Sequence record: NC_054928.1
DNA from: Escherichia phage vB_vPM_PD112
Length of the DNA stretch: 64,000 nt
Reading direction: 5' to 3' (one strand)
Shown here: positions 1 to 64,000 of the stretch, piece by piece
How positions within the stretch are numbered: the first letter of the stretch is position 1
How the letters are laid out: the number at the start of each line of letters is the position of its first letter
Notes under the pieces: model-generated
What the model saw: only the letters and a program-made list of their open reading frames with translations
What the model was told of the DNA's origin: nothing
Databases searched by the model: none
Position numbers and translations under genes: made by a program

Positions 1-286
1 TGTATAATTCTTTCCACGCCGGGGAGTATCTTGAAAATGGAACTCCAAGCCAGAACAACGTGCCACGGTCCTGAGCTCTAGCATAAGACCTTCCAGCTTG
101 TTGGGCGGCAAGCCCGGATAACCCAAATATACGACGTTGTTGTTCAACATTTTTCACCTTGCACCCTTGGAGAAATCCTTCAAGACCTCCAAATTGGATA
201 CCATCCATAACAAAAGGCCATTGAGCGAAATTACTTAATGCACATGATGGCCATCTAAAATTGCTTCTAATCTCTAACTCAGACAT
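1..286 (-). CDS. Partial CDS (start at 286, runs off window start); NADAR/YbiA-like (DUF1768) motif SNF..PF..G..F..E.F.Q..K
   Basis: Own translation of minus strand from ATG at 284-286; motif resemblance only, no search run. Confidence 0.4.
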   Translation of the reverse strand, partial: MSELEIRSNFRWPSCALSNFAQWPFVMDGIQFGGLEGFLQGCKVKNVEQQRRIFGLSGLAAQQAGRSYARAQDRGTLFWLGVPFSRYSPAWKELY

Positions 287-485
287 TTTCAATGCTTATA
301 ATTTCAACATCAGCCCAATGACCATAGCAAGGAAGACGAAATTCAACTGGCCAGTTAGGGTCCTTTTCTAATATAATAGACTCAACTCGTGGTTCTTCAT
401 GTTCATCAGTATATGGATTTTTATCTGTTACTTTATATGTGACCTTAATGTACTGAATTCCAAAAATCTTATTAATTATATTCAT
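279..485 (-). CDS. hypothetical protein (gene 30 region)
   Basis: ORF track, 68 aa, compact spacing with neighbours. Confidence 0.45.
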   Translation of the reverse strand: MNIINKIFGIQYIKVTYKVTDKNPYTDEHEEPRVESIILEKDPNWPVEFRLPCYGHWADVEIISIENV

Positions 486-679
486 ACTAATTCCTTTAAT
501 CCGTAAATAGGAGATAATTCATCACCCATGCGAAGGTCTTCATTTCCATCTACCCAGGAAACAATATAAGCCTCTTTTATTTGAATACCACTCCATTTAA
601 ATGGAGGTAGAACCTTAGAAATTAATCCAGGTATACCAACTCCCTTTAATTCAACAGTTTGACCTAAAAAGAATTTCAT
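482..679 (-). CDS. hypothetical protein
   Basis: ORF track, 65 aa, overlapping stop/start with neighbours. Confidence 0.45.
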   Translation of the reverse strand: MKFFLGQTVELKGVGIPGLISKVLPPFKWSGIQIKEAYIVSWVDGNEDLRMGDELSPIYGLKELV

Positions 680-966
680 TAAAACCTCATCTGAAAACCA
701 TGCGATTTAACATTACCGCCGCCAATATCAGAAATGTTAATTTCACGCGCAATTGAAGGGTCAATGTCAATTTCGCGATTGAGTTTAGTGATAGCTAAAG
801 TATCGCGGCCATTTACAGTACGGAACTCTAAAGGGCAGACTACATTAACATAGTTTTTAATCGATTCACTAGTAGGCTGCAAATGAGCAGGAAGGTCTTT
901 AGGTGCCTTAGAGAAAACCACTTCACAGAAATTTTTGCGGGTATCAAAATAAGTAGTCATAAACAT
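679..966 (-). CDS. hypothetical protein
   Basis: ORF track, 95 aa; ATG at 966 preceded by GAGGAAAA SD. Confidence 0.5.
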   Translation of the reverse strand: MFMTTYFDTRKNFCEVVFSKAPKDLPAHLQPTSESIKNYVNVVCPLEFRTVNGRDTLAITKLNREIDIDPSIAREINISDIGGGNVKSHGFQMRF

Positions 967-1007
967 AGTATTTTCCTCAGTAAGGGGCCGAAGCCCCTCA
1001 TTTTATT

Positions 1008-1373
1008 TTAAATATCAAATTCGTTAAGAACTACATCAAAGATTGCTTCAAGATGCTCAGGTTTAGCTCTGTTACTCAGAATATGACGAATCCAAGTTTT
1101 AACCAGAAGCTTGCGATTAACGCCATTCCAGCAAGGATGAGTCCCTAAATCGCGTTGACGAAAATCATCATCCAATGCGATTTTAAAAGAAGAACCTTCT
1201 TTCGTGATTGAAACCGTGATGCCATTTTCAAATCGCATATAAACGTAGTTAGGAGTCATATACTGTTCAATTTCGCATACTGATCCATTTTGATGTTTCC
1301 AAAGGCAGATAGTATCAATAGAACCTGCAATACCGTTAGAAACATATTTACGTTCAAAGTTGATGTAATTCAT
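1008..1373 (-). CDS. hypothetical protein
   Basis: ORF track, 121 aa; early-type promoter upstream. Confidence 0.5.
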   Translation of the reverse strand: MNYINFERKYVSNGIAGSIDTICLWKHQNGSVCEIEQYMTPNYVYMRFENGITVSITKEGSSFKIALDDDFRQRDLGTHPCWNGVNRKLLVKTWIRHILSNRAKPEHLEAIFDVVLNEFDI

Positions 1374-1408
1374 TTTTATTCTCCGAGATGTTTAATTGCG
1401 GTACAGGT

Positions 1409-1440
1409 ATATAATATCATATCCTGTACCAAAGTAAACT
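1409..1440 (-). promoter_or_regulatory. T4 early-type promoter (GTTTAC -35, TATTAT -10 on minus strand)
   Basis: gtaaac at 1434-1439 and ataata at 1411-1416 on plus strand, 17 nt spacing. Confidence 0.5.
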
Positions 1441-1443
1441 ATT

Positions 1444-1812
1444 TTATGCAACTTTAATCCAATTATCTAAATTTAATTCACCTTTGGCTTTCATTTTTTC
1501 AATCAAGAGGTCAGCGGTAATACGACCATTTTGATACCACGTAACATCTTCAGAGTAACCAGTTTCTTTATCTTCATAAGTCTCACAGCGAATTTTACCA
1601 AGAATCAAAGTTTTTAATTCGTATGTATCTCCAGTAAAAAAGTTAGTTAACATTATTTTCCAAGAGAAATCATCAGAAGGACCTTCAGGAGTCATACAAT
1701 CTACGAATTCAAATTGTTCTTTATATAAATGCCACTGAAGTTCTTTAGTTTCAATAGCTTTATAGCCGTCGTGATCTTTACCTTTGATGTATGAGTTAAG
1801 ATTGATTTTCAT
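1444..1812 (-). CDS. hypothetical protein
   Basis: ORF track, 122 aa. Confidence 0.5.
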   Translation of the reverse strand: MKINLNSYIKGKDHDGYKAIETKELQWHLYKEQFEFVDCMTPEGPSDDFSWKIMLTNFFTGDTYELKTLILGKIRCETYEDKETGYSEDVTWYQNGRITADLLIEKMKAKGELNLDNWIKVA

Positions 1813-1890
1813 TTTATTCTCCTTTGTTTGTGTAAGATAATACTATCACAAAGGAACCATACTGTAAACAACTTTGTGCAATCTTTGGAA

Positions 1891-1918
1891 AATAAAAAGG
1901 ACTCCCGAAGGAGTCCTT
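1891..1918 (-). terminator. Rho-independent terminator, stem GGACUCC, UUCG loop, U5 tail
   Basis: Hairpin 1899-1916 plus A-run 1894-1898 on plus strand; 27-nt core identical to soc terminator at 55118-55144. Confidence 0.6.
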
Positions 1919-1921
1919 AAC

Positions 1922-2098
1922 TTATGCTTTCTGCTTACCAAAACGAGAAGCATCATCTCGAAGAACCGCACGTGCTCGGCGCATGATCTTCTCAACAGTT
2001 TGATTGATACGAGAGTTCGACCCACGCTTGTAACCAGCGCGTTTAGAATCACCGACTTTCTTTTCAACTGCTTTCTTTGCTTTAGCTTGTTTTGCCAT
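1922..2098 (-). CDS. small basic protein, hypothetical (probable start MAKQAKAKK)
   Basis: ORF track 1922..2140 trimmed to internal ATG at 2098; Lys/Arg rich. Confidence 0.4.
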   Translation of the reverse strand: MAKQAKAKKAVEKKVGDSKRAGYKRGSNSRINQTVEKIMRRARAVLRDDASRFGKQKA

Positions 2099-2343
2099 TA
2101 TAAATTCTCTTTTAAATGAAAATGCAGGACTTATTGGCATTGCCTGCGCAAGCCCTCAAGGGGAACATAGGTTTTTGGATATTTAACGACCAGGATAACC
2201 ATAAACCCGTCATCATTCACATTCAAGAGGTACACCGTAAAACTGCCGGGGTCTTAAAACTATAATGATTCGCAAATCATTAATCAGACAGTTCGACGGC
2301 TCCTCGATTTTAGCTCACACTAAGGCAGTGAATCTCCAATGAA

Positions 2344-2592
2344 TTACTTTAGTGTTACCACAAAGTGACGAACTGCTTTTCGTGCAGCAGAAGCCAGAGG
2401 CTTAGCATATTTAAGTTCATCTTTTTCCTGAAGCTCAGCAGCTAATGCAGTTTGAGCAGGATTCAGATGTTTGAAATAACGCAGGATTTCAAGAGCTTCG
2501 GCTTCAACATCAATAGATGCGCCATAGTTTTCGTGACCATTATTCCATGCGTTTCGTTGCAGTTCAAGAGCGTGTTGTAATTGTTTAATCAT
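2344..2592 (-). CDS. rIII: rIII lysis inhibition accessory protein
   Basis: 82 aa, matches recalled T4 rIII size and position upstream of gene 31. Confidence 0.8.
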   Translation of the reverse strand: MIKQLQHALELQRNAWNNGHENYGASIDVEAEALEILRYFKHLNPAQTALAAELQEKDELKYAKPLASAARKAVRHFVVTLK

Positions 2593-2739
2593 TTAAAAAT
2601 TCTCGTTAGAGATTAAAACTCGGTAGTCACGTTCTTCTGAATTTCATCTTCTTTCGACAGATCTCTCAGTTGTAGACTACCACGTAGAATTGTTCGGTTA
2701 ACTTATTATTCCGACACCCAATTCATATTATTATTTATA

Positions 2740-3075
2740 TCACTTATAAAGACACGGAATAGCTTTATAGTGACATGTTACGAATTTTTGTTTAATTTCT
2801 TTTGGCTGCTTAAGACCCAGAGCTACAAAAGGATGCGGAACGTTTCGAATTTGACCAACTGGAAGAGAAGTCAAATCACCAACTTCGCAGAAACCTTCAG
2901 GAACATCAGGACCAACAGAGTGAATTACACACAGTTCAGGAACTTCACCTTGAACACGTTTACCGATAATAAGTCCTGATTCTGTAACTTCTTCATCACC
3001 GGCTTGTGCAGGTTCAGAAACTAAAATAACATATTCACCTACAGCACGAATTGGTAGCTGTTGTACTTCAGACAT
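2740..3075 (-). CDS. 31: gp31 co-chaperonin (GroES-like)
   Basis: 111 aa, near-identical to recalled T4 gp31 sequence. Confidence 0.93.
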
Positions 3076-3132
3076 CGTTTTTTCCTTTTTGTTAACAGAT
3101 GAATTAATAATAACAAATAATTCTTAAAGCAT

Positions 3133-3441
3133 TTATTTACCAATAAATTGAAGCAAATGCTCAACTTTCATGCCATTAACAGAAATCAATTTGTCAATAG
3201 AAAAACCTCGCCATGCACCGAGTTCAACATCAAATACCGGAATCATATCAGTAGATTCTTTCCGAGTAGATTCAGTCAATTTACCGGTTTGCATGGTTGG
3301 CATAAAGTCTGCATCACGAGTACCTTTCATAGTACGAATAGTACCATCAGACTTTTCAAAAACCACGTTTGAAATACCCATGGACAATTTAGTTTTCAAA
3401 ATTTCACGAATTGCTACTTTCTGTTCAGTCGACAGTTTCAT
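3133..3441 (-). CDS. hypothetical protein
   Basis: ORF track, 102 aa. Confidence 0.5.
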   Translation of the reverse strand: MKLSTEQKVAIREILKTKLSMGISNVVFEKSDGTIRTMKGTRDADFMPTMQTGKLTESTRKESTDMIPVFDVELGAWRGFSIDKLISVNGMKVEHLLQFIGK

Positions 3442-3678
3442 TTATTTACCTATCACAGTTTTAATATGGGTTGTTCCACGTTCTTTAAGTGTGGAAAGCA
3501 GTTTTTGGCATTTTTCTAAATCAGATTTCCAACTATACGGCCTATCAATACAAACCCATTCTGACTTATAATACTGCTTCCATTTAGAGAAAAAATATTT
3601 CTTATACTCTACAGCAAATGAGATGTTCTCGTTAGAATAAGAACTAATTGCTGTGAGCTTTACCAAACGAAATTTCAT
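3442..3678 (-). CDS. hypothetical protein
   Basis: ORF track, 78 aa. Confidence 0.45.
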   Translation of the reverse strand: MKFRLVKLTAISSYSNENISFAVEYKKYFFSKWKQYYKSEWVCIDRPYSWKSDLEKCQKLLSTLKERGTTHIKTVIGK

Positions 3679-4259
3679 TATTCACCACAGAATTCGTTGA
3701 TATTTTCCCAGTTTAACTTATTCAAGTTTTTCTTAGGAACATTAAACACTTCAATACCTGCATTTCGCAGAATATCATCCCAGCCAGGTTTATTCTTATC
3801 GTATGTTTCGCAATAAACCAGCTTTTTAATTCCAGATTGAGCTATCGCTTTTGCACAATCTGGGCAAGGAGAAAGTGTTACATACATAGTAGCACCTTCA
3901 ATTGAAGAACCATTTCGTGCAGCAAACAAAATTGCATTTAGTTCAGCATGAATTTCATTTTTAGACGACCATTCAGAGTGAGCACTACGGTGTTCTTTCG
4001 CTAAGACAAAACGATCAGTTGAACCAAACGATACACATTCGGGCTTATGACCTTGAATGATAGTATGTTTAGGTTTATTCAGCAACCAACCTTGCTCAGC
4101 AGCATAATCACAACAGTTCACACCACCTGCCGGAGAACCATTATATCCGGTAGAAATAATACGTCCATTCTTTTCAATTACTGCTCCTACCTTCCAGGAG
4201 CAACATTTGGATTCTTGTGATACTAAATATGCAATTTGAAGTACTGTACTCGCTTTCAT
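3678..4259 (-). CDS. cd: dCMP deaminase
   Basis: 193 aa; cytidine/dCMP deaminase zinc motifs (HAE...PCxxC); T4 cd size and position. Confidence 0.88.
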   Translation of the reverse strand: MKASTVLQIAYLVSQESKCCSWKVGAVIEKNGRIISTGYNGSPAGGVNCCDYAAEQGWLLNKPKHTIIQGHKPECVSFGSTDRFVLAKEHRSAHSEWSSKNEIHAELNAILFAARNGSSIEGATMYVTLSPCPDCAKAIAQSGIKKLVYCETYDKNKPGWDDILRNAGIEVFNVPKKNLNKLNWENINEFCGE

Positions 4260-4594
4260 TTCATAATCACCAGATAAGCAGATTTAGCAGTTTCAACACG
4301 ATAAATTTCATGACGAAGTTTAGTTATACTTTTAATAACAGAACTAATTATATTCTGCCCATCTTTAAAGCGGTTTTTCTTATCAATAAAAATTGCACCA
4401 GCCATCTTTTTGTGAAGCTCAACTGGATACTTCGTCACAATAATAGCATCATACACAGAAGGATGAATACTATTCACTAGAGTATCGTTCATTAAAGTTA
4501 TTCTAATGAACTGTGCTGTTTCAGAATCAAGCGCTCTATGACCGCCAGTATCATTTTCAAGACAATTATCAATTATATCAGTTAAATTCATCAT
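4256..4594 (-). CDS. hypothetical protein
   Basis: ORF track, 112 aa. Confidence 0.45.
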   Translation of the reverse strand: MMNLTDIIDNCLENDTGGHRALDSETAQFIRITLMNDTLVNSIHPSVYDAIIVTKYPVELHKKMAGAIFIDKKNRFKDGQNIISSVIKSITKLRHEIYRVETAKSAYLVIMK

Positions 4595-4827
4595 AGTACG
4601 CCATACACCCTTTGTGCTTCAACTAATCCATCAAAATCCAATTTGAGATGTGTTATTTGGTCACCATCACCTGGATTCACAATTACTAATACTGAACGAG
4701 GAGTTTCGGTAATAACACGAACCGATGTTTCAGGAAATCGTTCAGAAACCTTATTTACCAATTCCTGAGCAAATAGTTTAACTTTTTCTTGAAATTCTTT
4801 AACAGTAATTGGTTTTTCACTTAGCAT
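4591..4827 (-). CDS. hypothetical protein
   Basis: ORF track, 78 aa; early-type promoter at about 4850-4880. Confidence 0.45.
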   Translation of the reverse strand: MLSEKPITVKEFQEKVKLFAQELVNKVSERFPETSVRVITETPRSVLVIVNPGDGDQITHLKLDFDGLVEAQRVYGVL

Positions 4828-4889
4828 TTCAATTTCCTCATTTGTTTTGGTAGAGCTATAATATCACAACTCTACCGTAAAGTAAACTA

Positions 4890-5165
4890 TTAAATTGCTT
4901 TGAATTCTGATGTCTGCGATTCAAAACGAATGTCGCCTTTGATGACTAGCTCAGCATCAAGACCGAATACGACAATGATATGCGCGGAACCTGGATACAG
5001 CGTAATGGCGATAGAATCAACCTGGTCTGGAAGCAAAGTGTTCAATACATGAGTCACTTGAGCATGAATTCGAAGCTCAGCTGCGTTATCAAGCTTTTCA
5101 AACATATTATTAGCTATAATTTGGCTAAACACTACTTCTACGATTTTAGAATAAGTCGGAAACAT
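4890..5165 (-). CDS. hypothetical protein
   Basis: ORF track, 91 aa. Confidence 0.45.
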   Translation of the reverse strand: MFPTYSKIVEVVFSQIIANNMFEKLDNAAELRIHAQVTHVLNTLLPDQVDSIAITLYPGSAHIIVVFGLDAELVIKGDIRFESQTSEFKAI

Positions 5166-5167
5166 AT

Positions 5168-5360
5168 TTACCTCACATAATTTTCTTCAAGCCAATCAAT
5201 AACATCTAAAGCATTATCAAAAATTGAGCCATCTACTTTGTCTTCTGTTTCATAATCAAGAACATCTAAGCCTACTCTTCCATCAACAATAGGCCATAAA
5301 CAAAATAAATATTTCTTTTCTTTTTCAATCTTATCGCAAAGACGATAAATCTTTTCTAAG

Positions 5361-5368
<8 letters not shown>
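5168..5368 (-). CDS. hypothetical protein
   Basis: ORF track, 66 aa. Confidence 0.4.
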
Positions 5369-6761
<1,393 letters not shown>

Positions 6762-6765
<4 letters not shown>

Positions 6766-6992
6766 TTATTTTTCTCAACCAATGATTGAATATAATCATG
6801 CAGGTCTTTAGATGCTTTACCCCACTTATTTTGATATTCATTTTTGAGATTAGCACGTGATTGAGCTAATAAAACATCATTAGTTGGAGGTAAAGATTCT
6901 AATCGTTGAATCTGGCGTCCATAAATCATTGCAGCCATCTCGGATTCATAAATCAATCCTTTGAGATGTTCAAATTGATGCCATGAAATCAT
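6762..6992 (-). CDS. hypothetical protein
   Basis: ORF track, 76 aa. Confidence 0.45.
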
Positions 6993-7288
6993 TTACATTT
7001 ATCCTCTTTTAGCTCTTGACGATAATAACATATCATAGTTTTCTGATCATGTACATATCGTTTTACATCATTAAGCCAAATACGAAATTCCTGGGAATCT
7101 TCGAATGGCATACCGACCCAAGCTTTACCATCAATAACTTTAACTTGCCAGGATAGTTTAGCTTCATCGTATGACTTTATTTGCACAGGCCAATTAGGAT
7201 GAACTGTTTCTTTCTTTACTTCTAGAGGCTTTGTCGAACAACCAACTAGAAGACCAATAGATAATATTACTGCTGATAGTTTAATCAT
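6989..7288 (-). CDS. hypothetical lipoprotein (signal peptide with LVGC lipobox)
   Basis: ORF track, 99 aa; N-terminal hydrophobic segment ending LVGCS. Confidence 0.45.
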   Translation of the reverse strand: MIKLSAVILSIGLLVGCSTKPLEVKKETVHPNWPVQIKSYDEAKLSWQVKVIDGKAWVGMPFEDSQEFRIWLNDVKRYVHDQKTMICYYRQELKEDKCK

Positions 7289-7638
7289 TTAGAAAGGTCC
7301 TGGATGTCTTCTGCGAACTTGTTGAAGGAGTTGTTGATTTGTTTTTCAACCAATCCTGGCTTATGAACCACCACATCCGCCTTCTTTGCGTCTTTGCGCA
7401 GTTTTTCATTTTCACGCTCAATAGCAGCAATTGCCTCACGATTTTTATTATTCATCGCATCAATATAATTATACTGAATTCGCAAATTATTTAATGCTAA
7501 GGCGTTTTCATTGGCCGTTTTTGTAATTTCAGTAACCGATGTTTCTAATCTTTCTACCTTATTTTTTAAAATAATAGATGTTCCGCCAAATGCTATTACA
7601 AGTAATAGCAATCCAGCTGTAAAATTACTTACATGCAT
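7285..7638 (-). CDS. hypothetical membrane/coiled-coil protein
   Basis: ORF track, 117 aa; N-terminal TM segment. Confidence 0.45.
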   Translation of the reverse strand: MHVSNFTAGLLLLVIAFGGTSIILKNKVERLETSVTEITKTANENALALNNLRIQYNYIDAMNNKNREAIAAIERENEKLRKDAKKADVVVHKPGLVEKQINNSFNKFAEDIQDLSK

Positions 7639-8132
7639 AAAGTTTTAATAACCTCTACAATATCGTCTTGAGAAAGACCGTTAATTAAAATATGATGTTC
7701 AGCTGGAGATTTAGAAATTTTAAAGCATGCCTCAACATCTTCTGCCATATCTGATGCGCTACGATTTGGATTACTGATTCCAAGACGATGTTTTCCCGTC
7801 AAAGGATTAACGATGATATAGCATTTACAGCTATTAATGTGAACATTAGGTTGAGTCTGATTAATGAACACATCACAATCGTATTTCGCAAGCTGATTTT
7901 CTAAAAAGACTTTCATCTCTTCAACCGCATCAGGAAGCATATCACGGGCTTGCTCAAGACGACGATTTCGATATTCTTTAATGGTCGTTTTCCGCTTGAC
8001 TTGCTTAGCTAAATCTTTCTTAAGATCGGTGATATATCCAACTCGACGATTTCCTTTGAATACAGAAATCCCATCTGTAGTATCACCGTATGCTTCAACG
8101 ACCATCTCAGTAGTAATAAGTTGTAAATCCAT
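7629..8132 (-). CDS. alc: Alc-like protein (position and size of T4 alc)
   Basis: 167 aa from second Met, located between pseT block and rnlA as in T4; synteny-based. Confidence 0.6.
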   Translation of the reverse strand: MDLQLITTEMVVEAYGDTTDGISVFKGNRRVGYITDLKKDLAKQVKRKTTIKEYRNRRLEQARDMLPDAVEEMKVFLENQLAKYDCDVFINQTQPNVHINSCKCYIIVNPLTGKHRLGISNPNRSASDMAEDVEACFKISKSPAEHHILINGLSQDDIVEVIKTLCM

Positions 8133-8161
8133 CATAAAGTCCTCGTGTTATGTCAGTAAGA

Positions 8162-8194
8162 CTACTATAACACAACACGAGGGACTTGTAAACA
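8162..8194 (-). promoter_or_regulatory. T4 early-type promoter upstream of alc
   Basis: gtaaac 8188-8193 and actata 8164-8169 on plus strand. Confidence 0.5.
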
Positions 8195-8196
8195 GC

Positions 8197-9784
<1,588 letters not shown>

Positions 9785-9811
9785 AATAAAATGGGCCTTG
9801 CGGCCCACTCC

Positions 9812-11294
9812 TTAAAAGTATTTTTTAAAACTCATCATAACTTTATCATCAACATCATTATCAATCTGTGCAACAAGGTAAGATGACAGTTCTACTTCTT
9901 GTGGCGCGGATTGAACATTATCAGAATTAAGATATTCACGAATCCAAGGATATGGGTGTTTAACCGGAGCATCGGTAATTGGGCATGGAAGACCACACTG
10001 TTTCATACGAGATACAGTTAAGTAATCAATAAAGCTCCACATGCTATTTGTATTTAATCCAGGAACATCGCCATCTTTAAATAAATGAACTGCCCAGTCT
10101 TTTTCTTGGCGGTTAACTTCCATGAAAATATCAACTGCTTCTTGTTCACACTCTTGAGCAATTTTAACCCATTCATCACCATCAGTGCCAAGTTGAAGTT
10201 GACGAATAATATATTGGGTGCCTTTAAGGTGAAGCTGCTCATCACGTGCAATGAACTTCATAATCTTGGCATTACCTTCCATGATTTCCATGTTCTTATG
10301 GAAGTTAAAGGTACCGTTATGTTCGATTGAGCTCGCTAATTCTCAACCCGTTCTCTTATGAACTGCTACATATTACTATGCAGACCAGACTATATCACAA
10401 TCCCAGAGGGATTCTCCCCATTTCGAGTCGCTTGACCCTACGTCCGAAGACTAGTCGTTGAACCTTGCTTTGCAATTGTGCATCCTCTTAAAAGTATAAT
10501 CATTTATATTATACTAATTAAAGGTGCAAGCAAAACCTTGGCTGCTAGTTTTCCTATAAAGGACTTTCCAGCAATTAAAGGAGTTTTCGATAAACGTTAC
10601 CGTTTAAAGGCGCATTTTACGCAAAAGATACATAAAAACGAATAGCTTCTAAGGCATTAATAACGTGCAAACAGAGGTAAAGAGATTTCATTAAAGCACG
10701 TTTAGCTTCGGCTTCTTGTTTAATAGCTCGGTTTAAACGAAAATCAGCATCAGGAGATTCTTTAGCTAGTTCTACAAATTCTTTAGCATTTTCCCATTCA
10801 CGGGTTTTAATAAGAACATCATCATAATAACGCCCAATGGATTCAGCACGTTTCATAATAGCTTCATCTAATACAATCTCATCAAATACCTTCGATGGAT
10901 CAGTATAAAGATTTCGCATGATATGTGTATATGAACGGCTGTGAATAGTTTCACTAAAAGTCCACGTAGCAACCCATGTATCAAGGCTTGGGTCTGAAAT
11001 TAATGACATAAGTACAGCAGACGGCGCACGACCCTGAATGCTATCCAAAAGTGATTGATACTTCAGATTATTAGTAAAAATATTTTGCTGATACTGAGGA
11101 AGCTTATTAAACTGTGCAGCATCCATCATTAAGTTTACTTCTTCAGGACGCCAGAAAAATGATAAGGACTTCTCTGTAAGTTCTTCAAATACCTTATGTC
11201 GTTGAATATCATAACGTGCAATTCCAAGACCTGAACCGAAGAACATAGGTTCTGTTAAAACATCAACTGGATTTGTATTAAAAACTGTGCTCAT
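9812..11294 (-). CDS. nrdB: ribonucleotide reductase small subunit, split by group I intron: exons 11294..10619 and 10314..9812
   Basis: Exon 1 ends FYVSFA, exon 2 carries MEGNAKI...SDNVQSAPQEVE; predicted junction restores a Cys aligning with E. coli NrdB FA-C-SFAF. Confidence 0.88.
10315..10618 (-). other. group I self-splicing intron in nrdB, ORF-less (about 304 nt)
   Basis: In-frame stop after exon 1; 5' splice site follows U, 3' end G; core similar to td intron (GACUCGAAA..., CAGACUAUAUC). Confidence 0.75.
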
Positions 11295-11345
11295 AAATTT
11301 TCCACTTAGTTAATAGTTGGTGACTCGTCCATGAGTCAAATTATA

Positions 11346-13610
11346 TCATAATTTACAGGATGAACAATCTTCAGCTTTTGGAGTTTCTATTTCATAATCA
11401 TCAGTACCAGAACCATCACGGGTATTATGATAATAGAAATTTTTAATGCCATAATACCATCCGTATAGCATGTCATCAATCATTATTGACATTGGAACCT
11501 TTCCTTTTGGAAAAATCTGCGGGTCATAGTAAGTATTAGCAGAAGCAGATTGGCACACCCATTTCAACATAATAGCTACCTGCGTAAGATAAGGTTTATT
11601 ACCTTTCTTAGCTAATTTCCATGTATAATCATATAGATCTATGTTATGTTCAATATTGGGCACGACTTGATTAAAGGAACCCTCTTTTGACTCTTTAACA
11701 GAGACTGGTCCACGTGGAGGCTCGATACCGTTTGTACTGTTAGAAACTTGGGAAGATGACTCACATGGCATAAGTGCTGATAATGTGCTATTACGGATGC
11801 CAAAGAGCTTAAGGTCTTCCCGCAGCGCCGACCAGTCACAAACGTATTTTGGAGCTGCGATTTGGTCAATCTTTTTATTGTACCAGTCGATAGGTAATTC
11901 GCCTCGAGACCAACGAGTGTCTGAATAATATTCGCAAGGTCCTTTTTCTTTGGCGAGCTTAATGGATGCTTTAATGAGCCCATACTGTAATCTCTCAAAT
12001 AGTTCATGTGTTAAATCGTTAGCATCTTCATAAGAAGCAAAGTTACTTGCCAGCCAAGCTGCATAGTTAGTAACACCTACGCCAAGGTTTCGACGCTTTT
12101 TAGCTTTTTCTGCTTCAGGAACTGGATATCCTTGGTAATCCAACAGATTATCAAGAGCACGAACTTGAACTTCTGCCAATTCATTAATTTTATCTTGGTC
12201 TTGCCAATCGAAGTTATCAAGAACAAAGGCAGAAAGAGTGCAGAGGCCCACTTCAGCGTCAGGTCCATTCACATCATTTGTTGGAATAGCAATTTCACAA
12301 CACAAGTTACTCTGGCGAATAGGCGCCTTTTCACGAATAAACGGAGTATAGTTATTCGTATTATCAATGAACTGCACATAAATCCTTGCTGTTCCTGAGC
12401 GTTCAGTCATGAGCAATTCAAATAGTTCACGGGCTTTAATACGCTTTTTACGAATATTAGGATCTTTTTCTGCCGCTTCGTATAATTCACGGAAACGGTC
12501 TTGGTCTTTAAAATAAGAATAATAAAGTTCGCCACCCATTTCATGCGGACTGAATAAAGTAATGTAATCGTTCTTTCCGAATCGTTCCATCATTAGGTCA
12601 TTCAGTTGAACGCCATAATCCATATGACGGATACGGTTTTCTTCTACACCTTTGTTATTTTTCAAAACGAGAAGATTTTCAACTTCCAAATGCCAAATAG
12701 GATAATAAGCAGTAGCAGCGCCGCCACGAATTCCACCCTGTGAGCATGATTTAACAGCAGTCTGAAAATGTTTCCAAAAAGGAATAACACCAGTATGACG
12801 CACTTCACCTGTGCCAATCTTAGAACCTTCGGCACGAATCATACCAACGTTAATGCCGATTCCAGCTCGTTTAGAAATATACTCAACAATTGAAGCAGAA
12901 GCCTTATTGATAGACTTCAGCGAATCACCTGCCTCAATAACAACGCATGAACTAAATTGCCGAGTTGGAGTACGACATCCAGCCATAATAGGAGTTGGCA
13001 ATGAAATCTGTCGAGTAGATACTGCTTCATAAAAACGAATAACATGTTTTAATCTGTCAACAGGTTCATCTTGATGCAATGCCATTCCAATAGTCATAAA
13101 TGCAAACTGTGGAGTTTCATAAATTTGACCAGTGGTTTTATCTTTAACGAGATATTTTTCTTTTAATTGCATCGCCCCGGAATAAGTAAATTCCATATCC
13201 CGCTCATGCTTAATTTTTGATTCTAAAAATGTAATTTCTTCTGCTGAATATTTTGACAGCAGTTCAGGGTCATATTTACCTTCATTTACACAGTAAGAAA
13301 TATGGTCAATAAATGAACGTGGTTCATACTGACCGTAAACATGCTTACGAAGAGCGAACATTAAACAGCGTGCAGCTACATATTGATAATCAGGCTCTTC
13401 AACTGAAATAGAATTCGCAGCAGCCTTAATGACAATAGTCTGAATGTCATCAGTTGTCATTCCATCACGGAGATATGATTTAATATTTTCATATAATTCA
13501 TAAGGATCTACAGATGTTCCTTCAGCTGCCCAAGATAAAACTTTAATAATTTTTTGCGGGTCAAAGCTTTGAGAAACACCACTACTTTTGATAACATTAA
13601 TTAATTGCAT
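11346..13610 (-). CDS. nrdA: ribonucleotide reductase large subunit
   Basis: 754 aa, class Ia RNR catalytic subunit; T4 NrdA size and position. Confidence 0.95.
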   Translation of the reverse strand: MQLINVIKSSGVSQSFDPQKIIKVLSWAAEGTSVDPYELYENIKSYLRDGMTTDDIQTIVIKAAANSISVEEPDYQYVAARCLMFALRKHVYGQYEPRSFIDHISYCVNEGKYDPELLSKYSAEEITFLESKIKHERDMEFTYSGAMQLKEKYLVKDKTTGQIYETPQFAFMTIGMALHQDEPVDRLKHVIRFYEAVSTRQISLPTPIMAGCRTPTRQFSSCVVIEAGDSLKSINKASASIVEYISKRAGIGINVGMIRAEGSKIGTGEVRHTGVIPFWKHFQTAVKSCSQGGIRGGAATAYYPIWHLEVENLLVLKNNKGVEENRIRHMDYGVQLNDLMMERFGKNDYITLFSPHEMGGELYYSYFKDQDRFRELYEAAEKDPNIRKKRIKARELFELLMTERSGTARIYVQFIDNTNNYTPFIREKAPIRQSNLCCEIAIPTNDVNGPDAEVGLCTLSAFVLDNFDWQDQDKINELAEVQVRALDNLLDYQGYPVPEAEKAKKRRNLGVGVTNYAAWLASNFASYEDANDLTHELFERLQYGLIKASIKLAKEKGPCEYYSDTRWSRGELPIDWYNKKIDQIAAPKYVCDWSALREDLKLFGIRNSTLSALMPCESSSQVSNSTNGIEPPRGPVSVKESKEGSFNQVVPNIEHNIDLYDYTWKLAKKGNKPYLTQVAIMLKWVCQSASANTYYDPQIFPKGKVPMSIMIDDMLYGWYYGIKNFYYHNTRDGSGTDDYEIETPKAEDCSSCKL

Positions 13611-13880
13611 AAGTCCTCAACTTGAAAATCGTCTTTAAACAATCGGTTAACTATATGAGCTATTATATCACCATGACACGGCTTTGGTTTACATGTGCAT
13701 CCTAGCCTCATTCCACGTAAAGGCTCTAAATGTGCTTTAGTTATTTCTCCGGATTTAATTCGACGTATAAAATCTTTTTGAATAATTCAATGGCAGCCTC
13801 CCGGCTGCCAGCATCTTTACCGACGTAATTTCCCCCAAAATGTACCACGGTGAATATTAACATCAAAGTCGGATTTGTAT

Positions 13881-14144
13881 TTATTCACTACCCGACATAG
13901 ACGGCCCGCGCGGTGATAATTCGGCATATTGTTTTTCCGTTAAAACAGTAATATCGTAGTAACAGTCAGAAGAAGTTTTAACTGTGGAAATTTTATTATC
14001 AAAATACTCACGAGTCATTTTATGAGTATAATATTTTTTGCCATAAATGATAATAGGCTGATTTGGTCCTGGAACTTCTAGCTCACTTGGATTAGGAAGT
14101 GTAAAAAGAACTACACCAGAAGTATCTTTAAATCGTAAAATCAT
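13881..14144 (-). CDS. hypothetical protein
   Basis: ORF track, 87 aa; between td and nrdA. Confidence 0.45.
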
Positions 14145-14167
14145 ATATCCTCACAATTAATAATTAA

Positions 14168-15289
14168 TTACACTGCCATTTTTCCTTTAATAGGAGGGTG
14201 TGATTCATAACCTTTAAGAACGAAATCTTTAGGCCTGAGTTTAAGAACATATTTTAATTGTTCTTTAGTAGAAAGATAGCGGAATTTATAAGGTAGACCA
14301 CTTATTACCAGTTCACAAAGCTCTTTAGGTTCACGACGTAAAATTTCTTTACACTGTTCTACGTGATTCATATAGATATGAGTATTACCACCAGAAAATA
14401 TCAAATCTCCTGGAATAAGATTACACATCTTAGCTACAATATGAACTAACGCAGCATATGATGCAATATTAAATGGAAGCATTATGTTCAGATAAGGTCG
14501 TTAATCTTATCCCGGAATTATATCCAGCTGCATGTCACCATGCAGAGCAGACTATATCTCCAACTTGCTAAAGCAAGTTGTCTATCGTTTCGAGTCACTT
14601 GACCCTACTCCCTAAAGGGATAGTCGTTAGGCATTTATGTAGAACCAAAGTCCTACAATTTAGCACGGGATTGTCTACTAGAGAGGTTCCCCGTTTAGAT
14701 AGATTACAAGTATAAGTCACCTTATACTCAGGCCTAAATTAACCCAAGAAAACATCTACAGAACGTTGATACCACTGCAAATCCAAATAGCCATTACGCA
14801 CATTAAACTGATAGAACATGTGACAAGGCGGTAATGCCATTTGCTTAAGTTCAGCTGGATTCCATGCAGAAACAATTTGACGCCTATCATTCGGCAGTTT
14901 TTTAATACGATCAATAACTTCTATAATTTGGTCTACACCGCCAAAATCACGCCATTGTTTTCCATAAATTGGACCAAGTTCACCGCTATGATATCCTAAA
15001 TCTTTTGCTTGATTTTCGTAATTTTCATCCCAGACTGTTTTGCCTTGAATTAATGAATTATGTTGAATTAATCGCAAATCATTTACGTTAGTACTTCCTG
15101 ATAAGAACCACAATAACTCAGAAATACATGCATTCCAGGCGAGCTTCTTAGTCGTTACTGCAGGAAAACCTTTAGTTAAATCCCAACGTAATTTAGTACC
15201 GAACAAAGCAATTGTTCCTGTGCCTGTTCGGTCATCGGTTTCATAACCGTTTTCCAGGATATCTTTAATTAAAAATTGGTATTGTTTCA

Positions 15290-15290
<1 letters not shown>
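14168..15290 (-). CDS. td: thymidylate synthase, split by group I intron: exons 15290..14742 and 14479..14168 (286 aa spliced)
   Basis: Exon 1 ends VDVFLG, exon 2 begins LPFNIASYA; spliced product matches recalled T4 TS; start MKQYQ at 15290. Confidence 0.92.
14480..14741 (-). other. group I self-splicing intron in td, ORF-less (262 nt; no I-TevI-like ORF)
   Basis: Begins UAAUUUAGGCCUGAGUAUAAGGUGACUUAUACUUG, ends CUUAUCUGAACAUAAUG; matches recalled T4 td intron core. Confidence 0.85.
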
Positions 15291-16322
<1,032 letters not shown>

Positions 16323-16332
16323 ATTATTTTCC

Positions 16333-16575
16333 TTAAACAGACTTTTTCACAATTTTCCAATCAGCTTTAAACTGTTCAACGTCAGAGTGGTAAATCCAGA
16401 ATCCTGCGCTTTCTCCATCCTCATAAAGAGGGCATCCATCGCATTCATCTTCCCATCCCATGTCACGTAAAAGATGTTCAGCTTTTTCAACAAGTTCAGA
16501 ATCTTTACCTATGATATTAAAATACCATTTACCTCTAACTTCTGAATCTTTAATGCTCTGGCGTTGTAATCTCAT
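16333..16575 (-). CDS. hypothetical protein
   Basis: ORF track, 80 aa. Confidence 0.45.
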   Translation of the reverse strand: MRLQRQSIKDSEVRGKWYFNIIGKDSELVEKAEHLLRDMGWEDECDGCPLYEDGESAGFWIYHSDVEQFKADWKIVKKSV

Positions 16576-16598
16576 TTTATTCTCCTTAGTTGATAGGG

Positions 16599-16631
16599 TA
16601 ATAGTATCACACTACTACCCTACTGTAAACT
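16599..16631 (-). promoter_or_regulatory. T4 early-type promoter
   Basis: gtaaac 16625-16630 and atagta 16601-16606 on plus strand. Confidence 0.5.
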
Positions 16632-17016
16632 ACTTTTTGAAAGTTTTTCGCAAAAGTTCAATGATTTCATCTACATTGTTTTCGTCTACAATGCAGTGAA
16701 TTTTTGTTACGCCAGAAATCTTGTCTTCGACTTCATCTTCTTCAGAAGTCGGTTCTTTATACTCGCGGAAACAATAAAACTCTTCTTCACTAAGTTCAAA
16801 ATAATCATCACCTATGCCATCATTATAATAGATTTCGCCATTAGCACAAATGATTTCGGTTACATAATCAAAGCCATCTAAACTTGATATTGATTTAACT
16901 TCAAACCAACCGCCATTTTCTTGAATGATGCTGACCATATTAGCATTTGATGAACTAATATCAATGAAAGATTTAATACGGTGTGGATTTAACTCATATT
17001 TTTTGCCGATTTCCAT
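16630..17016 (-). CDS. hypothetical acidic protein
   Basis: ORF track trimmed to ATG at 17016 preceded by GAGGAAAA. Confidence 0.45.
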   Translation of the reverse strand: MEIGKKYELNPHRIKSFIDISSSNANMVSIIQENGGWFEVKSISSLDGFDYVTEIICANGEIYYNDGIGDDYFELSEEEFYCFREYKEPTSEEDEVEDKISGVTKIHCIVDENNVDEIIELLRKTFKK

Positions 17017-17061
17017 TTTGATTTTCCTCATTTTAACGGGACTGTAATAGCCCCTTGATAA

Positions 17062-17289
17062 TTATTGTTCAATCAGTCCCATATAAAATTCTGCGTCTTC
17101 AGCATCCATGCCATCGCAATATTCATTAGCCATAAAGCGGGTGAGGTCTTCAAGAGGACCTTCAATAACGATTTGAATACTCCAAAACTTAGAATCTTGT
17201 ACGCTTGTGATACTAAGTTCAGGATAACGATTACGAATAATTTCTTCAATATATTCAAAATCAACGATGTCAATATCAACTTTAGCCAT
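17062..17289 (-). CDS. hypothetical acidic protein
   Basis: ORF track trimmed to ATG at 17289 preceded by AAAGAGGAAAA. Confidence 0.45.
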
Positions 17290-17383
17290 ATTATTTTCCT
17301 CTTTAATCATCAGCAGTATTGCCGATAGTTGTATAGTACCATAGAAGAACAGAGATGTAAACAGTTTTGTGAAAAATTTTTGA

Positions 17384-17411
17384 AATAAAAAAGGGGACCT
17401 CTAGGGTCCCC
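17384..17411 (-). terminator. Rho-independent terminator downstream of gene 32
   Basis: Hairpin ggggacctctagggtcccc 17393-17411 followed on minus strand by U-rich tract. Confidence 0.6.
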
Positions 17412-17433
17412 AATTAATTAGTAATATAATCTA

Positions 17434-18342
17434 TTAAAGGTCATTCAAAAGGTCATCCAGATCCGTGTCATCAGCACTAGATGAACTGCCAGAGCTTGAG
17501 CTCATAAAATCATCTTCAGTTTTTGTTTTGAAGTCATCAACATTGAATGCATCCAAATCATCAGCAACTTTATCAGCTTTCTTAGCGGCAGTTGCTGCGG
17601 CACCACCCATAGCAGCAGTTCCCATAACTTGACTGAACTTAGTGCTCAGTTCTTCAAACGATTTGAATTTATCTTTAGAAGTCATTTCAGAAAGGTCAAC
17701 CATTTGTTCGAACAGTTCTTTCTGGAAAGATTCATCATCAATGTTTGGAATCGCAGATTGATTCAGGAATTTAGATTCGTCATAGTTACTAAAACCAGAA
17801 ACTTGTTTAACTTTCAGTACAAAGTTAGCACCTTCCCACGGACAAGTTACATCAACCGGAGTTTCACCCATTTCAACATCAACTGCAATCATTGCATTGA
17901 TTTTATCCCAGATTTTCTTACCGAAACGGTATTTAAATACTTTACCTTCATTTTCTGGAGCAGCTGGGTCTTTTACTACAAGAATGTTAGCCCAGTAAGA
18001 AGTTTTACGTTTAACAAGACCGTACTCTTTATTGTCAGTGTTGTACAAATCATTTTTACTGATGTACTGACATACTGGACAAGAATCGTAATCACCGTGG
18101 GTAGATGAACATGTTTCGATATACCATTTACCATTTTTCTTGAAACCGTGATTTACAAGAAGTGCGAATGGTGCTTGTTCATCATTTTTAGACGGAAGAA
18201 AACGAATTACTGCTTGGCCGTTACCCGCATTGTCGAGTTTCAGTTTCCACTCGCCTTTATCTTCAGAAGAAAAACCACCTTTATTTCCAGCCAGTTTAGC
18301 CATTTGTGCAGCGAGTTCAGCAGTAGATTTACGTTTAAACAT
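17434..18342 (-). CDS. 32: single-stranded DNA-binding protein gp32
   Basis: 302 aa, near-identical to recalled T4 gp32 including acidic C-terminal tail. Confidence 0.95.
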
Positions 18343-18415
18343 TTTTATTTCCTTTTTAATTTAATTAACAGTTGGTGCTATGACGATGTATGACCTCATA
18401 GCTGGTCAGTGAGAT
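18343..18415 (-). promoter_or_regulatory. gene 32 translational operator: upstream pseudoknot plus A/U-rich leader
   Basis: Leader reads GACCAGCUAUGAGGUCAUACAUCGUCAUAGCAC...UUAAUUAAAUUAAAAAGGAAAUAAAAAUG, matching recalled T4 autoregulatory site. Confidence 0.6.
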
Positions 18416-18419
18416 AATT

Positions 18420-18450
18420 ATAATCTATTTATAATAAGCAATTAATACTT
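18420..18450 (-). promoter_or_regulatory. gene 32 promoter region: MotA-box-like TTGCTTA plus late TATAAATA
   Basis: Minus strand reads AATTGCTTATTATAAATAGATTATAAT. Confidence 0.5.
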
Positions 18451-19095
18451 ACAAGATTTCACAGTTTCAATGAAAACACTTTTGGCTTTCTGCGAATCAA
18501 TATTTAAAATTTTTCTATAAGCCTTTAACTTTATAGAATAATTATTCCAGACTAAATTATCAGTCTGTTCATCATGTTTATCAATTATATTTAAAAACGA
18601 ATCAAGCAAGATAAACGTCTCAAACGAAATTATATTCGATTGAAGTAGTTTAAAAATATAACTTGATTGAACTTTTGGATTATACTCAAAGATTTCTTTA
18701 AAAGCAGAAACTTCAACTTTTTTACTAAAATAATAAATGTTGCGAATATCTTCTTCAAACTTAAATTTAATTTGCTTTAAGCGTCCGATATATTCACGAT
18801 AAAACACAAGTGCATCAGCGTCAGAGATGTCACCAATCCAAGCATCTTGGTTAGCAACAAGATTGCTTATAAAGATTAAAGCAAGTTCCTTTAATTTATA
18901 TTTTTCTGATAACTTCTGGAAAAAATACTTATCCCTTCGCTTTTGATAAGCGGCATCAGACACCCGCATGCACCAATTATACTTAATTACATCATACTTT
19001 CCATTCATATGTTGTTTTATCATTAAGTATAATTTATAAACTGATTTACCATCAATGTATCTTTCACCACCAGCAGGCATGCGGAGTTTAATCAT
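18442..19095 (-). CDS. 59: helicase loader gp59
   Basis: 217 aa; T4 gp59 size and position. Confidence 0.85.
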   Translation of the reverse strand: MIKLRMPAGGERYIDGKSVYKLYLMIKQHMNGKYDVIKYNWCMRVSDAAYQKRRDKYFFQKLSEKYKLKELALIFISNLVANQDAWIGDISDADALVFYREYIGRLKQIKFKFEEDIRNIYYFSKKVEVSAFKEIFEYNPKVQSSYIFKLLQSNIISFETFILLDSFLNIIDKHDEQTDNLVWNNYSIKLKAYRKILNIDSQKAKSVFIETVKSCKY

Positions 19096-19439
19096 AGTAG
19101 AAAATCTAATGTATTAGTTTTTTCACAACGAACAACAGAAGGACGTAAAAGATTTTCGTCAATAGCTTCTGACTGAATTTTTTCAATTATACCCGAAGGA
19201 ATAAATTTAGCAAATTGAGTTTCAGGAATAGAATTTTCTTCTAAGAATGCTGTTGTAGCTTCAAGATAACTCATTCCAAACTCTTCTACCATTTTTTCAA
19301 TAATAAATCCATTTTCTTGACGATCAAGAAGCTTTGCAATTTCATCCTTTTCTTTCTTAATTGAAAGTTCTTTTTCTGAAAGACCGGTCTCATCGACCGG
19401 ACGAATATCATTTAGAGAAAACTGTGTCATAAAGTTCAA
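19092..19439 (-). CDS. 33: late transcription co-activator gp33
   Basis: 115 aa, acidic; position between 59 and dsbA as in T4. Confidence 0.7.
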   Translation of the reverse strand: MNFMTQFSLNDIRPVDETGLSEKELSIKKEKDEIAKLLDRQENGFIIEKMVEEFGMSYLEATTAFLEENSIPETQFAKFIPSGIIEKIQSEAIDENLLRPSVVRCEKTNTLDFLL

Positions 19440-19677
19440 CTACCTCTTCGGTTTCAGCTTCAAACACATCACGGTTATCTTTATGATACAAAGCTAACAG
19501 ACGATTAAACATCTTACCATCAACGCCAAGTTCATCTTTAGCACGAATTCGAATATCTTTAATCAATTCATTATAACCAGAAATTTTCAGTTTATGATCA
19601 GATGCTTCTTTGATAAATTTAGCTAAGTCTTCGCCATGGATAGCTTCATCAAATTCAACCATTTCTTTTTTAGCCAT
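19408..19677 (-). CDS. dsbA: dsDNA-binding late transcription enhancer DsbA
   Basis: 89 aa; T4 DsbA size and position. Confidence 0.75.
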   Translation of the reverse strand: MAKKEMVEFDEAIHGEDLAKFIKEASDHKLKISGYNELIKDIRIRAKDELGVDGKMFNRLLALYHKDNRDVFEAETEEVVELYDTVFSK

Positions 19678-19685
19678 TATTCACC

Positions 19686-20603
19686 TCAAAATTCATTAAT
19701 GCTATTAGTTAATTTAGAAAGACCCGCTTTTACAAAATATGAATAAATTTTGCCACGCGGTGGTAATTTATATGAATTATAGTAATTCACAATGTTTGAA
19801 GCAATATTATCAGGAATATAATCAAAATCAATTAGAACTAAATTTTCTTTGTATCGATTATATTCAGATTCAGTGAGAAGCACCTTAGCTTGCTCACGGT
19901 CATTAGCAATAGCTTCAACAACAGATGTTTTCATTGAAGGAGTTCGTTCACCTTCAACTCTGGTAAACCAAAAGTCAGATCGTACTTTAACTGAAGCGAC
20001 GTTATCCTTTTTGTCGCCTTTAAGGATTTTAGTCATACAGTCAATTTCAGCAGAACCGCTTTTAATTTTAACCCATTTCTTGTGCATCGGTGACCATTGC
20101 TTAACATTTGGATATTTGTGAAGCTGTGTAAAGTCACCATCCGATGAAATGATTAAAATCTTGTGTCCTTCTAAAGAGAACTTTTTAACAAGAACAGCAA
20201 TGTGGTCATCTGCTTCATACTTATCAATATCCATAACAATGTATGGCATATAAGCTTTTAATTCATCTATAACTTTATGGCTGGATTCAAAATAACCTTC
20301 CCAGTCCCAAGTAGATTCTTCTCGTGCCTTTCCGCGGTTTTTCTTATAATAATAAGCGAAATCACGACGCCAGTATCCAGATTTCGCGTTATCAATACAC
20401 AGTACAATTTTAGTGTATCCAAGCGTTTTTGCTTTTTTGACATTAAACTTAATTGAGTTCAATATCAAATGACGAACCATTGATAAATTAATTTTTTCTT
20501 TATCTGGGAAGTTTACTAGAGCAGTTGAAAGCGCAATTTGACTAAAGTCAATTAAGCAAATTCCTTCTTTGTAATCTTCATCCAGCATCATTTCTAAATC
20601 CAT
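19686..20603 (-). CDS. rnh: RNase H (5'-3' exonuclease, FEN family)
   Basis: 305 aa from internal Met MDLEMMLDEDYKEG matching recalled T4 RNase H; track ORF extended. Confidence 0.9.
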   Translation of the reverse strand: MDLEMMLDEDYKEGICLIDFSQIALSTALVNFPDKEKINLSMVRHLILNSIKFNVKKAKTLGYTKIVLCIDNAKSGYWRRDFAYYYKKNRGKAREESTWDWEGYFESSHKVIDELKAYMPYIVMDIDKYEADDHIAVLVKKFSLEGHKILIISSDGDFTQLHKYPNVKQWSPMHKKWVKIKSGSAEIDCMTKILKGDKKDNVASVKVRSDFWFTRVEGERTPSMKTSVVEAIANDREQAKVLLTESEYNRYKENLVLIDFDYIPDNIASNIVNYYNSYKLPPRGKIYSYFVKAGLSKLTNSINEF

Positions 20604-20624
20604 ATGAACCTCGTTCAATTAGTG

Positions 20625-20660
20625 AGATTTCTATTATACCATCCAAATCTTAAAGTAAAC
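20625..20660 (-). promoter_or_regulatory. T4 early-type promoter for rnh
   Basis: Minus strand GTTTAC...17 nt...TATAAT. Confidence 0.5.
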
Positions 20661-20663
20661 AAG

Positions 20664-20671
20664 TATAAATA
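20664..20671 (+). promoter_or_regulatory. late promoter TATAAATA for gene 34
   Basis: Exact TATAAATA 35 nt upstream of gene 34 ATG. Confidence 0.65.
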
Positions 20672-20705
20672 CTTATTATTGAAAACACAATAGGAGCCCG
20701 GGAGA

Positions 20706-23700
20706 ATGGCCGAGATTAAAAGAAAGTTCAGAGCAGAAGATGGTCTGGACGCAGGTGGCGATAAAATAATCAACGTAGCTTTAGCTGATCGTACCGTAGG
20801 AACTGACGGTGTTAACGTTGATTACTTAATTCAAGAAAACACAGTTCAACAATATGATCCAACTCGTGGATATTTAAAAGATTTTGTAATCATTTATGAT
20901 AACCGCTTTTGGGCTGCTATAAATGATATTCCAAAACCAGCAGGAGCTTTTAATAGTGTACGCTGGAGAGCGTTACGTACCGATGCTAATTGGACAACTG
21001 TTTCATCAGGACCTTATCAATTAAAATCAGGCGAATCAATTTCAGTTGATACTGCAGCTGGTAATGACATTACATTTACTTTGCCATCTTCTCCAATTGA
21101 TGGAGATACTATCGTTCTTCAAGATATTGGTGGAAAACCTGGTGTTAACCAAGTTTTAATTGTAGCTCCAGTGCAAAGCATTGTAAACTTCAGAGGCGAA
21201 CAAGTACGTTCAGTACTAATGACTCATCCAAAATCGCAGATAGTTTTAATTTTTAGTAATCGTCTGTGGCAAATGTATGTTGCTGATTATAGCAGAGAAG
21301 CTGTAGTCGTAACACCGGCAAGTCTTTATCAGGCGCAATCTAACGATTTTATCGTACGTAGATTTACTTCTGCTGCACCAATTAATGTTAAACTTCCAAG
21401 ATTTGCTAATCATGGCGATATTATTAATTTCGTCGATTTAGATAAACTAAATCCGCTTTATCATACAATTGTTACTACATACGATGAAACGACTTCAATA
21501 CAAGAAGTTGGAACTCATTCCATTGAAGGCCGTACAACGATTGACGGTTTCTTGATGTTTGATGATAATGAGAAATTGTGGAGATTGTTTGACGGGGATA
21601 GTAAAGCACGTTTACGTATTATAACAACTAATTCTAGTATTCGTCCAAATGAAGAAGTTATGGTATTTGGTGCGAATAACGGAACAACTCAGACAATTGA
21701 ACTTCAGCTTCCGACTGATATTTCTGTTGGTGATACTGTTAAAATTTCCATGAATTACATGAGAAAAGGACACACAGTTAAAATCAAAGCTGCCGGTGAA
21801 GATAAAATTGCTTCTTCAGTTCAATTGCTGCAATTCCCAAAACGCTCAGAATATCCGCCTGAAACTAAATGGGTTACAGTTCAAGAATTAGTTTTTAATG
21901 GTGAAACTAATTATGTTCCAGTTTTAGAGCTTGCTTATATAGAAGATTCTGATGGAAAATACTGGGTTGTACAACAAAACGTGCCAACTGTAGAAAGAGT
22001 TGATTCTTTAAATGATTCTACTAGAGCAAGATTAGGCGTAATTGCTTTAGCTACACAAGCTCAAGCTAATGCTGATTTAGAAAATTCTCCACAAAAAGAA
22101 TTAGCAATTACACCAGAAACATTAGCTAACCGTACTGCTACAGAAACTCGTAGAGGTATCGCAAGAATAGCAACTACTGCCCAAGTGAACCAGGACACTA
22201 CATTCTCTTTTGCTGATGATATTATCATCACTCCTAAAAAGCTGAATGAAAGAACTGCTACAGAAACTCGTAGAGGTGTTGCTGAAATTGCTACGCAGCA
22301 AGAAACTAACGCAGGTACTGATGATACTACAATCATCACTCCTAAAAAGCTTCAAGCTCGTCAAGGTTCTGAATCATTATCTGGTATTGTAACCTTTGTA
22401 TCTACTGCAGGTGCTACTCCAGCTTCTAGCCGTGAATTAAATGGTACGAATGTTTATAATAAAAACACTGATAATTTAGTTGTTTCGCCTAAAGCTTTAG
22501 ATCAGTATAAAGCTACTCCAACACAGCAAGGTGCAGTAATTTTAGCAGTTGAAAGTGAAGTAATTGCTGGACAAAGCCAAGAAGGATGGGCAAATGCGGT
22601 TGTAACGCCAGAAACGTTACATAAAAAGACATCAACTGATGCAAGAATTGGTTTAATTGAAATTGCTACGCAAAGTGAAGTTAATACAGGAACTGATTAT
22701 ACTCGTGCAGTCACTCCGAAAACTTTAAATGACCGTATAGCAACTGAAAGTTTAAGTGGTATAGCTGAAATTGCTACGCAAGTTGAATTCGACGCAGGCG
22801 TCGACGATACTCGTATCTCTACACCATTAAAAATTAAAACCAGATTTAATAGTACTGATCGTACTTCTGTTGTTGCTCTATCTGGATTAGTTGAATCAGG
22901 AACTCTCTGGGACCATTATACCCTTAATATTCTTGAAGCAAATGAGACACAACGTGGTACACTTCGTGTAGCTACACAAGTTGAAGCTGCTGCAGGAACA
23001 TTGGATAATGTTTTAATAACTCCTAAAAAGCTTTTAGGTACTAAATCTACCGAATCGCAGGAAGGTGTTATTAAAGTTGCAACTCAGTCTGAAACTGTAG
23101 CTGGAACGTCAGCAAATACTGCTGTATCTCCAAAAAATTTAAAATGGATTGTGCAGAGTGAACCTACTTGGGCAGCTACTACCCTGGTAAGAGGTTTTGT
23201 TAAAACTTCATCTGGTTCAATTACATTCGTTGGTAATGATACGGTAGGTTCAACACAGTCATTAGAATTATACGAGAAAAATAGCTATGCAGTATCGCCA
23301 TATGAATTAAACCGTGTATTAGCAAATTATTTGCCATTAAAAGCAAAAGCTGTAGATAGTAATTTACTGGATGGTCTAGATTCATCTCAGTTCATTCGTA
23401 GGGATATTGCACAAACGGTTAATGGTTCACTAACCTTAACCCAACAAACGAATCTGAGTGCCCCTCTTGTATCATCTAGTACTGCTACGTTTGGTGGATC
23501 AGTTTCAGCAAATAGTACACTAACCATTTCTAATACTGGAACAGCAACTCGTCTGATTTTTGAGAAAGGACCTCAAACTGGGACGAACCCAGCTCAAACG
23601 ATGACAGTCAGCGTGTGGGGGAATCAATTTAGTGGGGGATCAGATACAACACGTTCTACCGTATTTGAAGTTAGTGATGAAACATCTTATCACTTTTATT

Positions 23701-24575
23701 CTCAACGCGATAAAGATGGTAATATAGCATTTAGCATTAATGGTACTGTAATGCCAATAAATGTGAATGCTTTAGGTTCTTTGAATGCGAATGGCGTTGC
23801 AACATTCGGTAGTTCAGTTACTGCTAATGGCGAATTTATCAGTAAATCATCGAATGCTTTTAGAGCAATAAACGGTGATTATGGATTCTTTATTCGTAAT
23901 GATGCTGCTAACACCTATTTTATGCTTACTGCATCTGGCGATCAGACTGGTGGATTTAATGGATTACGTCCATTATCAATTAATAATCAATCTGGTCAGG
24001 TTACAATTGGTGAAAGCTTAATTATTGCCAAAGGTGCTACTATAACTTCAGGTGGTTTAACTGTCAACTCGAGAATTCGTTCTCAGGGTACTAAAACCTC
24101 TGATTTATATACTCGTGCGCCAACATCTGATACTGTAGGATTCTGGTCAATCGATATTAATGATTCAGCCACTTATAACCAGTTCCCGGGTTATTTTAAG
24201 ATGGTTGAAAAAACTAATGAAGTGACTGGGCTTCCATACTTAGAACGCGGCGAAGAGGTTAAATCTCCTGGTACGTTGACTCAGTTTGGTAACACACTCG
24301 ATTCGCTTTACCAAGATTGGATTACTTATCCAACGACCCCAGAAGCGCGCACCACTCGCTGGACGCGTACATGGCAGAAAACCAAAAACTCTTGGTCAAG
24401 TTTTGTTCAGGTATTTGATGGGGGTAACCCTCCTCAGCCATCTGATATTGGTGCTTTACCATCTGATAATGCTATAATGGGGAATCTTACTATTCGTGAT
24501 TTCTTACGAATTGGTAATGTTCGCATTATTCCTGACCCAGTGAATAAAACGGTTAAATTTGAATGGGTTGAATAA
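20706..24575 (+). CDS. 34: long tail fibre proximal subunit gp34
   Basis: 1289 aa, same length as T4 gp34; internal repeated TPxxL...ATQ motifs. Confidence 0.95.
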   Translation: MAEIKRKFRAEDGLDAGGDKIINVALADRTVGTDGVNVDYLIQENTVQQYDPTRGYLKDFVIIYDNRFWAAINDIPKPAGAFNSVRWRALRTDANWTTVSSGPYQLKSGESISVDTAAGNDITFTLPSSPIDGDTIVLQDIGGKPGVNQVLIVAPVQSIVNFRGEQVRSVLMTHPKSQIVLIFSNRLWQMYVADYSREAVVVTPASLYQAQSNDFIVRRFTSAAPINVKLPRFANHGDIINFVDLDKLNPLYHTIVTTYDETTSIQEVGTHSIEGRTTIDGFLMFDDNEKLWRLFDGDSKARLRIITTNSSIRPNEEVMVFGANNGTTQTIELQLPTDISVGDTVKISMNYMRKGHTVKIKAAGEDKIASSVQLLQFPKRSEYPPETKWVTVQELVFNGETNYVPVLELAYIEDSDGKYWVVQQNVPTVERVDSLNDSTRARLGVIALATQAQANADLENSPQKELAITPETLANRTATETRRGIARIATTAQVNQDTTFSFADDIIITPKKLNERTATETRRGVAEIATQQETNAGTDDTTIITPKKLQARQGSESLSGIVTFVSTAGATPASSRELNGTNVYNKNTDNLVVSPKALDQYKATPTQQGAVILAVESEVIAGQSQEGWANAVVTPETLHKKTSTDARIGLIEIATQSEVNTGTDYTRAVTPKTLNDRIATESLSGIAEIATQVEFDAGVDDTRISTPLKIKTRFNSTDRTSVVALSGLVESGTLWDHYTLNILEANETQRGTLRVATQVEAAAGTLDNVLITPKKLLGTKSTESQEGVIKVATQSETVAGTSANTAVSPKNLKWIVQSEPTWAATTLVRGFVKTSSGSITFVGNDTVGSTQSLELYEKNSYAVSPYELNRVLANYLPLKAKAVDSNLLDGLDSSQFIRRDIAQTVNGSLTLTQQTNLSAPLVSSSTATFGGSVSANSTLTISNTGTATRLIFEKGPQTGTNPAQTMTVSVWGNQFSGGSDTTRSTVFEVSDETSYHFYSQRDKDGNIAFSINGTVMPINVNALGSLNANGVATFGSSVTANGEFISKSSNAFRAINGDYGFFIRNDAANTYFMLTASGDQTGGFNGLRPLSINNQSGQVTIGESLIIAKGATITSGGLTVNSRIRSQGTKTSDLYTRAPTSDTVGFWSIDINDSATYNQFPGYFKMVEKTNEVTGLPYLERGEEVKSPGTLTQFGNTLDSLYQDWITYPTTPEARTTRWTRTWQKTKNSWSSFVQVFDGGNPPQPSDIGALPSDNAIMGNLTIRDFLRIGNVRIIPDPVNKTVKFEWVE

Positions 24576-24583
24576 GAGGTATT

Positions 24584-25699
24584 ATGGAAAAATTTATGGC
24601 AGAGTTTGGACAAGGATATGTCCAAACGCCATTTTTATCGGAAAGTAATTCAGTAAGATATAAAATAAGTATAGCGGGTTCTTGCCCGCTTTCTACAGCA
24701 GGACCATACGTTAAATTTCAGGATAATCCTATCGGAAGTCAAACATTTAGCGCAGGCCTTCATTTAAGAGTTTTTGACCCTTCTACAGGAGCATTAGTTG
24801 ATAATAAGTCATATGCTTTTTCGACTTCAAATGATACTACATCTGCCGCTTTTGTTAGCTTCATGAATTCTATTTCAAGCAATAGACTTGTTGCTATATT
24901 AACTAACGGAAAGGTTAATTTTCCTCCTGAAGTAGTATCTTGGTTAAGAACCGCAGGAACGTCTGCTTTTCCATCTGACTCTATATTGTCAAGATTTGAC
25001 GTATCATATGCTGCTTTTTACACTTCTTCTAAAAGAGCTATTGCATTAGAACATGTTAAACTAAGTAATAGAAAAAGCACAGATGACTATCAAACTATTT
25101 TAGATGTTGTATTTGATAGTTTAGAAGACGTTGGAGCTACGGGATTTCCTAAAAGAACATACGAAAGCGTTGAGCAATTTATGTCAGCGGTTGGTGGAAC
25201 TAATAACGAAATTGCACGTTTACCAACTTCATCCGCGATAAGTAAACTCTCTGATTATAATTTAATTCCTGGTGATGTTCTTTATCTTAAAGCACAGCTA
25301 TATGCTGATGCTGATTTACTTGCGCTTGGAACTACAAATATATCTATCCGTTTTTATGATGAATCGAATGGATATATTTCTTCAACACATGCTGAGTTTA
25401 CCGGACAAGCTGAGTCATGGGAATTAAAGGAAGATTATGTAGTTATTCCAGAAAATGCAGTAGGATTTACGATATATGCACAAAGAACTGCACAAGCAGG
25501 TCAAGGTGGTATGAGAAATTTAAGCTTTTCTGAAGTATCAAGAAATGGCGGAATTTCAAAACCTGCTGAATTTGGCGTCAATGGTATTCGAGTTAATTAT
25601 GTCTGTGAATCTGCTTCACCTCCGGATATAATGGTACTTCCTACACAAGCATCGTCTAAAACTGGTAAAGTATTTGGGCAAGAATTTAGAGAAGTTTAA
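24584..25699 (+). CDS. 35: long tail fibre hinge protein gp35
   Basis: 371 aa; position and size. Confidence 0.85.
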   Translation: MEKFMAEFGQGYVQTPFLSESNSVRYKISIAGSCPLSTAGPYVKFQDNPIGSQTFSAGLHLRVFDPSTGALVDNKSYAFSTSNDTTSAAFVSFMNSISSNRLVAILTNGKVNFPPEVVSWLRTAGTSAFPSDSILSRFDVSYAAFYTSSKRAIALEHVKLSNRKSTDDYQTILDVVFDSLEDVGATGFPKRTYESVEQFMSAVGGTNNEIARLPTSSAISKLSDYNLIPGDVLYLKAQLYADADLLALGTTNISIRFYDESNGYISSTHAEFTGQAESWELKEDYVVIPENAVGFTIYAQRTAQAGQGGMRNLSFSEVSRNGGISKPAEFGVNGIRVNYVCESASPPDIMVLPTQASSKTGKVFGQEFREV

Positions 25700-25704
25700 A
25701 TTGA

Positions 25705-25730
25705 GGGAGCCTTCGGGTTCCCTTTTTCTT
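25705..25730 (+). terminator. Rho-independent terminator after gene 35 (UUCG-loop hairpin plus U-run)
   Basis: gggagccttcgggttccc followed by tttttc. Confidence 0.6.
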
Positions 25731-25738
25731 TATAAATA
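25731..25738 (+). promoter_or_regulatory. late promoter TATAAATA for gene 36
   Basis: Exact TATAAATA 24 nt upstream of gene 36 ATG. Confidence 0.65.
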
Positions 25739-25761
25739 CTATTAAAATAAAGGGGCATACA

Positions 25762-26418
25762 ATGGCTGATTTAAAAGTAGGTTCAACAACTGGAGGCTCT
25801 GTCATTTGGCATCAAGGAAATTTTCCATTGAATCCAGCCGGTGACGATGTACTCTATAAATCATTTAAAATATATTCAGAATATAATAAACCACAAGCTG
25901 CTGATAACGATTTCGTTTCTAAAGCTAATGGTGGTACGTATTTAAATAAAGTAATTTTTAATAAAGGAATGACTGTTCCTGGTGCAGGGTCAGGTGACAA
26001 TGGTATTTTTGCTGGTCCTGGTGATAATGCCACGTATGATACTACAAATATGGATATTGTTTCTTGGTATGGTATTGGTTTTAAATCATCACAAGGAACA
26101 GCAGGTAGAACTGTAGTAATTAACACGCGAAATGGAGATATTAGCTCAAAGGGTGTAATTGAAGCATCACAAATACGCGCAACTTCATTATCACCAGTAA
26201 ATAATTATGACCTTACACGGAAAGATTATGTTGATGGAGCAATAAATATTGTTACAGCAAACGCAAACTCTAGGGTATTACGCTCTGGAGACACTATGAC
26301 AGGAAATTTGACTGCGCCAAACCTTTTTTCACAGAATCCTGCATCTCAACCCTCGCATGTTCCGCGATTTGACCAAATTGTTATTAAGGATTCTGTTCAA
26401 GATTTCGGCTATTATTAA
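25762..26418 (+). CDS. 36: long tail fibre distal connector gp36
   Basis: 218 aa; position and size. Confidence 0.85.
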   Translation: MADLKVGSTTGGSVIWHQGNFPLNPAGDDVLYKSFKIYSEYNKPQAADNDFVSKANGGTYLNKVIFNKGMTVPGAGSGDNGIFAGPGDNATYDTTNMDIVSWYGIGFKSSQGTAGRTVVINTRNGDISSKGVIEASQIRATSLSPVNNYDLTRKDYVDGAINIVTANANSRVLRSGDTMTGNLTAPNLFSQNPASQPSHVPRFDQIVIKDSVQDFGYY

Positions 26419-26426
26419 GAGGACTT

Positions 26427-29400
26427 ATGGCTACTTTAAAACAAATACAATTTAAAAGAAGCAAAACTGCAGGAGCACGTCCTGCCGCTTCAGTATTAGC
26501 CGAAGGTGAATTGGCTATAAACTTAAAAGACCGCGTACTTTTTACTAAAGATGACCAAGGAAATATTATTGATCTTGGTTTTGCTAAGGGCGGTAGTATT
26601 GACGGGAATGTTATTCATATAGGAAATTATAATCAAACTGGTGATTATACTTTAAATGGCACCTTCACTCAGACAGGTAATTTTAATTTAACTGGTATTG
26701 CTCGAGTAACTCGCGATATTATTGCCGCCGGGCAGATTATGACTGAGGGCGGAGAACTTATTACAAAAAGTTCAGGTACAGCGCATGTTCGTTTTTTCGA
26801 TGGCAATAGCCGCGAACGTGGAATCATTTATGCCCCGGCTAATGATGGTTTAACTACACAAGTACTTAATATCAGGGTTCAAGATTATGCTGCAGGAAGC
26901 GAAAGCACCTATGCATTTTCAGGCAGTGGACTATTTACTTCACCTGAAGTATCAGCATGGAAATCTATTTCGTCTCCACAAATTCTAACCAACAAAGTCA
27001 TTACTAATAATAAATCTACGGGCGATTATGACATCTATTCGATGGCAGACAATGTTCCACTGTCTGAAAGCACTACTGCTATTAATCATCTACGTGTCAT
27101 GCGCAATGCAGTTGGTTCTGGTATTTTCCATGAAGTTAAAGATAATGATGGAATAACATGGTATAGTGGAAATGGATTAGACGCTTATCTTTGGTCATTT
27201 ACTTGGAGCGGCGGAATTAAATCAAGTCACTCAATTTCCATCGGTTTAACATCCGGATCTAAGGATTACTCAATATTAGGACCGTCTAGTATCGCTTTAG
27301 GAGATAATGATACTGGATTTAAATGGCATCAGGACGGATATTATTTCAGCGTTAATAATGGAACAAAAACGTTTTTATTTAGTCCTAGCGAAACAACTAG
27401 CCTAAGAAAATTTGTAGTTGGATATTCTACTAACGGAACCGATTTAACGACTCCTCCAACTGAAAACTACGCTCTTGCTACTGTCGTGACATATCACGAT
27501 AATAACGCGGTTGGAGATGGTCAAACTCTTTTAGGATATTACCAAGGCGGTAACTATCATCACTATTTCCGTGGTAAAGGTACTACAAACATTAATACTC
27601 ACGGCGGTTTGTTAGTCACTCCTGGTAATATTGACGTTATTGGTGGTTCTGTTAATATTGATGGTCGTAATAATTCTTCTACGCTGATGTTTAGAGGTAA
27701 CACAACTGGTAGCAGTTCAGTTGATAATATGACAATTTCTGTATGGGGTAATACCTTTATTAATCCTAGTGAAGGCACCCGTAAAAATGTCATGGAAATT
27801 TCTGACGCAACTAGTTGGATGAGCTATATTCAACGAACAACTGCAGGTAAAGTCGAATCGGTTATAAATGGCACCCAGATTGTTAATGAAAACTTGACAG
27901 TAGTAAAAAATGCTACATTTGACGGTACAATCAGCGCAGCCGGTGAAATCGCGACAAATGCTGTAAATGGTCTTCGCATTTGGAATGCAGATTATGGAGC
28001 CATTTTTAGACGTTCAGAAGGCAGTCTTCATATTATTCCTACAGCATTTGGCGAAGGACAGAATGGTGATATCGGCCCACTTCGTCCATTTAGTATATCT
28101 TTAGATACAGGTAAGGTTGTTATTCCTGACTTGGATTTGAGTTATGCTTCTTTTGCAGCAAACGGCTATATTAAATTCGGTGGACATGGTGCAGGTGCAG
28201 GCGGTTACGATATTCAATATGCACAAGCAGCTCCTGTTTTCCAAGAAATTGATGATGACGCGGTAAGTAAATATTATCCTATTGTTAAGCAGAAATTCTT
28301 ACAAGGAAAAGCTGTTTGGTCTTTAGGTACTGAAATTAATTCCGGGACTTTTGTTTTGCATCATTACAAAGAAGATGGTTCACAAGGCCATACGTCTCGT
28401 TTTAATCAAGACGGTACTGTTAACTTCCCAGATAACGTTTCTGTCGGCGGAGGTGAAGCTACTATTGCTCGCAATGGTAACATCTGGTCTGATATCTGGA
28501 AACCGTTTACTTCTGCTGGTGATACTACAAATATTCGTGATGCTATTGCGACTCGTGTTTCGAAAGAAGGCGATACAATGACCGGTAGGTTGACTTTATC
28601 TGCTGGAAATGATGCCCTTGTTTTAACTGCAGGCGTGGGCGCTTCATCGCACATCCGTAGTGATGTAGGTGGTACAAATAATTGGTATATAGGCAAAGGC
28701 GGCGGCGACAATGGTCTAGGTTTTTACAGTTACATTACACAAGGCGGTGTATACATAACAAATAACGGCGAAATAGCGCTTTCTCCTCAAGGTCAAGGAA
28801 CATTTAATTTTAATAGAGACCGCCTTCATATAAACGGTACACAATGGGTTGCGCATCAATCTGGCGCCTGGGGCGACCAATGGGGTTTAGAAGCTCCTAT
28901 ATTTGTAGATTTTGGATCCGTCAGCAATGACTGCTATTATCCTATTATTAAAGGAAAATCTGGTATTACTAACGAAGGATATTTTTCCGGCGTAGATTTT
29001 GGTATGCGACGCATTACTAATACCTGGGCGCAAGGTATTATTCGTGTAGGTAACCAGGAAAATGGCCATGACCCACAAGCTATCTATGAATTCCACCACA
29101 ATGGAGTTATGTATGTTCCTAACATGGTTAAAACTGGAAGATTATCAGCTGGCGGTGGTGACCCTGTATGGGGCGGCGCGTGTCTTGCTATTGGTGATAA
29201 TGATACAGGATTAGTTCATGGTGGTGATGGTCGTATTAACATGTTTGCCGATGGTGTTCATATTGCGTCATGGGGGTCTCAACGTCTGGCACATGAGGGG
29301 TTATGGGATTCATACGGTGCTTTTTGGACAGAAGTCGGTAAAGCAATTGTTTCTCATGGGCATCTCGTTCAGGCAAATGATAGCTATTCAACGTTTGTCC

Positions 29401-29753
29401 GTGATGTTTATGTCCGTTCTGATATTCGCGTTAAAAAAGACCTCGTTAAATTTGAAAATGCTTCTCAGAAGCTTTCTAAAATTAACGGTTACACTTATAT
29501 GCAGAAGCGAGGCCTAGATGAAGAAGGCAATCAGAAATGGGAACCTAACGCCGGTTTGATAGCTCAAGAAGTTCAAGCTATTTTGCCAGAATTAGTTGAA
29601 GGTGACCCTGATGGCGAAGCTTTACTTCGTTTGAACTATAACGGTGTAATTGGTTTAAATACAGCTGCAATCAATGAGCATACTGCAGAAATTGCAGAAC
29701 TTAAATCAGAAATCGAAGAACTTAAAGCATTAGTTAAATCGTTGTTAAAATAA
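26427..29753 (+). CDS. 37: long tail fibre distal subunit gp37 with C-terminal intramolecular chaperone-like domain (S74-like SDxRxK motif)
   Basis: 1108 aa; C-terminus [11 protein letters not shown]...[16 protein letters not shown] plus terminal coiled coil. Confidence 0.9.
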
Positions 29754-29757
29754 TAAG

Positions 29758-29771
29758 AGGGGCTTCGGCCC
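29758..29771 (+). other. UUCG-tetraloop hairpin GGGGCUUCGGCCCC immediately upstream of gene 38 SD
   Basis: Perfect 5-bp stem, UUCG loop; followed by GGAGG and ATG at 29785. Confidence 0.6.
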
Positions 29772-29784
29772 CTTGGAGGTTTAT

Positions 29785-30561
29785 ATGGCAGTAGCAGGAC
29801 CGTGGGTAGGATCGTCTGCAGTAGTTAATACAGGACAAAATTGGATGGGTGGCGCGGCCCAACGATTAAGAATGGGCATTCCGTTTTGGATGAGTAATAT
29901 GATAGGTCGATCTGTTGAAATAATTCACACGCTTGGAGCAGACCATAACTTCAATGGCCAATGGTTCCGAGATAGATGTTTTGAGGCAGGTAGTGCACCT
30001 ATAGTGTTTAATATCACTGGAGATTTAGTATCATATTCTAAAGATGTTCCTTTATTCTTCATGTACGGAGATACACCGAATGAATATGTTCAACTGAATA
30101 TACATGGTGTAACGATGTATGGCCGTGGCGGTAATGGCGGTAGCAATAGTCCTGGCTCAGCTGGGGGTCATTGTATTCAAAATGATATTGGTGGGAGACT
30201 AAGAATTAATAATGGCGGAGCTATTGCTGGCGGCGGTGGCGGTGGCGGTGGCGGATATTATTCTCCTTTTTCACAAATGAGATTGACCTTTGGCGGCGGT
30301 GGCGGTCGTCCGTTCGGCGCGCCGGGCGGATCTATTGATATGCAATCAGGAGCAACTGCTGGTACTATTTCTGCACCAGGCGCTGGGTCTGTGAACGGTA
30401 TCTATAGCGGCGGGTCTGGTGGTGAAGTTGGCTCCGCAGGAGGTAGATGTAATATTCGTGGTCAAGGATATGAATACGATGGCGGTGCTGCTGGTTATGC
30501 CGTCATAGGGTCTACACCGACATGGCAAAACGTTGGAGCAATATATGGTCCAAGGGTATAA
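29785..30561 (+). CDS. 38: T2-type receptor-recognising adhesin gp38 with glycine-rich segments
   Basis: ATG at 29785 (track start is TTG-extended); poly-Gly runs [11 protein letters not shown] and [14 protein letters not shown]. Confidence 0.8.
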
Positions 30562-30591
30562 TTTGAATAAATATCCTTAAAAGGAGGGTCT

Positions 30592-31248
30592 ATGGCAGCA
30601 CCTAGAATATCATTTTCGCCCTCTGATATTCTGTTGGGTGTTCTAGATCGCTTGTTCAAAGATAACGCTACCGGGAAAGTTCTTGCTTCCCGGGTAGCTG
30701 TCGTAATTCTTTTGTTTATGATGGCGATTGTTTGGTATAGGGGAGATAGTTTCTTTGAGTACTATAAGCAATCAAAGTATGAAACATACAGTGAAATTAT
30801 TGAAAAGGAAAGAAATGCACGCTTTGAATCTGTCGCCCTGGAACAACTCCAGATAGTTCACATATCATCTGAGGCAGACTTTAGTGCGGTGTATTCTTTC
30901 CGCCCTAAAAACTTAAACTATTTTGTTGATATTATAGCATATGAAGGAAAATTACCTTCAACAATAAGTGAAAAATCACTTGGAGGATATCCTGTTGATA
31001 AAACTATGGATGAATATGCAGTTCATTTAAATGGACGTCATTATTATTCCGACTCAAAATTTGCTTTTTTACCAACTAAAAAGCCTACTCCCGAAATAAA
31101 TTACATGTACAGTTGTCCATATTTCAATTTGGATAATATCTATGCTGGAACAATAACCATGTACTGGTATAGAAATGATCACATAAGTAATGACCGCCTT
31201 GAATCAATATGTGCTCAGGCGGCCAGAATATTAGGAAGGGCTAAATAA
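30592..31248 (+). CDS. t: holin T
   Basis: 218 aa, single N-terminal TM segment; T4 holin size and position. Confidence 0.9.
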   Translation: MAAPRISFSPSDILLGVLDRLFKDNATGKVLASRVAVVILLFMMAIVWYRGDSFFEYYKQSKYETYSEIIEKERNARFESVALEQLQIVHISSEADFSAVYSFRPKNLNYFVDIIAYEGKLPSTISEKSLGGYPVDKTMDEYAVHLNGRHYYSDSKFAFLPTKKPTPEINYMYSCPYFNLDNIYAGTITMYWYRNDHISNDRLESICAQAARILGRAK

Positions 31249-31521
31249 TTATTTGTTCGTATACATCTCTAGATATCGATATACACCCTCAAAACCCTCG
31301 TTGAATTCGTCGATGAGGGTTTTCTTATCTTCTTGGGTTAATTCAGAAACAATTTTACGGAATGAATTCTGATTTAACTTTCTACCTTCATGCGTTACTC
31401 CAATCTCATTCAGAAATGCAATAAAATTAGCACGATTCTCAACAATATCTTCTCTGGAAAATTTAATCAAAATAGACGCAACAGTAATAATTTCACGAAC
31501 TGTATCAATGTTTTTATTCAT
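31249..31521 (-). CDS. asiA: anti-sigma70 factor AsiA
   Basis: 90 aa; matches recalled T4 AsiA. Confidence 0.9.
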   Translation of the reverse strand: MNKNIDTVREIITVASILIKFSREDIVENRANFIAFLNEIGVTHEGRKLNQNSFRKIVSELTQEDKKTLIDEFNEGFEGVYRYLEMYTNK

Positions 31522-31533
31522 TAACTATACCAC

Positions 31534-31686
31534 TCAATTAGTTGACTTTATTATAATACCATCAGACACTTGATTTGTAAACTGGTCTGTGTTATTTTCT
31601 TCAAAAATTTTTTCTACGAATTCCTTGAACGACTCGCGTTCCTGAGCTACATTATGCTCGATTACCTTTTCAAGATTATGACTCAT
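31534..31686 (-). CDS. small ORF (asiA.1 position), 50 aa
   Basis: Own translation; ATG overlaps arn stop (ATGA); not in ORF track. Confidence 0.4.
   Translation of the reverse strand: MSHNLEKVIEHNVAQERESFKEFVEKIFEENNTDQFTNQVSDGIIIKSTN
31551..31583 (-). promoter_or_regulatory. T4 early-type promoter for asiA
   Basis: gtaaac 31577-31582 and ataata 31553-31558 on plus strand. Confidence 0.5.
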
Positions 31687-31961
31687 TCGAAATAATCTTC
31701 AATTTCGTAATCATGGACATAAATCATTATAGTTTTTAATACATCATCGATACTTTTTCCTGGAGCTGGAATTACGTAAAAATATCCTGCTTTTGAGAGG
31801 TCTTTATAAGTTCCAACCAAGAAATCATTATTCTCGAGATGTAGTTCTTCAACTAATTCATTAACAATTGAGTGGTATAAATTTGGTAGAAACTTATATA
31901 GCTTTTCTAGAATATCAATTTTTATTGTATATTGAACTACAGATTGAGAATCAATAATCAT
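31683..31961 (-). CDS. arn: anti-restriction nuclease Arn (McrBC inhibitor)
   Basis: 92 aa; matches recalled T4 Arn size and position. Confidence 0.8.
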   Translation of the reverse strand: MIIDSQSVVQYTIKIDILEKLYKFLPNLYHSIVNELVEELHLENNDFLVGTYKDLSKAGYFYVIPAPGKSIDDVLKTIMIYVHDYEIEDYFE

Positions 31962-32044
31962 AGACCTTCCCCTTATGTTTCTGTTTGCGATTAGATTCTT
32001 TAAACGCTTTCTTCTTATCTTTATGGACAGAAGCTCTATTAAAA

Positions 32045-32263
32045 TTATGTTTTGCGACTAAATTGTTCATAATGCTGAATTACCTCTCTTAAACATTTGC
32101 ATGTGAATGAAAACTTTTTAGCTACACCACATTCAAATATATGTTCTCTTAAATCACGTGTATCAGTATATCCCATCTCAACAATAAAATGCCGTATTAG
32201 ATTTTTATCTTTATCATTGAGAGAGTTAAAATAATCGGATTTTGAATTAATTTCCCTGGCCAA
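32045..32263 (-). CDS. hypothetical protein
   Basis: ORF track, 72 aa. Confidence 0.45.
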   Translation of the reverse strand: MAREINSKSDYFNSLNDKDKNLIRHFIVEMGYTDTRDLREHIFECGVAKKFSFTCKCLREVIQHYEQFSRKT

Positions 32264-32543
32264 ATTGAATCACCTTCAGTTGACGTTTTAACTCTTTTAT
32301 CATTTCTTCGTTCATCGCAATATAAAGATCGCGTAAAGCAGGTTTTAGCATTCCATTTACTGGAGAACTAAATGGACATACATAATCTTTTCCTACGAGC
32401 TTTTTAGTGAATTCCATATCGCAGAACTTAAATCCTGGTTCATTGGCATAAATTCCCCAATTAGTTGACATCATTTTATTAGCATATTCCAGTGCCTGGA
32501 TTTGATTCATAATTCCATCAATTTGAAACTTTTTAATATTCAT
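32247..32543 (-). CDS. hypothetical protein
   Basis: ORF track, 98 aa. Confidence 0.45.
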   Translation of the reverse strand: MNIKKFQIDGIMNQIQALEYANKMMSTNWGIYANEPGFKFCDMEFTKKLVGKDYVCPFSSPVNGMLKPALRDLYIAMNEEMIKELKRQLKVIQFGQGN

Positions 32544-33004
32544 TAGTAAAGGTCCTCAGAGTAAAGTTCTTTTTCACTACCACCGCGTTCAATACGTACT
32601 TGTCCAGCGTAAGTTGCAATAATCATTGCTTCTTCACGTGTCCAATAATTACTATATTGGTCAATAAACCCTTGATCATCATCACAAACTTGCTGAGTAA
32701 CTAATTGAGGTTTAACTACATCTAAAACTTCGGCCATGTCTTTAGAATAATGACGAGCACCCGGAATAATAAGAGTTCGTCCATCTTTTAATTTAAAACG
32801 ATTGGCTGCGCAAACAATCCGTCGTTGGTACTTTTGGTTTTCATCCCAGTATGCGGTCTGCCAACAGATTTCAGGAACTTCTTTCAGAATATCTTCTTCT
32901 GTACATTTATAACCATGTGCTTTAAATTTTTGAACAAGACTTTCTGGAGTTTCACGAGATAAAGGAACATTCAGCATTTTTAAACGATTAATAAATGGAT
33001 TCAT
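32543..33004 (-). CDS. hypothetical protein
   Basis: ORF track, 153 aa. Confidence 0.5.
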
Positions 33005-33330
33005 TTAAACCATCCTTTAATACGTTGCCACAAAGTTTTCTGTTGCGCTTTGTTAACACCAATTGAGCGAATAACTGGTTGAGATTCCTGGAATTCTTTA
33101 TAATCAGCAAGGTAAATTTCGTAAGCTGAATCCGTAAAGGAACTTATAGCTGCCATAAAATTATTGCGAATACCTACTGGAGCATCTTTACTTTCACGAA
33201 TAATCATGTATTTACCAGTCTTAATCTTTACGATAGTTCCAAGATAAGCTCCATGGTACCAGATATCCCACCCCTCTTGAGTGGGTTCTGCACAACGACG
33301 AAGTTCATTGATAATTTCTAACTTGTTCAT
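33001..33330 (-). CDS. hypothetical protein
   Basis: ORF track, 109 aa. Confidence 0.45.
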
Positions 33331-33340
33331 TATTTATTCC

Positions 33341-33976
33341 TCACAGTTCAGATGCTACGGTGATTACAGCTTCAATGTTTTCTGCCGAGCGTTTAATGTC
33401 AAGATACACATTACCGTTTTTAGCGATTTTACATGACATTCCGATGTCAGTAAATTTCTGAATATGATGTTCCATCATTTTGTATCCAAAAATTCGCATA
33501 TTTCCATTGTTGTTAATTTCAAAATTACGAATTCCGTGAGTGCGTTTTTCTAAAATAGCGAGATAGTTACTGCGATAAGTTTCAACCTTTTTAAGAACAA
33601 ATCCATTTTCATCTAAAAGTTTTAACATGAAGTCTTTATCTTCTTCCATATCAGAAGTAATCTCGCGAGCTTTACGAGTTGCTCGTTTTTTCAGCAGTTC
33701 CGGAGCATTTTCCTGTGCGTATAAAGTTGCTGCATTTGAAATAATATCCTGAGCTTCACCCGTAATGATTAATCCATCACCAGATTTCTCCACCAGGCCT
33801 TTTTTAATCAATACCCCAATATTACTATTAACTACTGCATTACCTAAATCTGGATGCACCTCACGAACTTCTGCAGCTGTAATGAAATCTTTCTTAGCAA
33901 TGGTAATTAAAATCGCAGCAGTTTTTTCATTCAGAATATCGTTAGAAGCTTTGATGATGTAAGTTACTTTAGACAT
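33341..33976 (-). CDS. motA: middle-promoter transcription activator MotA
   Basis: 211 aa; matches recalled T4 MotA. Confidence 0.9.
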   Translation of the reverse strand: MSKVTYIIKASNDILNEKTAAILITIAKKDFITAAEVREVHPDLGNAVVNSNIGVLIKKGLVEKSGDGLIITGEAQDIISNAATLYAQENAPELLKKRATRKAREITSDMEEDKDFMLKLLDENGFVLKKVETYRSNYLAILEKRTHGIRNFEINNNGNMRIFGYKMMEHHIQKFTDIGMSCKIAKNGNVYLDIKRSAENIEAVITVASEL

Positions 33977-34015
33977 TTTCTAATCTCCGTAATTCTGTAT
34001 CAGTAGTTGATAGTT

Positions 34016-34048
34016 GTATAGTACCACAGTATGCTTTGGTTGTAAACC
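34016..34048 (-). promoter_or_regulatory. T4 early-type promoter for motA
   Basis: gtaaac 34042-34047 and atagta 34018-34023 on plus strand. Confidence 0.5.
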
Positions 34049-34069
34049 GTTTTGTGAAAAAATTTTAAA

Positions 34070-34098
34070 ATAAAAAAAGGGAGAGCTTCGGCTCTCCC
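34070..34098 (-). terminator. Rho-independent terminator (20-nt hairpin with UUCG-type loop, U7 tail)
   Basis: gggagagcttcggctctccc 34079-34098 with A-run 34072-34078 on plus strand. Confidence 0.6.
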
Positions 34099-34243
34099 TA
34101 AAATTACTGCATGACTGTGATAACTGTCATGATAACGCGTTGAATTCCGAACGCAAGAAGACCTCCTGCTACGGCTGGAACAACACCTAAACCCGCCAGT
34201 AAAATGCCGCCAGATACTAACGCCGCGCTTGTAATACCAATGA
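34094..34243 (-). CDS. small hydrophobic peptide, 49 aa (not in ORF track)
   Basis: Own translation MSPFIGITSAALVSGGILLAGLGVVPAVAGG...; GAGGAAA SD before ATG. Confidence 0.45.
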
Positions 34244-34249
34244 ATGGAC

Positions 34250-35578
34250 TCATTTGATTTCCTCTAAATCTTTGGTGTATTCGGTAACTACATCAGTAGT
34301 TTTCCAATATTCGTTTTCTTCTTTTTTAGCTTTAGCTTCTTCAGCAAGTTTCTTCGCTTCATCGGAAGTCATATGAAAAATATTCATTCCAACTAGTTTA
34401 TCAACATAAGAAGAATACATATCGATTTTCGAAAGTTCTTCGGTCAGTTCTTTACGAGTTTTACCTTGTACAACAATTTCACCTGAAATTACTTTCTTAA
34501 TGAAATGTGCCTTGGCAAAGGCTAAACGAAAAGCTGATTCAGTTTCTTTAATTTTGTTATCAATTCGTTTTTGAACATAAGTTTTACGAACTTCAACAAA
34601 GTCTTTAATTAAATCAACTACGTTATCGTAAACTTGCAGCTTTCCTTTCTCATTAATGACTGTAATATTCTGAGAACGACGCTCAATCAATCCAAAGTCT
34701 TTCATAATTTTTGCATGGCGTTCTTCTTCGTTATCGCTCAAAGAATATTCTTTACGGAATTTAACTTTAAAGCCAAAACCATGCTCACCGCAAGCATCAT
34801 CCCATGTAATGAAGCCTTTATCTTCAAGCGGGTCTAAGATTTTACTCACATAAGTTTCACGATCATACTTATACGGAATCTCAGTGATATTCATTTGAGT
34901 TCGTGAAGTAAACTTGTACGTTCCACGAATTTCATATTGACCGTCAATTTCAACGACTTCACCGCGAAATTCTGGGAATTCTACCTTCGGTTTAGTTACT
35001 TTCTTTCCTTGAAGAGCTTGTAGTACAGCTTTCTTGACAGAAGAAACACTATGAGGAAGAATGTAAGTTGCATAACCAGTTGCAATACCGGAAACACCGT
35101 TAAGAAGAACAGTAGGAATAATAGGCAAATAGAAAGCAGGCGGAATGTGTTCTTTATCTTGATGTACCGGAGCATATTCAGTATCTTTATATACGCTATA
35201 GAAATTTTTACTTACACGAGCAAAAATATAACGACTTGCTGCTGCTTTTTGAACGGTACGAGAACCAAAGTTTCCTTGACCATCTAACAAAGGAAAGTTA
35301 TTATTCCAAGTGTTAGCCATCAAAGCCCCCGCATCTTGTGCGGAGTTTTCACCATGATGATATCCAAGGTCAGCTACACCACCTGCAATAGAAGCGAGTT
35401 TGTGAAACTTATCTTTATTTCCTCGCGCCAAATCAAGAGCTCGAGCAATAACAAATCGTTGAACTGGCTTAAATCCATCAATCATATTTGGAATAGCACG
35501 ATTTTCAACCGTGTACATAGCATAAGCCAGTGCTTCATTATCAATGATACTTTTTAAATCGCGATTATTCAGTTGCAT
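34250..35578 (-). CDS. 52: DNA topoisomerase II medium subunit gp52
   Basis: 442 aa, GyrA-like N-terminal domain; T4 gp52 size. Confidence 0.93.
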   Translation of the reverse strand: MQLNNRDLKSIIDNEALAYAMYTVENRAIPNMIDGFKPVQRFVIARALDLARGNKDKFHKLASIAGGVADLGYHHGENSAQDAGALMANTWNNNFPLLDGQGNFGSRTVQKAAASRYIFARVSKNFYSVYKDTEYAPVHQDKEHIPPAFYLPIIPTVLLNGVSGIATGYATYILPHSVSSVKKAVLQALQGKKVTKPKVEFPEFRGEVVEIDGQYEIRGTYKFTSRTQMNITEIPYKYDRETYVSKILDPLEDKGFITWDDACGEHGFGFKVKFRKEYSLSDNEEERHAKIMKDFGLIERRSQNITVINEKGKLQVYDNVVDLIKDFVEVRKTYVQKRIDNKIKETESAFRLAFAKAHFIKKVISGEIVVQGKTRKELTEELSKIDMYSSYVDKLVGMNIFHMTSDEAKKLAEEAKAKKEENEYWKTTDVVTEYTKDLEEIK

Positions 35579-35582
35579 AAAT

Positions 35583-35723
35583 TTACCATACTAGTGAATG
35601 TAGTGCCATAATAACATCAGAAATGAAAAGCACGACTTGAATTAATCCGAACATTACTCCATAATATAGTGCTACCAGTAAAGCAGCAAGGGCTACTGAG
35701 TAGCCCAAGATTTTCTTAATCAT
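35583..35723 (-). CDS. small membrane peptide, 46 aa (52.1 position)
   Basis: Own translation MIKKILGYSVALAALLVALYYGVMFGLIQ...; not in ORF track. Confidence 0.4.
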   Translation of the reverse strand: MIKKILGYSVALAALLVALYYGVMFGLIQVVLFISDVIMALHSLVW

Positions 35724-35871
35724 TAGATAACAACGCAAATGTTAAACATGCACACATACCCTGAGCTAAAGCTTGCGAAAACACGCTGCTGACATCAATA
35801 CAGATAGTTAAAACACATGCTACTATCCAACAAATAAATGAAATAACTCCTAATAATTTTGCAATATTCAT
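35716..35871 (-). CDS. ac: small membrane protein, 51 aa; position and size of T4 ac (acridine sensitivity)
   Basis: Own translation MNIAKLLGVISFICWIVACVLTICIDV...; GAGGAAAATA SD. Confidence 0.55.
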   Translation of the reverse strand: MNIAKLLGVISFICWIVACVLTICIDVSSVFSQALAQGMCACLTFALLSND

Positions 35872-35878
35872 ATTTTCC

Positions 35879-35959
35879 TCACTGGCGTCCGAAGACGCCT
35901 TTAGTTTTAAGATTGTTACGATAGAACTGCATTACGTGTTCGTTATGGAAATTACTCAT
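35879..35959 (-). CDS. stp: Stp peptide (26 aa; activator of PrrC anticodon nuclease)
   Basis: Own translation [26 protein letters not shown] matches recalled T4 Stp. Confidence 0.85.
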
Positions 35960-36414
35960 TAATATGCCTGCAAAACAAATTTAAAGTTATCAGCCAACAT
36001 ACGGTTCATTTCTTCAAGTGTTTGATACTCAGAATGATGATTACGAGTAAACGCCAAAGCTAACTGACCTTTTCCAAATCCTGTCGTCAAAGGTTTCATC
36101 TTAGAAGCAGGTAGATAAAATACCGTGTATGGAACATTGTTATTTGCAATAGTACGCGCAAGCTGAGACCGACGCTGACGAATATGACTTAGAACTGCAC
36201 TGAATCCTTGCTTAGAACGCTGATTACCTACATAAAATCGTGCAGATACACACGGACTATCAAATGGACCACCAAATTTGCTCACTAAAAAGTAAAATCC
36301 AGGGTTAGACAAAATGTCTTTATGCGGAGTTCCAAAAACCCATTCACCACCCTTGATTGTACCAATAACAGTAGCGCCTGCATTATTCAGATCAGTAACA
36401 GTCATGTATTTCAT
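35959..36414 (-). CDS. ndd: nucleoid disruption protein Ndd
   Basis: 151 aa; near-identical to recalled T4 Ndd. Confidence 0.9.
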
Positions 36415-36473
36415 ATTAATTTCCTCTAATTATTTTCTACTCCAAGGCCGCATGAATACACACGGCCATTAAA

Positions 36474-36689
36474 TTAATCGTCGCAGTCGACGCTCAATTC
36501 CCAAAACTCTTCTACAGTATAAGTTTCAGTATCATTTTCAATACAGAAACGTTCATTACTGTTATTTGCTAAAGTAGCGTTAACTGTCGGTTTCTCGCTA
36601 GTGCTCTTAAGAGGTGAAATACGAATTAACTGATCACCACTATCTAAACAGAAAATTTCACCAACTTTTACATCTTTAAAAATTTTCAT
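36474..36689 (-). CDS. hypothetical protein
   Basis: ORF track, 71 aa. Confidence 0.45.
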   Translation of the reverse strand: MKIFKDVKVGEIFCLDSGDQLIRISPLKSTSEKPTVNATLANNSNERFCIENDTETYTVEEFWELSVDCDD

Positions 36690-36804
36690 AATTCACCTCA
36701 GGGAGTATAAAATCCGAATGCAGTTGTTGACCATCCCATCCAATATGGGAAATTTGCGCCAATGTAAAACATGAGAATATAAAACCAACCGCTCAGCAAA
36801 TTCA

Positions 36805-37002
36805 TCATTTTACGCCATTCCAAATTGTTTCAACCACGGATTTTAAACCATTTTGATGAATATCAATTCCGACTACTGTCATCAAATAGATTCCAACTAC
36901 AACTGAACCTAAGGCAAAAATCAGCATGAAAATGAATAAAGCCGGAAAAATATTATCGAAAAACCATTCAATAAATGTAAAAGCACTGCGTTTACGCTTC
37001 AT
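36805..37002 (-). CDS. hypothetical membrane protein
   Basis: ORF track trimmed to ATG at 37002 with GAGGAAAAT SD; two hydrophobic segments. Confidence 0.45.
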   Translation of the reverse strand: MKRKRSAFTFIEWFFDNIFPALFIFMLIFALGSVVVGIYLMTVVGIDIHQNGLKSVVETIWNGVK

Positions 37003-37009
37003 ATTTTCC

Positions 37010-37123
37010 TCACATAAATCCAAAGTAAGCGTTTAATACATCAATCATTAAAACGATTGGGAATATACTCAAAACTATTAGTATTATAACTACATTCCAT
37101 ATAGCTTTAACAATCTTTTTCAT
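37010..37123 (-). CDS. tiny hydrophobic peptide, 37 aa
   Basis: Own translation MKKIVKAIWNVVIILIVLSIFPIVLMIDVLNAYFGFM; GGAGG SD. Confidence 0.4.
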   Translation of the reverse strand: MKKIVKAIWNVVIILIVLSIFPIVLMIDVLNAYFGFM

Positions 37124-37189
37124 TTTCTGTTCCTCCGTAGTTGATAGGGTAATAGTACCACGGAAGAACAGTCTTGTAAACAACTTTTT

Positions 37190-37288
37190 TTAAAAATATT
37201 CGTAATAAATGTGAATACCAACTACTACCGCTGAAACCTGTGCAACCCACCACGCACAAGCAATAAGTACAGAATTCAAAATTTTCAT
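37190..37288 (-). CDS. tiny hydrophobic peptide, 32 aa
   Basis: Own translation MKILNSVLIACAWWVAQVSAVVVGIHIYYEYF. Confidence 0.35.
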   Translation of the reverse strand: MKILNSVLIACAWWVAQVSAVVVGIHIYYEYF

Positions 37289-37374
37289 AATAACCTCATC
37301 ACAAAAGTAAATGTTAAACAAATTACTGGAATACTAATTAACCAAACAAAACACCACCACCACAGTGAACTCAT
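37285..37374 (-). CDS. tiny hydrophobic peptide, 29 aa
   Basis: Own translation MSSLWWWCFVWLISIPVICLTFTFVMRLL; stop overlaps next ATG. Confidence 0.35.
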   Translation of the reverse strand: MSSLWWWCFVWLISIPVICLTFTFVMRLL

Positions 37375-37634
37375 AGTTCAATCTCAACGATTTCCAGGTG
37401 TTTTTGTTTTATTGCCTTTTTAACACAATCATGGACTAAATATGACCATGAATCATTATATTCTCCATTAACTAATCGTTGGAGATCTTCACGTGATGAT
37501 AAGTAAGGTTGATCTGATTCCCATTTTGATAAAAATACTGCAGTAAAAATATCTCCTTCACCTGTAGTTGAAGTCGTAAATGCAATAAATTCACCGGTAA
37601 TTTTATGTTTAGCGTAATAAAATTTAAATTTCAT
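37371..37634 (-). CDS. hypothetical protein
   Basis: ORF track trimmed to ATG at 37634 with GGAGG SD. Confidence 0.45.
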   Translation of the reverse strand: MKFKFYYAKHKITGEFIAFTTSTTGEGDIFTAVFLSKWESDQPYLSSREDLQRLVNGEYNDSWSYLVHDCVKKAIKQKHLEIVEIEL

Positions 37635-37708
37635 TTTTACTCCTCCGTAGCTGATAGTTGTATAGTACCACAGTCCTTGTGGTATGTAAACTGTTTTGTG
37701 AAATTTTT

Positions 37709-38266
37709 TTAAATGGAAAGATACCATCCGTTGTAGTTGCTTTTTCTTACAACCTTACGAAGGTCTTCTCTGTCACCGATGAACTTCGGAGTGTACTGGA
37801 TGACACCTGGATGAATTTCTTTAGTGTTGAATATAATTATACAGTCAGCGACTTGGTGATTTAGAATGGGCCCTAGATTTATTCCAGAACCATATGGATA
37901 CTCTCCGCTGCATCCGGTTGTTACCGAAATCCAACGTGAGTCAGTTTGATGTGTCTTAACTTCTACACGAAGCCCACAGTATTTTGGATGCGCCAATACA
38001 TCCCATGCATATGTGTACGGATCATCGACATCTTCTTGACCTTTGTTAACATACCCGCTCAGCCAATCTGCTACAAAAAATTCTGCGTACACAGCGATAC
38101 GGCATCTTTCGATAACTTCTGCCTTATCTTGATTTGGGTTTTGTTTTAAAGAGTATCTTGCTGTATCAGCAATTTTGGCCTTCATTTCACTAGTCAAGTC
38201 ACTGTTCGATAGGGTAAATGTCGGAATCTGAAACAGTCTCTGTAACCCAGGATTCGTTTTCTGCAT
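37709..38266 (-). CDS. denB: endonuclease IV
   Basis: 185 aa; size and position of T4 denB between ndd block and rIIB; start may be downstream of track start. Confidence 0.75.
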   Translation of the reverse strand: MQKTNPGLQRLFQIPTFTLSNSDLTSEMKAKIADTARYSLKQNPNQDKAEVIERCRIAVYAEFFVADWLSGYVNKGQEDVDDPYTYAWDVLAHPKYCGLRVEVKTHQTDSRWISVTTGCSGEYPYGSGINLGPILNHQVADCIIIFNTKEIHPGVIQYTPKFIGDREDLRKVVRKSNYNGWYLSI

Positions 38267-38528
38267 TTAGACTTTCCTTTTTACCACTGAGATAAGCGTT
38301 ATATACTTTAAGAGTGCCGTAATAAATTCGGTCATTTTCATCTAAAGACTCGCGGTCAAGTTCATCGAGCTCCTTTTTATCCATGACTATAACATCATTA
38401 CAGTAAAGAAACCCAAGTTTTTCGTGACCAAACTCAAATTTATTACAGTACACAATATTAGCGTGATGATTTCCGTGCAGTTTAATCTCTTTTATGTCGG
38501 AATCACCGATATTCATACAATAAATCAT
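38199..38528 (-). CDS. hypothetical protein
   Basis: ORF track, 109 aa. Confidence 0.45.
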   Translation of the reverse strand: MIYCMNIGDSDIKEIKLHGNHHANIVYCNKFEFGHEKLGFLYCNDVIVMDKKELDELDRESLDENDRIYYGTLKVYNAYLSGKKESLNAENESWVTETVSDSDIYPIEQ

Positions 38529-38537
38529 AATTTTTCC

Positions 38538-38560
38538 TTAAAACAAAAGGGCCGAAGCCC
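38538..38560 (-). terminator. UUCG-loop hairpin with U-rich tail
   Basis: gggccgaagccc 38549-38560; minus strand followed by UUUUGUUUU. Confidence 0.5.
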
Positions 38561-38566
38561 TTTATT

Positions 38567-38761
38567 TTACTTGAATTGTGCAATTCTTTTCTCTAGACAT
38601 TCAGCATAAGATTTCATTGAGATAAACTGCGAAAGTAGCAGTTCTTGCTCAACTGCGCTAACTGTTAGAAACTTTGCGCTTTCTAAAAATTTGCTCAGTG
38701 CATTAATTTTGAGCATTAATTGATCGTATTCTTCTTTTACTCGTGCTTGATAACCTAACAT
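38567..38761 (-). CDS. hypothetical protein
   Basis: ORF track, 64 aa. Confidence 0.45.
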   Translation of the reverse strand: MLGYQARVKEEYDQLMLKINALSKFLESAKFLTVSAVEQELLLSQFISMKSYAECLEKRIAQFK

Positions 38762-38793
38762 AATTTTCCTTAATGTAATAAGGGCCGAAGCCT

Positions 38794-39732
38794 TTATTTG
38801 AATTGTTCAGTAACGTCTTCAACTACTTCGTATTGGCAGGTACGCATTTTAGCATCGTTGTAATCAATCGGAATTGATACTACATCACGCGGATGTACTT
38901 TAACTTTTACAACTCGGCTGGTTGAACTGCCAAAGTGACGAATATAAGATTTAGAACACACATGCAGACCATGAGAACAAGTTTGTGTATCATCGTCATT
39001 CACACGAGTACGTGGCATTTTAACTACTTTACCCGGACTGTTATCAAAGGTGTTTGAGTGACAGTCAAAGTAATTGCTACGAACTACTTTCCAAGCATAG
39101 AAGTAACCATCTTCTGTAATTTCAATATCGTTTGCTACCAAGAAATCAAAGAGTCGAGATACCGCTTTTTGGCTTGGGTTTTCCAACAGATTTTCCAGGA
39201 ACGGAAAATAAAATTCAAAGTTTTCGCCTTTTTCCATCGAATCGAGAATACGATCAACTAAACCAGACCGCAATTCAATGTTTTGATAGAACAAGCTTCC
39301 ACCTTCAATTCGAACATCGCCGGAAATATATTTTTCAACAGCGCGACGAACATTAATTTTTTGTGCCGCTTCTTCCAACTTATCCGCTACAAGCAGATTA
39401 AGAATTTCCTGGAAGTTTGAATGAGTATTAGGAGTTGCGTTATAAGTTACACCGTCAACAGTAATTGAAATGAATTTTTTAGATGCATTCCAAATAATGT
39501 CAGATTTAGCAACTGGAGCAATAGCTACATCGCTCTTAACTTCAACTGTAATGTCACCGCTAATGGTAACTTTAGAGCGTTCAGCTTCTTCAGCATTTTT
39601 CAAAACACGACGGATTGTGTCAACCGATACACCTTGCCAATCAGCCAATTCCTGTTGGGTATAATTACCGCTTGAATACAGTTTGACAATTTCAGCTTGT
39701 TCGTTTTTGGTCAGGCATTTAATATTGTACAT
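38794..39732 (-). CDS. rIIB: rIIB rapid-lysis protein
   Basis: 312 aa; T4 rIIB size; classic junction UAAUAAGGAAAAUUAUG with rIIA. Confidence 0.93.
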   Translation of the reverse strand: MYNIKCLTKNEQAEIVKLYSSGNYTQQELADWQGVSVDTIRRVLKNAEEAERSKVTISGDITVEVKSDVAIAPVAKSDIIWNASKKFISITVDGVTYNATPNTHSNFQEILNLLVADKLEEAAQKINVRRAVEKYISGDVRIEGGSLFYQNIELRSGLVDRILDSMEKGENFEFYFPFLENLLENPSQKAVSRLFDFLVANDIEITEDGYFYAWKVVRSNYFDCHSNTFDNSPGKVVKMPRTRVNDDDTQTCSHGLHVCSKSYIRHFGSSTSRVVKVKVHPRDVVSIPIDYNDAKMRTCQYEVVEDVTEQFK

Positions 39733-39743
39733 AATTTTCCTTA

Positions 39744-41921
39744 TTAGGCCGCAAGGGCCTTCATAGTTTTAGCGATTTGGGAAACTTCATCATCACTTAA
39801 AGAGTTGCGATATCCGATGAAGTCGGAAACAATACGGAATTTCTTGGTAAACTCAGCAACCATTTTATCACTGTTTTTTGAAGCATTATTTGATAATACA
39901 TCAAAAAGATTAGTTACTGTCCAGATGTCATGACCGATGGTATCTCTTCCACCGTTGAAATATACACCCTGTAATGAACTAACCATATTAGCAAGTCGTG
40001 TATATTCTTCAGAAACTTCATCTACACTGAAGTACTTCATCATAAAATCTAGTTCAGGATACTTAATAATTTTATCAATATATCGTTTAGCTGAACTTGA
40101 ATAACCTACATACTTATCATAATCTACAGCATCAAAAGCATCTACATATAAATCACGCAGAGTTTCAAAAATACATTGGCACTGACCAAGTTCTTTTACC
40201 TTTTTCTGCAAAAGCGGACGAATAACATAAAATTCATTAATGCCAATAAGATTCGCCATACGAGTCAAAATATTCGTAGATGGATGACAAAGCGATGTAG
40301 TACCATCCATAGAGAAAATATCAGAACGATGCATGTATGCTACATAACCAGTAATTTCATCTGCTTCTGATGTGAGCGTAAACAGTTCCTCTTTTTCCCA
40401 ACGCCCGTCTTTAATTTCAAACTTAAATGCAGTAGCAGTTTTAGGACGAGGAGCTGTACTTTTTACTGCCTTTGGAATATAACTTTTAACTAAAGCTTCA
40501 ATTTCTGACAAATAATGAATGTTAACTTCATCACTTTCAAACATTGCCATAATATCAGGGAGTAAATCAATCTGCGATTCTACTTCCGGATTAATAAACA
40601 GAAGACGCTCATTGTGATGAATATTCAAAGTGTTATTAAATTCACTATCATCTAATGCACGTGCTAATCCACGGACAATATTAACACGATTTTTAATATT
40701 ATCAATAACGATATTAATTTTTGTTGTGTTAATACCAAACAGACGATAACTTGATGCAACGGCTGAAGTTTCATGGCTTTGCTTAATGCGTTTCAGTCGA
40801 GGGTCAAGATTTACTTCATACACAACTCCTGCATTGCATAACTTACTGTCAGGTTCAAACATGCTCTGCATCTTTTTATATGACAGATTTTTAGTCGTGA
40901 ATTTGACTGAATTACTAATCATATAATCTCGAGCAGAATACCCCATCTTCATCAATTCACGGTATGTGTGACGAGGAGATGTAGATTCTTTAAATCGTTT
41001 TACATCTTCATTAAATGCCTGCTCACTGAGCTCTTTAACTCGTTCAATAATATTTTTACGAGTACGATCATCTAGTGAAAGAGCTTCACGTGATGGAGCA
41101 ATATCAAGTGAACCCATTGGAAACTTAATGTAATTCACTTCATTACGAATGCTTAACCAGTTACGATCTCTAATAACACCTTCGATAGGATAAACAATGC
41201 CGCCATAGATAGCATATAATCCACCACGATCTGGCCAGTATCTTTCTGGATTTACACCGTAATAGTCATCAAAATCCGGAAAATAATCAATTTCGCGATC
41301 AAGACCATTAATGATAGCCAAATCTTTAAATGGTCGCATGATATAAGAAACTTCATAAGCAAAGTTTCTAAAGTCTTTTTCTTCAACTGGAACTACGATT
41401 TCAATACCAGTTTTATCGTTTGGACCCATTTCTTTTACGAATGTAGGTTTAATCTGTGGACCATCACCATCCATGTAAGCTACATAACCACGAATTTCGC
41501 CTTTATGATATGAAGTGATACTAAACGTATCAGTATAACTAAACGGAGATTTAGAACCTAAACCAAATCCACCAATGAAATCATTAGATTCAGCCTTAGA
41601 TGAACTGAAGTATGAATTATACAACCCAGGAGAATTATCATCACCCTGAATATCAAAATCGCTCATACCCGGACCAAAATCTCGACAAACAAATCGCGGA
41701 TCTAATCGTCCTGGAACTTGAATGATAAATTTTTCAGGATTTCCATTAAGAGCATGGGCATCAATCATGTTGGTAATCAATTCACGGACTACTGCGCGAA
41801 TCTTGTTTGTATACAAATCAGATGATAGAATTTTAAATACTTTAGGAGATGCTGTGATGCTAAATGCTTTTGATTTAGAACCATTACCAAGAATTGTTTC
41901 TTTTTCAGTGGTGATAATCAT
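39744..41921 (-). CDS. rIIA: rIIA rapid-lysis protein
   Basis: 725 aa; T4 rIIA size; ATPase-like N-terminal region. Confidence 0.93.
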
Positions 41922-41931
41922 AATTTCCTCA

Positions 41932-42135
41932 TTAATTCATATTGCGTTTAATAACTTCAACAACTTCTAGTAGTTCATCTTTAGTTGCGGTGTCGGATTG
42001 AATTTTATCTCTAATATCCTTAAAGCGGTTTTTAAACTCTTCAGCTTCTCCCATATCGAAAAAGCGTTGAATGATTCTATATTCTCGATGAACTGCTTTA
42101 TCAAAAAGTTCTAAATTTACTTTGTATGATTTCAT
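41932..42135 (-). CDS. hypothetical protein (rIIA.1 position)
   Basis: ORF track, 67 aa. Confidence 0.5.
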
Positions 42136-42158
42136 TTCAATATCCTCATTTGCTCAAT

Positions 42159-42191
42159 TAATTATACCACATCCTTGTGGTAAAGTAAACT
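42159..42191 (-). promoter_or_regulatory. T4 early-type promoter
   Basis: gtaaac 42185-42190 and attata 42161-42166 on plus strand. Confidence 0.5.
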
Positions 42192-42192
42192 A

Positions 42193-42722
42193 CTGGCTCA
42201 TCCATTCTTTACGAAGGTCAGCATTATCTCCCATGAGCATTTCAAAAAGCTCTTTCCAATTCTCAGGAAGTTTAACAACATCATATACTGGGTTTTGAAT
42301 CATCTCACGATATTCAGATTTTTCCAAAGAGCCAAGTCCCTTAATATAACGGATGCTATGTTTAGGTAGAGCATCTTTGGCACTCTCATATTCAGCGACT
42401 GTATAAAACCATTCTTGTTTTTTGCCGACCTGAGCGATGATTACAGGAGTTTTGACAAAGCGAATTCTTCCTTGTTCAAACAGTTCTGGCCAATTACTAA
42501 AAAATCCGAGCAGAGAAGGATAAATAGAACCTAATCCAATAATCTCTTAATTATGAGGTATTTCTATAGATAGCCCGAAGGCTATCCATCGTGATCTGCG
42601 TCTGTCATAATAGCGACATTCGCATAGTTCATTGAAGAGGATTTAATAGAACGACGAACATTGTTCTGCAATTTATATTTTTTCATATCAACGCTAGAAG
42701 AATCAATTTTTACAAATTTCAT
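42193..42722 (-). CDS. 60: DNA topoisomerase II small subunit gp60; two coding segments 42722..42585 and 42534..42193 joined by translational bypass
   Basis: Segment 1 MKFVKIDSS...MTDADHDG ends GGA-UAG; segment 2 LGSIYPSLLGFFSNWPEL... resumes after landing GGA; 160 aa total as in T4. Confidence 0.9.
42535..42584 (-). other. gene 60 50-nt translational bypass (hop) element
   Basis: UAG stop after take-off GGA, hairpin UAGCCUUCGGGCUA, landing GGA at 42535-42537. Confidence 0.9.
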
Positions 42723-43521
42723 TATACACCTCATAGAACTTTTCATCAGGAATCCAACCGCGTTTAAATTCATTAAATGCTCGGCCGAATAATTTTGAAT
42801 TCACAGTTATATTATTAACTGATTTCCATTTAGCAACTCCTGTTCGTTTATAATGATCGGGGTCATATTTCGTGACGTACCATTCATATAAATTTGGTAT
42901 TAATTTTACAGCCTCTGGATTTGTCGCTGATTTATTATACCATGGTTTCGCTTTTTCAAGTTCAGCTGCTTTTGCAGTAGCAGCAACAGTATTTCCAATA
43001 CCAACTAATTTTTCAGCTTTAATGCGTGGATCATTAACATGAAGACGAAAAACTTCGCCCTTTTCATTTTTAAAGCATGTCATGCCTTTAATTCCAGGAA
43101 GCTTAACACCTTTATTAACACCACACCATTCCTTTGGGTTAAATGATCCTTTAATTAATAAGGCGCATTTACCCGATTTAATACTTCTCATTAAAACTTT
43201 ATCTTTCATAAAGTTTTTTGACCATTCAGATACTGCTCTTTGATGGTAAATTCTAGCAATTTCATATAATTTACTAGAACGTAAATATTTTTCAGTGTTT
43301 AACATTCTATTCATCGCATATGCCATTTCACGATTACGATGAATTTTATATAGTAGAAAATGTGCTAAAAAGTGTTCACGAAAAGTCAGTTTCACCAAAT
43401 TTTCTTTATCATCAGAACCTCCCATTGATCTTGGAAGGATATGATGAATTTCACCCTTAAATTTAGAAACGCGGGTTTTACCCCGCACTATTAAGTCATT
43501 ATAGATTTTTTCGTAATTCAC
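42703..43521 (-). mobile_element. mobA: HNH homing endonuclease (MobA-like) between genes 39 and 60
   Basis: 272 aa with HNH motif GEIHHILPRSMGGSDDKENLVKLTFREHFLAH. Confidence 0.8.
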
Positions 43522-45049
43522 CTACTGTTATCCATTTACCATTAATCTGTACTTCATCATTTTCATTTACGATAATTGTATCGCCATTTAGTTCGAAAGT
43601 AAACCACTCGCCATCTTCTTTTTCTTCAAACGCCTTTTCACCAAGAACTAATCCAGTGATTGCGCAAATATCAAATAGTTCTTTGTTTTTAAGCATATCG
43701 GCATATGACATACCCCAGCTATTAAGAACTTTACCGCGCAATGGATAACCACCATGAAGTTCTTTATCACGAACATCAATAAGATATCCAATAGCAGAAT
43801 CACCCTCAGTCAAGAAAAGAGTAGTATCAGCATCTTTACCACAAAGATTCGCTTTGATATGTTTATGAACCTTAGCTTTAGAAGCCTTTTTAGCTGCTTT
43901 AGTTTCTGCTGCTTTTTCTGCCGCCAATTTACGAGCCAAAGCAGCTTCGATAATCGGCATTAGAATTGCTTCATTATTTAGAATAGCGCGTGAAATCTTT
44001 TTAGCATCAAGCTGAATATGACTACGAATTTCACCAAAAGGAGAAGTAAGTCGTTCTTTAGTTTGAGAATCAAATCGCATGTTTTTCATATCACGGACAA
44101 ACATAACGATAGTCAAACATTCTTTGACACGTGCTTTAGTTACATCAATTTTGAATTTACGTTTGATTTGTGGAATAAGGTCTTCACAAATATCATCCAT
44201 AACACAATCAATGTGATGGCCACCATTCTTAGTATGAATGTTATTCACATAAGTTAATTGACGAAAACCATCCGGTGAACGACCAACAGCAATAGAACAA
44301 TTTTCTTGTTCTTGAACGATAGCATGTTCATCATACTGTCGTGCATATTTCTTAAAATTACCCTGAACCTTTTTACCATTAAAGGTAAATTGAATATCAG
44401 GATAAACTACTGCAAGTGTCTGGAGACGATCCAGTGTAATGTCAAGATAAACTTGAGATAGCTCATTAGTTTCAAATGACATAAAATCAGGAATGAAAGT
44501 AACGCGAGTTCCTTTCCATTTTCCAGGAATAGTTTCCCAGGATTTATTTTCCATGCCATTTGAACAACGAACTACAATATTATTTTGACCATCGCCGGTT
44601 TCACCGACAAACATCACAGAAAAAATATTAGTTAAACTAGAACCAACACCATTCATACCACCAGTGACGCGTTCTTTATCATCACCGAAGTTACCACCTG
44701 CTTTTGGAATAGTCCATGCAGCAACTGGACCAGGAATTTCTTCACCGGTAGGTGTTTTAACCATCGCCTGTGGAATACCGCGACCGTTATCTTCAACTGT
44801 TACTTGATTGTTTTTAATAGTAACATTAATTTTATTTGCGAATTTAAACTTAGTACGAATACCTTCATCTACTGAGTTATCGATAATTTCATCAATAAGC
44901 TTAACAAGACCAGGTACATACTGAACACTTTCCCATTTACCAAACAGAAAGCGCTCATGCATTTCATTAGCTGAAGAGCCAATGTACATGCCGCTACGCT
45001 TTTTGATATGTTCAATATCGCTCAGAATTTTAATTTCATTCTTAATCAT
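43499..45049 (-). CDS. 39: DNA topoisomerase II large subunit gp39 (GyrB-like ATPase part)
   Basis: 516 aa from MIKNEIKIL; ATPase motifs; T4 gp39 size. Confidence 0.93.
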   Translation of the reverse strand: MIKNEIKILSDIEHIKKRSGMYIGSSANEMHERFLFGKWESVQYVPGLVKLIDEIIDNSVDEGIRTKFKFANKINVTIKNNQVTVEDNGRGIPQAMVKTPTGEEIPGPVAAWTIPKAGGNFGDDKERVTGGMNGVGSSLTNIFSVMFVGETGDGQNNIVVRCSNGMENKSWETIPGKWKGTRVTFIPDFMSFETNELSQVYLDITLDRLQTLAVVYPDIQFTFNGKKVQGNFKKYARQYDEHAIVQEQENCSIAVGRSPDGFRQLTYVNNIHTKNGGHHIDCVMDDICEDLIPQIKRKFKIDVTKARVKECLTIVMFVRDMKNMRFDSQTKERLTSPFGEIRSHIQLDAKKISRAILNNEAILMPIIEAALARKLAAEKAAETKAAKKASKAKVHKHIKANLCGKDADTTLFLTEGDSAIGYLIDVRDKELHGGYPLRGKVLNSWGMSYADMLKNKELFDICAITGLVLGEKAFEEKEDGEWFTFELNGDTIIVNENDEVQINGKWITVGELRKNL

Positions 45050-45118
45050 CACTTATCCTCGTTTGGTTTCGGGAATATTATACTCCAATAATCATAAAGC
45101 TAAAGGCCCGAAGGCCTT

Positions 45119-45379
45119 TTATTTAAAACGAATAGTCGAATCCTTGAAGAATAGTCCAGAACATACTGTTCCTTCTACTTTCTGCCCGGTAGGTCCAATA
45201 GCACGAAATCCAGTATGTTGGAAATCATTTTCAGAGCAACCGAACCAATTATATCCAGTGATTTCAATATTAGTAAAACCACTTGAAGACAAAACTTTGG
45301 TTGCATTATCAGCATCAGTACATCCTACTAAAGATACTGCTAATACTAATGCTGCAATAGAACGATTAATATATTTCAT
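45119..45379 (-). CDS. hypothetical lipoprotein (39.1 position)
   Basis: ORF track, 86 aa; signal peptide with LVGC lipobox. Confidence 0.5.
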   Translation of the reverse strand: MKYINRSIAALVLAVSLVGCTDADNATKVLSSSGFTNIEITGYNWFGCSENDFQHTGFRAIGPTGQKVEGTVCSGLFFKDSTIRFK

Positions 45380-45381
45380 AA

Positions 45382-45558
45382 TTACCCTTTAAGCAAGTCG
45401 TAAAATCCACCATTCACATGCTTAGGGGCAGAGACTAACCGAATAGCAATCCGATGACAATCAGGACATACATCAGTATCCCTTTCAGAAATTTTCTTGA
45501 TTTTTTCGTATTCTTTTGCACAGTCTTTGGATTGACATTTATAATCATAAAGCGGCAT
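45382..45558 (-). CDS. zinc-ribbon protein, 58 aa (39.2 position)
   Basis: Own translation MPLYDYKCQSKDCAKEYEK...CPDCH; two CxxC pairs; not in ORF track. Confidence 0.5.
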   Translation of the reverse strand: MPLYDYKCQSKDCAKEYEKIKKISERDTDVCPDCHRIAIRLVSAPKHVNGGFYDLLKG

Positions 45559-45560
45559 AA

Positions 45561-45992
45561 TTATTCCTTAAAGTGAGCTTTCAACATCTGATACAAGGAC
45601 CATGCTTGTTCATTATTTTCAATAGTAACTTTCATTACCGGGAATTCAGATGGTTCAGTTACTGGTGCAGGGTCTTCCTGCTCTTCAGCTGCCTGGTATG
45701 GATTTTCAACTTCATCAAAGAATTCAGCTTCATTCGATGAAAGCCAAATAAAATCTTCATCCAAAATATCTTTACCGGAGGATAATGCCAATCTTCCAGT
45801 AGATGTCACAATTTTAGTAGGACGACCAAGATAGTCAATATCTATAACTTTAAAAGGTTCCATACCTAAACGTCGTGCATAAATTCCGTTTTCAGTATGA
45901 TATTTAATAAATTTTTCTTGAGCTTGTTTATTTTTAAATTGATACCATTTATTAACTTCAAATTTAATAGCCATTAATAAATTTCCTTCCAA
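45561..45992 (-). CDS. goF: hypothetical protein; position and size of T4 goF
   Basis: 143 aa; synteny only. Confidence 0.45.
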
Positions 45993-46189
45993 TAAGTTGT
46001 GCCATTTTCAGTAATTTCACGAAATACACCATAAATTGGTTGTTTATCACCGACTTTCTCATACACATAAACAGAAGTCAAGTGAGTAAACTTGCTAGTA
46101 TGTTCCTTTTGAACTACTACCAAATTTGGATCAAATAATACATCTTCAAATTCATCATTAGTGCAATTCTGAACAATTTTACGTTTCAT
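45974..46189 (-). CDS. cef: hypothetical protein; position and size of T4 cef
   Basis: 71 aa; synteny only. Confidence 0.45.
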
Positions 46190-46360
46190 TACAATTTCCT
46201 CATTAATTGAACATTGGAGCGATGCGTTTCAGAAGAGTAGCAGCACCTTTGGCGAATTTTTCATTTTATTCTCCAAGTTGTTTTCTGTATCAGTAGTTGA
46301 TATTGATATAGTACCATAATCAACTACTGATGTATATAGTTTTATGAAAAATTTTAAACT

Positions 46361-46858
46361 TTATGCGCAGCGAGCGTTGCTGTAGTGTTTAATCCAACTT
46401 TCAGGAATGACTTTGTATGTTCCTAAAAATACCGCGTTGTATAGCTTAACGCCATCTTCTACCCACTGATCGGTAATGTATGCACACATAGCACGAGTAC
46501 GATGTTTTTGAACAACCCCTTCCTCATCTTCAGTAAATTCGAATTCATAAGGAGCAACGAACTTAATAGCCTGACCGAGTTTCCACTTAAAGTCTACACC
46601 TACATGCGAAGTATCAATCGTTTCAATTCCTTTAGCGGGAACAGCTTTCAAAAACGCAGACTCAAGAAATTTCGCACGAACATAGCCAAACTGAGGTTTA
46701 GACTTTCCATCTTTAGGAATGATACGCACTTTTACTTCAGAATCTTCATCTTTAACGCCATGTTTAAGCTGAATGCTTACAATTTCGACCAATTTTCCTG
46801 CTGCTTTAGAACGGGATTTATCAGATACACGAGCAATTTCACCAATATTAATAATCAT
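46361..46858 (-). CDS. hypothetical protein, paralog of next ORF (motB region)
   Basis: 165 aa; shares C-terminal DQWxEDGVxLxNxV motif with 46935..47480. Confidence 0.5.
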   Translation of the reverse strand: MIINIGEIARVSDKSRSKAAGKLVEIVSIQLKHGVKDEDSEVKVRIIPKDGKSKPQFGYVRAKFLESAFLKAVPAKGIETIDTSHVGVDFKWKLGQAIKFVAPYEFEFTEDEEGVVQKHRTRAMCAYITDQWVEDGVKLYNAVFLGTYKVIPESWIKHYSNARCA

Positions 46859-46934
46859 AGTTATCTCTCACTTGTTAAAAAGATTTTATACTCCACAGGA
46901 CCATTATACTCTGGTCCCAAGAGTTTGTAAACTA

Positions 46935-47480
46935 TTAATTCAAAATAGCTACCACTGCACTACGAGGTACTACGCTAAAATCACCTGCATGAACAACATT
47001 CAGAAGTTCAACACCATCTTCAATCCACTGGTCTGTTACCCAACCACAGATAGGATTATCAAAAGGACGACGGATAGACACAGCAGCACACAACAGGTCT
47101 GTAGGGTCTTGCTCTTCAACTTCTTGGAACAGAATGAACTCTGCTTCATAAACCAGGATTTTCTCTATTTTGTTATTGTCTAAACGACGACCGTGGACAA
47201 TATAAGATTTAGTAAACCATTTACTTTTTTCAAAGTCTTCAACGGTAAATTCGCCTTCGCCAAAAACATCAGTCAAAGTTTTATGGCCGGAAATCAAGGC
47301 ATTAGTTTTAATTTCAGGTTCAACCAGTTTGTAGGTTTTGCCGATTTCAATAGCGATAGTCATAGTAGGTTCCTTAATTTCCAGTGGTTTAACAGGGCAT
47401 ACATAAGTGCTTACAACATCAAAATCAATCAGTTTAGCTACCGGATTTGGCGTGTATTCAGGATTATAATTAAATTTCAT
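46935..47480 (-). CDS. hypothetical protein, paralog of previous ORF (motB region)
   Basis: 181 aa; conserved C-terminal region. Confidence 0.5.
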   Translation of the reverse strand: MKFNYNPEYTPNPVAKLIDFDVVSTYVCPVKPLEIKEPTMTIAIEIGKTYKLVEPEIKTNALISGHKTLTDVFGEGEFTVEDFEKSKWFTKSYIVHGRRLDNNKIEKILVYEAEFILFQEVEEQDPTDLLCAAVSIRRPFDNPICGWVTDQWIEDGVELLNVVHAGDFSVVPRSAVVAILN

Positions 47481-47482
47481 AA

Positions 47483-48022
47483 TTATCTCATTTCAATAAA
47501 ATCTACGAGTTCAGCATGGGATTTACGGAACATTACTTGGTGCCCGCCAATGATAACTTCATCTTCAGGAACTTCATATACAGCGAGATAAAATCCTTTA
47601 GAAGATAATTCTTCGCGTTCTTCTCGTGTGAACCATCTCATCATATCATATTCGCTAGCGAAAGCAAAATGATAAAGAGCTATAAACCATCCTGGAATAT
47701 GATATTCGACTCCAACATAATCTTTCTTGAACTTAGTATTAATTACTATATTAGCGTTTTTAACTAATAGTTTATCTTCGTGTGGTAAAGGAATTCTTTT
47801 ATTATTATCGCTATGATGCATAAAATTAGGTCTATCATAACCTACGTGTAATAACCACTCTTCGCTCCATGAATCTATTATACTCCTGTACGGCGTTATT
47901 TGAACACAAAGATTTCGACGTATTGTTATAGCATCTTCACAATTAAGAATACTAAAAGATGATTCAACACGATAAATTTTCATTTTATTATCCTCAGTAG
48001 CTATGGTGTTATAATACCACAA
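47483..48022 (-). CDS. hypothetical protein
   Basis: ORF track, 179 aa. Confidence 0.5.
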   Translation of the reverse strand: MWYYNTIATEDNKMKIYRVESSFSILNCEDAITIRRNLCVQITPYRSIIDSWSEEWLLHVGYDRPNFMHHSDNNKRIPLPHEDKLLVKNANIVINTKFKKDYVGVEYHIPGWFIALYHFAFASEYDMMRWFTREEREELSSKGFYLAVYEVPEDEVIIGGHQVMFRKSHAELVDFIEMR

Positions 48023-48046
48023 CTAACCGAGGAAGTAAACAACTTT

Positions 48047-48730
48047 TTATCGTTTTGTTGGAAGAGATAGAGGATCGCACTCTTCCTCTGACGGAGCATC
48101 TTCAAGACCCATAGCATATCGCAAAGCATACTTCATCATCAGGATGTCTTTCGCACAGTCATGAATAGAATTATGCGCAACAAATCCATCTAAAGTTCCC
48201 TTTGGAAGGGGACACGTTGTCATATCACGAACAAGTAGAAGTGCTTCAATTCTGGTACGAATATCACGCTGATTCCAGAATTTACATGGTTCTAACTTAA
48301 ATGTGTCAAGCTCATTCTCAGATACACCATTAAGGCGTTGAATATCACGAATGAGATCGACTAAAATTGGAAAATCAAACGACATTCCACGGCACCAGCC
48401 TTGAGATTTCCAAGGATCGATATTGTGTGCATTGATGTAATCATTAAATTTTGCAATACCATCGATAGTGCTTACATCTTCATCTGATGGTGCAATATTT
48501 TTTCTAGCTTCAGGAGATTGATTCTTCCACCATTCGATAGTGCTTTTAGTAAAAAGACGATGTCCTTTTTGGCTTTTTAAATCAAATTTGATTTTAATGC
48601 CACGTGAAACTAATTCATCGAATGTTTCAACGACTTCTGGATTAGGATCAAAAGCAATTACAGCCAAATCAATAACAGCTGCTTTTTCACCACTTCCCAT
48701 TGTTTCAAAATCTATAATAAAATCAAACAT
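48047..48730 (-). CDS. dexA: exonuclease A (DEDD 3'-5' exonuclease)
   Basis: 227 aa; N-terminal FDFIIDFET motif; T4 DexA size. Confidence 0.85.
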   Translation of the reverse strand: MFDFIIDFETMGSGEKAAVIDLAVIAFDPNPEVVETFDELVSRGIKIKFDLKSQKGHRLFTKSTIEWWKNQSPEARKNIAPSDEDVSTIDGIAKFNDYINAHNIDPWKSQGWCRGMSFDFPILVDLIRDIQRLNGVSENELDTFKLEPCKFWNQRDIRTRIEALLLVRDMTTCPLPKGTLDGFVAHNSIHDCAKDILMMKYALRYAMGLEDAPSEEECDPLSLPTKR

Positions 48731-48987
48731 TAAATTTTCCTTGCTAAATCGCGAATTTGACCTACAGTATAGTCTTGAATATAAACTTTATTAATGGGCT
48801 CATCAATAAATTTTGCCACAGATTCAATGTCTTTTTGTATCTCTTCAAGACTGTATACTATCTTTGAAGCTTTTTCGCGAATAGTAATATTTTCAGGACC
48901 TGGATTTTCTTCAATGACATCTTTAACACTTGTCATAAGAGATTTAAACTGCCACCAACTTAATTCAATCATTAATAATCGCCTCAT
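48730..48987 (-). CDS. hypothetical protein
   Basis: ORF track, 85 aa. Confidence 0.45.
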   Translation of the reverse strand: MRRLLMIELSWWQFKSLMTSVKDVIEENPGPENITIREKASKIVYSLEEIQKDIESVAKFIDEPINKVYIQDYTVGQIRDLARKI

Positions 48988-49225
48988 AAAGATAGCTAAT
49001 TTCGCCTAAAACGTAATCATTGATTGTAACAGTTTTCACTTCACCGCAAAAGAATTCTAACGCAATTAAATCTCGTTCAATTTCTTCTAATTGAAGCCTC
49101 AACTTACTAGATTCTATTTTTACAGTTTCACGATTTTTGCCATAAGCAATTTCATAAATTTCGCTTACTTTATCTTGAAGAAGATAAAACTGATCTTTAG
49201 TTATTTCCACGAATAGCTTCCTCAA
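48965..49225 (-). CDS. hypothetical protein
   Basis: ORF track, 86 aa. Confidence 0.45.
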   Translation of the reverse strand: MRKLFVEITKDQFYLLQDKVSEIYEIAYGKNRETVKIESSKLRLQLEEIERDLIALEFFCGEVKTVTINDYVLGEISYLYEAIIND

Positions 49226-49231
49226 ATTTAA

Positions 49232-50551
49232 TCATACATAAAACACATCATAACGACCACGGGTAACACCAACATAAAGAAGTTGTTGAGCCAATTCAGC
49301 ATCTGCATAATGAATACAAGGCGTATAGATGAAAGCACGGTCTACAGACATGCCCTGAGCTTTGTGGAATGTTGATGCAGGAAGTGCTTTCACTTTACTG
49401 AACTGTGATTTAGCATCCCAAAAATCACTCCATGGAGCTTTTCCACCTTTATTCCAATTTTTATAAGTTTCTGCCGTTTTACCTAAAAATAGGTTAAACT
49501 TATATAGCTCTTCATCAGATGAAATTATTTTAATCTTTTCACGATAATATTCATCATCGCCATAAGTTTCTACTGTTAAATCCCAATGACGAATTAAGTA
49601 TTCTCCAGAAACACCACGAGCTTTAACAAACGTCGATGTATACTCTGCTTCTATAATACGAACTAATTGTCCGTTATTAAAAATAATTTCTGACACAGGC
49701 TTTCCATCAATTTTATATGTTTTAATTAACGGTTCCTGCATTACAATAATTTCACCGACAATAAAATCTTTATCAGTTTCAAAAATCTTTTTACGAATAA
49801 TGCTATTTAACTTGTCAACAGATTTATTCGTAAATGCCATTACACGATTTTCAAACAAATCATCTAGTGATTTGACGATTGAAAAATAATTTACCATAAA
49901 ATCGCGTAAAGCGGTATCACCTGTAAATCCACGTACTCCATGCCCGTCAACAATTTTATCATAAATCCACTTACCGTTACGAACGTCAGTAGCTACATCA
50001 ATAATAGGAGCATTACTGCGTTTAACTTCAGTGAGTTCACACTGATAAAAGTCTTTGTGTGTAAAGAATGGACTGATATAAGCAGTGTTTTCTCCTGGGT
50101 CAACAGGTCTAATTTGCTTATTATCCCCTATTCCAATTATAGTACACCAAGGTGGAATAGTTGAAAGCAGAATTTTAAATAGCTTTCTATCATACATTGA
50201 CACTTCGTCGCAGATTAATACCCTGCATTTAGCTAAATCCGGTACTTCTTTTTGTTCAAAAAGAACGTTTTCTTCGTATGTTACTGGGTTAATTTTAAGA
50301 ATACTGTGAATAGTACTCGCTTCTTTCCCTGACAGTTTTGAAAGAATCTTTTTGGCTGCATGTGTAGGAGCTGCTAAAATAATTCCAGTTTCGCCTGTAG
50401 ATATTAAAGCTTCAATGATGAACTTAGTAAGAGTAGTCTTACCAGTACCAGCAGGTCCATTAATAGTTACATGATGTTTCTTTTCTTTGATAGCCCTCAT
50501 AACGATGTTAAAGGCGTTTTTCTGGCCTTCGGTCAAATCATCAAATGTCAT
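49232..50551 (-). CDS. dda: Dda DNA helicase (SF1B)
   Basis: 439 aa; Walker A GPAGTGKT; T4 Dda size. Confidence 0.93.
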   Translation of the reverse strand: MTFDDLTEGQKNAFNIVMRAIKEKKHHVTINGPAGTGKTTLTKFIIEALISTGETGIILAAPTHAAKKILSKLSGKEASTIHSILKINPVTYEENVLFEQKEVPDLAKCRVLICDEVSMYDRKLFKILLSTIPPWCTIIGIGDNKQIRPVDPGENTAYISPFFTHKDFYQCELTEVKRSNAPIIDVATDVRNGKWIYDKIVDGHGVRGFTGDTALRDFMVNYFSIVKSLDDLFENRVMAFTNKSVDKLNSIIRKKIFETDKDFIVGEIIVMQEPLIKTYKIDGKPVSEIIFNNGQLVRIIEAEYTSTFVKARGVSGEYLIRHWDLTVETYGDDEYYREKIKIISSDEELYKFNLFLGKTAETYKNWNKGGKAPWSDFWDAKSQFSKVKALPASTFHKAQGMSVDRAFIYTPCIHYADAELAQQLLYVGVTRGRYDVFYV

Positions 50552-50859
50552 CGTAAATTCCCTGCAATTGGTATACTAACAATACGCCCAGTATCTAAAA
50601 TTCGCCGATATAATCTTTGTGTGTCTACATCAGGCTTAACATGTTTAACTTCTATTTTATTAAACCAAAACTTGCGTGGAGTCTCAACTAATCTCGGAAT
50701 TCCCATACCTAAAGCTAGTCGATACTGCTCTTTAAGAGTTGTAAATACTTTATCAGCAATCTCCCTTTCAAAAAATACAGCAGGACGATGTTCATCAAGA
50801 GGAACAGGCACCGCAAATCCATCTTTATCTCTATACACTATCGCATATACATAAAACAT
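50548..50859 (-). CDS. hypothetical protein (dda.1 position)
   Basis: ORF track, 103 aa. Confidence 0.45.
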   Translation of the reverse strand: MFYVYAIVYRDKDGFAVPVPLDEHRPAVFFEREIADKVFTTLKEQYRLALGMGIPRLVETPRKFWFNKIEVKHVKPDVDTQRLYRRILDTGRIVSIPIAGNLR

Positions 50860-50860
50860 A

Positions 50861-51607
50861 TTATCCTCGGATAAGTTTAAAAATTGAACAATTTAGCGGG
50901 TATCCTCTTTTCAGTTTAAGTTTATCAATAAAAGACAAGTTTTGATACCGCTCTACACCTTGAATAATTTTATCACACATATCATATTGCATTTCTGCTT
51001 CTGACAACTTTTTCACGGTTTTCCAATCCGAGCCTTTAAGAAGAACGTTCAATTTAACAACTTCAGCGCCTTCTGCTATACGAGAACCATCAATACGAGC
51101 TTTGAGTGCTACAATCGTTAGCTTAATATCAGAGGTTTGTTTTGATTTAGAAAGCTGAGAAATGTGTTCAATTCGGTTTTCGCGTTTTTTCTGTATAGCT
51201 TTAATTTGATTATAAGTCTTTTTGATTTTAGCCCATTTCTTTTCATCTAAATTTAGTTTATGAACTTTTTTCGCAGATGAACGACCAATTCGCAAAGCAA
51301 ATAAATCACGCTTTTCAATCAACTCTTCTAAAGTATAATCAGAACGAAATGTATTATACTTTTTCTTTACTGCAATAACATTCCCTTTAATGTATCCAAC
51401 GTTATTATCAAAACGTTCTAACGATAATTTCTCTCCTTCAATACGATTATCAAAAGGTTCTCCTGAGTAAGCGCAAACTTTCTGATCTAAAATGTTCTTA
51501 ATGTAATTGAAGTCTAAGTTAAAATCTTTAGAACGTCTTTTAGCTGATGCCTGAGTGTGCTCTAAACGACGTGTAATTTTACGAATTTGATTTTTAGACA
51601 GTTTCAT
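50861..51607 (-). CDS. srd: hypothetical protein; position and size of T4 srd
   Basis: 248 aa; synteny only. Confidence 0.45.
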   Translation of the reverse strand: MKLSKNQIRKITRRLEHTQASAKRRSKDFNLDFNYIKNILDQKVCAYSGEPFDNRIEGEKLSLERFDNNVGYIKGNVIAVKKKYNTFRSDYTLEELIEKRDLFALRIGRSSAKKVHKLNLDEKKWAKIKKTYNQIKAIQKKRENRIEHISQLSKSKQTSDIKLTIVALKARIDGSRIAEGAEVVKLNVLLKGSDWKTVKKLSEAEMQYDMCDKIIQGVERYQNLSFIDKLKLKRGYPLNCSIFKLIRG

Positions 51608-51635
51608 ATTTTTCTCACGGACGGGTTAACTACTT

Positions 51636-51668
51636 ATACTATAACATTTTTACTTCAGCTTGTAAACA
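51636..51668 (-). promoter_or_regulatory. T4 early-type promoter
   Basis: gtaaac 51662-51667 and actata 51638-51643 on plus strand. Confidence 0.5.
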
Positions 51669-51723
51669 ACTTTATGAAAAATGCTTTAAAACTTTCATGG
51701 TATAATGAATCTAAGTCCTTCCA

Positions 51724-52326
51724 TTATAGATTAAATCCTTCAAAATCAAGAGTATAGATAGTGTATGTTGAATACTTTTTATACTCGTATCTATCCGCAA
51801 TTCTAAATACACTTCCAGCTGGTATCATTACTTCTTGTTCATCTGAAACTAATTCCATATTACGATAACGATGGCTATCTGGAAACTTAAAACTCGGACT
51901 ATATTCTTTACAACGTAAAGCTTTTATAGCATACTCCTGGAAATTAAATACCATAGGAGCTTTGAATTCAAAAATAACTTGTGTATTGTATTCTAATCCA
52001 GAAGCAAAATGTAGAGCTATATTTTTATCATATGAAGCTGATACTACTTTATCAAATGTAATAATATCAATTCCTTGATTTAATACTTGTTTAGTCTCAG
52101 CTGGAACACCTCTCCAAAGAGGTTTATCGTTTGGAACCAAACGAGATTTGATTATTTCATTTAACCAAGAGTGGTCGTCTGGCTTATTAGTAATACAATG
52201 AATTAAAAGTTCAATTTCGGATAAATTAAATCCTTCAGAAAGTAATTCTTCACGAATAGAAGCACGAACCGATGTATCCATTGATTTTATTTTAAAATCT
52301 TTTAGTTGCATTACTGAGTATTTCAT
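51724..52326 (-). CDS. modA: ADP-ribosyltransferase ModA
   Basis: 200 aa; R-S-E type ART motifs (LWRG, SAS, EF); T4 ModA size. Confidence 0.75.
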   Translation of the reverse strand: MKYSVMQLKDFKIKSMDTSVRASIREELLSEGFNLSEIELLIHCITNKPDDHSWLNEIIKSRLVPNDKPLWRGVPAETKQVLNQGIDIITFDKVVSASYDKNIALHFASGLEYNTQVIFEFKAPMVFNFQEYAIKALRCKEYSPSFKFPDSHRYRNMELVSDEQEVMIPAGSVFRIADRYEYKKYSTYTIYTLDFEGFNL

Positions 52327-52958
52327 TCAACTACCTCAATATCATAAACTTTAAATGTTCCAAATGAATCGTGTAATTTTTCTTTTGAAATAGAAGTTAT
52401 TTTATACTTTCCAATTGGAATCATCCATTCTTGTTCACGCACAATCATCATTAAGTTATCAGTACGTTCTGAATCTAATCCATCAGTATCTTCATATGTA
52501 TACTTAAACTCAGTATTAGGAGAAGAAAGTATAATATCGCTGATATGGTCAGAATAATTAAAAGCTTTATCAGTTTTTAAGCGAAATATTATTTCAGTGA
52601 AATACTCAACATAAGAAAAACCACATGCTGTGTGCAAACTAGTAGTAAATGAATCTACTCTGTTCGTTGAAAACACTTCTCCAACTTGTAAATCTTTAAT
52701 GAGCTCTTTTGTCGATTTTGATATACCACGATATAGCTGATAAGGTGATTCAGTTAAATGCTTTTTAATGATTTTATTCAACTGCCGATGAAGAGCTTCA
52801 TTCTTTTTGGCTTCCATACATTGCCAAAGAACTGATTGTTCAAAGTCAGTAAATTTTTCACAGACCTTTTTATACATATCATATTGAAAATCAACGCTTT
52901 CAGCTTTTATAGATAACTGTTCAACATCTGCAAGATTAATAATCATGATAGCCTCCAT
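52323..52958 (-). CDS. modB: ADP-ribosyltransferase ModB
   Basis: 211 aa; ART-like motifs (LYRG, STN, E); position upstream of modA. Confidence 0.7.
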   Translation of the reverse strand: MEAIMIINLADVEQLSIKAESVDFQYDMYKKVCEKFTDFEQSVLWQCMEAKKNEALHRQLNKIIKKHLTESPYQLYRGISKSTKELIKDLQVGEVFSTNRVDSFTTSLHTACGFSYVEYFTEIIFRLKTDKAFNYSDHISDIILSSPNTEFKYTYEDTDGLDSERTDNLMMIVREQEWMIPIGKYKITSISKEKLHDSFGTFKVYDIEVVE

Positions 52959-53013
52959 ATACTTCAGAAGCTATCATATCATCGTTAGGAAGGAAAGTAA
53001 ACAACTTTTTGAA

Positions 53014-53196
53014 TTATTTTACCCAGGGAGCCCAGGGCGGAGGGTCAAGATGGTATGAAGCTAGTTCTTCTAGAAGAGCATCTGGGGCTTCAATTCCATA
53101 ATTCTGTAATACTATACGGTATTCTTTCTTATAATCACTAGAATCATTCTGGATATTCGTAGAATGATTATCTTCTAACATCTCAAATAAATCCAT
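53014..53196 (-). CDS. hypothetical protein
   Basis: ORF track, 60 aa. Confidence 0.4.
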   Translation of the reverse strand: MDLFEMLEDNHSTNIQNDSSDYKKEYRIVLQNYGIEAPDALLEELASYHLDPPPWAPWVK

Positions 53197-53204
53197 ATTA
53201 ATTC

Positions 53205-53675
53205 CTAGCGATAAAAACCAAAATAACGATTAGCTTCAATAATCTTTCTTTCTTCTTCGGACATTCTCCAGCGTAGTCCAACGTCAAAATGAGCCCAGAC
53301 CATCTTAACAAATGCATGTATATCTTTAATATCTTCAATAATGAATGTTTTACTTTTAAAAGGTTGACTCGCTAATTTAACTTTATCATCTTCAAACAGG
53401 TCAAAAAGACCATATTCATGAGCTCTTTTATAGCCTTTAATAGTTAAAGCTTCAGAAGAAGAAAACGGTGAATCAGTATTCTGCAAAATATCTTCAGTAT
53501 GCTTTATAATTAGAATAACATTTTCTGGATATTTTCTTTCTTTTATATCTTTAATTAAAATATCCGGATTTTCTGCTAAAGGAATAATCAATGAGCACTT
53601 TTTATCAAGTGTATTTACTGATTTACCTTCTTTAGACATAAATTCTATTGAATAATGTTTTGCTACTTCAATCAT
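53205..53675 (-). CDS. hypothetical protein (mrh region)
   Basis: ORF track, 156 aa. Confidence 0.45.
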
Positions 53676-53828
53676 GTGATTTCCTCTTGCCTACTAACGG
53701 GCCGTCAGGAATTTTGTTTTCCTGGATATATTTCTCATTTTCTTCCATCATTTTACTACCGATTTTAAGAAGCAAATCCAATGCTTCATTTGCTTTAGCC
53801 TTGGCCTCTTCTAACGTCATATCTCTGT

Positions 53829-54032
53829 TCATGATTTATCCCCATAGATGTCTCTCATCAATTTAAGAGCTGAGCGTTCTAGTTTCTTTTCTTTCTCAGC
53901 ACTAATCATTGATTTCATCCATTCTTCTGATTCGTTCTGCATTTCTTTATTTGCTTGTTCAACCCAACCATCGTCAATGTACATTGAGTTTGGTCTATTG
54001 AACCATTCAAACATTTTCTTCAGAACTTTCAT
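53829..54032 (-). CDS. hypothetical protein
   Basis: ORF track, 67 aa. Confidence 0.4.
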
Positions 54033-54504
54033 TTGTTTTACCTAAAACAACAGTAGGAGCATCATCAAATTCATGAATTTTTAGCAAATTTGGATGTAAA
54101 CTATTCCATACAGAAGAAATAAAGTATGATAACGCATCTTCACTCGCAATTATAAATTTATTTCCTTTATCTATTTTCCAACTATATAATGAATCATACG
54201 AATAGAAAGATAAAGGTTTATCATTATATTGTTCTGCGCTAACATTAATGTATTCGGATTTAGTAAATGCTTCAATTGCTCTAAATGGAATATTTGGTAC
54301 AGTTTCAATAATTCCGATCTTTTTAAGTTTTATTTCAGCATCTTCTGGAACTGGCATTGAAACGAAATTTTCTACGAGATACATTGGGTCACAATAACCC
54401 TTATCAATCATTACTGCTACGGTAATTGGAACATCTTTAGCAAATGACATGCTATTACTGCTAATATACATTTCAAACAAAATCGCTTCCATAATTTTCC
54501 TCAA
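54007..54504 (-). CDS. hypothetical protein
   Basis: ORF track, 165 aa. Confidence 0.45.
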
Positions 54505-54884
54505 TCACAAGATGTAGATGAACAACTAGAATCACAAGAACTTCCACATGAATCGCCCGTCCACACATGAACAGGAACATTAGTATCATATGAATCAGAA
54601 CTAGACTGTGTATTCTGCGTATTAGATGATGTAGGTGTTGACCAGCGCCAAGGATTTTTATAATATTCTTGGGCTTCTTCATAAGTCATAATAACTGCTT
54701 CTACTGTTCCATCTCCCATATAAACATACTCAACTACATTTAAAGGAAGGTAGTCATTTGAAATAGGAACTACACCTTCTCCAGGAGTCGTAGAGAAAAA
54801 ATCCGTAAAGAAACTTTTAAACCAATTAAAGATAAACATTACAAAAAGCCTCTTTGAAATTCGACTCTTTGAAATCCACCCCAA
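54501..54884 (-). CDS. hypothetical protein with Ser/Cys-rich C-terminal tail
   Basis: ORF track, 127 aa; tail [18 protein letters not shown]. Confidence 0.4.
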
Positions 54885-55051
54885 TCAGTGTATCGCATTT
54901 CAGCATTGAACTCGACTGAACCATCTGCATGCATCATGAATGAATGCGTGACGACATCACAATCCCAGCTTTTCATACCCCATTTATCAGAGATAGCTTT
55001 ATCAAGAACCTTCTGAAGGTCTTCATTTGGTTTAATCCAACGATTTAACAT
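54839..55051 (-). CDS. hypothetical protein
   Basis: ORF track, 70 aa. Confidence 0.45.
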   Translation of the reverse strand: MLNRWIKPNEDLQKVLDKAISDKWGMKSWDCDVVTHSFMMHADGSVEFNAEMRYTDWGGFQRVEFQRGFL

Positions 55052-55116
55052 AGTGCTCTCCTCTATAAGATAATTCTATTATACCATACTCATTTTGGAA
55101 AGTAAACCGGTAAAAT

Positions 55117-55143
55117 GAAAAAAGGACTCCCGAAGGAGTCCTT
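55117..55143 (-). terminator. Rho-independent terminator after soc; identical 27-nt core to 1894-1920
   Basis: Hairpin ggactcccgaaggagtcc 55124-55141 plus A-run on plus strand. Confidence 0.6.
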
Positions 55144-55149
55144 AAATTA

Positions 55150-55386
55150 TTAACCACCTATTGTTGTAGGCGTAAACATTGCAGCATTCTTAGTTTTCCA
55201 AGTTGCTGCATCGGAAACTACATCAGAATAAGCTGCTTTTTCTGACGGAAAGATTTGATAATGAGAATCTGCAATACGGTGTTCATTTGAATATACATCA
55301 AATGCTACAGAAACTTCCATACCTTTAACTTCTTTGCCTTCACCCGCTGGATGAGTAAAGGTCTTGATGTTAACGAAACCACCCAT
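55150..55386 (-). CDS. soc: small outer capsid protein Soc
   Basis: 78 aa; similar to recalled T4 Soc (GxVNIKTF...SVAF..Y...H.I...HYQ.FPSEKAAYS). Confidence 0.85.
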   Translation of the reverse strand: MGGFVNIKTFTHPAGEGKEVKGMEVSVAFDVYSNEHRIADSHYQIFPSEKAAYSDVVSDAATWKTKNAAMFTPTTIGG

Positions 55387-55417
55387 AATAAACTCCTTTA
55401 TTGTTTAATTACAAGTG

Positions 55418-55425
55418 TATTTATA
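55418..55425 (-). promoter_or_regulatory. late promoter TATAAATA upstream of soc
   Basis: tatttata on plus strand equals TATAAATA on minus, about 30 nt upstream of soc ATG. Confidence 0.6.
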
Positions 55426-55595
55426 TCAATCTTCAATGAAAACTTGTGCCAGGAATTCATGCTCATCTTGAATTTGTTTATATAAAGCCATTACAGCATT
55501 TATGTTAGAGCTATCTACTTTAAGTTGATAAGCATACCACTCATGTAAATTAATTAAAGCTTTTTGACGTCTAATAAATTCTTCTTTGGATATTT

Positions 55596-55796
55596 TCATT
55601 TTGAATGCTCTATAATTAATTTTAAGGCTTCTTCACTTACAAAAATTTCGTCAGGGCTTTCTTCTGCAACCCAATCAACCGCACGAAGCTGATTAGATAA
55701 GAGCTCGTATGTGAGCTCCTTGTCATAATTTTTAAATAGCTGGTCAATACGTTTCTTGTGGGCTTTCTTAAGTTGACGTTTATTTAAACGAGCCAT
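55596..55796 (-). CDS. hypothetical protein
   Basis: ORF track, 66 aa. Confidence 0.45.
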   Translation of the reverse strand: MARLNKRQLKKAHKKRIDQLFKNYDKELTYELLSNQLRAVDWVAEESPDEIFVSEEALKLIIEHSK

Positions 55797-56311
55797 TAAT
55801 AACCTCGGTCTTGACGTTCAAAATTATGTTTATTTTTCAAATAATAAAGTTTAAAGATTTCTTCCGCATTCATTCCAAGGCCAGCAAACATATTTAATAC
55901 GAAATGAAATATATCCACAAGCTCAAATTTAATTTCGAGCTGATCTTCTGGGGACATTTCATCAATGCGTTTTTCTTGCGCTTCAATATAACGTGCTTTC
56001 CATTTTTTCCAAACTGCCGATGCATCTTTTTCACCACGTGACATTTCACCAAGAGAAGTCAGAAGTTCGCGGAATTCATCGTCAATGCAGTCTTTTTGTT
56101 CACGCATCCAAGAAACAACATCACCGGCAGTTTCTAATTTATCTGGATGATAGCAGTATTCGCGGTCATTTGCTAAACGAACCTGTAAAGATTTCTGCAT
56201 ATCAAGCATAACTTGCAGAGGGTCTTTTTCATCACCGAGAATATCCCAGTATTCATTTTGAGCTTTATCAGCGCCTTCGATCAGATGACTACATTCGTTG
56301 AAATGTGGCAT
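55796..56311 (-). CDS. 56: dCTP pyrophosphatase gp56 (MazG-like)
   Basis: 171 aa from internal Met MPHFNE; T4 gp56 size and position. Confidence 0.8.
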   Translation of the reverse strand: MPHFNECSHLIEGADKAQNEYWDILGDEKDPLQVMLDMQKSLQVRLANDREYCYHPDKLETAGDVVSWMREQKDCIDDEFRELLTSLGEMSRGEKDASAVWKKWKARYIEAQEKRIDEMSPEDQLEIKFELVDIFHFVLNMFAGLGMNAEEIFKLYYLKNKHNFERQDRGY

Positions 56312-56374
56312 GTTATTTTTTCCTTTCAATTCATTAATAAGTTAAATAATTATATCATTTGAGTATGTAAGCAA

Positions 56375-57163
<789 letters not shown>

Positions 57164-57262
57164 TCATTTATTGCAGCAAAAAATGAATTATACAATTCAT
57201 CATATGTATTTGATAATAATACTAACACGTTTTGCGATAAATATTAATTTAAAGGAGGACAT

Positions 57263-57463
57263 ATGGTACAAAAATTAATGACACTTGTTAATGCCATCAA
57301 AGGTAATAAGAAACGTATAGCTTTTACTATTTCTGCTATGATAGGAATTTTACTTTGGAATTTTGTTTTATCGCCAGTTGCTATTGCTCATGGCGTTAGT
57401 ATTCCAGTAATTACTCTTGATACATTCGTAGATTTAGCGTTTGCTTTAGTTGGGTTAATTTAA
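57263..57463 (+). CDS. plus-strand small membrane protein, 66 aa, hypothetical
   Basis: ATG preceded by AAGGAGG; two hydrophobic segments; convergent with gene 61. Confidence 0.45.
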   Translation: MVQKLMTLVNAIKGNKKRIAFTISAMIGILLWNFVLSPVAIAHGVSIPVITLDTFVDLAFALVGLI

Positions 57464-58488
57464 ATCTTAGCATATTTAGATAGCCGCATTTTAGCCATCA
57501 ACCCCTGGGCAATATTATTTTTCATATATTCCATAATTTGTTCAGGGGTTGCACCTTCCTTTCTAATCATATCATTGACATCTTTTGATTTCCAGGGAGA
57601 TTTATCCCAAAACATAACCCTTTCTCCTGCATCAACTAATTTAGTCATTCGTTTAATAGTGTCAGGGTGACGAGGTTCATTATCTAAAACCCATACACGC
57701 CTATCTTTAAATGGAACAATTTCTAGGTCTAATTGACCACCCGTAATAGCTATACCATTTTCAATAAAAAGTGAATCTATAGGTCCTTCTAGAACATATA
57801 CATCACCATCTTTAACCCGTTCAACACCATAGATTTTTGTTGCCTCAGGATAAGCTTTGATGGTGATATATTTTTGAGGAGCATCTTTCTTTAATGCGCG
57901 TCCTTGAAAAGACTCAGCTTTTCCATTAGCGTTATAAATTGGAATAACAAGACGAGGCTCAGGTATTTCCTTTTTATATGTTCCTGGCGCTATACTATTA
58001 ACTAATTTAGGCCATTCAGTTGTAAACCAAAGATATTTCCATTTATCCTTTGGAATACAACGAGCTTTTACGTATTTTATAATTGGATGGTCTTCCGCCA
58101 GTTTATCTAATCTAACACATGACGGAAGAGATTTAATTATTTTCTTCTCAGGTTGTTTAGGAAGTTCTTTAGGTTTTTCTACTGGACGACTTTTACCTTT
58201 TTCTTTTCTTATTTCAAAGATATACTCACGATATAAATCGGGTTCAAACTCCTTTAAATATATTCCGATTGGTGCATGATAGTTACAGTTATAACAATGA
58301 ATATTTCCTTCATTATTATCACCATAATACCATCCACGGGCTTTATTTTGGTCGGTTTTTGAATCTCCACAAACAGGGCATCTAAACCGTAATTTAAAAG
58401 TTGAACTATTATTTACTTGTGTGAATTTAGGTAAATGAGCCAATGCACGATATGCAAACTCATTATCAATCCAAGGTATTGATGACAT
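57460..58488 (-). CDS. 61: DNA primase gp61
   Basis: 342 aa; zinc ribbon CPVCGDS...CYNC; T4 gp61 size. Confidence 0.93.
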   Translation of the reverse strand: MSSIPWIDNEFAYRALAHLPKFTQVNNSSTFKLRFRCPVCGDSKTDQNKARGWYYGDNNEGNIHCYNCNYHAPIGIYLKEFEPDLYREYIFEIRKEKGKSRPVEKPKELPKQPEKKIIKSLPSCVRLDKLAEDHPIIKYVKARCIPKDKWKYLWFTTEWPKLVNSIAPGTYKKEIPEPRLVIPIYNANGKAESFQGRALKKDAPQKYITIKAYPEATKIYGVERVKDGDVYVLEGPIDSLFIENGIAITGGQLDLEIVPFKDRRVWVLDNEPRHPDTIKRMTKLVDAGERVMFWDKSPWKSKDVNDMIRKEGATPEQIMEYMKNNIAQGLMAKMRLSKYAKI

Positions 58489-58492
58489 TTTT

Positions 58493-58655
58493 ACTCTTCT
58501 TTTTCTTTAGATTCCTCTTTTTTCTTTTTAGGAATCTGTTCAGGACCTTTATTTACTACAGCGCCTGACGTTGTTCCAGTGGAGATATTTTCAGGATTAC
58601 CACCTGAATCTCCAGCTACCATATCTTCTTTAATAAATTCTTTATATGTTTTCAT
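58493..58655 (-). CDS. small hydrophilic ORF, 54 aa
   Basis: Own translation MKTYKEFIKEDMVAGDSGGNPEN...; not in ORF track. Confidence 0.35.
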
Positions 58656-58656
58656 A

Positions 58657-59013
58657 TTAACCTCTATTCATAAAAGCATTAAAAATTTGGTCATCAATCG
58701 ACGGAATAGCAACCTTTTCTGCATCATTTAACAAATCATTAATTTCATCAGATAGCATAACACATGTACCTTTATTTCCTGTAATTGTTACTGCACAATT
58801 ACGAACGTTTTCTTTATCAAATTTTAGGTTAATATTTTCGTAGTGAAAATCCTTTAATGCCGAATATATTTTTAAAATGAAATTGTCTTTTACTACAATA
58901 AACCCAACCTCGCTATTAAAACGTGGTTCATGGAAACTGTAATAAACCTTTTCATCTATAAAATCGTATGAAATTTTTTCCATTTTTAAATATGAAAATT
59001 CAGAACTATACAT
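58657..59013 (-). CDS. hypothetical protein (61.1 position)
   Basis: ORF track, 118 aa. Confidence 0.45.
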   Translation of the reverse strand: MYSSEFSYLKMEKISYDFIDEKVYYSFHEPRFNSEVGFIVVKDNFILKIYSALKDFHYENINLKFDKENVRNCAVTITGNKGTCVMLSDEINDLLNDAEKVAIPSIDDQIFNAFMNRG

Positions 59014-59025
59014 ATTAACCTCTAA

Positions 59026-59319
59026 TTACTCACCTACCACTTCAGCGATGATATTTTTATTATTGAAGTTTTTATCGCAATACAGAATATAATTATACTG
59101 CATTACACCACCAGACTTAAGCTGTTTTTGCACTTCAGCTTTCATTTCAGGACGATCACGCTTAACGATATTCATAATATCTGCTTCAATTTGAGTTTCA
59201 ACCTCAGTCTGATCTGCAGTCATAGACCATTCGCACAAATCTTTATCATAACCTGCCATAGCAGGCTGAGCAGCACAAGAAGCTAAAGCAAAAATTGCAG
59301 CAAAAACAAATTTTTTCAT
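59026..59319 (-). CDS. hypothetical secreted/lipoprotein (signal peptide, LASC lipobox)
   Basis: ORF track, 97 aa. Confidence 0.45.
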   Translation of the reverse strand: MKKFVFAAIFALASCAAQPAMAGYDKDLCEWSMTADQTEVETQIEADIMNIVKRDRPEMKAEVQKQLKSGGVMQYNYILYCDKNFNNKNIIAEVVGE

Positions 59320-59376
59320 GATAATCTCCTCAGTAGTTTATGTTTATATAGTATCTCAATTTCCAACAAAAGTAAA

Positions 59377-59631
59377 CTATTTTATTTCCTCAAGTTCGTT
59401 AATCAATAAAAGTTCTCTGACGCTAAAAACAAAGAAAAATGTGTTCCCATCAACCAGAGCATGACCGCTAATAGAACACCCTCTGCGGAATTTAGAAACT
59501 TCACAATCTAGAACTGTAAAGGGTTTTAATCCTATGACTTTAGCTGTGCGTCTATTCAGTTCACAACCACTTGCGAATTTTTCCAAATCTTCTTCTGATT
59601 TAAACTGATATTCTCTATTAACTAGCATCAT
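59377..59631 (-). CDS. hypothetical protein
   Basis: ORF track, 84 aa. Confidence 0.45.
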   Translation of the reverse strand: MMLVNREYQFKSEEDLEKFASGCELNRRTAKVIGLKPFTVLDCEVSKFRRGCSISGHALVDGNTFFFVFSVRELLLINELEEIK

Positions 59632-59715
59632 TTTCTTTTCTCCGCGATTAGCTGATAGAATTACTATAACACAACTCTATCAGCTTGTAAACTACTATTT
59701 TACTAGCATCAATAA

Positions 59716-59979
59716 CTATTTCTCTAACTTGACGATTTTACGAAAGTATCTTTTGCATTGACGAATCTGTCGCTTCGTAGGGCGCACAGCAAACTTAATA
59801 AATTCCACTCGACCAAATGGAGGACTTTCTTCTGCTGGAATATCTAACACCAATTCCCACGTATCGGCAATAAGTGCTTTGAATTGCGTATTTTTCCTGA
59901 CGTTATACGGAGTAGGTTTAAATAAAACGATATGCATATTATCCTCGGCAATCCACTTCGCATACTTTCTTATCATCAA
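59716..59979 (-). CDS. hypothetical protein
   Basis: ORF track, 87 aa. Confidence 0.45.
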   Translation of the reverse strand: MMIRKYAKWIAEDNMHIVLFKPTPYNVRKNTQFKALIADTWELVLDIPAEESPPFGRVEFIKFAVRPTKRQIRQCKRYFRKIVKLEK

Positions 59980-60121
59980 TGAAAGCTTTAACTAAAGCTT
60001 TATTAACTTCAGCATATTGAGTAGTAGCCCATTGAACGTCATCTTTCATCATTGCGGTTTCTTTAGTAAACATGCTTTCATTCTTAAACCACCCCATAAA
60101 AACTACCTTTACCAATTCCAT
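59939..60121 (-). CDS. dmd: Dmd antitoxin (inhibitor of RnlA/LsoA mRNA endoribonuclease toxins)
   Basis: 60 aa MELVKVVFMGWFKNESMFTKE... matches recalled T4 Dmd. Confidence 0.85.
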   Translation of the reverse strand: MELVKVVFMGWFKNESMFTKETAMMKDDVQWATTQYAEVNKALVKAFIDDKKVCEVDCRG

Positions 60122-60148
60122 AACAATCTCCTCATTTAACCAACAAGA

Positions 60149-60181
60149 CTACTATACCATAGTCTTGTCAGCTTGTAAACT
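60149..60181 (-). promoter_or_regulatory. T4 early-type promoter for dmd
   Basis: gtaaac 60175-60180 and actata 60151-60156 on plus strand. Confidence 0.5.
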
Positions 60182-61607
60182 AAAATTTTAATTCATTTGC
60201 CAAAGCATCTAACTGAGCTCGAGTCGATTCGTTTCTTTGATAGCGATTCTGTTCAGCCTGAATCTGTTGTGAACCTGCTACTTCACTCACTTCAGTTGGA
60301 GTAGAATCTTGTTCAATTTCTACCCATTTCTGATTTCCTTTTTGAACACCCATCAAAAACTTATTCCATTTATTCTTATCACCATATCGTGATTTGATTT
60401 GCTTAATGAGTTGTTGTTCAGCAGCTGCTAGCTCCTCGGTTTCAATGACCGCAAGCATAAAATCAGCTGTCGCTGGAAGACCAGCAGATTCTGCAATATC
60501 GCTCATGTTAACATCAGAAGAATCCCAAGCTTGTTTACCAACCTGTGCTGCAGTCCAAAGAACAGTTTCGGTTTCAACAGCCAGAGCACGCAATTCTTCT
60601 GCAATAGCTTTAACAGTTGTGTAACTATTTTCTGAATAAACTCTAATGCGGCAAGATTTACAAATACCTAGATAGTCGACAATAATGATTGTTGGAACAA
60701 AATTCTTCTTGAGCTTCAATTCATTCAAGAGAGACCTGAATGTGTTAGCATCTGCTCCACCAGTAGGATACTGTTTAACGATTAAACGACCAAGAGTAGA
60801 TTTCTCACGCCATTTTTCCATTTTTCCTTTATACTCAGCGTAAGAAATATGCCCATCATCAATGTCATCAAGAGAAACATCGAGCATATTAGCGTCAATA
60901 CGTTTAGCACAGACTTCTTCTGCCATTTCCATGGAAATGTAAAGAACATTATGACCGAGCTGTAAATAATCTGCTGCCAATGAACACAATCCTAATGACT
61001 TACCAACGTTAACACCAGCCATTAAAACGTTCAGTGTTCCAGTCTCAGCTCCGCCTTTAGTAATTTTGTTTAGAATTCTGAGTTTAAATGGAACCTTACG
61101 AGCTTTATTCATATAAGATAGCCAACGTGCTTCGTAGTCATCCATCCAATCATGACCAACGTAACTATCAAATGAAATTGATAATGCTTGACGCATAATG
61201 TCAGGAATAGCACCAACATCCGGCATTTTCTTATTTCGTTTTTCCGGAGGAAGCTCAGCATTAGTTTGAATTTCGATTATTTTAGACGTAGCATTAAACA
61301 TCGCCCTTTGCTGAACATATTTTTCTGTTTCTTTTACTAACCAGCTGTGGTCTTCCGGAGAATCAGCTAGTTTTGAAATAAGTGTTTTTACACCAGAATA
61401 TTCTGTTTCAGTAAATGAACTATTTTCTAATGCAACATTTAACGCATTAATAGATGGAACGCTATGGTACTCATTAACATGAGATTTAATTAATTTGAAT
61501 GTATTTTTAGCTGGACCACTTTCAAAATATTCTGAATCCATATATGGCCAAACTTTTGAAAAATAAGCTTGATCAAATATGAGATGAGAAAGAATAATTT
61601 CTACCAC
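60180..61607 (-). CDS. 41: replicative DNA helicase gp41 (DnaB-like)
   Basis: 475 aa; Walker A GVNVGKS; T4 gp41 size. Confidence 0.93.
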   Translation of the reverse strand: MVEIILSHLIFDQAYFSKVWPYMDSEYFESGPAKNTFKLIKSHVNEYHSVPSINALNVALENSSFTETEYSGVKTLISKLADSPEDHSWLVKETEKYVQQRAMFNATSKIIEIQTNAELPPEKRNKKMPDVGAIPDIMRQALSISFDSYVGHDWMDDYEARWLSYMNKARKVPFKLRILNKITKGGAETGTLNVLMAGVNVGKSLGLCSLAADYLQLGHNVLYISMEMAEEVCAKRIDANMLDVSLDDIDDGHISYAEYKGKMEKWREKSTLGRLIVKQYPTGGADANTFRSLLNELKLKKNFVPTIIIVDYLGICKSCRIRVYSENSYTTVKAIAEELRALAVETETVLWTAAQVGKQAWDSSDVNMSDIAESAGLPATADFMLAVIETEELAAAEQQLIKQIKSRYGDKNKWNKFLMGVQKGNQKWVEIEQDSTPTEVSEVAGSQQIQAEQNRYQRNESTRAQLDALANELKF

Positions 61608-61616
61608 ACTTACTCC

Positions 61617-61979
61617 TTAAAAGAATTTAAATTTTTTCTTTGACCTTTTATTAAATGCATCTTGTAGTTGCATTGTAATACATTTTTCTACATGAGGAGC
61701 TAACTCAGCTTTTCTTTCTTGGTCAAGAACAGCAAAGTCCATTACGACTTTTCCATCAACCCAATCTAATTTTGTCACATACACAATGTGTGTAGAACCA
61801 TCTTCTAGTTTAATGACAATCTCCTGGATAACATTTTCCATGGCAGATTTAATTATCTTAAGAGATTCATTAAAAAGACGTTCTTTTCTTTCTTCTTCCC
61901 CCTCCGAAGAGGGGGATTCATCGATAATTTCTAGATCTAAATCTAAATCATCTTTATTCATTAAATTCTTCCATATCAC
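61617..61979 (-). CDS. 40: head vertex assembly chaperone gp40
   Basis: 120 aa; position between 41 and uvsX. Confidence 0.6.
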   Translation of the reverse strand: MIWKNLMNKDDLDLDLEIIDESPSSEGEEERKERLFNESLKIIKSAMENVIQEIVIKLEDGSTHIVYVTKLDWVDGKVVMDFAVLDQERKAELAPHVEKCITMQLQDAFNKRSKKKFKFF

Positions 61980-63129
61980 TTAACTGTTCGAGGTCAGTTT
62001 CTAAATCAGCAGCTGATTTACTTTTACTTTCTGGAGATTTAAATTTTTCAACCTTTGAGTTAATCAATTCATCAACTTCAGCTTCAACAATTTCATTACT
62101 ATCAATAGCACCTAACTGATAAGCACGTTTAATAGCATCTCGGAATGGTTGATGCTTAAATAAAGGACCCCAGAATGTAGTGCAGTTGGTATCTTTTGCA
62201 CGCCAAGATTTTTCTTCGCGAATCATCTCACCGGTTTCTTCATCAAGAAATTCACGAGCATACCAGCCATTTTTAGGTTTTACCACGAATCCTAATTCTA
62301 GAGCCATATCTAACAATCCAGAATAAGGATCGATACCACCATCAAATTTAACATCAATAAAGAATTTACTTTTTTCTTTAACGGTACGAGATTTTTCTAC
62401 ATTTAGAACAAATTGATACCCCTGAAGATCAGAACCATCTTTAATCTGACGCTTACCGATAATGAATACAGTATCAGCCGAATACATCGGTCCAGTCCCG
62501 CCTCCCATAACGGTTTTACTAAACATTTCTTGTGTTTCGTATGTATGGTTAATAGCAATACATGGAATATTTTTAGTACTAAAATAGGGAGTTACGATAC
62601 GAAATAAGCTTTTCATTGTTTTAGCTCTAGTCATATCACTAACAACTTTTTCATTTAAAGCATCTTCAGTTTCTTTCTTAGAAGCTAAGTTACCAAGCGA
62701 ATCAATAAAAACGACTACCTTTTCACCACGTTCAATTGCATCCAATTGATTAACCATATCAATACGTAATTGCTCAAGTGATTGAACCGGAGTATGAATT
62801 ACTCGTTCTGGATCAACCCCCATGGATCGCAAATAAGCTGGAGTGATACCAAATTCGCTGTCATAAAACAAACATACTGCGTCAGGATATTGCCGCATGT
62901 AAGATGACACCATTGTTAATCCAAAGTTTGATTTAAATGATTTTGATGGACCTGCCAAAATTAACAGACCAGATTGCATACCACCAGTAATTTCACCAGA
63001 AAGCGCAATATTCATCATAGGAATTTTTGTTCGAACTACATCTTTTTCATTAAAGAATTTAGATGTAGTCAGTTCAGCGGTCAATTTAGAAGTAGAAGCT
63101 TTAATCAAACGAGATTTTAAATCAGACAT
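61954..63129 (-). CDS. uvsX: UvsX recombinase (RecA-like)
   Basis: 391 aa; matches recalled T4 UvsX. Confidence 0.95.
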   Translation of the reverse strand: MSDLKSRLIKASTSKLTAELTTSKFFNEKDVVRTKIPMMNIALSGEITGGMQSGLLILAGPSKSFKSNFGLTMVSSYMRQYPDAVCLFYDSEFGITPAYLRSMGVDPERVIHTPVQSLEQLRIDMVNQLDAIERGEKVVVFIDSLGNLASKKETEDALNEKVVSDMTRAKTMKSLFRIVTPYFSTKNIPCIAINHTYETQEMFSKTVMGGGTGPMYSADTVFIIGKRQIKDGSDLQGYQFVLNVEKSRTVKEKSKFFIDVKFDGGIDPYSGLLDMALELGFVVKPKNGWYAREFLDEETGEMIREEKSWRAKDTNCTTFWGPLFKHQPFRDAIKRAYQLGAIDSNEIVEAEVDELINSKVEKFKSPESKSKSAADLETDLEQLSDMEEFNE

Positions 63130-63137
63130 ATAATACC

Positions 63138-63803
63138 TTATAATAGTGTTCTTGTTCCACGAAATACTTCGAGCATTCTTGCATAAGATTTATTTGGAAA
63201 TCCAGCCTCAATTGCTAATTTTTTAAGCTTAATAGCACCGGGTTTTCCAGAGTTTTCCCATATTTCTTTAATCTTTTCAATGTTACCCCACATTATTGGG
63301 TCACGTTTATGTGATGGTTTATTTCTATTATAACCATATGGATTATTAAGCAAAGCTTCTTTTCGTCTTGCTTTAGTTTCTTCTGACTGCTTTTTGCCTA
63401 GCTGGACTTTCCGGCAAACATCACTAAATCCAAGATGTTTTGGTTTTCCTTTTTGAGCTTTCGAAATTTTTTCTTTAGTTTCTGATGAAACTCTATAACC
63501 AATTCTTCTACCACCCTCTCCGCCAATTTTTAAATTATAGGTCATAGGATCATTTACAACATCTATTGTTACTAATTCTCTTTCAGCATCCCGGGCTGAT
63601 TTAAAATCTTTATAAAACCCAAGAATGCTTAAATTAAAATTTTTCTTACCATACTTTTTCTTGGCTTGTGCTAATAAAGTTCCTGACCCCAGATAACCAT
63701 CATTTAAGTCATCGGTTGAATGAGTTCCGTAGTAAATTTTATTATTAACTAAATTAGTTATAACATAAGTATAATTATATTTCTTTTCTTTGTGTCTTTT
63801 CAT
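63138..63803 (-). mobile_element. segA: GIY-YIG homing endonuclease SegA-like
   Basis: 221 aa from ATG at 63803 (track start is TTG-extended); GIY-YIG motif YTYVITN...KIYYGTHS. Confidence 0.8.
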
Positions 63804-63807
63804 GTCA

Positions 63808-64000
63808 TTAATCAACTGCTATTGGATGAATAGCATTAAACTTATGAAACGCTTCTGATTTTTCTTTGCGCGAAACACACATGCGAAGAACCTTTAATGG
63901 CTCGTCTTCTTCACCCAACGATTTTCGTTTTTCAATATTAGAAGTTTTCCAACGAGCTTGCTCTGGAAATTCTCTATTGATTTGCTCGAGAGCTCTATTA
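63808..64000 (-). CDS. partial CDS, C-terminal end of upstream gene (possibly bgt by synteny)
   Basis: Open frame on minus strand ending ...FHKFNAIHPIAVD stop at 63808-63810. Confidence 0.3.
   Translation of the reverse strand, partial: NRALEQINREFPEQARWKTSNIEKRKSLGEEDEPLKVLRMCVSRKEKSEAFHKFNAIHPIAVD

Follow-up and report, generated by a model that had tools for sequence, protein, structure and literature searches.

A group I intron in the nrdB gene of an Escherichia phage that very probably lacks the entire I-TevIII endonuclease gene

The nrdB intron of the T-even bacteriophages, its splice site and the endonuclease that it encodes are textbook material (PMC1865063, PMC2790892, PMC2988022). 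The I-TevIII gene of phage T4 is a deletion of the version carried by phage RB3, and the mobility of the T4 intron needs mobE (PMC2790892, PMC2988022, PMC1865063), the free-standing endonuclease MobE encoded next to this defective intron mobilising it in trans (PMC2790892). Decay of intron endonucleases among the T-even phages, and phage introns without an open reading frame (ORF) in general, are already known (PMC3984707). Full-text literature searches, with the T-even survey of Sandegren and Sjoberg (2004) outside their scope, found no description of a naturally ORF-less nrdB intron. Here we describe such an intron in a 64,000-nt stretch of DNA (the window) from Escherichia phage vB_vPM_PD112 (NC_054928.1), which is very probably a natural allele of the T4/RB3-type group I (subgroup IA) nrdB intron without the entire I-TevIII gene.

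On the minus strand of the window, where all of the features located below lie, frd, td, nrdA, nrdB, denA and rnlA follow the T4 gene order, with nrdA at 13610..11346, denA at 9808..9374 and rnlA at 9357..8197. The 1.5-kb region around the intron is 100% identical to that of the Tequatrovirus Escherichia phage vB_EcoM_CE1 (ON229909.1). Between td and nrdA lies an ORF of 87 aa (13881..14144) with a full-length match to Pfam DUF5496 (E 1.9e-57), a conserved protein of unknown function. The coding sequence of nrdB is interrupted. Exon 1 (11294..10619, 676 nt), whose limits come from the ORF list, Pfam and comparison with T4, RB3 and phages lacking the intron, reads ...ALEAIRFYVSFA, after which the next in-frame codon is TAA; its 3' end in the RNA is ...UUU GCG U, and unspliced read-through halts directly at UAA. 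The second ORF fragment reads ...MEIMEGNAKIMKFIARDEQLH... and ends at 9812. Within it, exon 2 (10314..9812, 503 nt with the stop codon; direct reading and Pfam) opens with GU, which completes a Cys codon, and begins 304 nt downstream of exon 1, in keeping with the in-frame stop and the distance of about 300 nt given in the first-pass annotation of this DNA. The exon 1 fragment covers positions 9-141 of the Pfam Ribonuc_red_sm profile and the exon 2 fragment positions 177-271, indicating that both are halves of one gene.

The intron, recognised by its match to Rfam RF00028 and its identity to the RB3 and T4 introns, occupies 10618..10315 (304 nt). Exon 1 ends in UUUGCGU ahead of AAAAUGCGCC at the 5' border, and ACAUAACG precedes GUACC of exon 2 at the 3' border; in a longer reading, the same 5' border is paired with GAACAUAACG at the intron end and GUACCUUU at the start of exon 2. 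The 5' cut falls after U at 10619 and the 3' cut after the terminal intron G at 10315, the latter placed by direct reading and by intron-less relatives. The predicted joined exons read ...TTTGCGT followed by GTACCTTT, and the 676 and 503 nt make a spliced sequence of 1179 nt that is in frame, contains UGU (Cys) at the junction and encodes a product of 392 aa.

Four independent checks, all made at the level of sequence, fix this predicted junction. The alignment to the T4 and RB3 nrdB introns that had been proposed as a check showed that identical flanking words enclose 598 nt in T4 and 1091 nt in RB3, and that the spliced frames of both are open, giving intact products of 388 and 392 aa in agreement with the 'joined' nrdB CDSs of their records. 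The insertion site (FYVSFA-C-TFNF), its flanks and the boundaries are identical in T4, RB3, HY03, S16, ER8 and SG1. A 120-nt query that joins 60 nt from the end of exon 1 to 60 nt from the start of exon 2 matched many intron-less Tequatrovirus genomes without a break, at 99.2% identity. The spliced NrdB gave one continuous alignment to E. coli R2 (1piy_A) over residues 3-388 (E 1.4e-124), and since this alignment passes straight through the junction (FYVSFACTFNF versus FYVSFACSFAF), the restored Cys would be the conserved one. An alternative 3' splice site at the point where the Rfam match stops (10366, ...AUGUAG) was rejected, because it would hit an in-frame stop and because the intron-less junction gives 10315. 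The first-pass annotation had named an intron at 10315-10618, a splice rule with U before the 5' site and G at the intron end, and a restored UGU Cys matching E. coli FA-C-SFAF. The coordinates were borne out by the boundaries common to T4 and RB3, the intron-less relatives and the R2 alignment; the U pairs with the G of P1 and a G stands at 10315; and the Cys was recovered in the open spliced frame aligned to 1piy_A.

A covariance-model search, also put forward in that annotation, gave a match to Rfam Intron_gpI (RF00028) at 10635..10366 over the full model (positions 1-253), with 68.6 bits (E 2.7e-15) against a gathering score of 50, and a group I secondary structure with covariation in its helices was laid out from P1 to P9.2. 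P1 (10610..10622), seen by direct reading and by RNAfold, joins exon GCGU (10622..10619) to intron G6-C9 (10613..10610) in 4 bp, and places the last exon U opposite intron G6 in a U-G wobble at the 5' splice site that is invariant in 11 of 11 variants. P2 is the hairpin UAAACG-GUAA-CGUUUA (10591..10606), with compensatory double changes in three of its six pairs. The Rfam alignment and RNAfold locate the 5' strand of P3 (10583..10578) and P4 with P5 (10573..10543) within 10543..10583; the innermost P5 pair varies among U-A, A-U and G-C. P6 and its extension P6a/b/c (10462..10542), drawn from RNAfold and from alignment to RB3 and T4, are 96.6-100% paired, and the P6 loop is the location of I-TevIII in RB3 and T4. 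The 5' strand of P7, GACUA (10452..10456), pairs by direct reading with UAGUC at 10392..10388 and would cross P3 to give the guanosine-binding core pseudoknot. All five P7 pairs are standard and invariant; together, six P3 and five P7 standard pairs are able to form, both helices being invariant across the sampled variants. RNAfold further placed P7.1 (GUC-UUCG-GAC) and P7.2 (GGGUC-AAGC-GACUC) at 10425..10451, the latter with a compensatory change from U-A to C-G in phage DCP80. The 3' strand of P3 (10419..10414) and the P8 hairpin (10412..10400) lie within 10400..10419 on the evidence of Rfam, RNAfold and the variants, and P9 (10383..10366), P9.1 (10363..10350) and P9.2 (10348..10325) lie within 10325..10383 on that of RNAfold and compensatory changes. 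P10 comprises two pairs at most. Because P7.1 and P7.2 are present and the T4 record itself bears the label 'group 1A intron', the intron is assigned to subgroup IA, of which P7.1 and P7.2, lying between P7 and the 3' strand of P3, are typical extra helices.

RNAfold on its own recovered P1, P3-P6, P7.1, P7.2, P8, P9, P9.1 and P9.2 (-86.1 kcal/mol, z = -2.68 versus shuffles); P2 and the pseudoknotted P7 were not recovered in this run. Covariation was scored on 11 variants, namely the window intron and those of T4, RB3, BYEP01, SP21535, CJY920, DCP80, SG1, HY03, S16 and ER8, whose cores were aligned on the hand-built P1-P9.2 structure after the ORF segment had been taken out where present. With the P3/P7 pseudoknot included in that structure, 99.5% of cells over the 11 variants were standard pairs. 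Nine pairs showed compensatory change (three in P2, two in P9.2 and one each in P5, P6c, P7.2 and P9), while slid controls, in which the 3' partners were shifted by 1-3 columns, showed none, and the observed covariation values were attained in 0 of 500 shuffles. P1, P3, P4, P6, P7, P7.1 and P9.1 are invariant in this sample and draw their support from the model match and homology. A first hand-drawn register of the P6 extension (C89-G151 and its neighbours) was discarded, being broken by the natural polymorphism G151A, which fits the RNAfold register as a change of U84-G151 to U84-A151.

The ribozyme core is 100% identical to that of the RB3 intron, and we infer from this identity, with high confidence, a functional intron that would splice itself out at the junction described above. 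By the standard group I mechanism, and in view of the identity to RB3 and T4, the nrdB pre-mRNA would fold into the P1-P9.2 ribozyme; free guanosine would attack after the U of the P1 U-G pair (between 10619 and 10618), and the released 3' OH of exon 1 would then attack after the terminal G (between 10315 and 10314). Exon joining would create UGU (Cys) and an mRNA for the full 392-aa R2 protein, and a ribosome on the unspliced RNA would halt at the UAA formed across the exon-intron boundary. The GenBank record of CE1 holds two separate CDSs and no intron feature, as would suit an intron that no longer splices, with nrdB split or dead and the phage relying on the host reductase. Such a state is very unlikely, given a core identity of 100% to RB3 and 98% to T4, two intact exons matching the two halves of Pfam Ribonuc_red_sm, a spliced frame that is open over its full length, and base pairs that have been kept despite variation among relatives.

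Comparison with RB3 accounts for the small size of the window intron, which is identical to the RB3 intron on either side of a single gap. The heptamer ACAATTG occurs in the RB3 intron at positions 142 and 927 and in the window intron once, at 140. When the 785 bp between the two copies were deleted from RB3 in a simulation, 306 nt were left that differ from the window intron only by an AT dinucleotide, which falls in the P6 loop. The deleted segment is the I-TevIII gene, a 269-codon ORF in RB3 with a Pfam HNH_3 match; the first RB3 copy of the heptamer contains the annotated TTG start of this gene, and the second falls eight codons short of its stop. In the window, the single 7-nt copy at the deletion junction (10473..10479) includes the old I-TevIII TTG start codon. 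The repeat is not statistically unusual in itself, the RB3 intron containing 85 pairs of 7-mer repeats versus 75 in shuffles, and is noteworthy only by its coincidence with the deletion end-points. The pair sits, in AT-rich sequence, where deletion removes the ORF and leaves the 3' strand of P6 untouched.

No I-TevIII ORF was found in the intron, whose longest sense-strand ORFs are 26, 21 and 10 codons; the ORF-less status put forward in the first-pass annotation held, with no sense ORF above 26 codons and the 785 bp containing I-TevIII missing. The possible 21-codon remnant that it had pointed to (ATG at 10503) is out of the I-TevIII reading frame and was rejected as a fragment of the gene. 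What does survive of the coding sequence is the TTG start (10475) together with the final eight sense codons of I-TevIII (NCKARFND) and their stop; these eight codons now lie inside the 10-codon ORF MHNCKARFND, which begins at ATG 10483 in the I-TevIII C-terminal frame. The 26-codon ORF runs from the old TTG start at 10475 through P7-P8, both small ORFs lying within 10395..10483. Although they stand behind the retained I-TevIII ribosome-binding site, these 10- and 26-codon ORFs are probably meaningless, because the ribozyme core dictates their sequence.

Signals for expression of the lost gene have outlasted it. Besides the TTG start within the deletion junction, the window intron retains, upstream of that junction, a Shine-Dalgarno sequence and a hairpin that would mask the ribosome-binding site: the Shine-Dalgarno AAGAGG (10484..10489) is paired with CCUUU, as such a hairpin masks the ribosome-binding site in the T4 intron endonucleases (PMC2988022). 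The late-promoter box of I-TevIII, whose role has been described (PMC2988022), is decayed, reading TATAAATG at 10501..10508 here versus TATAAATA in RB3, the difference being the loss of AT.

The retention of expression signals that serve no use, together with the repeat at the end-points, marks the short form as a deletion derivative and not an ancestor, and we consider it probable that the window intron arose by deletion of I-TevIII between the ACAATTG repeats. Loss of 785 bp from the P6 loop of an intron like that of RB3, with its endonuclease gene in place, would have taken out the ORF and spared all ribozyme helices, leaving orphaned expression signals that are starting to decay. The opposite polarity, in which a bare ribozyme intron was later invaded by I-TevIII and the window preserves the state before invasion, appears unlikely. 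Invasion of introns by endonucleases is an established model, as is collaborative homing (PMC2988022, PMC3984707), and three sequence backgrounds carry the short junction, one of them that of the diverged DCP80 (91% core identity). However, the Shine-Dalgarno, TTG start, masking hairpin and late-promoter box would have been kept without a purpose in the absence of the ORF, and the invading gene would have needed to come without its own start codon. The 100% match to RB3 at either side of the junction is what a recent deletion would leave, and a 7-nt direct repeat at the end-points is the usual mark of deletion by slippage or microhomology. The same ORF has been shortened by two further, independent deletions, one in T4 (598 nt) and one in SG1 (420 nt). 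A deletion that ends on a repeat could also be produced by the collapse of reads between the repeats during assembly or sequencing, the real phage carrying the full I-TevIII intron, and the related DCP80 record is poorly assembled and contains runs of N. An artefact of this kind is extremely improbable: 7 nt is much too short a repeat for assembly collapse, and the junction is present in five records that differ in flanking polymorphisms and in small indels (300, 304 and 309 nt). Deletion from an RB3-like intron remains our preferred reading.

The P6-loop sequence of the nrdB intron was found in ~125 phage records, and the ORF-less junction in five of these: CE1 and BYEP01 (304 nt), SP21535 (300 nt), and CJY920 and DCP80 (309 nt). 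The rest comprised ~30 T4-type introns, the intermediate SG1 and others with the full ORF. In IMG/VR, an exact-match search with the deletion junction gave no hit. Core identity to the window intron was 94-100% in eight compared phages, with the exception of DCP80 at 91%. Judged by informative sites the intron is a mosaic. In CE1, BYEP01 and SP21535 it resembles RB3 on either side of the junction. CJY920 combines an HY03-like 5' half (1 mismatch with HY03 versus 11 with RB3) with an RB3-like 3' half (0 mismatches), a combination with no ORF-carrying counterpart in the database. DCP80 differs from all others by 8-14 mismatches on one side of the junction and 12-16 on the other. Compared with the window, its exon 2 is 79% identical and its intron core 91%, the record being a gapped assembly. 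This contrast between exon and intron fits lateral spread of the intron, and constraint on the ribozyme could also explain it. An exon-1 identity of 63% for DCP80 was discarded as unreliable on account of a run of N in the record. This run lies in nrdB exon 1 (locus positions 600-680; record PQ671644.1), the annotation places a primase gene immediately upstream on the other strand, and the 141-kb 'complete genome' looks gapped or mis-joined.

These backgrounds would be compatible either with recurrent deletion or with one ORF-less allele that later recombined and diverged. It is possible, and on balance rather doubtful, that they record more than a one-off recent loss, in the form of recurrent ACAATTG excision across lineages or of one long-lived endonuclease-free intron. 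Recurrence might have involved RB3-like introns for CE1, BYEP01 and SP21535, an intron with an HY03-like 5' half for CJY920, and a diverged intron for DCP80; a single intron might have accumulated ~9% divergence and moved between phage genera without an endonuclease of its own. If true, either version would provide a natural and datable stage of the homing cycle in phages, at which the endonuclease has been lost and the ribozyme is stranded.

A neighbouring gene could in principle supply the missing activity. An endonuclease gene lies just upstream of nrdB in T4 and RB3 (mobE), in SG1 (hef-like), and in HY03 and S16. In the window, nrdA and nrdB lie only 51 nt apart (11295..11345) with no endonuclease gene between them, the downstream neighbour of nrdB is denA (EndoII), and a search of ORFs, annotation and Pfam matches found no candidate ORF for a mobE/hef-type gene near nrdB within 8.2-16 kb of the window. 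With I-TevIII missing and no mobE or hef beside nrdB, the window intron appears to have no evident means of homing. It presumably persists because nrdB would be restored by nothing short of a base-perfect excision, and it could spread only through ordinary recombination or co-conversion. In SP21535 and SG1, a ~1.6-kb ORF ends exactly at the nrdB start (locus positions 1-125), that of SG1 being annotated as a Hef-like homing endonuclease; the ORF-less or defective nrdB introns of these two phages might still be mobilised in trans.

None of the five short-allele records annotates the intron. Two give nrdB as two CDSs, another two leave it hypothetical or partly annotated, and in the fifth it is unannotated; the CE1 record (ON229909.1), which has no intron feature, labels nrdB exon 2 (9812..10291) 'major capsid protein'. 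The practical value of the finding is therefore in annotation, recognition of the intron giving back one intact 392-aa NrdB. The window intron is an ordinary variant of a textbook element, and the short allele leaves existing knowledge of group I introns unchanged. It offers a clean natural example for the life cycle of homing introns and extends a series of endonuclease decay after invasion, from the partial deletion of T4 through the larger one of SG1 to loss of the whole gene in the window and CE1. Splicing studies could also use the allele, as it stands, as a minimal nrdB ribozyme.

The same phage carries a second group I intron, in td (14741..14480, 262 nt; Rfam 73.8 bits), without the I-TevI gene. 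Its borders read CUUGGGU followed by UAAUUUAGG at the 5' end and ACAUAAUG followed by CUUCC at the 3' end; the T4 td intron is 1016 nt long. In CE1, BYEP01 and CJY920 the td and nrdB introns are both ORF-less, and the td introns of ~320 or ~445 nt in many other phages suggest several independent deletions of I-TevI. The kinship with the td intron that the first-pass annotation had seen in the core blocks was upheld, the nrdB and td introns of the window having 185 identical columns and long blocks in common, among them GUAGGGUCAAG-GACUCGAAA, GAUAUAGUCUG, the P9 hairpin and GAACAUAA-G. The td introns of this phage and of T4 resemble the nrdB intron in their homologous group IA core, helix order, P7.1/P7.2 and P9.1/P9.2, and differ from it in host gene, insertion site, P1 and P2, and, in T4, in an endonuclease of a different family (I-TevI, GIY-YIG; PMC2988022).

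The closest described relative is the RB3 nrdB intron, with which the window intron has the gene, insertion site and junction in common, along with 100% identity outside the deletion apart from the 2-nt AT indel; unlike RB3, the window has lost 785 bp, essentially the whole 269-codon I-TevIII ORF, and its promoter box is broken. The T4 nrdB intron (598 nt, with a defective I-TevIII) has the same site and junction and 98% core identity, and both are endonuclease-defective deletion derivatives of an RB3-type intron (PMC2790892, PMC2988022). T4, however, keeps ~97 I-TevIII codons after a different internal deletion, and its nrdB is adjoined by mobE, which mobilises the intron in trans (PMC2790892), whereas the window has neither such an ORF remnant nor mobE. 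Introns that take part in collaborative homing or are mobilised in trans by mobE differ from the window intron in having a free-standing endonuclease gene within recombination distance; the ORF-less ones resemble it in being bare ribozymes that sit in a conserved phage gene and are not mobile by themselves (PMC2790892, PMC3984707).

Follow-up and report, generated by a model that had tools for sequence, protein, structure and literature searches.

An ORF-less td group I intron in a T4-like Escherichia phage, a probable deletion derivative of the I-TevI-bearing intron

The thymidylate synthase gene (td) in the window, by which we mean the whole 64,000-nt stretch of phage DNA analysed here, is interrupted by a 262-nt insert, which is very probably the td group I intron of the T-even phages after loss of its homing endonuclease gene through a single 755-bp deletion. 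In every property that can be examined in sequence, the insert is a group I intron of the T-even td lineage; the intron-encoded GIY-YIG endonuclease ORF of a mobile intron is absent from it. The window belongs to a Tequatrovirus, and its closest record is Escherichia phage vB_EcoM_CE1 (ON229909.1), to which BLAST gives 100% identity in the td intron region, 99.6% across 12 kb and 96.5–99.3% elsewhere.

The td gene lies on the minus strand at 15290–14168 and is composed of two exons and the 262-nt insert (Table 1). The preliminary description had placed an intron at 14480–14741 and had td split at the same site as in T4. Its coordinates proved exact, on the minus strand, and alignment to T4 puts the insertion between Gly183 and Leu184, after the GGT of Gly183, as in T4. 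The reading frame of exon 1 runs into a TAA at intron nt 1–3. Joining exons 1 and 2 yields, as anticipated, a 286-aa thymidylate synthase with no frameshift and no stop, which matches the T4 enzyme at 275 of 287 aligned positions, the stop counted. The intron opens with TAATTTAGGCC and closes with AACATAATG, and exon 2 begins with CTTCCATTT; the exon junction (hyphen) reads GGGT-CTTCC in the window and GGGT-CT(T/A)CC when T4 is included. The td ATG (15290) overlaps the stop codon of an upstream 68-aa ORF. Exon 1 contains, 23–27 nt upstream of the insertion site, the motif CAACG, which is the I-TevI cleavage motif in the intronless td allele (PMC2988022).

Table 1. Coordinates of the td locus, of intron elements and neighbouring features in the window, and of compared alleles in extracted loci
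Feature	Position	Strand	Description	Basis
td exon 1	14742–15290	-	549 nt, 183 codons, Met1–Gly183, 3' end TTGGGT	translation and T4 comparison
td group I intron	14480–14741	-	262 nt, without endonuclease ORF	Rfam, T4 alignment, fold
td exon 2	14168–14479	-	312 nt including stop, Leu184–Val286	translation and T4 comparison
P1	14727–14748	-	exon nt -7 to -1 (14748–14742) with guide GCCUGAG (intron nt 9–15, 14733–14727)	fold, pair counts
P7 5' strand GACUAU	14620–14625	-	6/6 pairs, invariant in 10 variants	
P7 3' strand AUAGUC	14550–14555	-		pair counts
P6a hairpin, deletion scar	14638–14657	-	UGUAGGAC-UUUG-GUUCUACA; junction between intron nt 93/94 (14649/14648)	pairwise and multiple alignment, fold, pair counts
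Residual I-TevI frame, last 22 nt	14627–14648	-	..W F Y I N A stop	T4 comparison
68-aa ORF between frd and td	15293–15496	-	full-length phrog_9550 match, no Pfam match	
DUF5496 ORF	13881–14144		nrdA.2-like	
Short ORFs resembling a decayed nrdA.1-type gene	13604–13927	-	different frames, matching successive parts of phrog_464 (Pfam DUF4326 C-terminus)	
nrdB group I intron	10315–10618	-	304 nt	Rfam, 68.6 bits
445/446-nt alleles	FL18 400–844; F1 400–845		positions in extracted loci	
ORF-less N2/SEA1-class introns	N2 400–653; SEA1 367–616		positions in extracted loci	
348Ecol098PP td	205–2081		position in extracted locus; compared with window 14168–15290	

The group I assignment made in the preliminary description was borne out by the Rfam covariance model RF00028 (Intron_gpI), which matches 14528–14751 on the minus strand with 73.8 bits (E 7.4e-17; the gathering score is 50) and spans model positions 1–253 of 253, its full length. 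Pairwise alignment with the T4 td intron, which is 1017 nt long in NC_000866.4, shows that the window intron corresponds to T4 nt 1–93 joined to nt 849–1017, with 258 of 262 nt identical, so that the match of its ends to the T4 core, stated in the preliminary description, is now directly observed. Because of the full-length Rfam match and this identity to T4, the likeness to an intron is not due to chance. The missing part is T4 nt 94–848 (755 nt). The I-TevI ORF occupies T4 intron nt 133–870 (738 nt), of which 716 nt are lost and nt 849–870 are retained; besides most of the ORF, the loss covers the I-TevI late promoter/operator and the ribosome-binding-site hairpin. The 22 ORF nucleotides are retained because they also make up the 3' strands of P6a and P6 together with J6/7, and that the end of the I-TevI ORF overlaps with the intron core has been described (PMC3073962). 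Microhomology at the deletion junction amounts to a single T, 1 nt only, and there is no repeat. The two strands of P6a, which lie 755 nt apart in T4 with I-TevI between them, are separated by a 4-nt loop in the window intron. No frame of the 262-nt insert holds an ORF longer than 45 codons, and tblastn with I-TevI gave no match in the intron and no significant match across the 64-kb window, in agreement with the earlier claim that the insert carries no endonuclease ORF.

Our structural mapping revealed that the canonical pairing of the ribozyme is intact. The canonical td helices P1, P2, P3, P4, P5, P6, P6a, P7, P7.1, P7.2, P8, P9, P9.1 and P9.2 were placed on the window, and all 75 of the 75 canonical pairs form in its intron, the P3/P7 pseudoknot included (P3 6/6, P4 4/4, P5 3/3, P6 2/2, P6a 8/8, P7 6/6, P8 8/8). 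Across an alignment of 10 natural td introns, 98.5% of the cells are standard pairs, compared with 28–41% in a control in which the 3' partners were slid by 1–3 columns. Six pairs, located in P6a, P8 and P9.2, show changes on both sides (compensatory) among these 10 variants. An unconstrained minimum free energy (MFE) fold scores z = -4.1 against shuffles and recovers P1, P2, P3, P4–P6a, P7.1, P7.2, P8 and P9–P9.2, leaving out the pseudoknot; in this fold the deletion site appears as a closed 8-bp P6a hairpin whose loop is UUUG. At the 5' splice site, P1 pairs CUUGGGU with GCCUGAG (7/7 pairs, and 100% of cells paired in the 10 variants), and the U.G wobble, U(-1).G9, is invariant among them. 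P7 is the guanosine-binding helix and forms the pseudoknot with P3. The terminal G (omega-G) is also present, the 3' end of the intron reading AUAAUG-CUUCC (hyphen, splice site). The four differences from the T4 td intron are found in L1, in P7.1 (U.G to U-A), in the P8 loop (an extra C-G pair) and in P9.2 (G-U to A-U). Inspection showed that intron nt 6 and exon 2 nt +3 gain no pairing, and a compensation in P10 was therefore rejected.

Both td exons are under purifying selection. Exon 1 shares 92.3% nucleotide identity with T4, with 31.5 synonymous and 10.5 non-synonymous differences (dN/dS 0.07), and exon 2 shares 93.9%, with 13 and 6, respectively (dN/dS 0.11); the dN/dS values against VEc20 are similar for both exons. 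The selection on exon 2 is what joined exons would predict, and bears indirectly on splicing. From the pairing and the exons together we infer that the window intron splices. It would be transcribed as part of the frd–td–nrd mRNA, and the UAA at intron nt 1–3 would halt ribosomes on the unspliced RNA. The ribozyme would fold through P1–P2, P3–P8, P4–P6a and P7–P9.2, after which exogenous guanosine is expected to attack after the U.G pair of P1; in the second step exon 1 would attack after the terminal G, generating the mRNA for the 286-aa thymidylate synthase. The predicted role of the insert is that of a cis-acting ribozyme restoring the td reading frame.

Because T4 can grow on thyA+ hosts without td, there is some room for a different reading, according to which the intron is a dead relic that splices poorly, td being an effective pseudogene tolerated through dTMP from the host thyA, or the two halves being translated separately as the GenBank annotators assumed. 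The CE1 record does present two thymidylate synthase CDSs, the second of which opens at the ATG of the last three intron bases. However, T4 itself has an ATG-ended intron and a split annotation, yet its splicing is established. The catalytic-core helices, the splice-site U.G pair and the terminal G are all intact in the window, each of the four substitutions separating it from T4 is neutral or improves pairing, and both exons are strongly constrained, without frameshift or stop. Moreover, self-splicing is known for laboratory td introns engineered with a comparably short P6a (PMC2729099, citing Galloway Salvo et al. 1990). We consider a dead relic highly improbable.

How the ORF-less allele arose is a separate matter, and the junction alone cannot tell "deleted" from "never inserted", because the 22 retained ORF nucleotides are core structure. 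One could imagine that the 262-nt form is original and that the I-TevI cassette (T4 nt 94–848) later entered its P6a tetraloop. The junction lies exactly at the top of P6a, leaving a tidy 8-bp hairpin and a 4-nt loop, and no I-TevI-unique sequence is left, the 22 nucleotides belonging to the core (PMC3073962). In reviews, the ancestral group I introns are also taken to have had no ORF (PMC3073962), and a second ORF-less class (N2, SEA1; P6a of the form GTTC-NNNN-GAAC) is not one deletion away from the T4 or CGG4-1 type. On the other hand, the window intron is near-identical to I-TevI-bearing introns of the VEc20 type, from which an old empty lineage should have diverged more. Its 3' half matches the I-TevI-bearing introns of VEc20, SQ17, 348Ecol098PP and others at 168 of 169 positions (T4, 166 of 169), and relative to the VEc20-type introns it differs at 1 of 169 positions in the 3' half and 3 of 93 in the 5' part. 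Three of the four sites differing from T4 (T6, A884 and A987) are common to the window and the I-TevI-bearing introns of VEc20 and 348Ecol098PP, and the window allele therefore nests inside the I-TevI-bearing diversity. Only two or three of the 242 intron-bearing records have the window junction, several other alleles clearly arose by deletion and still contain I-TevI fragments, one having been formed between 9-nt direct repeats, and the neighbouring nrdB intron has the same kind of microhomology deletion. A never-invaded ancestral intron thus appears improbable, with some small chance left to it. The three shared substitutions and the existence of intermediate alleles support the derived status of the window allele, as a deletion product of an I-TevI-bearing intron and not a primitively small form; a cycle of endonuclease degeneration and deletion has been described (PMC5009752). 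We give practically no credence to the idea that a full-length intron was collapsed during assembly. Short-read assemblies can collapse repeats, with nothing in this specific to td, but the junction is without a repeat and has 1 nt of microhomology only. The same junction is present in the separately sequenced CE1, 215Ecol030PP and, with one extra base, BYEP01, the exons of which are up to ~5% from the window, and the window is not identical to CE1 (99.6% over 12 kb). Since isolates obtained independently in China and Poland share it, the td junction is not an assembly artefact.

The intermediate alleles come from a survey in which 615 phage records matched the td region and 242 of these contained the 3' half of the intron, RefSeq/GenBank duplicates being counted. 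Shortened td introns are carried by ~35 of the 242 intron-bearing records, and ~9 are fully ORF-less by match span, again with duplicates counted; at least five independent deletions lie behind the shortened forms. Public T4-like genomes quite often have a shortened td intron, and a homing intron is predicted to lose its endonuclease in the end. The window junction recurs in CE1, in 215Ecol030PP and, with one extra base, in BYEP01, and in no other intron-bearing record. A 320-nt intron (Shinka, HP3 and ~15 more records) keeps 47 nt more of the 3' end of the I-TevI ORF than the 22 nt of the window. A 445/446-nt intron, found in FL18, F1, G28 and 112 and overall in five or more phages from two genera, reflects the loss of the sequence between two copies of the repeat CATTTTAAA within I-TevI; it holds an in-frame mini-ORF of 55 codons (N-terminal ~30 and C-terminal ~25 residues), with promoter and ribosome-binding site intact. 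Klebsiella phage EI has yet another partly deleted td intron with an I-TevI fragment. These different partial deletions support a repeated, independent decay of the td endonuclease gene. The td gene records of 2004, AY262153, 155, 156 (T6) and 157 (TuIa), all imply full-length 1016-nt introns.

The preliminary description had also suggested a natural minimal intron, and this stands in part. The window intron is a natural, ribozyme-only form; it is not the smallest, since td introns of 254 nt (phage N2 type) and 250 nt (Salmonella phage SEA1) exist, and it is probably a deletion derivative rather than primitively small. The N2/SEA1 class has an unrelated P6a, a short hairpin reading GTTC-UUUU-GAAC or GTTC-GAAA-GAAC, and the class is not derivable by a single deletion from either the T4 type or the Gelderlandvirus CGG4-1 type. 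It is a better candidate than the window allele for an old empty lineage, one that may extend across genera. BYEP01 resembles a mosaic, with a CE1-type junction and an N2-type 3' half.

Intron and exon histories are decoupled at this locus. Between the Mosigvirus 348Ecol098PP and the window, the td exons are 78.7% and 69.9% identical, compared with 96.8% and 99.4% for the intron ends. On these identities, 348Ecol098PP represents a clear case of horizontal intron transfer between genera, a pattern in line with the published proposal that introns have recently moved between T-even phages.

A second group I intron lies in the nearby nrdB gene. It corresponds to the 598-nt nrdB intron of T4 minus 294 nt between two ACAATTG repeats, whereby the I-TevIII remnant is gone and a 10-codon stub is left. 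With the splice sites set by using the T4 598-nt intron length as a constraint, the spliced product would be 392 aa, with the conserved junction ...RFYVSFAC-TFNF.... As judged from the two alignments, both the td and the nrdB introns appear to have lost their endonuclease genes via small-homology deletions that spared the ribozyme. The gene order is frd (DHFR), the 68-aa ORF, td, DUF5496, decayed DUF4326, nrdA and nrdB. In T4, frd directly overlaps td, whereas in the window the 68-aa ORF is placed between them. The short ORFs with DUF4326 similarity look like a decayed nrdA.1-type gene and not like an endonuclease. The gap between nrdA and nrdB is 51 nt (11295–11345), and mobE and nrdB.1, which are located there in T4, are absent.

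Several annotations in this region deserve mention. In CE1 (ON229909.1), td is annotated at 18067–19189 as two "thymidylate synthase" CDSs with the intron unannotated, and at 22063–23545 the second exon of nrdB carries the name "major capsid protein", its intron again being unannotated. The split td annotation is also found in most other records with a short td intron. Farther away, positions 42557–42587 on the minus strand match exactly what we take to be the start of the translational-bypass ("hop") element of T4 gene 60 (GGA UAG CCUUCGGGCUAUCUAUAG). CE1 annotates its gene 60 region as "DNA topoisomerase large subunit" fragments with an inserted ORF, and we assume that this ORF, between genes 39 and 60, is mobA-like.

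The window intron cannot home autonomously, because it is without I-TevI. Recognition of the uninterrupted exon junction by I-TevI is also reported from the work of Bell-Pedersen et al. in 1989–1990. Since I-TevI recognises this uninterrupted junction (PMC2988022, PMC5009752), an intron-occupied td allele is left uncut. The persistence of the window intron could have two reasons: td would be restored only by a base-perfect excision of the intron, and the occupied site would be no substrate for the I-TevI of co-infecting phages. It might spread passively via homologous recombination, or serve as the template for repairing a cleaved intronless allele, given I-TevI from another phage. Both the immunity to I-TevI and the passive mobilisation are expected by analogy with the characterized td system. 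It is conceivable, albeit unlikely, that the empty intron is kept by selection as a "vaccinated" td allele rather than by neutral decay. If so, the allele would be immune to I-TevI cutting and to linked marker exclusion in co-infection, with the cost of the endonuclease avoided, and the clean endonuclease losses in td and nrdB, along with deletions in ~14% of the intron-bearing phages, would speak of repeated selection.

No free-standing endonuclease gene is found beside td: the ORFs from frd to nrdB are without a GIY-YIG or HNH domain, and mobE is absent. Collaborative homing with a trans-acting neighbour endonuclease was ruled out, none being found near td. The only endonuclease-like gene noticed in the window is a 225-aa ORF at 63138–63815 (minus strand), ~48 kb from td and upstream of the recombination protein gene (the uvsX position), which carries the label "homing endonuclease" in CE1. 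Its tblastn match to I-TevI, over residues 6–20, is non-significant (E 1.3).

Sandegren & Sjoberg reportedly stated in 2004 that "several HEGs have suffered deletions". A natural td intron wholly free of an ORF is not explicitly described in the full texts searched, which did not include the T-even intron survey of Sandegren & Sjoberg (2004), the follow-ups from 2005 and 2007, or Eddy & Gold 1991, and a 2010 review had all three T-even introns encode their own endonucleases. The decay of T-even intron endonucleases (T4 I-TevIII; PMC2993671, PMC2790892) and the use of ORF-deleted td introns as laboratory tools are already known, and the ORF-less td intron neither reveals a new mechanism nor settles a long-standing question. 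Bacterial intron homing has its textbook model in the td intron with I-TevI, and the ribozyme-only allele together with its 320-, 445- and 1017-nt sisters provides a natural series for the cycle of endonuclease gain, decay and loss in phages. There is also a consequence for annotation, in that public records give td as two genes and, in CE1, nrdB exon 2 as a "major capsid protein".

Among the known systems, the T4 td intron (1016/1017 nt, subgroup IA2 in the literature) shares with the window intron the host gene, the insertion site, the splice-site sequences and helices P1–P9.2, with 98.5% identity over all 262 retained nucleotides. Unlike T4, the window lacks I-TevI, the internal late promoter/operator, the hairpin sequestering the ribosome-binding site, and autonomous homing. 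In T4, the translation of I-TevI interferes with td intron folding (PMC2988022), which is not possible in the window allele. The introns of collaborative or trans-homing systems (T3/T7-like DNA polymerase, cyanophage psbA, Aeromonas phage 25 gene 43 and T4 mobE/nrdB; PMC3984707, PMC2993671, PMC2790892) are, like the window intron, endonuclease-less and located in a conserved gene, but td in the window has no adjoining endonuclease gene. The T4 nrdB intron with its defunct I-TevIII (Eddy & Gold 1991, cited in PMC2993671; PMC2790892) is an instance of the same decay phenomenon, as an internal deletion of the endonuclease left splicing intact. T4 nrdB keeps a 294-nt ORF remnant, whereas the ORF is essentially gone from both the td and nrdB introns of the window. 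Finally, in the engineered td introns with a deleted ORF or a short P6a (Galloway Salvo, Coetzee & Belfort 1990; PMC2729099; the theophylline-dependent td/SIBR, PMC8565351), the core is left in place and the P6a loop cut down to a short hairpin, as in the window, and such constructs self-splice in vitro and in E. coli (PMC2729099, PMC8565351). The likeness is one of architecture, and in contrast to the engineered introns the window allele is natural and interrupts its native gene within a phage that replicates. The part with which nature dispenses is the same P6a loop that experimenters delete.

Follow-up and report, generated by a model that had tools for sequence, protein, structure and literature searches.

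The distal tail-fibre module of Escherichia phage vB_vPM_PD112: a gp37 precursor with a putative intramolecular chaperone and a gp38 adhesin of T6 type

The distal fibre genes of Escherichia phage vB_vPM_PD112 (NC_054928.1) have been analysed in a stretch of 64,000 nucleotides of its DNA, referred to here as the window. Genes 36, 37, and 38 lie one after the other, and the order 36-37-38-t is the same in T2, T6, RB32, and FL23. Positions 26427–30561 had been described in a first-pass annotation, made from the sequence, as an adhesin module, and every feature reported there was found in its place. The genes and their expression signals are listed below.

25731–25738, plus strand: exact match to the T4-type late-promoter consensus TATAAATA, 24 nt 5' of gene 36
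25762–26418, plus strand: gp36, the short distal fibre subunit joining gp37 to the hinge (Pfam Phage_T4_gp36, E = 4.8e-29)
26427–29753, plus strand: gp37, long tail fibre distal subunit precursor, 1108 aa (open reading frame)
29758–29773, plus strand: intercistronic hairpin AGGGGC-UUCG-GCCCCU, after the stop codon of gp37 and before the Shine-Dalgarno sequence of gp38
29775–29779, plus strand: gene 38 Shine-Dalgarno sequence GGAGG, read from the sequence, 5 nt 5' of the ATG at 29785
29785–30561, plus strand: gp38, receptor-recognising adhesin, 258 aa (Pfam GP38 and Gp38_N; PDB matches)

Judging by its position and by the known T4 late promoters, the TATAAATA match at 25731 is where late transcription of 36-37-38 probably begins. 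A further match is present at 20664, just 5' of gene 34, and the count of matches across the window is not above chance. The gap between the gp37 and gp38 genes is 31 nt, so that gene 38 lies directly 3' of the part of gene 37 that encodes the intramolecular chaperone (IMC). The hairpin stem in this gap appears in both the minimum-free-energy and the centroid folds, and a UUCG hairpin before gene 38 is kept in T2, T4, T6, RB32, and FL23. An automatic open reading frame call starts gp38 at a TTG (29773; 262 aa, stop 30561). The true start is almost certainly the ATG at 29785, since the GGAGG precedes it at a spacing of 5 nt and the Gp38_N family matches residues 1–40 counted from there.

The gp37 open reading frame confirms the length of 1108 aa given previously, and the record of vB_EcoM_IME537, whose DNA is 98.5% identical over the whole 4135-nt module, annotates the counterpart as the long tail fibre distal subunit. 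Over its full length, the protein shares 84% identity with FL23 gp37; to the gp37 of T2 and T4 it is only 33–34% identical over aa 1–686. The following parts of gp37 have been distinguished.

26427–26612, plus strand: conserved N-terminal region, aa 1–62 (BLASTP, 74–77% to T6 and RB32)
27774–28097, plus strand: internal domain, aa 450–557 (Pfam Gp34_trimer, E = 6.3e-8)
29169–29417, plus strand: distal tip, aa 915–997, ending in DVYVR (aligns with S16 6F45_A)
29418–29750, plus strand: IMC (Peptidase_S74), aa 998–1108, 111 aa (Pfam PF13884)
29418–29420, plus strand: Ser998, putative nucleophile (SDxRxK motif)
29433–29435, plus strand: Lys1003, putative general base (SDxRxK motif)

In pairwise alignments, the first 50-aa window of gp37 is 82–94% identical to T2, T4, T6, and RB32, and in the shaft beyond it the identity to the same four falls to 10–40%. 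By analogy with the T4 fibre architecture, residues 1–62 are presumed to form the junction with gp36. The internal domain is homologous to the C-terminal trimerisation domain of gp34, and a slightly larger segment (aa 418–568) matches the gp34 structures PDB 4UXE/5NXF with E of about 3e-16. At the distal end, residues 915–1108 match the S16 gp37 fragment that was crystallised with gp38 (6F45_A, E = 1.5e-43), the tip having a 12-residue insertion relative to S16. Residues 915–997 are predicted to become the docking platform for gp38 after cleavage (PMC6851490, PMC7917993).

The Peptidase_S74 match (E = 2.3e-12) scores 47.5 bits, the cut-off being 22 bits, and covers aa 998–1057, or positions 1–57 of the 58-position profile. 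It begins exactly at Ser998, and the IMC extends from there to the gp37 C-terminus. The Peptidase_S74 fold consists of a trimeric alpha-helical coiled coil with a flanking alpha/beta part and "tentacle" hairpins. In the K1F and T5 chaperones, an upstream Arg/Asp folding sensor from the neighbouring chain makes the oxyanion hole. The SDxRxK motif reads S998-D-I-R-V-K1003 here (nt 29418–29435), and T2, T6, RB32, FL23, and S16 all keep its S, D, R, and K, while the motif is absent from T4 gp37. The Ser/Lys spacing of +5 is that of Ser1264/Lys1269 in T5 pb1, for which the Ser/Lys cleavage mechanism has been described (PMC4690869). The S16 IMC, the last 113 aa of its gp37, self-cleaves at DLNVS^SDRRIKK and thereby exposes the gp38 docking site (PMC7917993). 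This site aligns with DVYVR^SDIRVKK here, where the cleavage point is predicted to be R997/S998, and the two IMCs are 56% identical. By analogy, gp37 probably frees itself of its folding chaperone by self-cleavage. The proposal that the gp37 C-terminus is of the self-cleaving type has thus been borne out as far as the domain, the motif, the catalytic Ser/Lys pair, and the alignment with the S16 site are concerned.

A profile of the IMC domain also matches the ICA domain of MYRF (7DC3, 2.9e-9) and the fibre protein 8JOV (1.1e-7), both with the same motif aligned; the counterparts of SDIRVK are (A)DLRAK in MYRF and SDERLK in 8JOV. PDB sequence searches with the IMC did not reach the K1F endosialidase and T5 pb1 chaperones, and the link to these two runs through the Pfam model and the common motif. 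A single-sequence AlphaFold2 model of the domain has a mean pLDDT of 41. It is unusable except for the last ~30 residues, modelled as a long helix with pLDDT of ~69–89, which makes a C-terminal coiled coil plausible. Since the rest of the model is of no use, the fold assignment of the IMC is based on sequence. In K1F endosialidase, T5 pb1, the GA-1/phi29 appendages, and MYRF, the chaperone is likewise the C-terminal ~110–135 aa, with the scissile Ser as its first residue and the Lys at +5. The cargo is different, being a T-even fibre tip in the present case. Cleavage here would create a place where a separate adhesin can dock, whereas in the systems just named it completes a receptor-binding or enzymatic domain.

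Two parts of gp38 can be recognised.

29785–29904, plus strand: N-terminal attachment domain, aa 1–40, with W7, W20, and W35 (Gp38_N, full length)
30121–30504, plus strand: specificity region (polyglycine sandwich), aa 113–240, in which Gly motifs alternate with hypervariable segments

The first is covered by the full 40/40 profile of Gp38_N (PF21721, E = 3.1e-21), and residues 45–258 are covered by the GP38 family (PF05268, E = 2.3e-71, profile 1–218 of 218). The protein matches the receptor-binding domain of PP01 gp38 (PDB 9V85, E = 4.6e-81) and, end-to-end, S16 gp38 (6F45_D, E = 7e-52), and it is 99.6% identical to gp38 of the phages GEP001, BMB16, and P8. The matches to GP38, 6F45_D, and, for the gp37 tip, 6F45_A far exceed what chance would give, and GP38 and Gp38_N both score well over their cut-offs. 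W7, W20, and W35 are shared by all of T2, T6, RB32, and FL23 and align with the three Trp residues of S16 gp38, which also shares the Gly runs. The work on S16 reports that the three Trp residues act in docking, that the stoichiometry is 3:1, and that the fold is a polyglycine sandwich (PMC6851490). Glycine makes up 24% of gp38 (62/258) and 36% of aa 113–240. The GGY-encoded runs noted previously are present: G149–G157 is encoded by GGCGGCGGTGGCGGTGGCGGTGGCGGA (30229–30255) and G170–G174 by GGCGGCGGTGGCGGT (30292–30306), and Tandem Repeats Finder reports 3.8 copies of GGCGGT at 30232–30254. In an alignment with T2, T6, RB32, and FL23, the blocks G113–G118, G149–G155, G170–G178, G210–G216, and G233–G237 are invariant, with variable segments in between.

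The arrangement itself is textbook knowledge: reports of T2 gp37 processing go back to 1986, and a crystal structure of the S16 tip is available (6F45). S16 has the same two-gene arrangement and cleavage motif (Dunne et al. 2018), and the IMC and gp38 N-terminal domain of the present phage are of the S16-like variant, with an IMC (111 aa, against 113 aa in S16) ending in KSLLK and a gp38 starting with MAV.GPWVGSS. The two phages have different hypervariable loops, those here being of T6 type, and S16 binds OmpC of Salmonella. The Tsx-binding gp38 proteins of T6, RB27, FL23, and FL44 have the same set of Gly-rich motifs and hypervariable segments. The T6 gp37, on the other hand, is 994 aa long with patchy similarity only, and its tip and IMC belong to another variant (IMC 29% identical, ending in ISNYFKF). 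FL23 agrees with the present phage in the types of both gp37 and gp38. T2 has the same architecture, in which a gp37 precursor with a YIRSDIRLK motif and an IMC is followed by a 262-aa GP38-family adhesin (FadL/OmpF); its C-terminally processed gp37, at 1341 aa, is 233 aa longer and ~33% identical, and the IMCs are 34% identical. T4 has its genes in the order 34-35-36-37-38-t as well, and the N-terminus of gp37 and the UUCG hairpin are conserved there. However, its gp37 tip is His-rich, binds the receptor itself, and is without the SDxRxK motif or an IMC, and its gp38 is an unrelated 183-aa assembly chaperone. The IMC plus adhesin-type gp38 arrangement is predominant among the T-even phages, T4 being the exception (PMC3157838, PMC6851490). 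In T2 and T6, the gp37 C-terminus undergoes cleavage, after which gp38 caps it (PMC3157838).

We are highly confident that the module is the distal tail-fibre and adhesin unit of a T2/T6/S16-type Tequatrovirus, including the mechanism that this implies. The sequence comparisons establish the gene structure, the families, the conserved motifs, the allele type, and the cassette difference, whereas cleavage, stoichiometry, docking, and receptor are deduced from homologous systems. Genes 36, 37, and 38 would probably be expressed as one late transcription unit. The last 111 residues of the gp37 precursor, from S998 onwards, would help the trimeric beta-helical tip to fold. After the trimer has folded correctly, Ser998, activated by Lys1003, would cut the R997-S998 bond and the chaperone would leave, uncovering a flat hydrophobic gp37 tip that ends in DVYVR. 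A single copy of gp38 would then dock onto the gp37 trimer by way of the helical bundle at the gp38 N-terminus, W7, W20, and W35 entering three symmetry-related pockets. From the GGY-encoded Gly motifs, the C-terminal half of gp38 would form a sandwich of polyglycine-II helices, presenting at the far end of the fibre the hypervariable loops that are expected to bind an outer-membrane protein. With loops of the T6/RB27/FL23 type, Tsx would be the most likely primary receptor. The conserved DNA of the Gly motifs would also provide the short homology for recombination events that exchange specificity cassettes.

From aa 113 to the C-terminus, gp38 is 93% identical to T6, 94% to FL23, 64% to RB32 (Ox2-like), and 54% to T2. 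Over the whole protein, the identities are 97.3% to RB27, 94% to FL23, 91.5% to RB3/5/6/7, 86% to T6, 72% to RB32, and 50% to T2. The hypervariable segments are the T6 set; the T2 and RB32/Ox2 sets are not matched, and the loops align to those of T2 and RB32 only with gaps. The first-pass annotation had proposed a T2/Ox2-like tip, which is right for the architecture but wrong for the specificity part, which is T6-like instead. The Tsx dependence of FL23 and FL44 is experimental (PMC12032242), and RB27 and other phages with a T6-like gp38 use Tsx (PMC3157838). The loops belong to the T6/RB27/FL23 allele and so point to Tsx, a nucleoside channel, as the most likely primary receptor, in preference to FadL/OmpF or OmpA.

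Three other readings of the module have been considered, and they concern gp38, the gp37 C-terminus, and the receptor. The gene number and the position 3' of gene 37 are those of the T4 assembly chaperone, and gp38 could on this basis be taken for a protein that assists gp37 and stays outside the virion. We give this reading practically no credence. T4 gp38 shows no similarity to gp38 (BLASTP E = 1.8), tail-fibre-assembly families are absent from the Pfam matches, and the strong matches to PF05268, PF21721, and the two adhesin crystal structures (6F45_D and 9V85) place the protein among the adhesins and refute the T4-type assignment; gp37, moreover, carries its own chaperone domain. The contrast with T4 that had been drawn from the sequence therefore holds for both genes. 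It is also very unlikely that gp37 ends in a degenerate or retained S74-like domain, one that stays uncleaved as a structural part of the mature fibre. The single-sequence model, which gave no usable fold for this region, leaves some room for such a domain, but the Ser and Lys are intact at the correct spacing, the S16 IMC, which is 56% identical, is a reported self-cleaver, processing has been reported for the gp37 of T2 and T6 (PMC3157838), and docking of gp38 needs a tip exposed by cleavage (PMC7917993, PMC6851490).

The receptor leaves more latitude. The specificity domain differs from T6 and FL23 at ~8–10 residues, for example S164 (instead of P) in HVS2, D185, A192, A198, A201, N206, S210, and S213 in HVS3, and Y229 in HVS4, and very few loop changes are enough to add or switch receptors: three residues off T6 add OmpA in phage PST (PMC3157838), and Q206L in a gp38 loop switches OmpF to OmpW (bioRxiv 10.64898/2026.04.02.716166). 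With the same architecture, the receptor could then be OmpA, OmpF/FadL, OmpC, OmpW, or a dual one, and the T2/Ox2-like tip proposed earlier would point the same way. We regard this as unlikely, given that the specificity domain is 93–94% identical to those of the experimentally Tsx-dependent T6 and FL23, that RB27 is the far closer match compared with T2 (FadL/OmpF) and RB32 (OmpA), and that gp38 phylogeny has been reported to predict the receptor (PMC12032242; bioRxiv 10.64898/2026.04.02.716166). Somewhat less probable still is that the phage's own loop substitutions shift or widen its specificity, to other Tsx alleles, to added OmpA/Yersinia binding as in PST, or to a new porin. Tsx remains the receptor that we favour.

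The specificity part of gp38 also differs from that of vB_EcoM_CE1, which is the closest relative once the distal fibre genes are set aside (99.2% over window positions 1–25000 and ~100% on either side of these genes; gp35, gp36, and holin proteins 100% identical). CE1 gp37 differs in four divergent patches, and CE1 gp38 is 78% identical overall and carries an RB32-like cassette.

30050–30550, plus strand: cassette differing from vB_EcoM_CE1 (DNA identity in 100-nt windows and protein alignment)

In 100-nt windows, identity to CE1 is 99–100% at 29100–29999 and 91% at 30000–30099, drops to 47–64% at 30100–30499, and returns to 91% at 30500–30599 and 99–100% from 30600. By sequence type, the cassette is T6/Tsx here and RB32/Ox2 (OmpA) in CE1, and the comparison is a natural case of the known swapping of adhesin cassettes. 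Exchanging the distal half of gp38 experimentally switches Tsx to OmpA (bioRxiv 10.64898/2026.04.02.716166). If the specificity were indeed shifted by the loop substitutions, the present phage and CE1 would be a natural near-isogenic pair, differing essentially only in the gp37 patches and the gp38 cassette and useful for mapping host-range determinants.

The analysis adds no new biology, and its value lies in correct annotation: gp38 as an adhesin and not a T4 chaperone, and the gp37 C-terminus as a removable chaperone. The tail-fibre tip module is the main determinant of the bacteria to which a T-even phage adsorbs, and its type, read from sequence, allows the primary receptor to be predicted, here probably Tsx. 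Such predictions aid the design of multi-receptor phage cocktails and the anticipation of resistance through tsx mutations. The CE1 comparison is a clean natural illustration of cassette exchange bounded by Gly-motif DNA, a principle that is now applied in engineered phage re-targeting.

The window is a portion of a Tequatrovirus (T4-like) genome, and ORF listing together with Pfam places the canonical long-tail-fibre locus at 20706-31248 on the + strand, with the following genes:
20706-24575, + strand, gp34
24584-25699, + strand, gp35
25762-26418, + strand, gp36
26427-29753, + strand, gp37 (1108 aa)
29785-30561, + strand, gp38 (258 aa, from the ATG at 29785)
30592-31248, + strand, holin t

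The interval 26427-30561 runs exactly from the gp37 ATG through the gp38 stop codon. The ORF lister began gp38 at TTG 29773 (262 aa, MEVYMAVAG...), and this start was dropped for ATG 29785. The latter is almost certainly the true start as judged from the sequence, because a GGAGG lies at 29775-29779 and the Gp38_N match, counted from this ATG, covers aa 1-40 of 40. In the T6 record AP018814, gp38 is also annotated from an upstream start (LEKIMAVVG...). Some gp38 database entries probably carry a 4-residue N-terminal over-extension, since the conserved protein begins MAV....

The C-terminus of gp37 had been described in the first-pass annotation as an SDxRxK-containing region resembling self-cleaving chaperone domains. 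The motif is found at S998-D-I-R-V-K1003 (nt 29418-29435), and Peptidase_S74 ("chaperone of endosialidase") matches gp37 with E=2.3e-12, its first matched residue being exactly S998. Both members of the Ser/Lys pair, whose absence would speak against this description, are present (S998, K1003), so that objection falls away. Residues 915-1108 match the fragment of Salmonella phage S16 gp37 crystallised with gp38 (6F45_A, E=1.5e-43), in which the intramolecular chaperone (IMC) is reported to comprise the last 113 residues. The alignment of DVYVR/SDIRVKK with the S16 site predicts cleavage between R997 and S998, which would free a 111-residue chaperone. The V-Y-x-R-S-D-x-R-x-K signature is invariant in the aligned gp37 of T2, T6, RB32, and FL23, while T4 gp37 ends in a His-rich tip without the SDxRxK motif. 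The Lys follows the Ser at +5, as in T5 pb1 (Ser1264/Lys1269), where the scissile Ser has been proposed to be activated by the Lys (PMC4690869). The gp37 proteins of T2 and T6 are described as proteolytically processed and then capped by gp38 in Trojet et al. 2011 (PMC3157838), which cites 1986 T2 work.

Sequence and profile searches of the PDB with the IMC found S16, the MYRF autoprocessing domain (7DC3, 2.9e-9), and the tail-fibre protein 8JOV (1.1e-7), the last two with the same motif aligned in the profile matches; K1F endosialidase, T5 pb1, and GA-1 were not found in these searches. The weakest PDB matches, a ribosomal protein and LRRC16A (E ~0.1), were set aside as noise. An AlphaFold2 model of aa 916-1108 from a single sequence with no alignment was too poor for use (mean pLDDT 41, pTM 0.23). 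At the level of sequence, the Pfam match, the S16 structure entry, and the motif alignment settle the membership of the gp37 C-terminus in the IMC family.

The gp38 protein matches the Pfam families GP38 (adhesin, E=2.3e-71) and Gp38_N (E=3.1e-21); these matches and that to Peptidase_S74 are well past chance level. It also matches 9V85 (E=4.6e-81), identified as the PP01 gp38 receptor-binding domain through PMC12892980, and aligns end to end with S16 gp38 (6F45_D, E=7e-52). Clustering with T4-type chaperones was looked for and is not seen: BLASTP detects no similarity between this gp38 and the T4 gp38 assembly chaperone (E=1.8), which rules out that identity. In S16, the gp37 trimer has three symmetry-related pockets that take up three conserved gp38 tryptophans, and the glycine-rich motifs form a three-layer polyglycine-II helix lattice with hypervariable loops shown distally (PMC6851490). 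In an alignment with T2, T6, RB32, and FL23, W7, W20, and W35 of gp38 are invariant. Glycine makes up 24% of the whole protein and 36% of aa 113-240, and Tandem Repeats Finder reports GGCGGT x3.8 at 30232-30254. The poly-Gly runs from repeated GGY codons are seen at two places:
30229-30255, + strand, glycine run G149-G157, GGCGGCGGTGGCGGTGGCGGTGGCGGA
30292-30306, + strand, glycine run G170-G174

All the elements described in the first-pass annotation are thus present in the window, and its interpretation of the module as a whole is correct and well read. The biology is already known. The combination of a gp37 IMC and a gp38 adhesin is the predominant T-even form, with T4 as the exception (PMC3157838, PMC6851490). 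Over the whole 4135 nt of the module, identity to the deposited phage vB_EcoM_IME537 is 98.5%; 647 phage records match the module, 113 of them with at least 80% coverage. The practical worth lies in a receptor prediction and in a neat natural cassette-swap pair with the phage vB_EcoM_CE1.

The tip had also been called T2/Ox2-like. The architecture agrees with this, with an IMC in gp37 and an adhesin gp38, but the specificity is T6-like. Whole-protein identity of gp38 is 94% to FL23, 86% to T6, 72% to RB32 (Ox2-like), and 50% to T2, and the two domains compare as follows:
Identity of gp38 domains to those of other phages
Specificity domain (aa 113 to end): T6 93%, FL23 94%, RB32 64%, T2 54%
N-terminal attachment domain: T6 59%, FL23 86%, RB32 61%, T2 48%
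This alignment speaks against a T2-like or an Ox2-like specificity, and both readings were rejected. The top gp38 matches in the phage collection are GEP001, BMB16, and P8 (99.6%), and RB27 matches at 97.3%. A requirement for Tsx has been shown for FL23 and FL44 (PMC12032242), and Tsx is used by RB27 and other phages with a T6-like gp38 (PMC3157838). According to two studies, the receptor can be predicted from gp38 phylogeny or from the alleles of its hypervariable segments. Because gp38 is T6/FL23/RB27-like and those phages depend on Tsx in the literature, the most likely receptor is Tsx, rather than FadL/OmpF (T2) or OmpA (Ox2, K3), and its role as primary receptor is considered quite probable. 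A handful of loop substitutions can alter the receptor, as in phage PST (PMC3157838) and with Q206L (bioRxiv 10.64898/2026.04.02.716166).

In its similarity to other phages gp37 is a patchwork. Its first 50-60 residues are conserved in T-even phages, aa 1-686 have ~33% identity to T2 and T4, and aa 706-898 have 54% identity to T6. In the tip and chaperone it has the S16/FL23 variant (IMC identity 56% to S16, 29-34% to T6/T2/RB32). The gp38 attachment domain, 64% identical to that of S16, tracks the gp37 tip variant and not the specificity allele, as would be expected if both parts need mutual fit.

Outside the distal fibre genes, the closest genome is CE1 (ON229909), with 99.2% identity over window positions 1-25000 and 100% for gp35, gp36, and the holin. 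The gp37 proteins share 91% identity, and the differences lie as follows:
~26600-27300, 27700-27800, 28000-28400, and 28800-29000, + strand, four divergent patches of gp37
DNA identity to CE1 around gp38: up to 29999, 99-100%; 30000-30099, 91%; 30100-30499, 47-64%; 30500-30599, 91%; from 30600, ~100%
The differing gp38 cassette (30050-30550) is of the T6/Tsx type in the window and of the RB32/OmpA type in CE1, whose cassette is essentially that of RB32, a phage reported to require OmpA. The pair represents a natural case of specificity-cassette exchange at conserved glycine motifs. Since identity is ~100% on either side of the distal fibre genes, and the differences fall in the gp37 patches and the gp38 cassette, the two phages form a natural near-isogenic host-range pair.

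Matches to the T4 late-promoter consensus TATAAATA lie directly ahead of gene 36 (at 25731, 24 nt away) and of gene 34 (at 20664). Of all the matches only these two are taken as meaningful, by their position, and genes 36-37-38 are probably a single late transcript; the promoter is assigned from position because the number of TATAAATA sites in the window is not above chance (6 found, 9.4 expected). A sigma-70 promoter scan gave 28 sites against 27.6 expected by chance and was disregarded. The gp37 stop codon and the Shine-Dalgarno sequence of gp38 are separated by an AGGGGC-UUCG-GCCCCU hairpin (29758-29773, + strand). It is kept in T2, T4, T6 (UUUG loop), RB32, and FL23, and this conservation across phages argues for it; taken as a whole, the 37-38 intergenic RNA does not fold with significantly greater stability than its shuffles (z=-1.8). 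A classic example of a hairpin that brings a far-off Shine-Dalgarno sequence near the AUG is the initiation region of T4 gene 38. In T4 the hairpin is preceded by a Shine-Dalgarno-like GGAG/GAGG, but the window has a GGAGG downstream of it as well. Directly 3' of gene 35 comes a second hairpin with a UUCG loop, GAGGGAGCC-TTCG-GGTTCCCTT, and then a T-run; the TATAAATA at 25731 is next, ahead of gene 36. The arrangement (25703-25738, + strand) resembles a terminator-then-promoter junction within the fibre operon.

Elsewhere in the window, two group I introns (Rfam RF00028) split phage genes:
10366-10635, - strand, intron (68.6 bits) in nrdB, exon ORFs 10617-11294 and 9812-10291
14528-14751, - strand, intron (73.8 bits) in td (thymidylate synthase), exon ORFs 14739-15302 and 14168-14482
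Both appear to be without a homing-endonuclease ORF, since the inter-exon gaps are just ~325 nt in nrdB and ~256 nt in td. The T4 td intron encodes I-TevI and the T4 nrdB intron I-TevIII.

Within gp37, aa 450-557 (27774-28097, + strand) hold an internal copy of the gp34 C-terminal trimerisation domain (Pfam Gp34_trimer), and aa 418-568 match PDB 4UXE/5NXF (E ~3e-16). This module is therefore common to the proximal and distal half-fibres. In gp35 (24584-25699, + strand), aa 58-127 match the Pfam family ILEI (interleukin-like EMT inducer, PF15711; E=2.3e-8, 34.8 bits, cut-off 27). The family name is surprising for a phage fibre hinge protein, and the match probably reflects a common small beta-rich fold.

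Follow-up and report, generated by a model that had tools for sequence, protein, structure and literature searches.

A gene 60 bypass gap identical in sequence to that of phage T4, next to an intact mobA gene, in Escherichia phage vB_vPM_PD112

Described bypass systems and the present locus

Gene 60 of phage T4 is the founding case of programmed translational bypassing and has been studied since 1988, so that a bypass element of this kind is already known. The T4 bypass was reportedly described by Huang et al. in 1988 and by Weiss et al. in 1990, and Bonocora is said to have described MobA as a homing-endonuclease mobile cassette in 2011. During T4 gene 60 translation, the nascent peptide, in contact with the exit tunnel, locks the peptidyl transferase centre, a short hairpin in the A site blocks RF1, EF-G drives pseudo-translocation, and the hyper-rotated ribosome holds peptidyl-tRNA-Gly while sliding over 50 nt, after which roughly one ribosome in two lands at GGA and resumes translation (PMC7026636, PMC5462505, PMC11194080, bioRxiv 10.1101/2022.08.31.505936). 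Inside the exit tunnel, Tyr16, Arg24 and Ser28 touch ribosomal proteins L22 and L4, and the wider list of nascent-peptide residues comes from the same study (PMC5462505), with pausing at KKYK taken from another (PMC11194080). The MobA cassette has been described as an element of about 1.1 kb in the Topo2L gene, with an HNH ORF of 269-279 aa lying out of frame between the two extensions (Manning & Atkins 2022).

The locus under study lies on the minus strand of a 64,000-nt stretch of Escherichia phage vB_vPM_PD112 (NC_054928.1), referred to here as the window. It resembles T4 gene 60, which belongs to clade 1 (Manning & Atkins 2022), in the GGA/GGA codon pair, the UAG, the UUCG take-off stem-loop, the GAG mini Shine-Dalgarno and the nascent peptide, as well as in its place within the Toprim motif and its linkage to mobA. 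It differs from T4 in the flanks, which are about 4% apart (68 differences over 1551 nt in gene 39 and 108 over 2782 nt downstream), and in three synonymous changes clustered 52-67 nt 3′ of the landing codon (42483, 42475 and 42468, minus strand), which weaken a predicted 3′ stem-loop.

The MobA cassettes of other Straboviridae, namely those of Salmonella phage S16, Acinetobacter phage KARL-1, Proteus phage PM2 and Shewanella phage Thanatos-1, share with the window the insertion point, a UAG after the take-off codon, a stem-loop tip of the CC-UUCG-GG type, take-off and landing codons that match, and a gap whose 3′ half is AU-rich. However, their codon pairs depart from the GGA/GGA of the window (GGU/GGC in S16, GAU/GAC in KARL-1, GGG/GGA in PM2 and GGU/GGU in Thanatos-1), and the DNA of their ORF1 plus gap is just 70-81% identical to that of the window. 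ORF1 and ORF2 of PM2 (MF001355, ~449-500) lie in one frame, which reads ...DADVDG, a stop, and then PSGYSLTYLTNKEIIGQGSIYPSLL; in principle, a single readthrough of the UAG could also join both parts there, unlike in the window.

In the mitochondria of Magnusiomyces capitatus, the 'byp' elements (Lang et al. 2014) likewise have 27-55 nt bypassed, matched codons and a take-off hairpin, but they are read by eukaryotic mitochondrial ribosomes, occur as dozens of inserts per genome, place an unassigned sense codon rather than a stop in the A site, and have neither a linked homing endonuclease nor sequence homology. Group I introns and inteins are similar in that a mobile endonuclease gene interrupts an essential gene whose product survives, whereas they depend on RNA or protein splicing, in place of ribosome bypass together with the splitting of a protein into two tailed subunits as found here.

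Layout of gene 60 and the joining of its two parts

Gene 60 starts from the ATG at 42722 and runs for 46 codons, ending in ...DADHDG (Table 1). Its frame then closes at GGA-UAG, as the first-pass annotation had claimed, and the 50-nt gap with its landing GGA was recovered to the base at the positions given there, on the minus strand. The landing codon is the only GGA in the gap, and the take-off and landing GGA make up a matched pair decoded by the same tRNA. After the gap, decoding would start with UUA at 42534, followed by LGSIYPSLLGFFSNWPEL..., in a frame that is open for 114 codons; 46 and 114 codons add up to the 160-aa joined gp60 product that had been expected, and the end noted for it (42193) coincides with the final base of the last sense codon, with the TAG stop at 42192-42190. 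The predicted junction in the joined product reads ...AIMTDADHDG-LGSIYPSLLGFF..., and ORF2 contains the remaining Toprim region and the TOPRIM_C region (Pfam TOPRIM_C, 6.4e-08). With 3 mismatches permitted, the 19-nt take-off motif was found in 1 copy in the 64-kb window, against 0.00 expected, and its presence is not accidental.

Table 1. Coordinates of gene 60, its bypass signals and the adjoining cassette in the window
Feature	Position	Strand	Basis
Gene 39, N-terminal part of topoisomerase II large subunit, 516 aa	43499..45049	-	RB27 gp39 alignment
MobA mobile cassette, 1109 nt	42526..43634	-	homology break versus IME537
mobA, intact 272-aa HNH homing endonuclease gene	42703..43521	-	ORF; PHROG 655
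Putative Shine-Dalgarno-like GAGG, 6 nt ahead of the gene 60 ATG	42729..42732	-	reading of the sequence, inferred
Gene 60 ORF1, codons 1-46 (MKFVKIDSSSVDMKKYKLQNNVRRSIKSSSMNYANVAIMTDADHDG)	42585..42722	-	translation; identity to T4 and PDB 5np6_C
Codons 14-30 (KKYKLQNNVRRSIKSSS), core of the nascent-peptide signal, with Tyr16, Arg24 and Ser28	42633..42683	-	T4-identical
Predicted 5′ stem-loop	42592..42631	-	-10.8 kcal/mol; sequence T4-identical
Take-off stem-loop, 10-bp stem and UUCG tetraloop, GGA and UAG in the 5′ arm	42566..42589	-	fold and covariation
Take-off codon GGA (Gly46)	42585..42587	-	
UAG directly after the take-off codon	42582..42584	-	
Coding gap, exactly 50 nt, TAGCCTTCGGGCTATCTATAGAAATACCTCATAATTAAGAGATTATTGGA	42535..42584	-	equals T4 misc_feature 2803-2852
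GAG mini Shine-Dalgarno, 6 nt before the landing codon	42544..42546	-	gap sequence; role from Manning & Atkins 2022
Landing codon GGA, end of the gap	42535..42537	-	
Gene 60 ORF2, codons 47-160 and TAG stop	42190..42534	-	translation
Predicted 3′ stem-loop (forward slippage barrier region)	42467..42518	-	three synonymous differences from T4

Megablast of positions 42150-42760 (611 nt) against the phage collection gave 100% identity to Escherichia phage vB_EcoM_CE1 over 611 nt and 99.0% identity to all T4 records. Six differences from T4 were found in the 611 nt, five of them in gene 60, each synonymous and each 3′ of the landing site. Base for base, the gap equals the bypass feature of T4 (AF158101 2803-2852), the reference record of which gives gene 60 as a CDS joined from two pieces together with a misc_feature 'non-coding translational bypass region'. 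ORF1, the gap and a further 9 nt, 197 nt in all, agree with T4 throughout (100% identity, E = 2e-96), and 25 records, every T4 entry among them, match this stretch at 100%. The joined protein is identical at 160 of 160 residues to T4 gp60 and, in the PDB, to the gp60 part of the T4 topoisomerase II gp39-gp60 chain (8yo3 and others). Residues 1-46 are identical at 46/46 positions to T4 and to chain C of 5np6, the nascent peptide of the cryo-EM take-off complex, and the nascent-peptide residues KKYK, Tyr16, Arg24, Ser28, Tyr33, Met39, Thr40 and His44 are all present in ORF1.

The comparison with T4 gene 60 proposed in the first-pass annotation thus found no sequence change in the take-off/landing GGA pair, and the differences from T4 fall only outside the cassette-encoded signals. 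The designation as the classic T4 ribosome-hopping site stands, with gap, ORF1 and joined protein all T4-identical. Judged from these sequences, the element is almost certainly the programmed translational bypass of phage T4 gene 60, carried by a Tequatrovirus close to but distinct from T4, and we infer from the identity with T4 that the hop would operate in the present phage as well.

The unsplit homologues RB27 gp39 (605 aa) and IME537 (606 aa) run through the junction as IMTDADHDGLGSIYPSLLGFF with no break, and a wider reading of both, ...NIAIMTDADHDGLGSIYPSLLGFF..., is uninterrupted too. This indicates that the bypass-joined sequence is the ancestral protein sequence, and at the Toprim DxDxD motif the joined product restores the topoisomerase large-subunit sequence without a break. 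A tblastn search with the joined protein returned 1936 phage records, and among the cassette-free records listed, residues ~27-160 align in one piece over the junction. Since an in-frame UAG follows codon 46, every frame of the gap is closed and fragments are annotated in several GenBank records, gene 60 could be taken for a pseudogene, in which translation stops at the UAG and the downstream 114 codons are decaying. Yet ORF2 is open over these 114 codons and departs from T4 at five positions, each synonymous, with a protein that is 100% T4-identical; it is 95% identical to the matching part of the unsplit homologues, and it supplies the rest of the Toprim DxDxD region absent from gp39. The identical T4 sequence, moreover, yields full-length gp60 in solved topoisomerase II structures and in published bypass assays, and we regard a decaying pseudogene as extremely improbable.

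The stops in the gap (TAG at 42584 and 42566, TAA at 42553 and 42549) close all three frames, and past the TAA at 42549 the frame of ORF2 offers no ATG, GTG or TTG until the TTG at 42327, its first start codon. Thus, readthrough, simple frameshift and independent initiation cannot give the conserved C-terminal domain. That ORF2 is a separate polypeptide, made by independent initiation or by re-initiation after the UAG, might be suggested by the GAG 6 nt 5′ of the landing GGA, which is readable as a weak Shine-Dalgarno; a start at TTG 42327, however, would lose 69 conserved residues, the unsplit homologues run on across the junction, and mass spectrometry on the identical T4 sequence found only the product landing at the same GGA, according to the cited literature. 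A separate ORF2 polypeptide consequently carries hardly any weight.

The 50 nt could also be lost or skipped by RNA splicing, stop-codon readthrough or a simple +1/-1 frameshift, and two group I introns in other genes of the window imply that RNA splicing does occur in the phage. Nevertheless, 50 nt is far below the size of a group I intron, positions 42100-42900 gave no Rfam match of any kind even at E <= 1, and the founding T4 paper, as far as its title goes ('A persistent untranslated sequence...'), has the 50 nt kept in the mRNA. Readthrough would meet the second in-frame TAG at 42566, and a frameshift would meet the TAA at 42553 or 42549 in either other frame, which makes these routes about as implausible as the preceding two readings. 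The two parts of gene 60 can be joined by a hop alone.

RNA signals on the take-off and landing sides

The hairpin noted in the first-pass annotation, UAGCCUUCGGGCUA, is present, but it proved to be the upper part of a longer stem of 10 bp, in which the take-off GGA is included. The folding energy of this take-off stem-loop is -14.7 kcal/mol (z = -4.3), a value reached by 0 of 200 shuffled sequences. An alignment of 6 cassette sequences, the diverged ones coming from S16, KARL-1, PM2, Thanatos-1 and HY01, was used for covariation and spans five phage clades; in the take-off helix, 97% of the cells are paired and 4 pairs have compensatory changes, one of them (A-U / U-A / G-C) involving the third base of the take-off codon. 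As a control, sliding the 3′ partners by 1-3 columns left only 18-44% of the cells paired. The take-off stem-loop is real, and it is the only one among the take-off, 5′ and 3′ stem-loops that folding energy alone supports: the predicted 5′ stem-loop (z = -1.06) and the predicted 3′ stem-loop (z = +0.79) fold no better than shuffled sequence, and both are poorly conserved according to the literature. No curated RNA family for the bypass element was found in Rfam (scan of 42100-42900, E <= 1). Toward its end the gap reads GAG, AUUAUU and the landing GGA, and a mini Shine-Dalgarno has been defined as GAG, GGG, GGA or AGG lying in AU-rich surroundings 5-7 nt before the landing codon (Manning & Atkins 2022).

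On the landing side, the 73-nt 3′ region folds at -11.5 kcal/mol here versus -15.9 kcal/mol in T4. Two of the three synonymous changes, those at 42475 and 42468, carry the bases of the cassette-free phage IME537, which traces both to the host background rather than to the cassette. Because the 3′ stem-loop is predicted to be about 4 kcal/mol weaker, bypass efficiency could differ from that of T4. It is conceivable, though rather unlikely in our estimate, that the phage represents a natural landing-side variant, which would combine a weaker predicted 3′ stem-loop with T4-identical cassette signals and in which bypass efficiency may differ; if true, it would offer a natural test of the importance of the forward slippage barrier.

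The steps of the mechanism, the efficiency of about 50% and the protection from MobA are known from published T4 experiments on the identical sequence. In the present phage, the ribosome would translate 46 codons and be slowed as the nascent peptide takes hold of the exit tunnel through KKYK..., Tyr16, Arg24, Ser28, Tyr33, Met39, Thr40 and His44. Once it reaches GGA-UAG, the upper end of the take-off stem-loop would form in the A site, so that the release factor is blocked and EF-G could drive pseudo-translocation; peptidyl-tRNA-Gly would let go of the GGA but stay on the ribosome, which would slide over 50 nt. Refolding of upstream RNA, the GAG mini Shine-Dalgarno and downstream structure may then aid re-pairing of the tRNA with the second GGA, and decoding would restart at UUA to give the 160-aa gp60, which could form the phage topoisomerase II together with gp39 and gp52. 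As DNA, the 50-nt insert might shield the carrier genome from its own HNH nicking endonuclease MobA: according to the literature, MobA nicks cassette-free target DNA and the gap prevents self-nicking, and in the present phage the ORF is intact and its product may be active.

The MobA cassette, its genomic setting and annotation

The mobA product matches the PHROG 655 homing endonuclease at 2.5e-57 and has an HNH motif, with a Pfam HNH match that is weak and under Pfam's cut-off. The gene shares 23 nt with the 3′ end of gene 39 and 20 nt with the 5′ end of gene 60, and its length and layout are those of T4T mobA. In gp39, which contains the Pfam domains HATPase_c and DNA_gyraseB, residues 1-473 are ancestral and residues 474-516 are cassette-encoded, as delimited by the alignment to RB27 gp39. 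Homology to IME537 ends at 43635 and returns at 42525, and the cassette between them, comprising a 43-aa C-terminal extension of gp39, mobA, the N-terminal extension of gene 60, the bypass gap and 9 nt past the landing codon, stands in place of 67 nt of IME537. It fits the description of the published MobA element, which has 1097-1106 nt, a deletion of 55-75 nt, a gp39 extension of ~44 aa and, in clade 1, 9 extra nt past the landing codon. The first-pass annotation makes no mention of this larger cassette.

The cassette matches most T4 records at 99.6% identity and the cassettes of 14 other phages at 99.5-100%; near-identical cassettes together with T4 flanks diverged by ~4% give the pattern expected of a recently spreading mobile element. 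IME537, with its unsplit gene 39, is the most identical relative listed over 25 kb (98.5%, with 95% of the query covered), and from the first base past the cassette the 3′ flank has 1 mismatch in 414 nt to this cassette-free phage, which is compatible with recent homing and hardly any co-conversion tract 3′ of the insert. Across positions 30001-55000 of the window, no single phage record matches closely throughout, the best ones reaching 95-98.5% in several pieces; IME537 is the most identical there but without the mobA cassette, CE1 is identical around gene 60, and the genome looks like a Tequatrovirus mosaic.

Relative to mobA of the window, 11 additional bases are scattered through the gene in the T4 reference AF158101/NC_000866 (AF158101 2262-3058), which is labelled with a 'mobA pseudogene' and '60.1'. 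In 14 other T4-named records (T4T HM137666, OZ209023, KJ477684 and others), mobA has the length found in the window, and T4T annotates it as intact. The T4 'mobA pseudogene' may hence be an artefact of an old reference sequence rather than a feature of T4.

Other mobile elements of the window include two group I introns (Rfam RF00028, 73.8 and 68.6 bits) at 14528-14751 and 10366-10635 on the minus strand, the hosts of which look like td (exons 14739-15302 and 14168-14482) and nrdB (exons 10617-11294 and 9812-10291). The T4 td intron carries I-TevI. In the window, the gaps between the td and nrdB exons measure ~260-330 nt and contain no ORF of at least 90 aa, and both introns seem to be without endonuclease genes. 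According to the literature, the homing endonuclease gene mobE sits between nrdA and nrdB in T4-type phages; here nrdA (11346-13610) and nrdB exon 1 (10617-11294) are just 51 nt apart (11294-11346, minus strand), which indicates that mobE is absent between them.

The warning that gene 60 is easily mis-annotated was well founded. In the closest record, vB_EcoM_CE1 (ON229909.1), gene 60 appears as two unrelated CDSs at 3039-3179 and 3434-3571, fragments of 46 aa and of 45 aa from a TTG start, with mobA called 'hypothetical protein', and many records carry 'DNA topoisomerase ... (x2)'. Mis-annotation of the bypass gene is systematic. The proper annotation would be complement(join(42190..42534, 42585..42722)), adjoining an intact mobA. 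The element adds nothing new to the biology of bypassing, and its use lies in annotation, since automatic pipelines split or drop gene 60. Together with IME537, the present genome provides a further near-identical cassette-positive/cassette-negative pair for the study of homing.

Follow-up and report, generated by a model that had tools for sequence, protein, structure and literature searches.

The account of the T4 MobA and gene 60 bypass cassette is reportedly that of Bonocora, Zeng, Abel and Shub (PNAS 2011). According to secondary accounts of the system, MobA nicks its target and is inherited at high frequency in mixed infections; these accounts add that polymorphisms in homR do not by themselves stop nicking, and that the bypass, which lies ~20 nt downstream, does. 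The T4-type element is classified as "clade 1" by Manning & Atkins (bioRxiv 2022), who describe MobA elements of 1097-1106 nt with 55-75 nt deleted, a C-terminal extension of ~44 aa, an N-terminal extension of 44-45 aa and a homR DNA identity of 67-81%; the E. coli clade carries 9 more element nucleotides past the bypass. In the literature on T4, mobA and gene 39 are likewise given a 23-nt overlap, and mobA is the single free-standing endonuclease gene of that phage predicted to begin at GUG. The products gp39, gp60 and gp52 together make an active topoisomerase, in which the inserted tails lie outside Toprim and probably aid assembly (Nat Commun 2024).

Several further systems bear comparison with the locus described here, which lies in a 64,000-nucleotide stretch of Escherichia phage vB_vPM_PD112 (NC_054928.1), hereafter the window. 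Salmonella phage S16 (Gelderlandvirus) and Acinetobacter phages Stupor and KARL-1 carry a homologous endonuclease, 48-58% identical, between split topoisomerase halves, together with small gp60 pieces that imply a bypass; they are diverged, however, and are described in the literature as independent insertions with other take-off and landing codons. T4 MobE, encoded between nrdA and nrdB, is also a free-standing HNH nicking endonuclease of the Mob group, but has another target and is not accompanied by a bypass element. The split nrdA of Aeromonas phage Aeh1 offers a parallel in which an insertion splits an essential gene and adds tails. I-HmuI and I-HmuII of Bacillus phages share the zinc-less HNH motif (structure 1U3E), with single-strand nicking as their reported chemistry, but they are intron-encoded and gave no significant sequence or fold match with MobA.

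Position and identity of the open reading frame

The initial annotation had noted a 272-aa HNH protein lying between gp39, the GyrB-like ATPase part, and gp60, the GyrB-like C-terminal part, and overlapping both, and had likened this arrangement to that of T4 mobA. All of this holds. The open reading frame (Table 1) shares 23 nt (43499-43521) with gene 39 and 20 nt with gene 60, whose ATG is at 42722, so that 43 of its 819 nt overlap with one neighbour or the other. Gene 39 occupies 43499..45049 (-) when begun at the ATG annotated in Escherichia phage T4T, and its open frame reaches a GTG at 45052. The gp39 sequence matches the Pfam families HATPase_c (E = 1.3e-9) and DNA_gyraseB (E = 1.2e-13), and for the gene 60 product the hits are TOPRIM_C (E = 3.3e-8) and the weaker DNA_gyraseB_C and Toprim. 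Of the topoisomerase II large subunit, the host-derived part of gene 39 encodes the GHKL ATPase, the GyrB transducer and the opening half of Toprim; gene 60 beyond the landing site, where the first 9 nt (42526-42534) are element-derived, encodes the remaining half of Toprim together with the C-terminal region of GyrB.

Table 1. Features of the mobA locus in the window, with the evidence for each
Feature	Position	Strand	Evidence and remarks
Whole MobA element, ~1109 nt replacing 67 nt of uninterrupted gene 39	42526..43634	-	T2 BLAST and boundary alignments
Gene 39, host-derived part, codons 1 to ~472	43635..45049	-	T2 collinearity; Pfam; T4T annotation as gene 39
gp39 C-terminal extension, 43 aa (FEEKEDGEWF...GELRKNL) + stop	43499..43630	-	Frame other than that of mobA
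mobA, free-standing HNH homing endonuclease	42703..43521	-	272 aa, GTG start; ORF, T4T match, PHROG 655
Gene 60, codons 1-46	42585..42722	-	~30 aa new N-terminal extension + ~16 aa homR
50-nt translational bypass ("hop")	42535..42584	-	Sequence; coordinates match T4T misc_feature
Gene 60 after landing, 114 codons + stop	42190..42534	-	T2 match; Pfam TOPRIM_C, DNA_gyraseB_C

The first codon of mobA is directly preceded by an in-frame TAG, and the earliest ATG in the frame, M33, already lies past the first two motif histidines; the GTG is therefore the sole start that gives a whole HNH domain. At the local base composition, the probability that 272 codons stay open by chance is ~2e-10. When the region was scanned for promoters and terminators, promoter-like sites were rarer than in shuffled sequence and zero terminators were found, a result that is consistent with a promoter-less cassette and from which we draw nothing further. 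The absence of an evident promoter of its own and the position of the GTG inside the end of gene 39 suggest that mobA may be translated at a low level, coupled to gene 39.

Over 3 kb (42100-45100), the window shows 100% identity to Escherichia phage vB_EcoM_CE1; for several T4 records the figure is 97.5%. The T4T record annotates the same ORF as "mobA, homing endonuclease, H-N-H family", between gene 60 and gene 39, and gives gene 60 as a join across the 50-nt bypass. In the CE1 record, the ORF is a "hypothetical protein" and gene 60 appears as two fragments. Over its whole length the window aligns to CE1 in blocks of 96.4-99.3% identity, with indels, and exact identity is limited to 42100-45100; on these alignments, the pattern is ordinary T-even mosaicism. 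The ORF is the T4-type mobA of a Tequatrovirus, intact and with its bypass cassette, an ordinary instance of a system that is already known and published. It agrees with the T4 cassette in insertion site, gene order, both overlaps, the GTG start, the 50-nt GGA/UAG/GGA bypass, the UUCG stem-loop and the 9 extra nucleotides after the landing codon, and differs from it in the substitution A169T, in two synonymous changes and in a gene 39 flank that is 95.8% identical and nearer to that of mobA-less phages.

The element compared with an uninterrupted gene 39

The edges of the element were set by BLAST and boundary alignments of the 39-mobA-60 stretch against gene 39 of phage T2, a single gene of 1818 nt that encodes 605 aa. 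Two collinear blocks were obtained, the first between window positions 45049-43635 and T2 nucleotides 1-1415 (96.3% identity) and the second between positions 42525-42190 and nucleotides 1483-1818 (97.6% identity). The 5' edge of the element is ambiguous by ~4 nt (~43630-43634). At the other edge, matches to mobA-less phages end 9 nt before the landing codon is reached, and the 9 nt beyond the landing codon differ from T2 as well.

At the protein level, gp39 tracks T2 gp39 through residue 473 and then runs into a 43-aa tail that has no T2 counterpart; this tail corresponds to the "CTE" of Manning & Atkins (bioRxiv 2022). T2 gp39 residues ~477-605 align with gp60. The two halves, with the bypass skipped from GGA to GGA, together rebuild a T2-type protein. 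The split point falls inside the Toprim metal-binding motif, with TEGDSA kept in gp39 and IMTDADHDG in gp60. The homR segment, NYANVAIMTDADHDG, ends at the take-off codon GGA (42585-42587) and aligns with NYHNIAIMTDADHDG of T2 (gp39 residues 477-491), while its DNA is only ~72% identical to the replaced T2 target. By this alignment homR reads as an element-borne, diverged copy of the deleted target. As far as the alignments go, the element is in point-by-point agreement with the MobA element of Manning & Atkins in size and layout. The comparison with an uninterrupted gene 39 had been proposed in the initial annotation, along with the idea that insertion of a homing endonuclease gene split an ancestral single gene. 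The T2 protein proves collinear with gp39 and then gp60, and the replacement of 67 nt of a T2-type gene by an element of ~1.1 kb supports that idea.

The translational bypass in gene 60

The bypass belongs to the mobA cassette and was absent from the initial annotation. The message reads GAU GGA UAG CCUUCGGGCUAUCU...GAGAUUAUU GGA UUA, with the take-off GGA at 42587-42585, the UAG at 42584-42582 and the landing GGA at 42537-42535. A take-off stem-loop with a UUCG loop (42566-42589) and a 5' stem-loop (42597-42624) are both held in the predicted minimum free energy fold, and the fold of the region has a z-score of -3.3 against shuffles. When the 50 nucleotides are skipped, a 160-aa gp60 collinear with T2 results; collinearity fails unless they are skipped. 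The stretch 42526-42722 is 100% identical to T4T. In an Rfam scan of 42100-43700 at E <= 1, no family matched the bypass. In the available accounts of the literature, the bypass is the immunity determinant of the cassette.

The endonuclease

The MobA protein is identical to T4T MobA at 271 of 272 residues, the one difference, A169T, falling outside the HNH motif; the mobA DNA is 99.6% identical to that of several T4 records. Over residues 1-265 the protein matches PHROG 655 ("homing endonuclease") with E = 2.5e-57. The motif, EIHHILPRSMGGSDDKENLVKLTFREH, contains H26, H27, N41, H50 and H54. Two other HNH motifs, those of Cas8f-HNH and of a group II intron maturase (6me0), line up with it residue for residue. 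By this alignment, H27 would act as the general base, N41 as the structural asparagine, and H50 or H54 as a metal ligand.

In a search of ~5.8 billion proteins, ten full-length relatives were found with 48-99% identity. In many further proteins the likeness is confined to the N-terminal ~90 residues, often together with NUMOD3 or NUMOD1. Among full-length relatives, including those at 29-58% identity, no change is seen at N41, H50 or H54, and almost none at H26 and H27, where a single N-terminally truncated entry is the exception. The pattern extends to 120 wider homologues: in 121 sequences, G35, N41, H50, H54 and L57 never vary, and H26 and H27 reach at least 90% conservation. The match of MobA itself to the Pfam HNH model (PF01844) covers residues 24-43 only and scores 20.1 bits against a gathering cut-off of 21.4 (E = 7e-4). 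Ten of 12 family members match Pfam HNH at E <= 0.01 (best 5.9e-5). The HNH assignment stands, though on PHROG 655 and the conserved motif as well as on Pfam. Among the NCBIfam models, just a sub-threshold IscB HNH match was seen, and searches of solved structures by sequence gave short HNH-motif matches only (best E = 0.0095). The AF2 model of MobA has a mean pLDDT of 87 and a pTM of 0.44, its domains not being fixed relative to each other, and among solved HNH homing endonucleases, fold searches with this model brought up none that matched significantly. For residues 60-112 a Pfam Gp6_C-III assignment (19.8 bits, with a cut-off of 27) was rejected as both sub-threshold and implausible. In comparison with the mobA of S16, pN is 0.28 and pS is 0.75; synonymous sites are saturated at this distance, so that only pN < pS can be stated.

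The initial annotation had named loss of the HNH catalytic residues in an alignment as the sign of a decayed remnant; the alignment finds all five in place. It had also held that activity is not determinable from the sequence, which is too cautious for a protein one residue away from T4T MobA, given that MobA reportedly nicks its target. It is conceivable, if only remotely so, that A169T changes activity or specificity.

In many T-even phages, among them RB3, T6 and slur11, the 3' end of mobE shares ~70% DNA identity with the last part of mobA (nucleotides 641-818, window 42704-42881); one record labels this stretch NUMOD3. This suggests a C-terminal module that may be common to Mob endonucleases. 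A tblastn search of the window with MobA found no paralogue.

Traces of mobility and distribution

The element differs from that of T4T at 5 of 1109 nt (99.55% identity), whereas the adjoining host part of gene 39 differs at 60 of 1415 nt (95.76% identity; Fisher p = 1.4e-10 for element against flank). For rIIA, there are 49 differences to T4T in 1322 nt (96.3% identity). The drop in identity to T4T comes only a few bases from the 5' edge of the element and ~45 nt past its 3' edge. Next to CE1, the most similar gene 39 flank is that of vB_EcoM_IME537 (98.4%), which is without mobA, its only match to the gene being a mobE-like 22% stretch. At >=95% identity, mobA is present in ~41 of ~500 records that carry the flanking topoisomerase sequence (~8%).

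Homing would be expected to leave a near-identical element in diverged backgrounds and a patchy distribution, and we take this pattern as indirect evidence of homing. Constraint from overlapping reading frames, three in all, could in part explain the identity of the element in place of recent transfer, but this argument is limited, as the overlaps span just 43 nt of mobA. We give about even chances to the reading that this lineage recently got the cassette from a T4-like donor, through natural homing into a background that was without mobA and with very short co-conversion tracts. Were it true, the locus would be a natural junction map of a MobA homing event.

Discussion

The comparisons above make it very probable that the ORF is the mobA of a T4-type MobA element, a selfish cassette of ~1.1 kb that sits within the Toprim-coding part of the gene for the topoisomerase II large subunit. 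This cassette brings with it a 43-aa tail for gp39, mobA in a different frame, a new start and N-terminus (homR included) for gp60, and the 50-nt bypass. Following the literature, MobA would act in mixed infections by nicking one strand of an uninterrupted allele in the region equivalent to homR, and recombinational repair off the mobA-bearing genome would copy the cassette in. The bypass lies ~20 nt from where the nick falls and is described as breaking the recognition site, and because of this the carrier should be immune to its own nuclease. The hop of the ribosome would keep gp60 functional, and the tails would help both halves assemble with gp52.

An intact frame might nevertheless encode a dead or domesticated protein, a remnant kept by its overlap with genes 39 and 60 in a cassette that no longer moves. 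Progressive loss of the endonuclease with retention of the bypass has been described for some lineages (Manning & Atkins), and mobA is without its own promoter and begins at GTG, both of which would suit such a remnant. Yet the frame is full-length and has every HNH residue, an overlap of 43 of 819 nt cannot preserve 272 codons, and the step in identity at the edge of the element argues for recent transfer. A precedent would seem to be T4 itself, where AF158101.6 and NC_000866 annotate mobA as a pseudogene, with an ORF 60.1 in the place of the one open frame seen here. That pseudogene, however, comes down to 11 extra single bases in AF158101, which fall within ~230 nt; the compared parts are positions 904-1733 of the AF158101.6 stretch and window 42703-43521. 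Because T4T and the window are without these 11 bases, and the full 819 nt align without a gap to other T4 records, we infer that the T4 pseudogene and the split that gives ORF 60.1 are a legacy sequencing error and not decay. It looks as though this error was carried into NC_000866 and into statements that T4 mobA has decayed. With these points taken together, we consider a dead or domesticated mobA quite unlikely.

A different history would have the split between genes 39 and 60 as the ancestral state, with the single gene 39 of T2 arising by fusion and mobA settling in an old intergenic space. The introduction of the Nat Commun 2024 paper does leave "gene-fusion or gene-separation" open. 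Against an ancestral split stands the fact that the single gene is the majority form, in ~92% of related records, as well as the general form of type IIA enzymes. The break lies inside the Toprim metal-binding motif, the tails of gp39 and gp60 have no counterpart in T2, and homR is a diverged duplicate of the missing 67 nt. All of these are awkward for a fusion, as is an element that is near-identical across diverged backgrounds, and independent insertions are reported in six phage clades (Manning & Atkins, bioRxiv 2022). We find this history hardly credible, and keep to insertion of a mobA cassette into a single topoisomerase gene.

Established knowledge is not changed by this locus, and the worth of the analysis lies in the right annotation of the stretch. 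The ORF at 42703-43521 deserves the name mobA rather than the "hypothetical protein" of CE1, and gene 60 should be annotated as a join over the 50-nt bypass, not as two fragments. The phage is one more natural carrier, in a non-T4 background, of the model element for programmed translational bypassing. The MobA element is also a model for how homing can target an essential gene when neither an intron nor an intein is involved.

Other candidate mobile elements in the window

Two group I introns (Rfam RF00028), of ~220-270 nt each, were found on the minus strand. One (14528-14751, 73.8 bits) lies between the td ORFs 14739..15302 and 14168..14482, the other (10366-10635, 68.6 bits) between the nrdB ORFs 10617..11294 and 9812..10291. 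Because both are too short to hold I-TevI or I-TevIII, both T4 introns seem to be present in this phage in a form without an ORF. Between nrdA (11346..13610) and exon 1 of nrdB, which ends at 11294, there are 51 nt; mobE is therefore absent in the window. A 225-aa ORF with a GIY-YIG-like N-terminus (YVITN...IYYGTH) is found at 63138-63815 (-), adjoining uvsX (61954..63129). Its position is that of segA in T4, and its counterpart in CE1 is labelled as a homing endonuclease.
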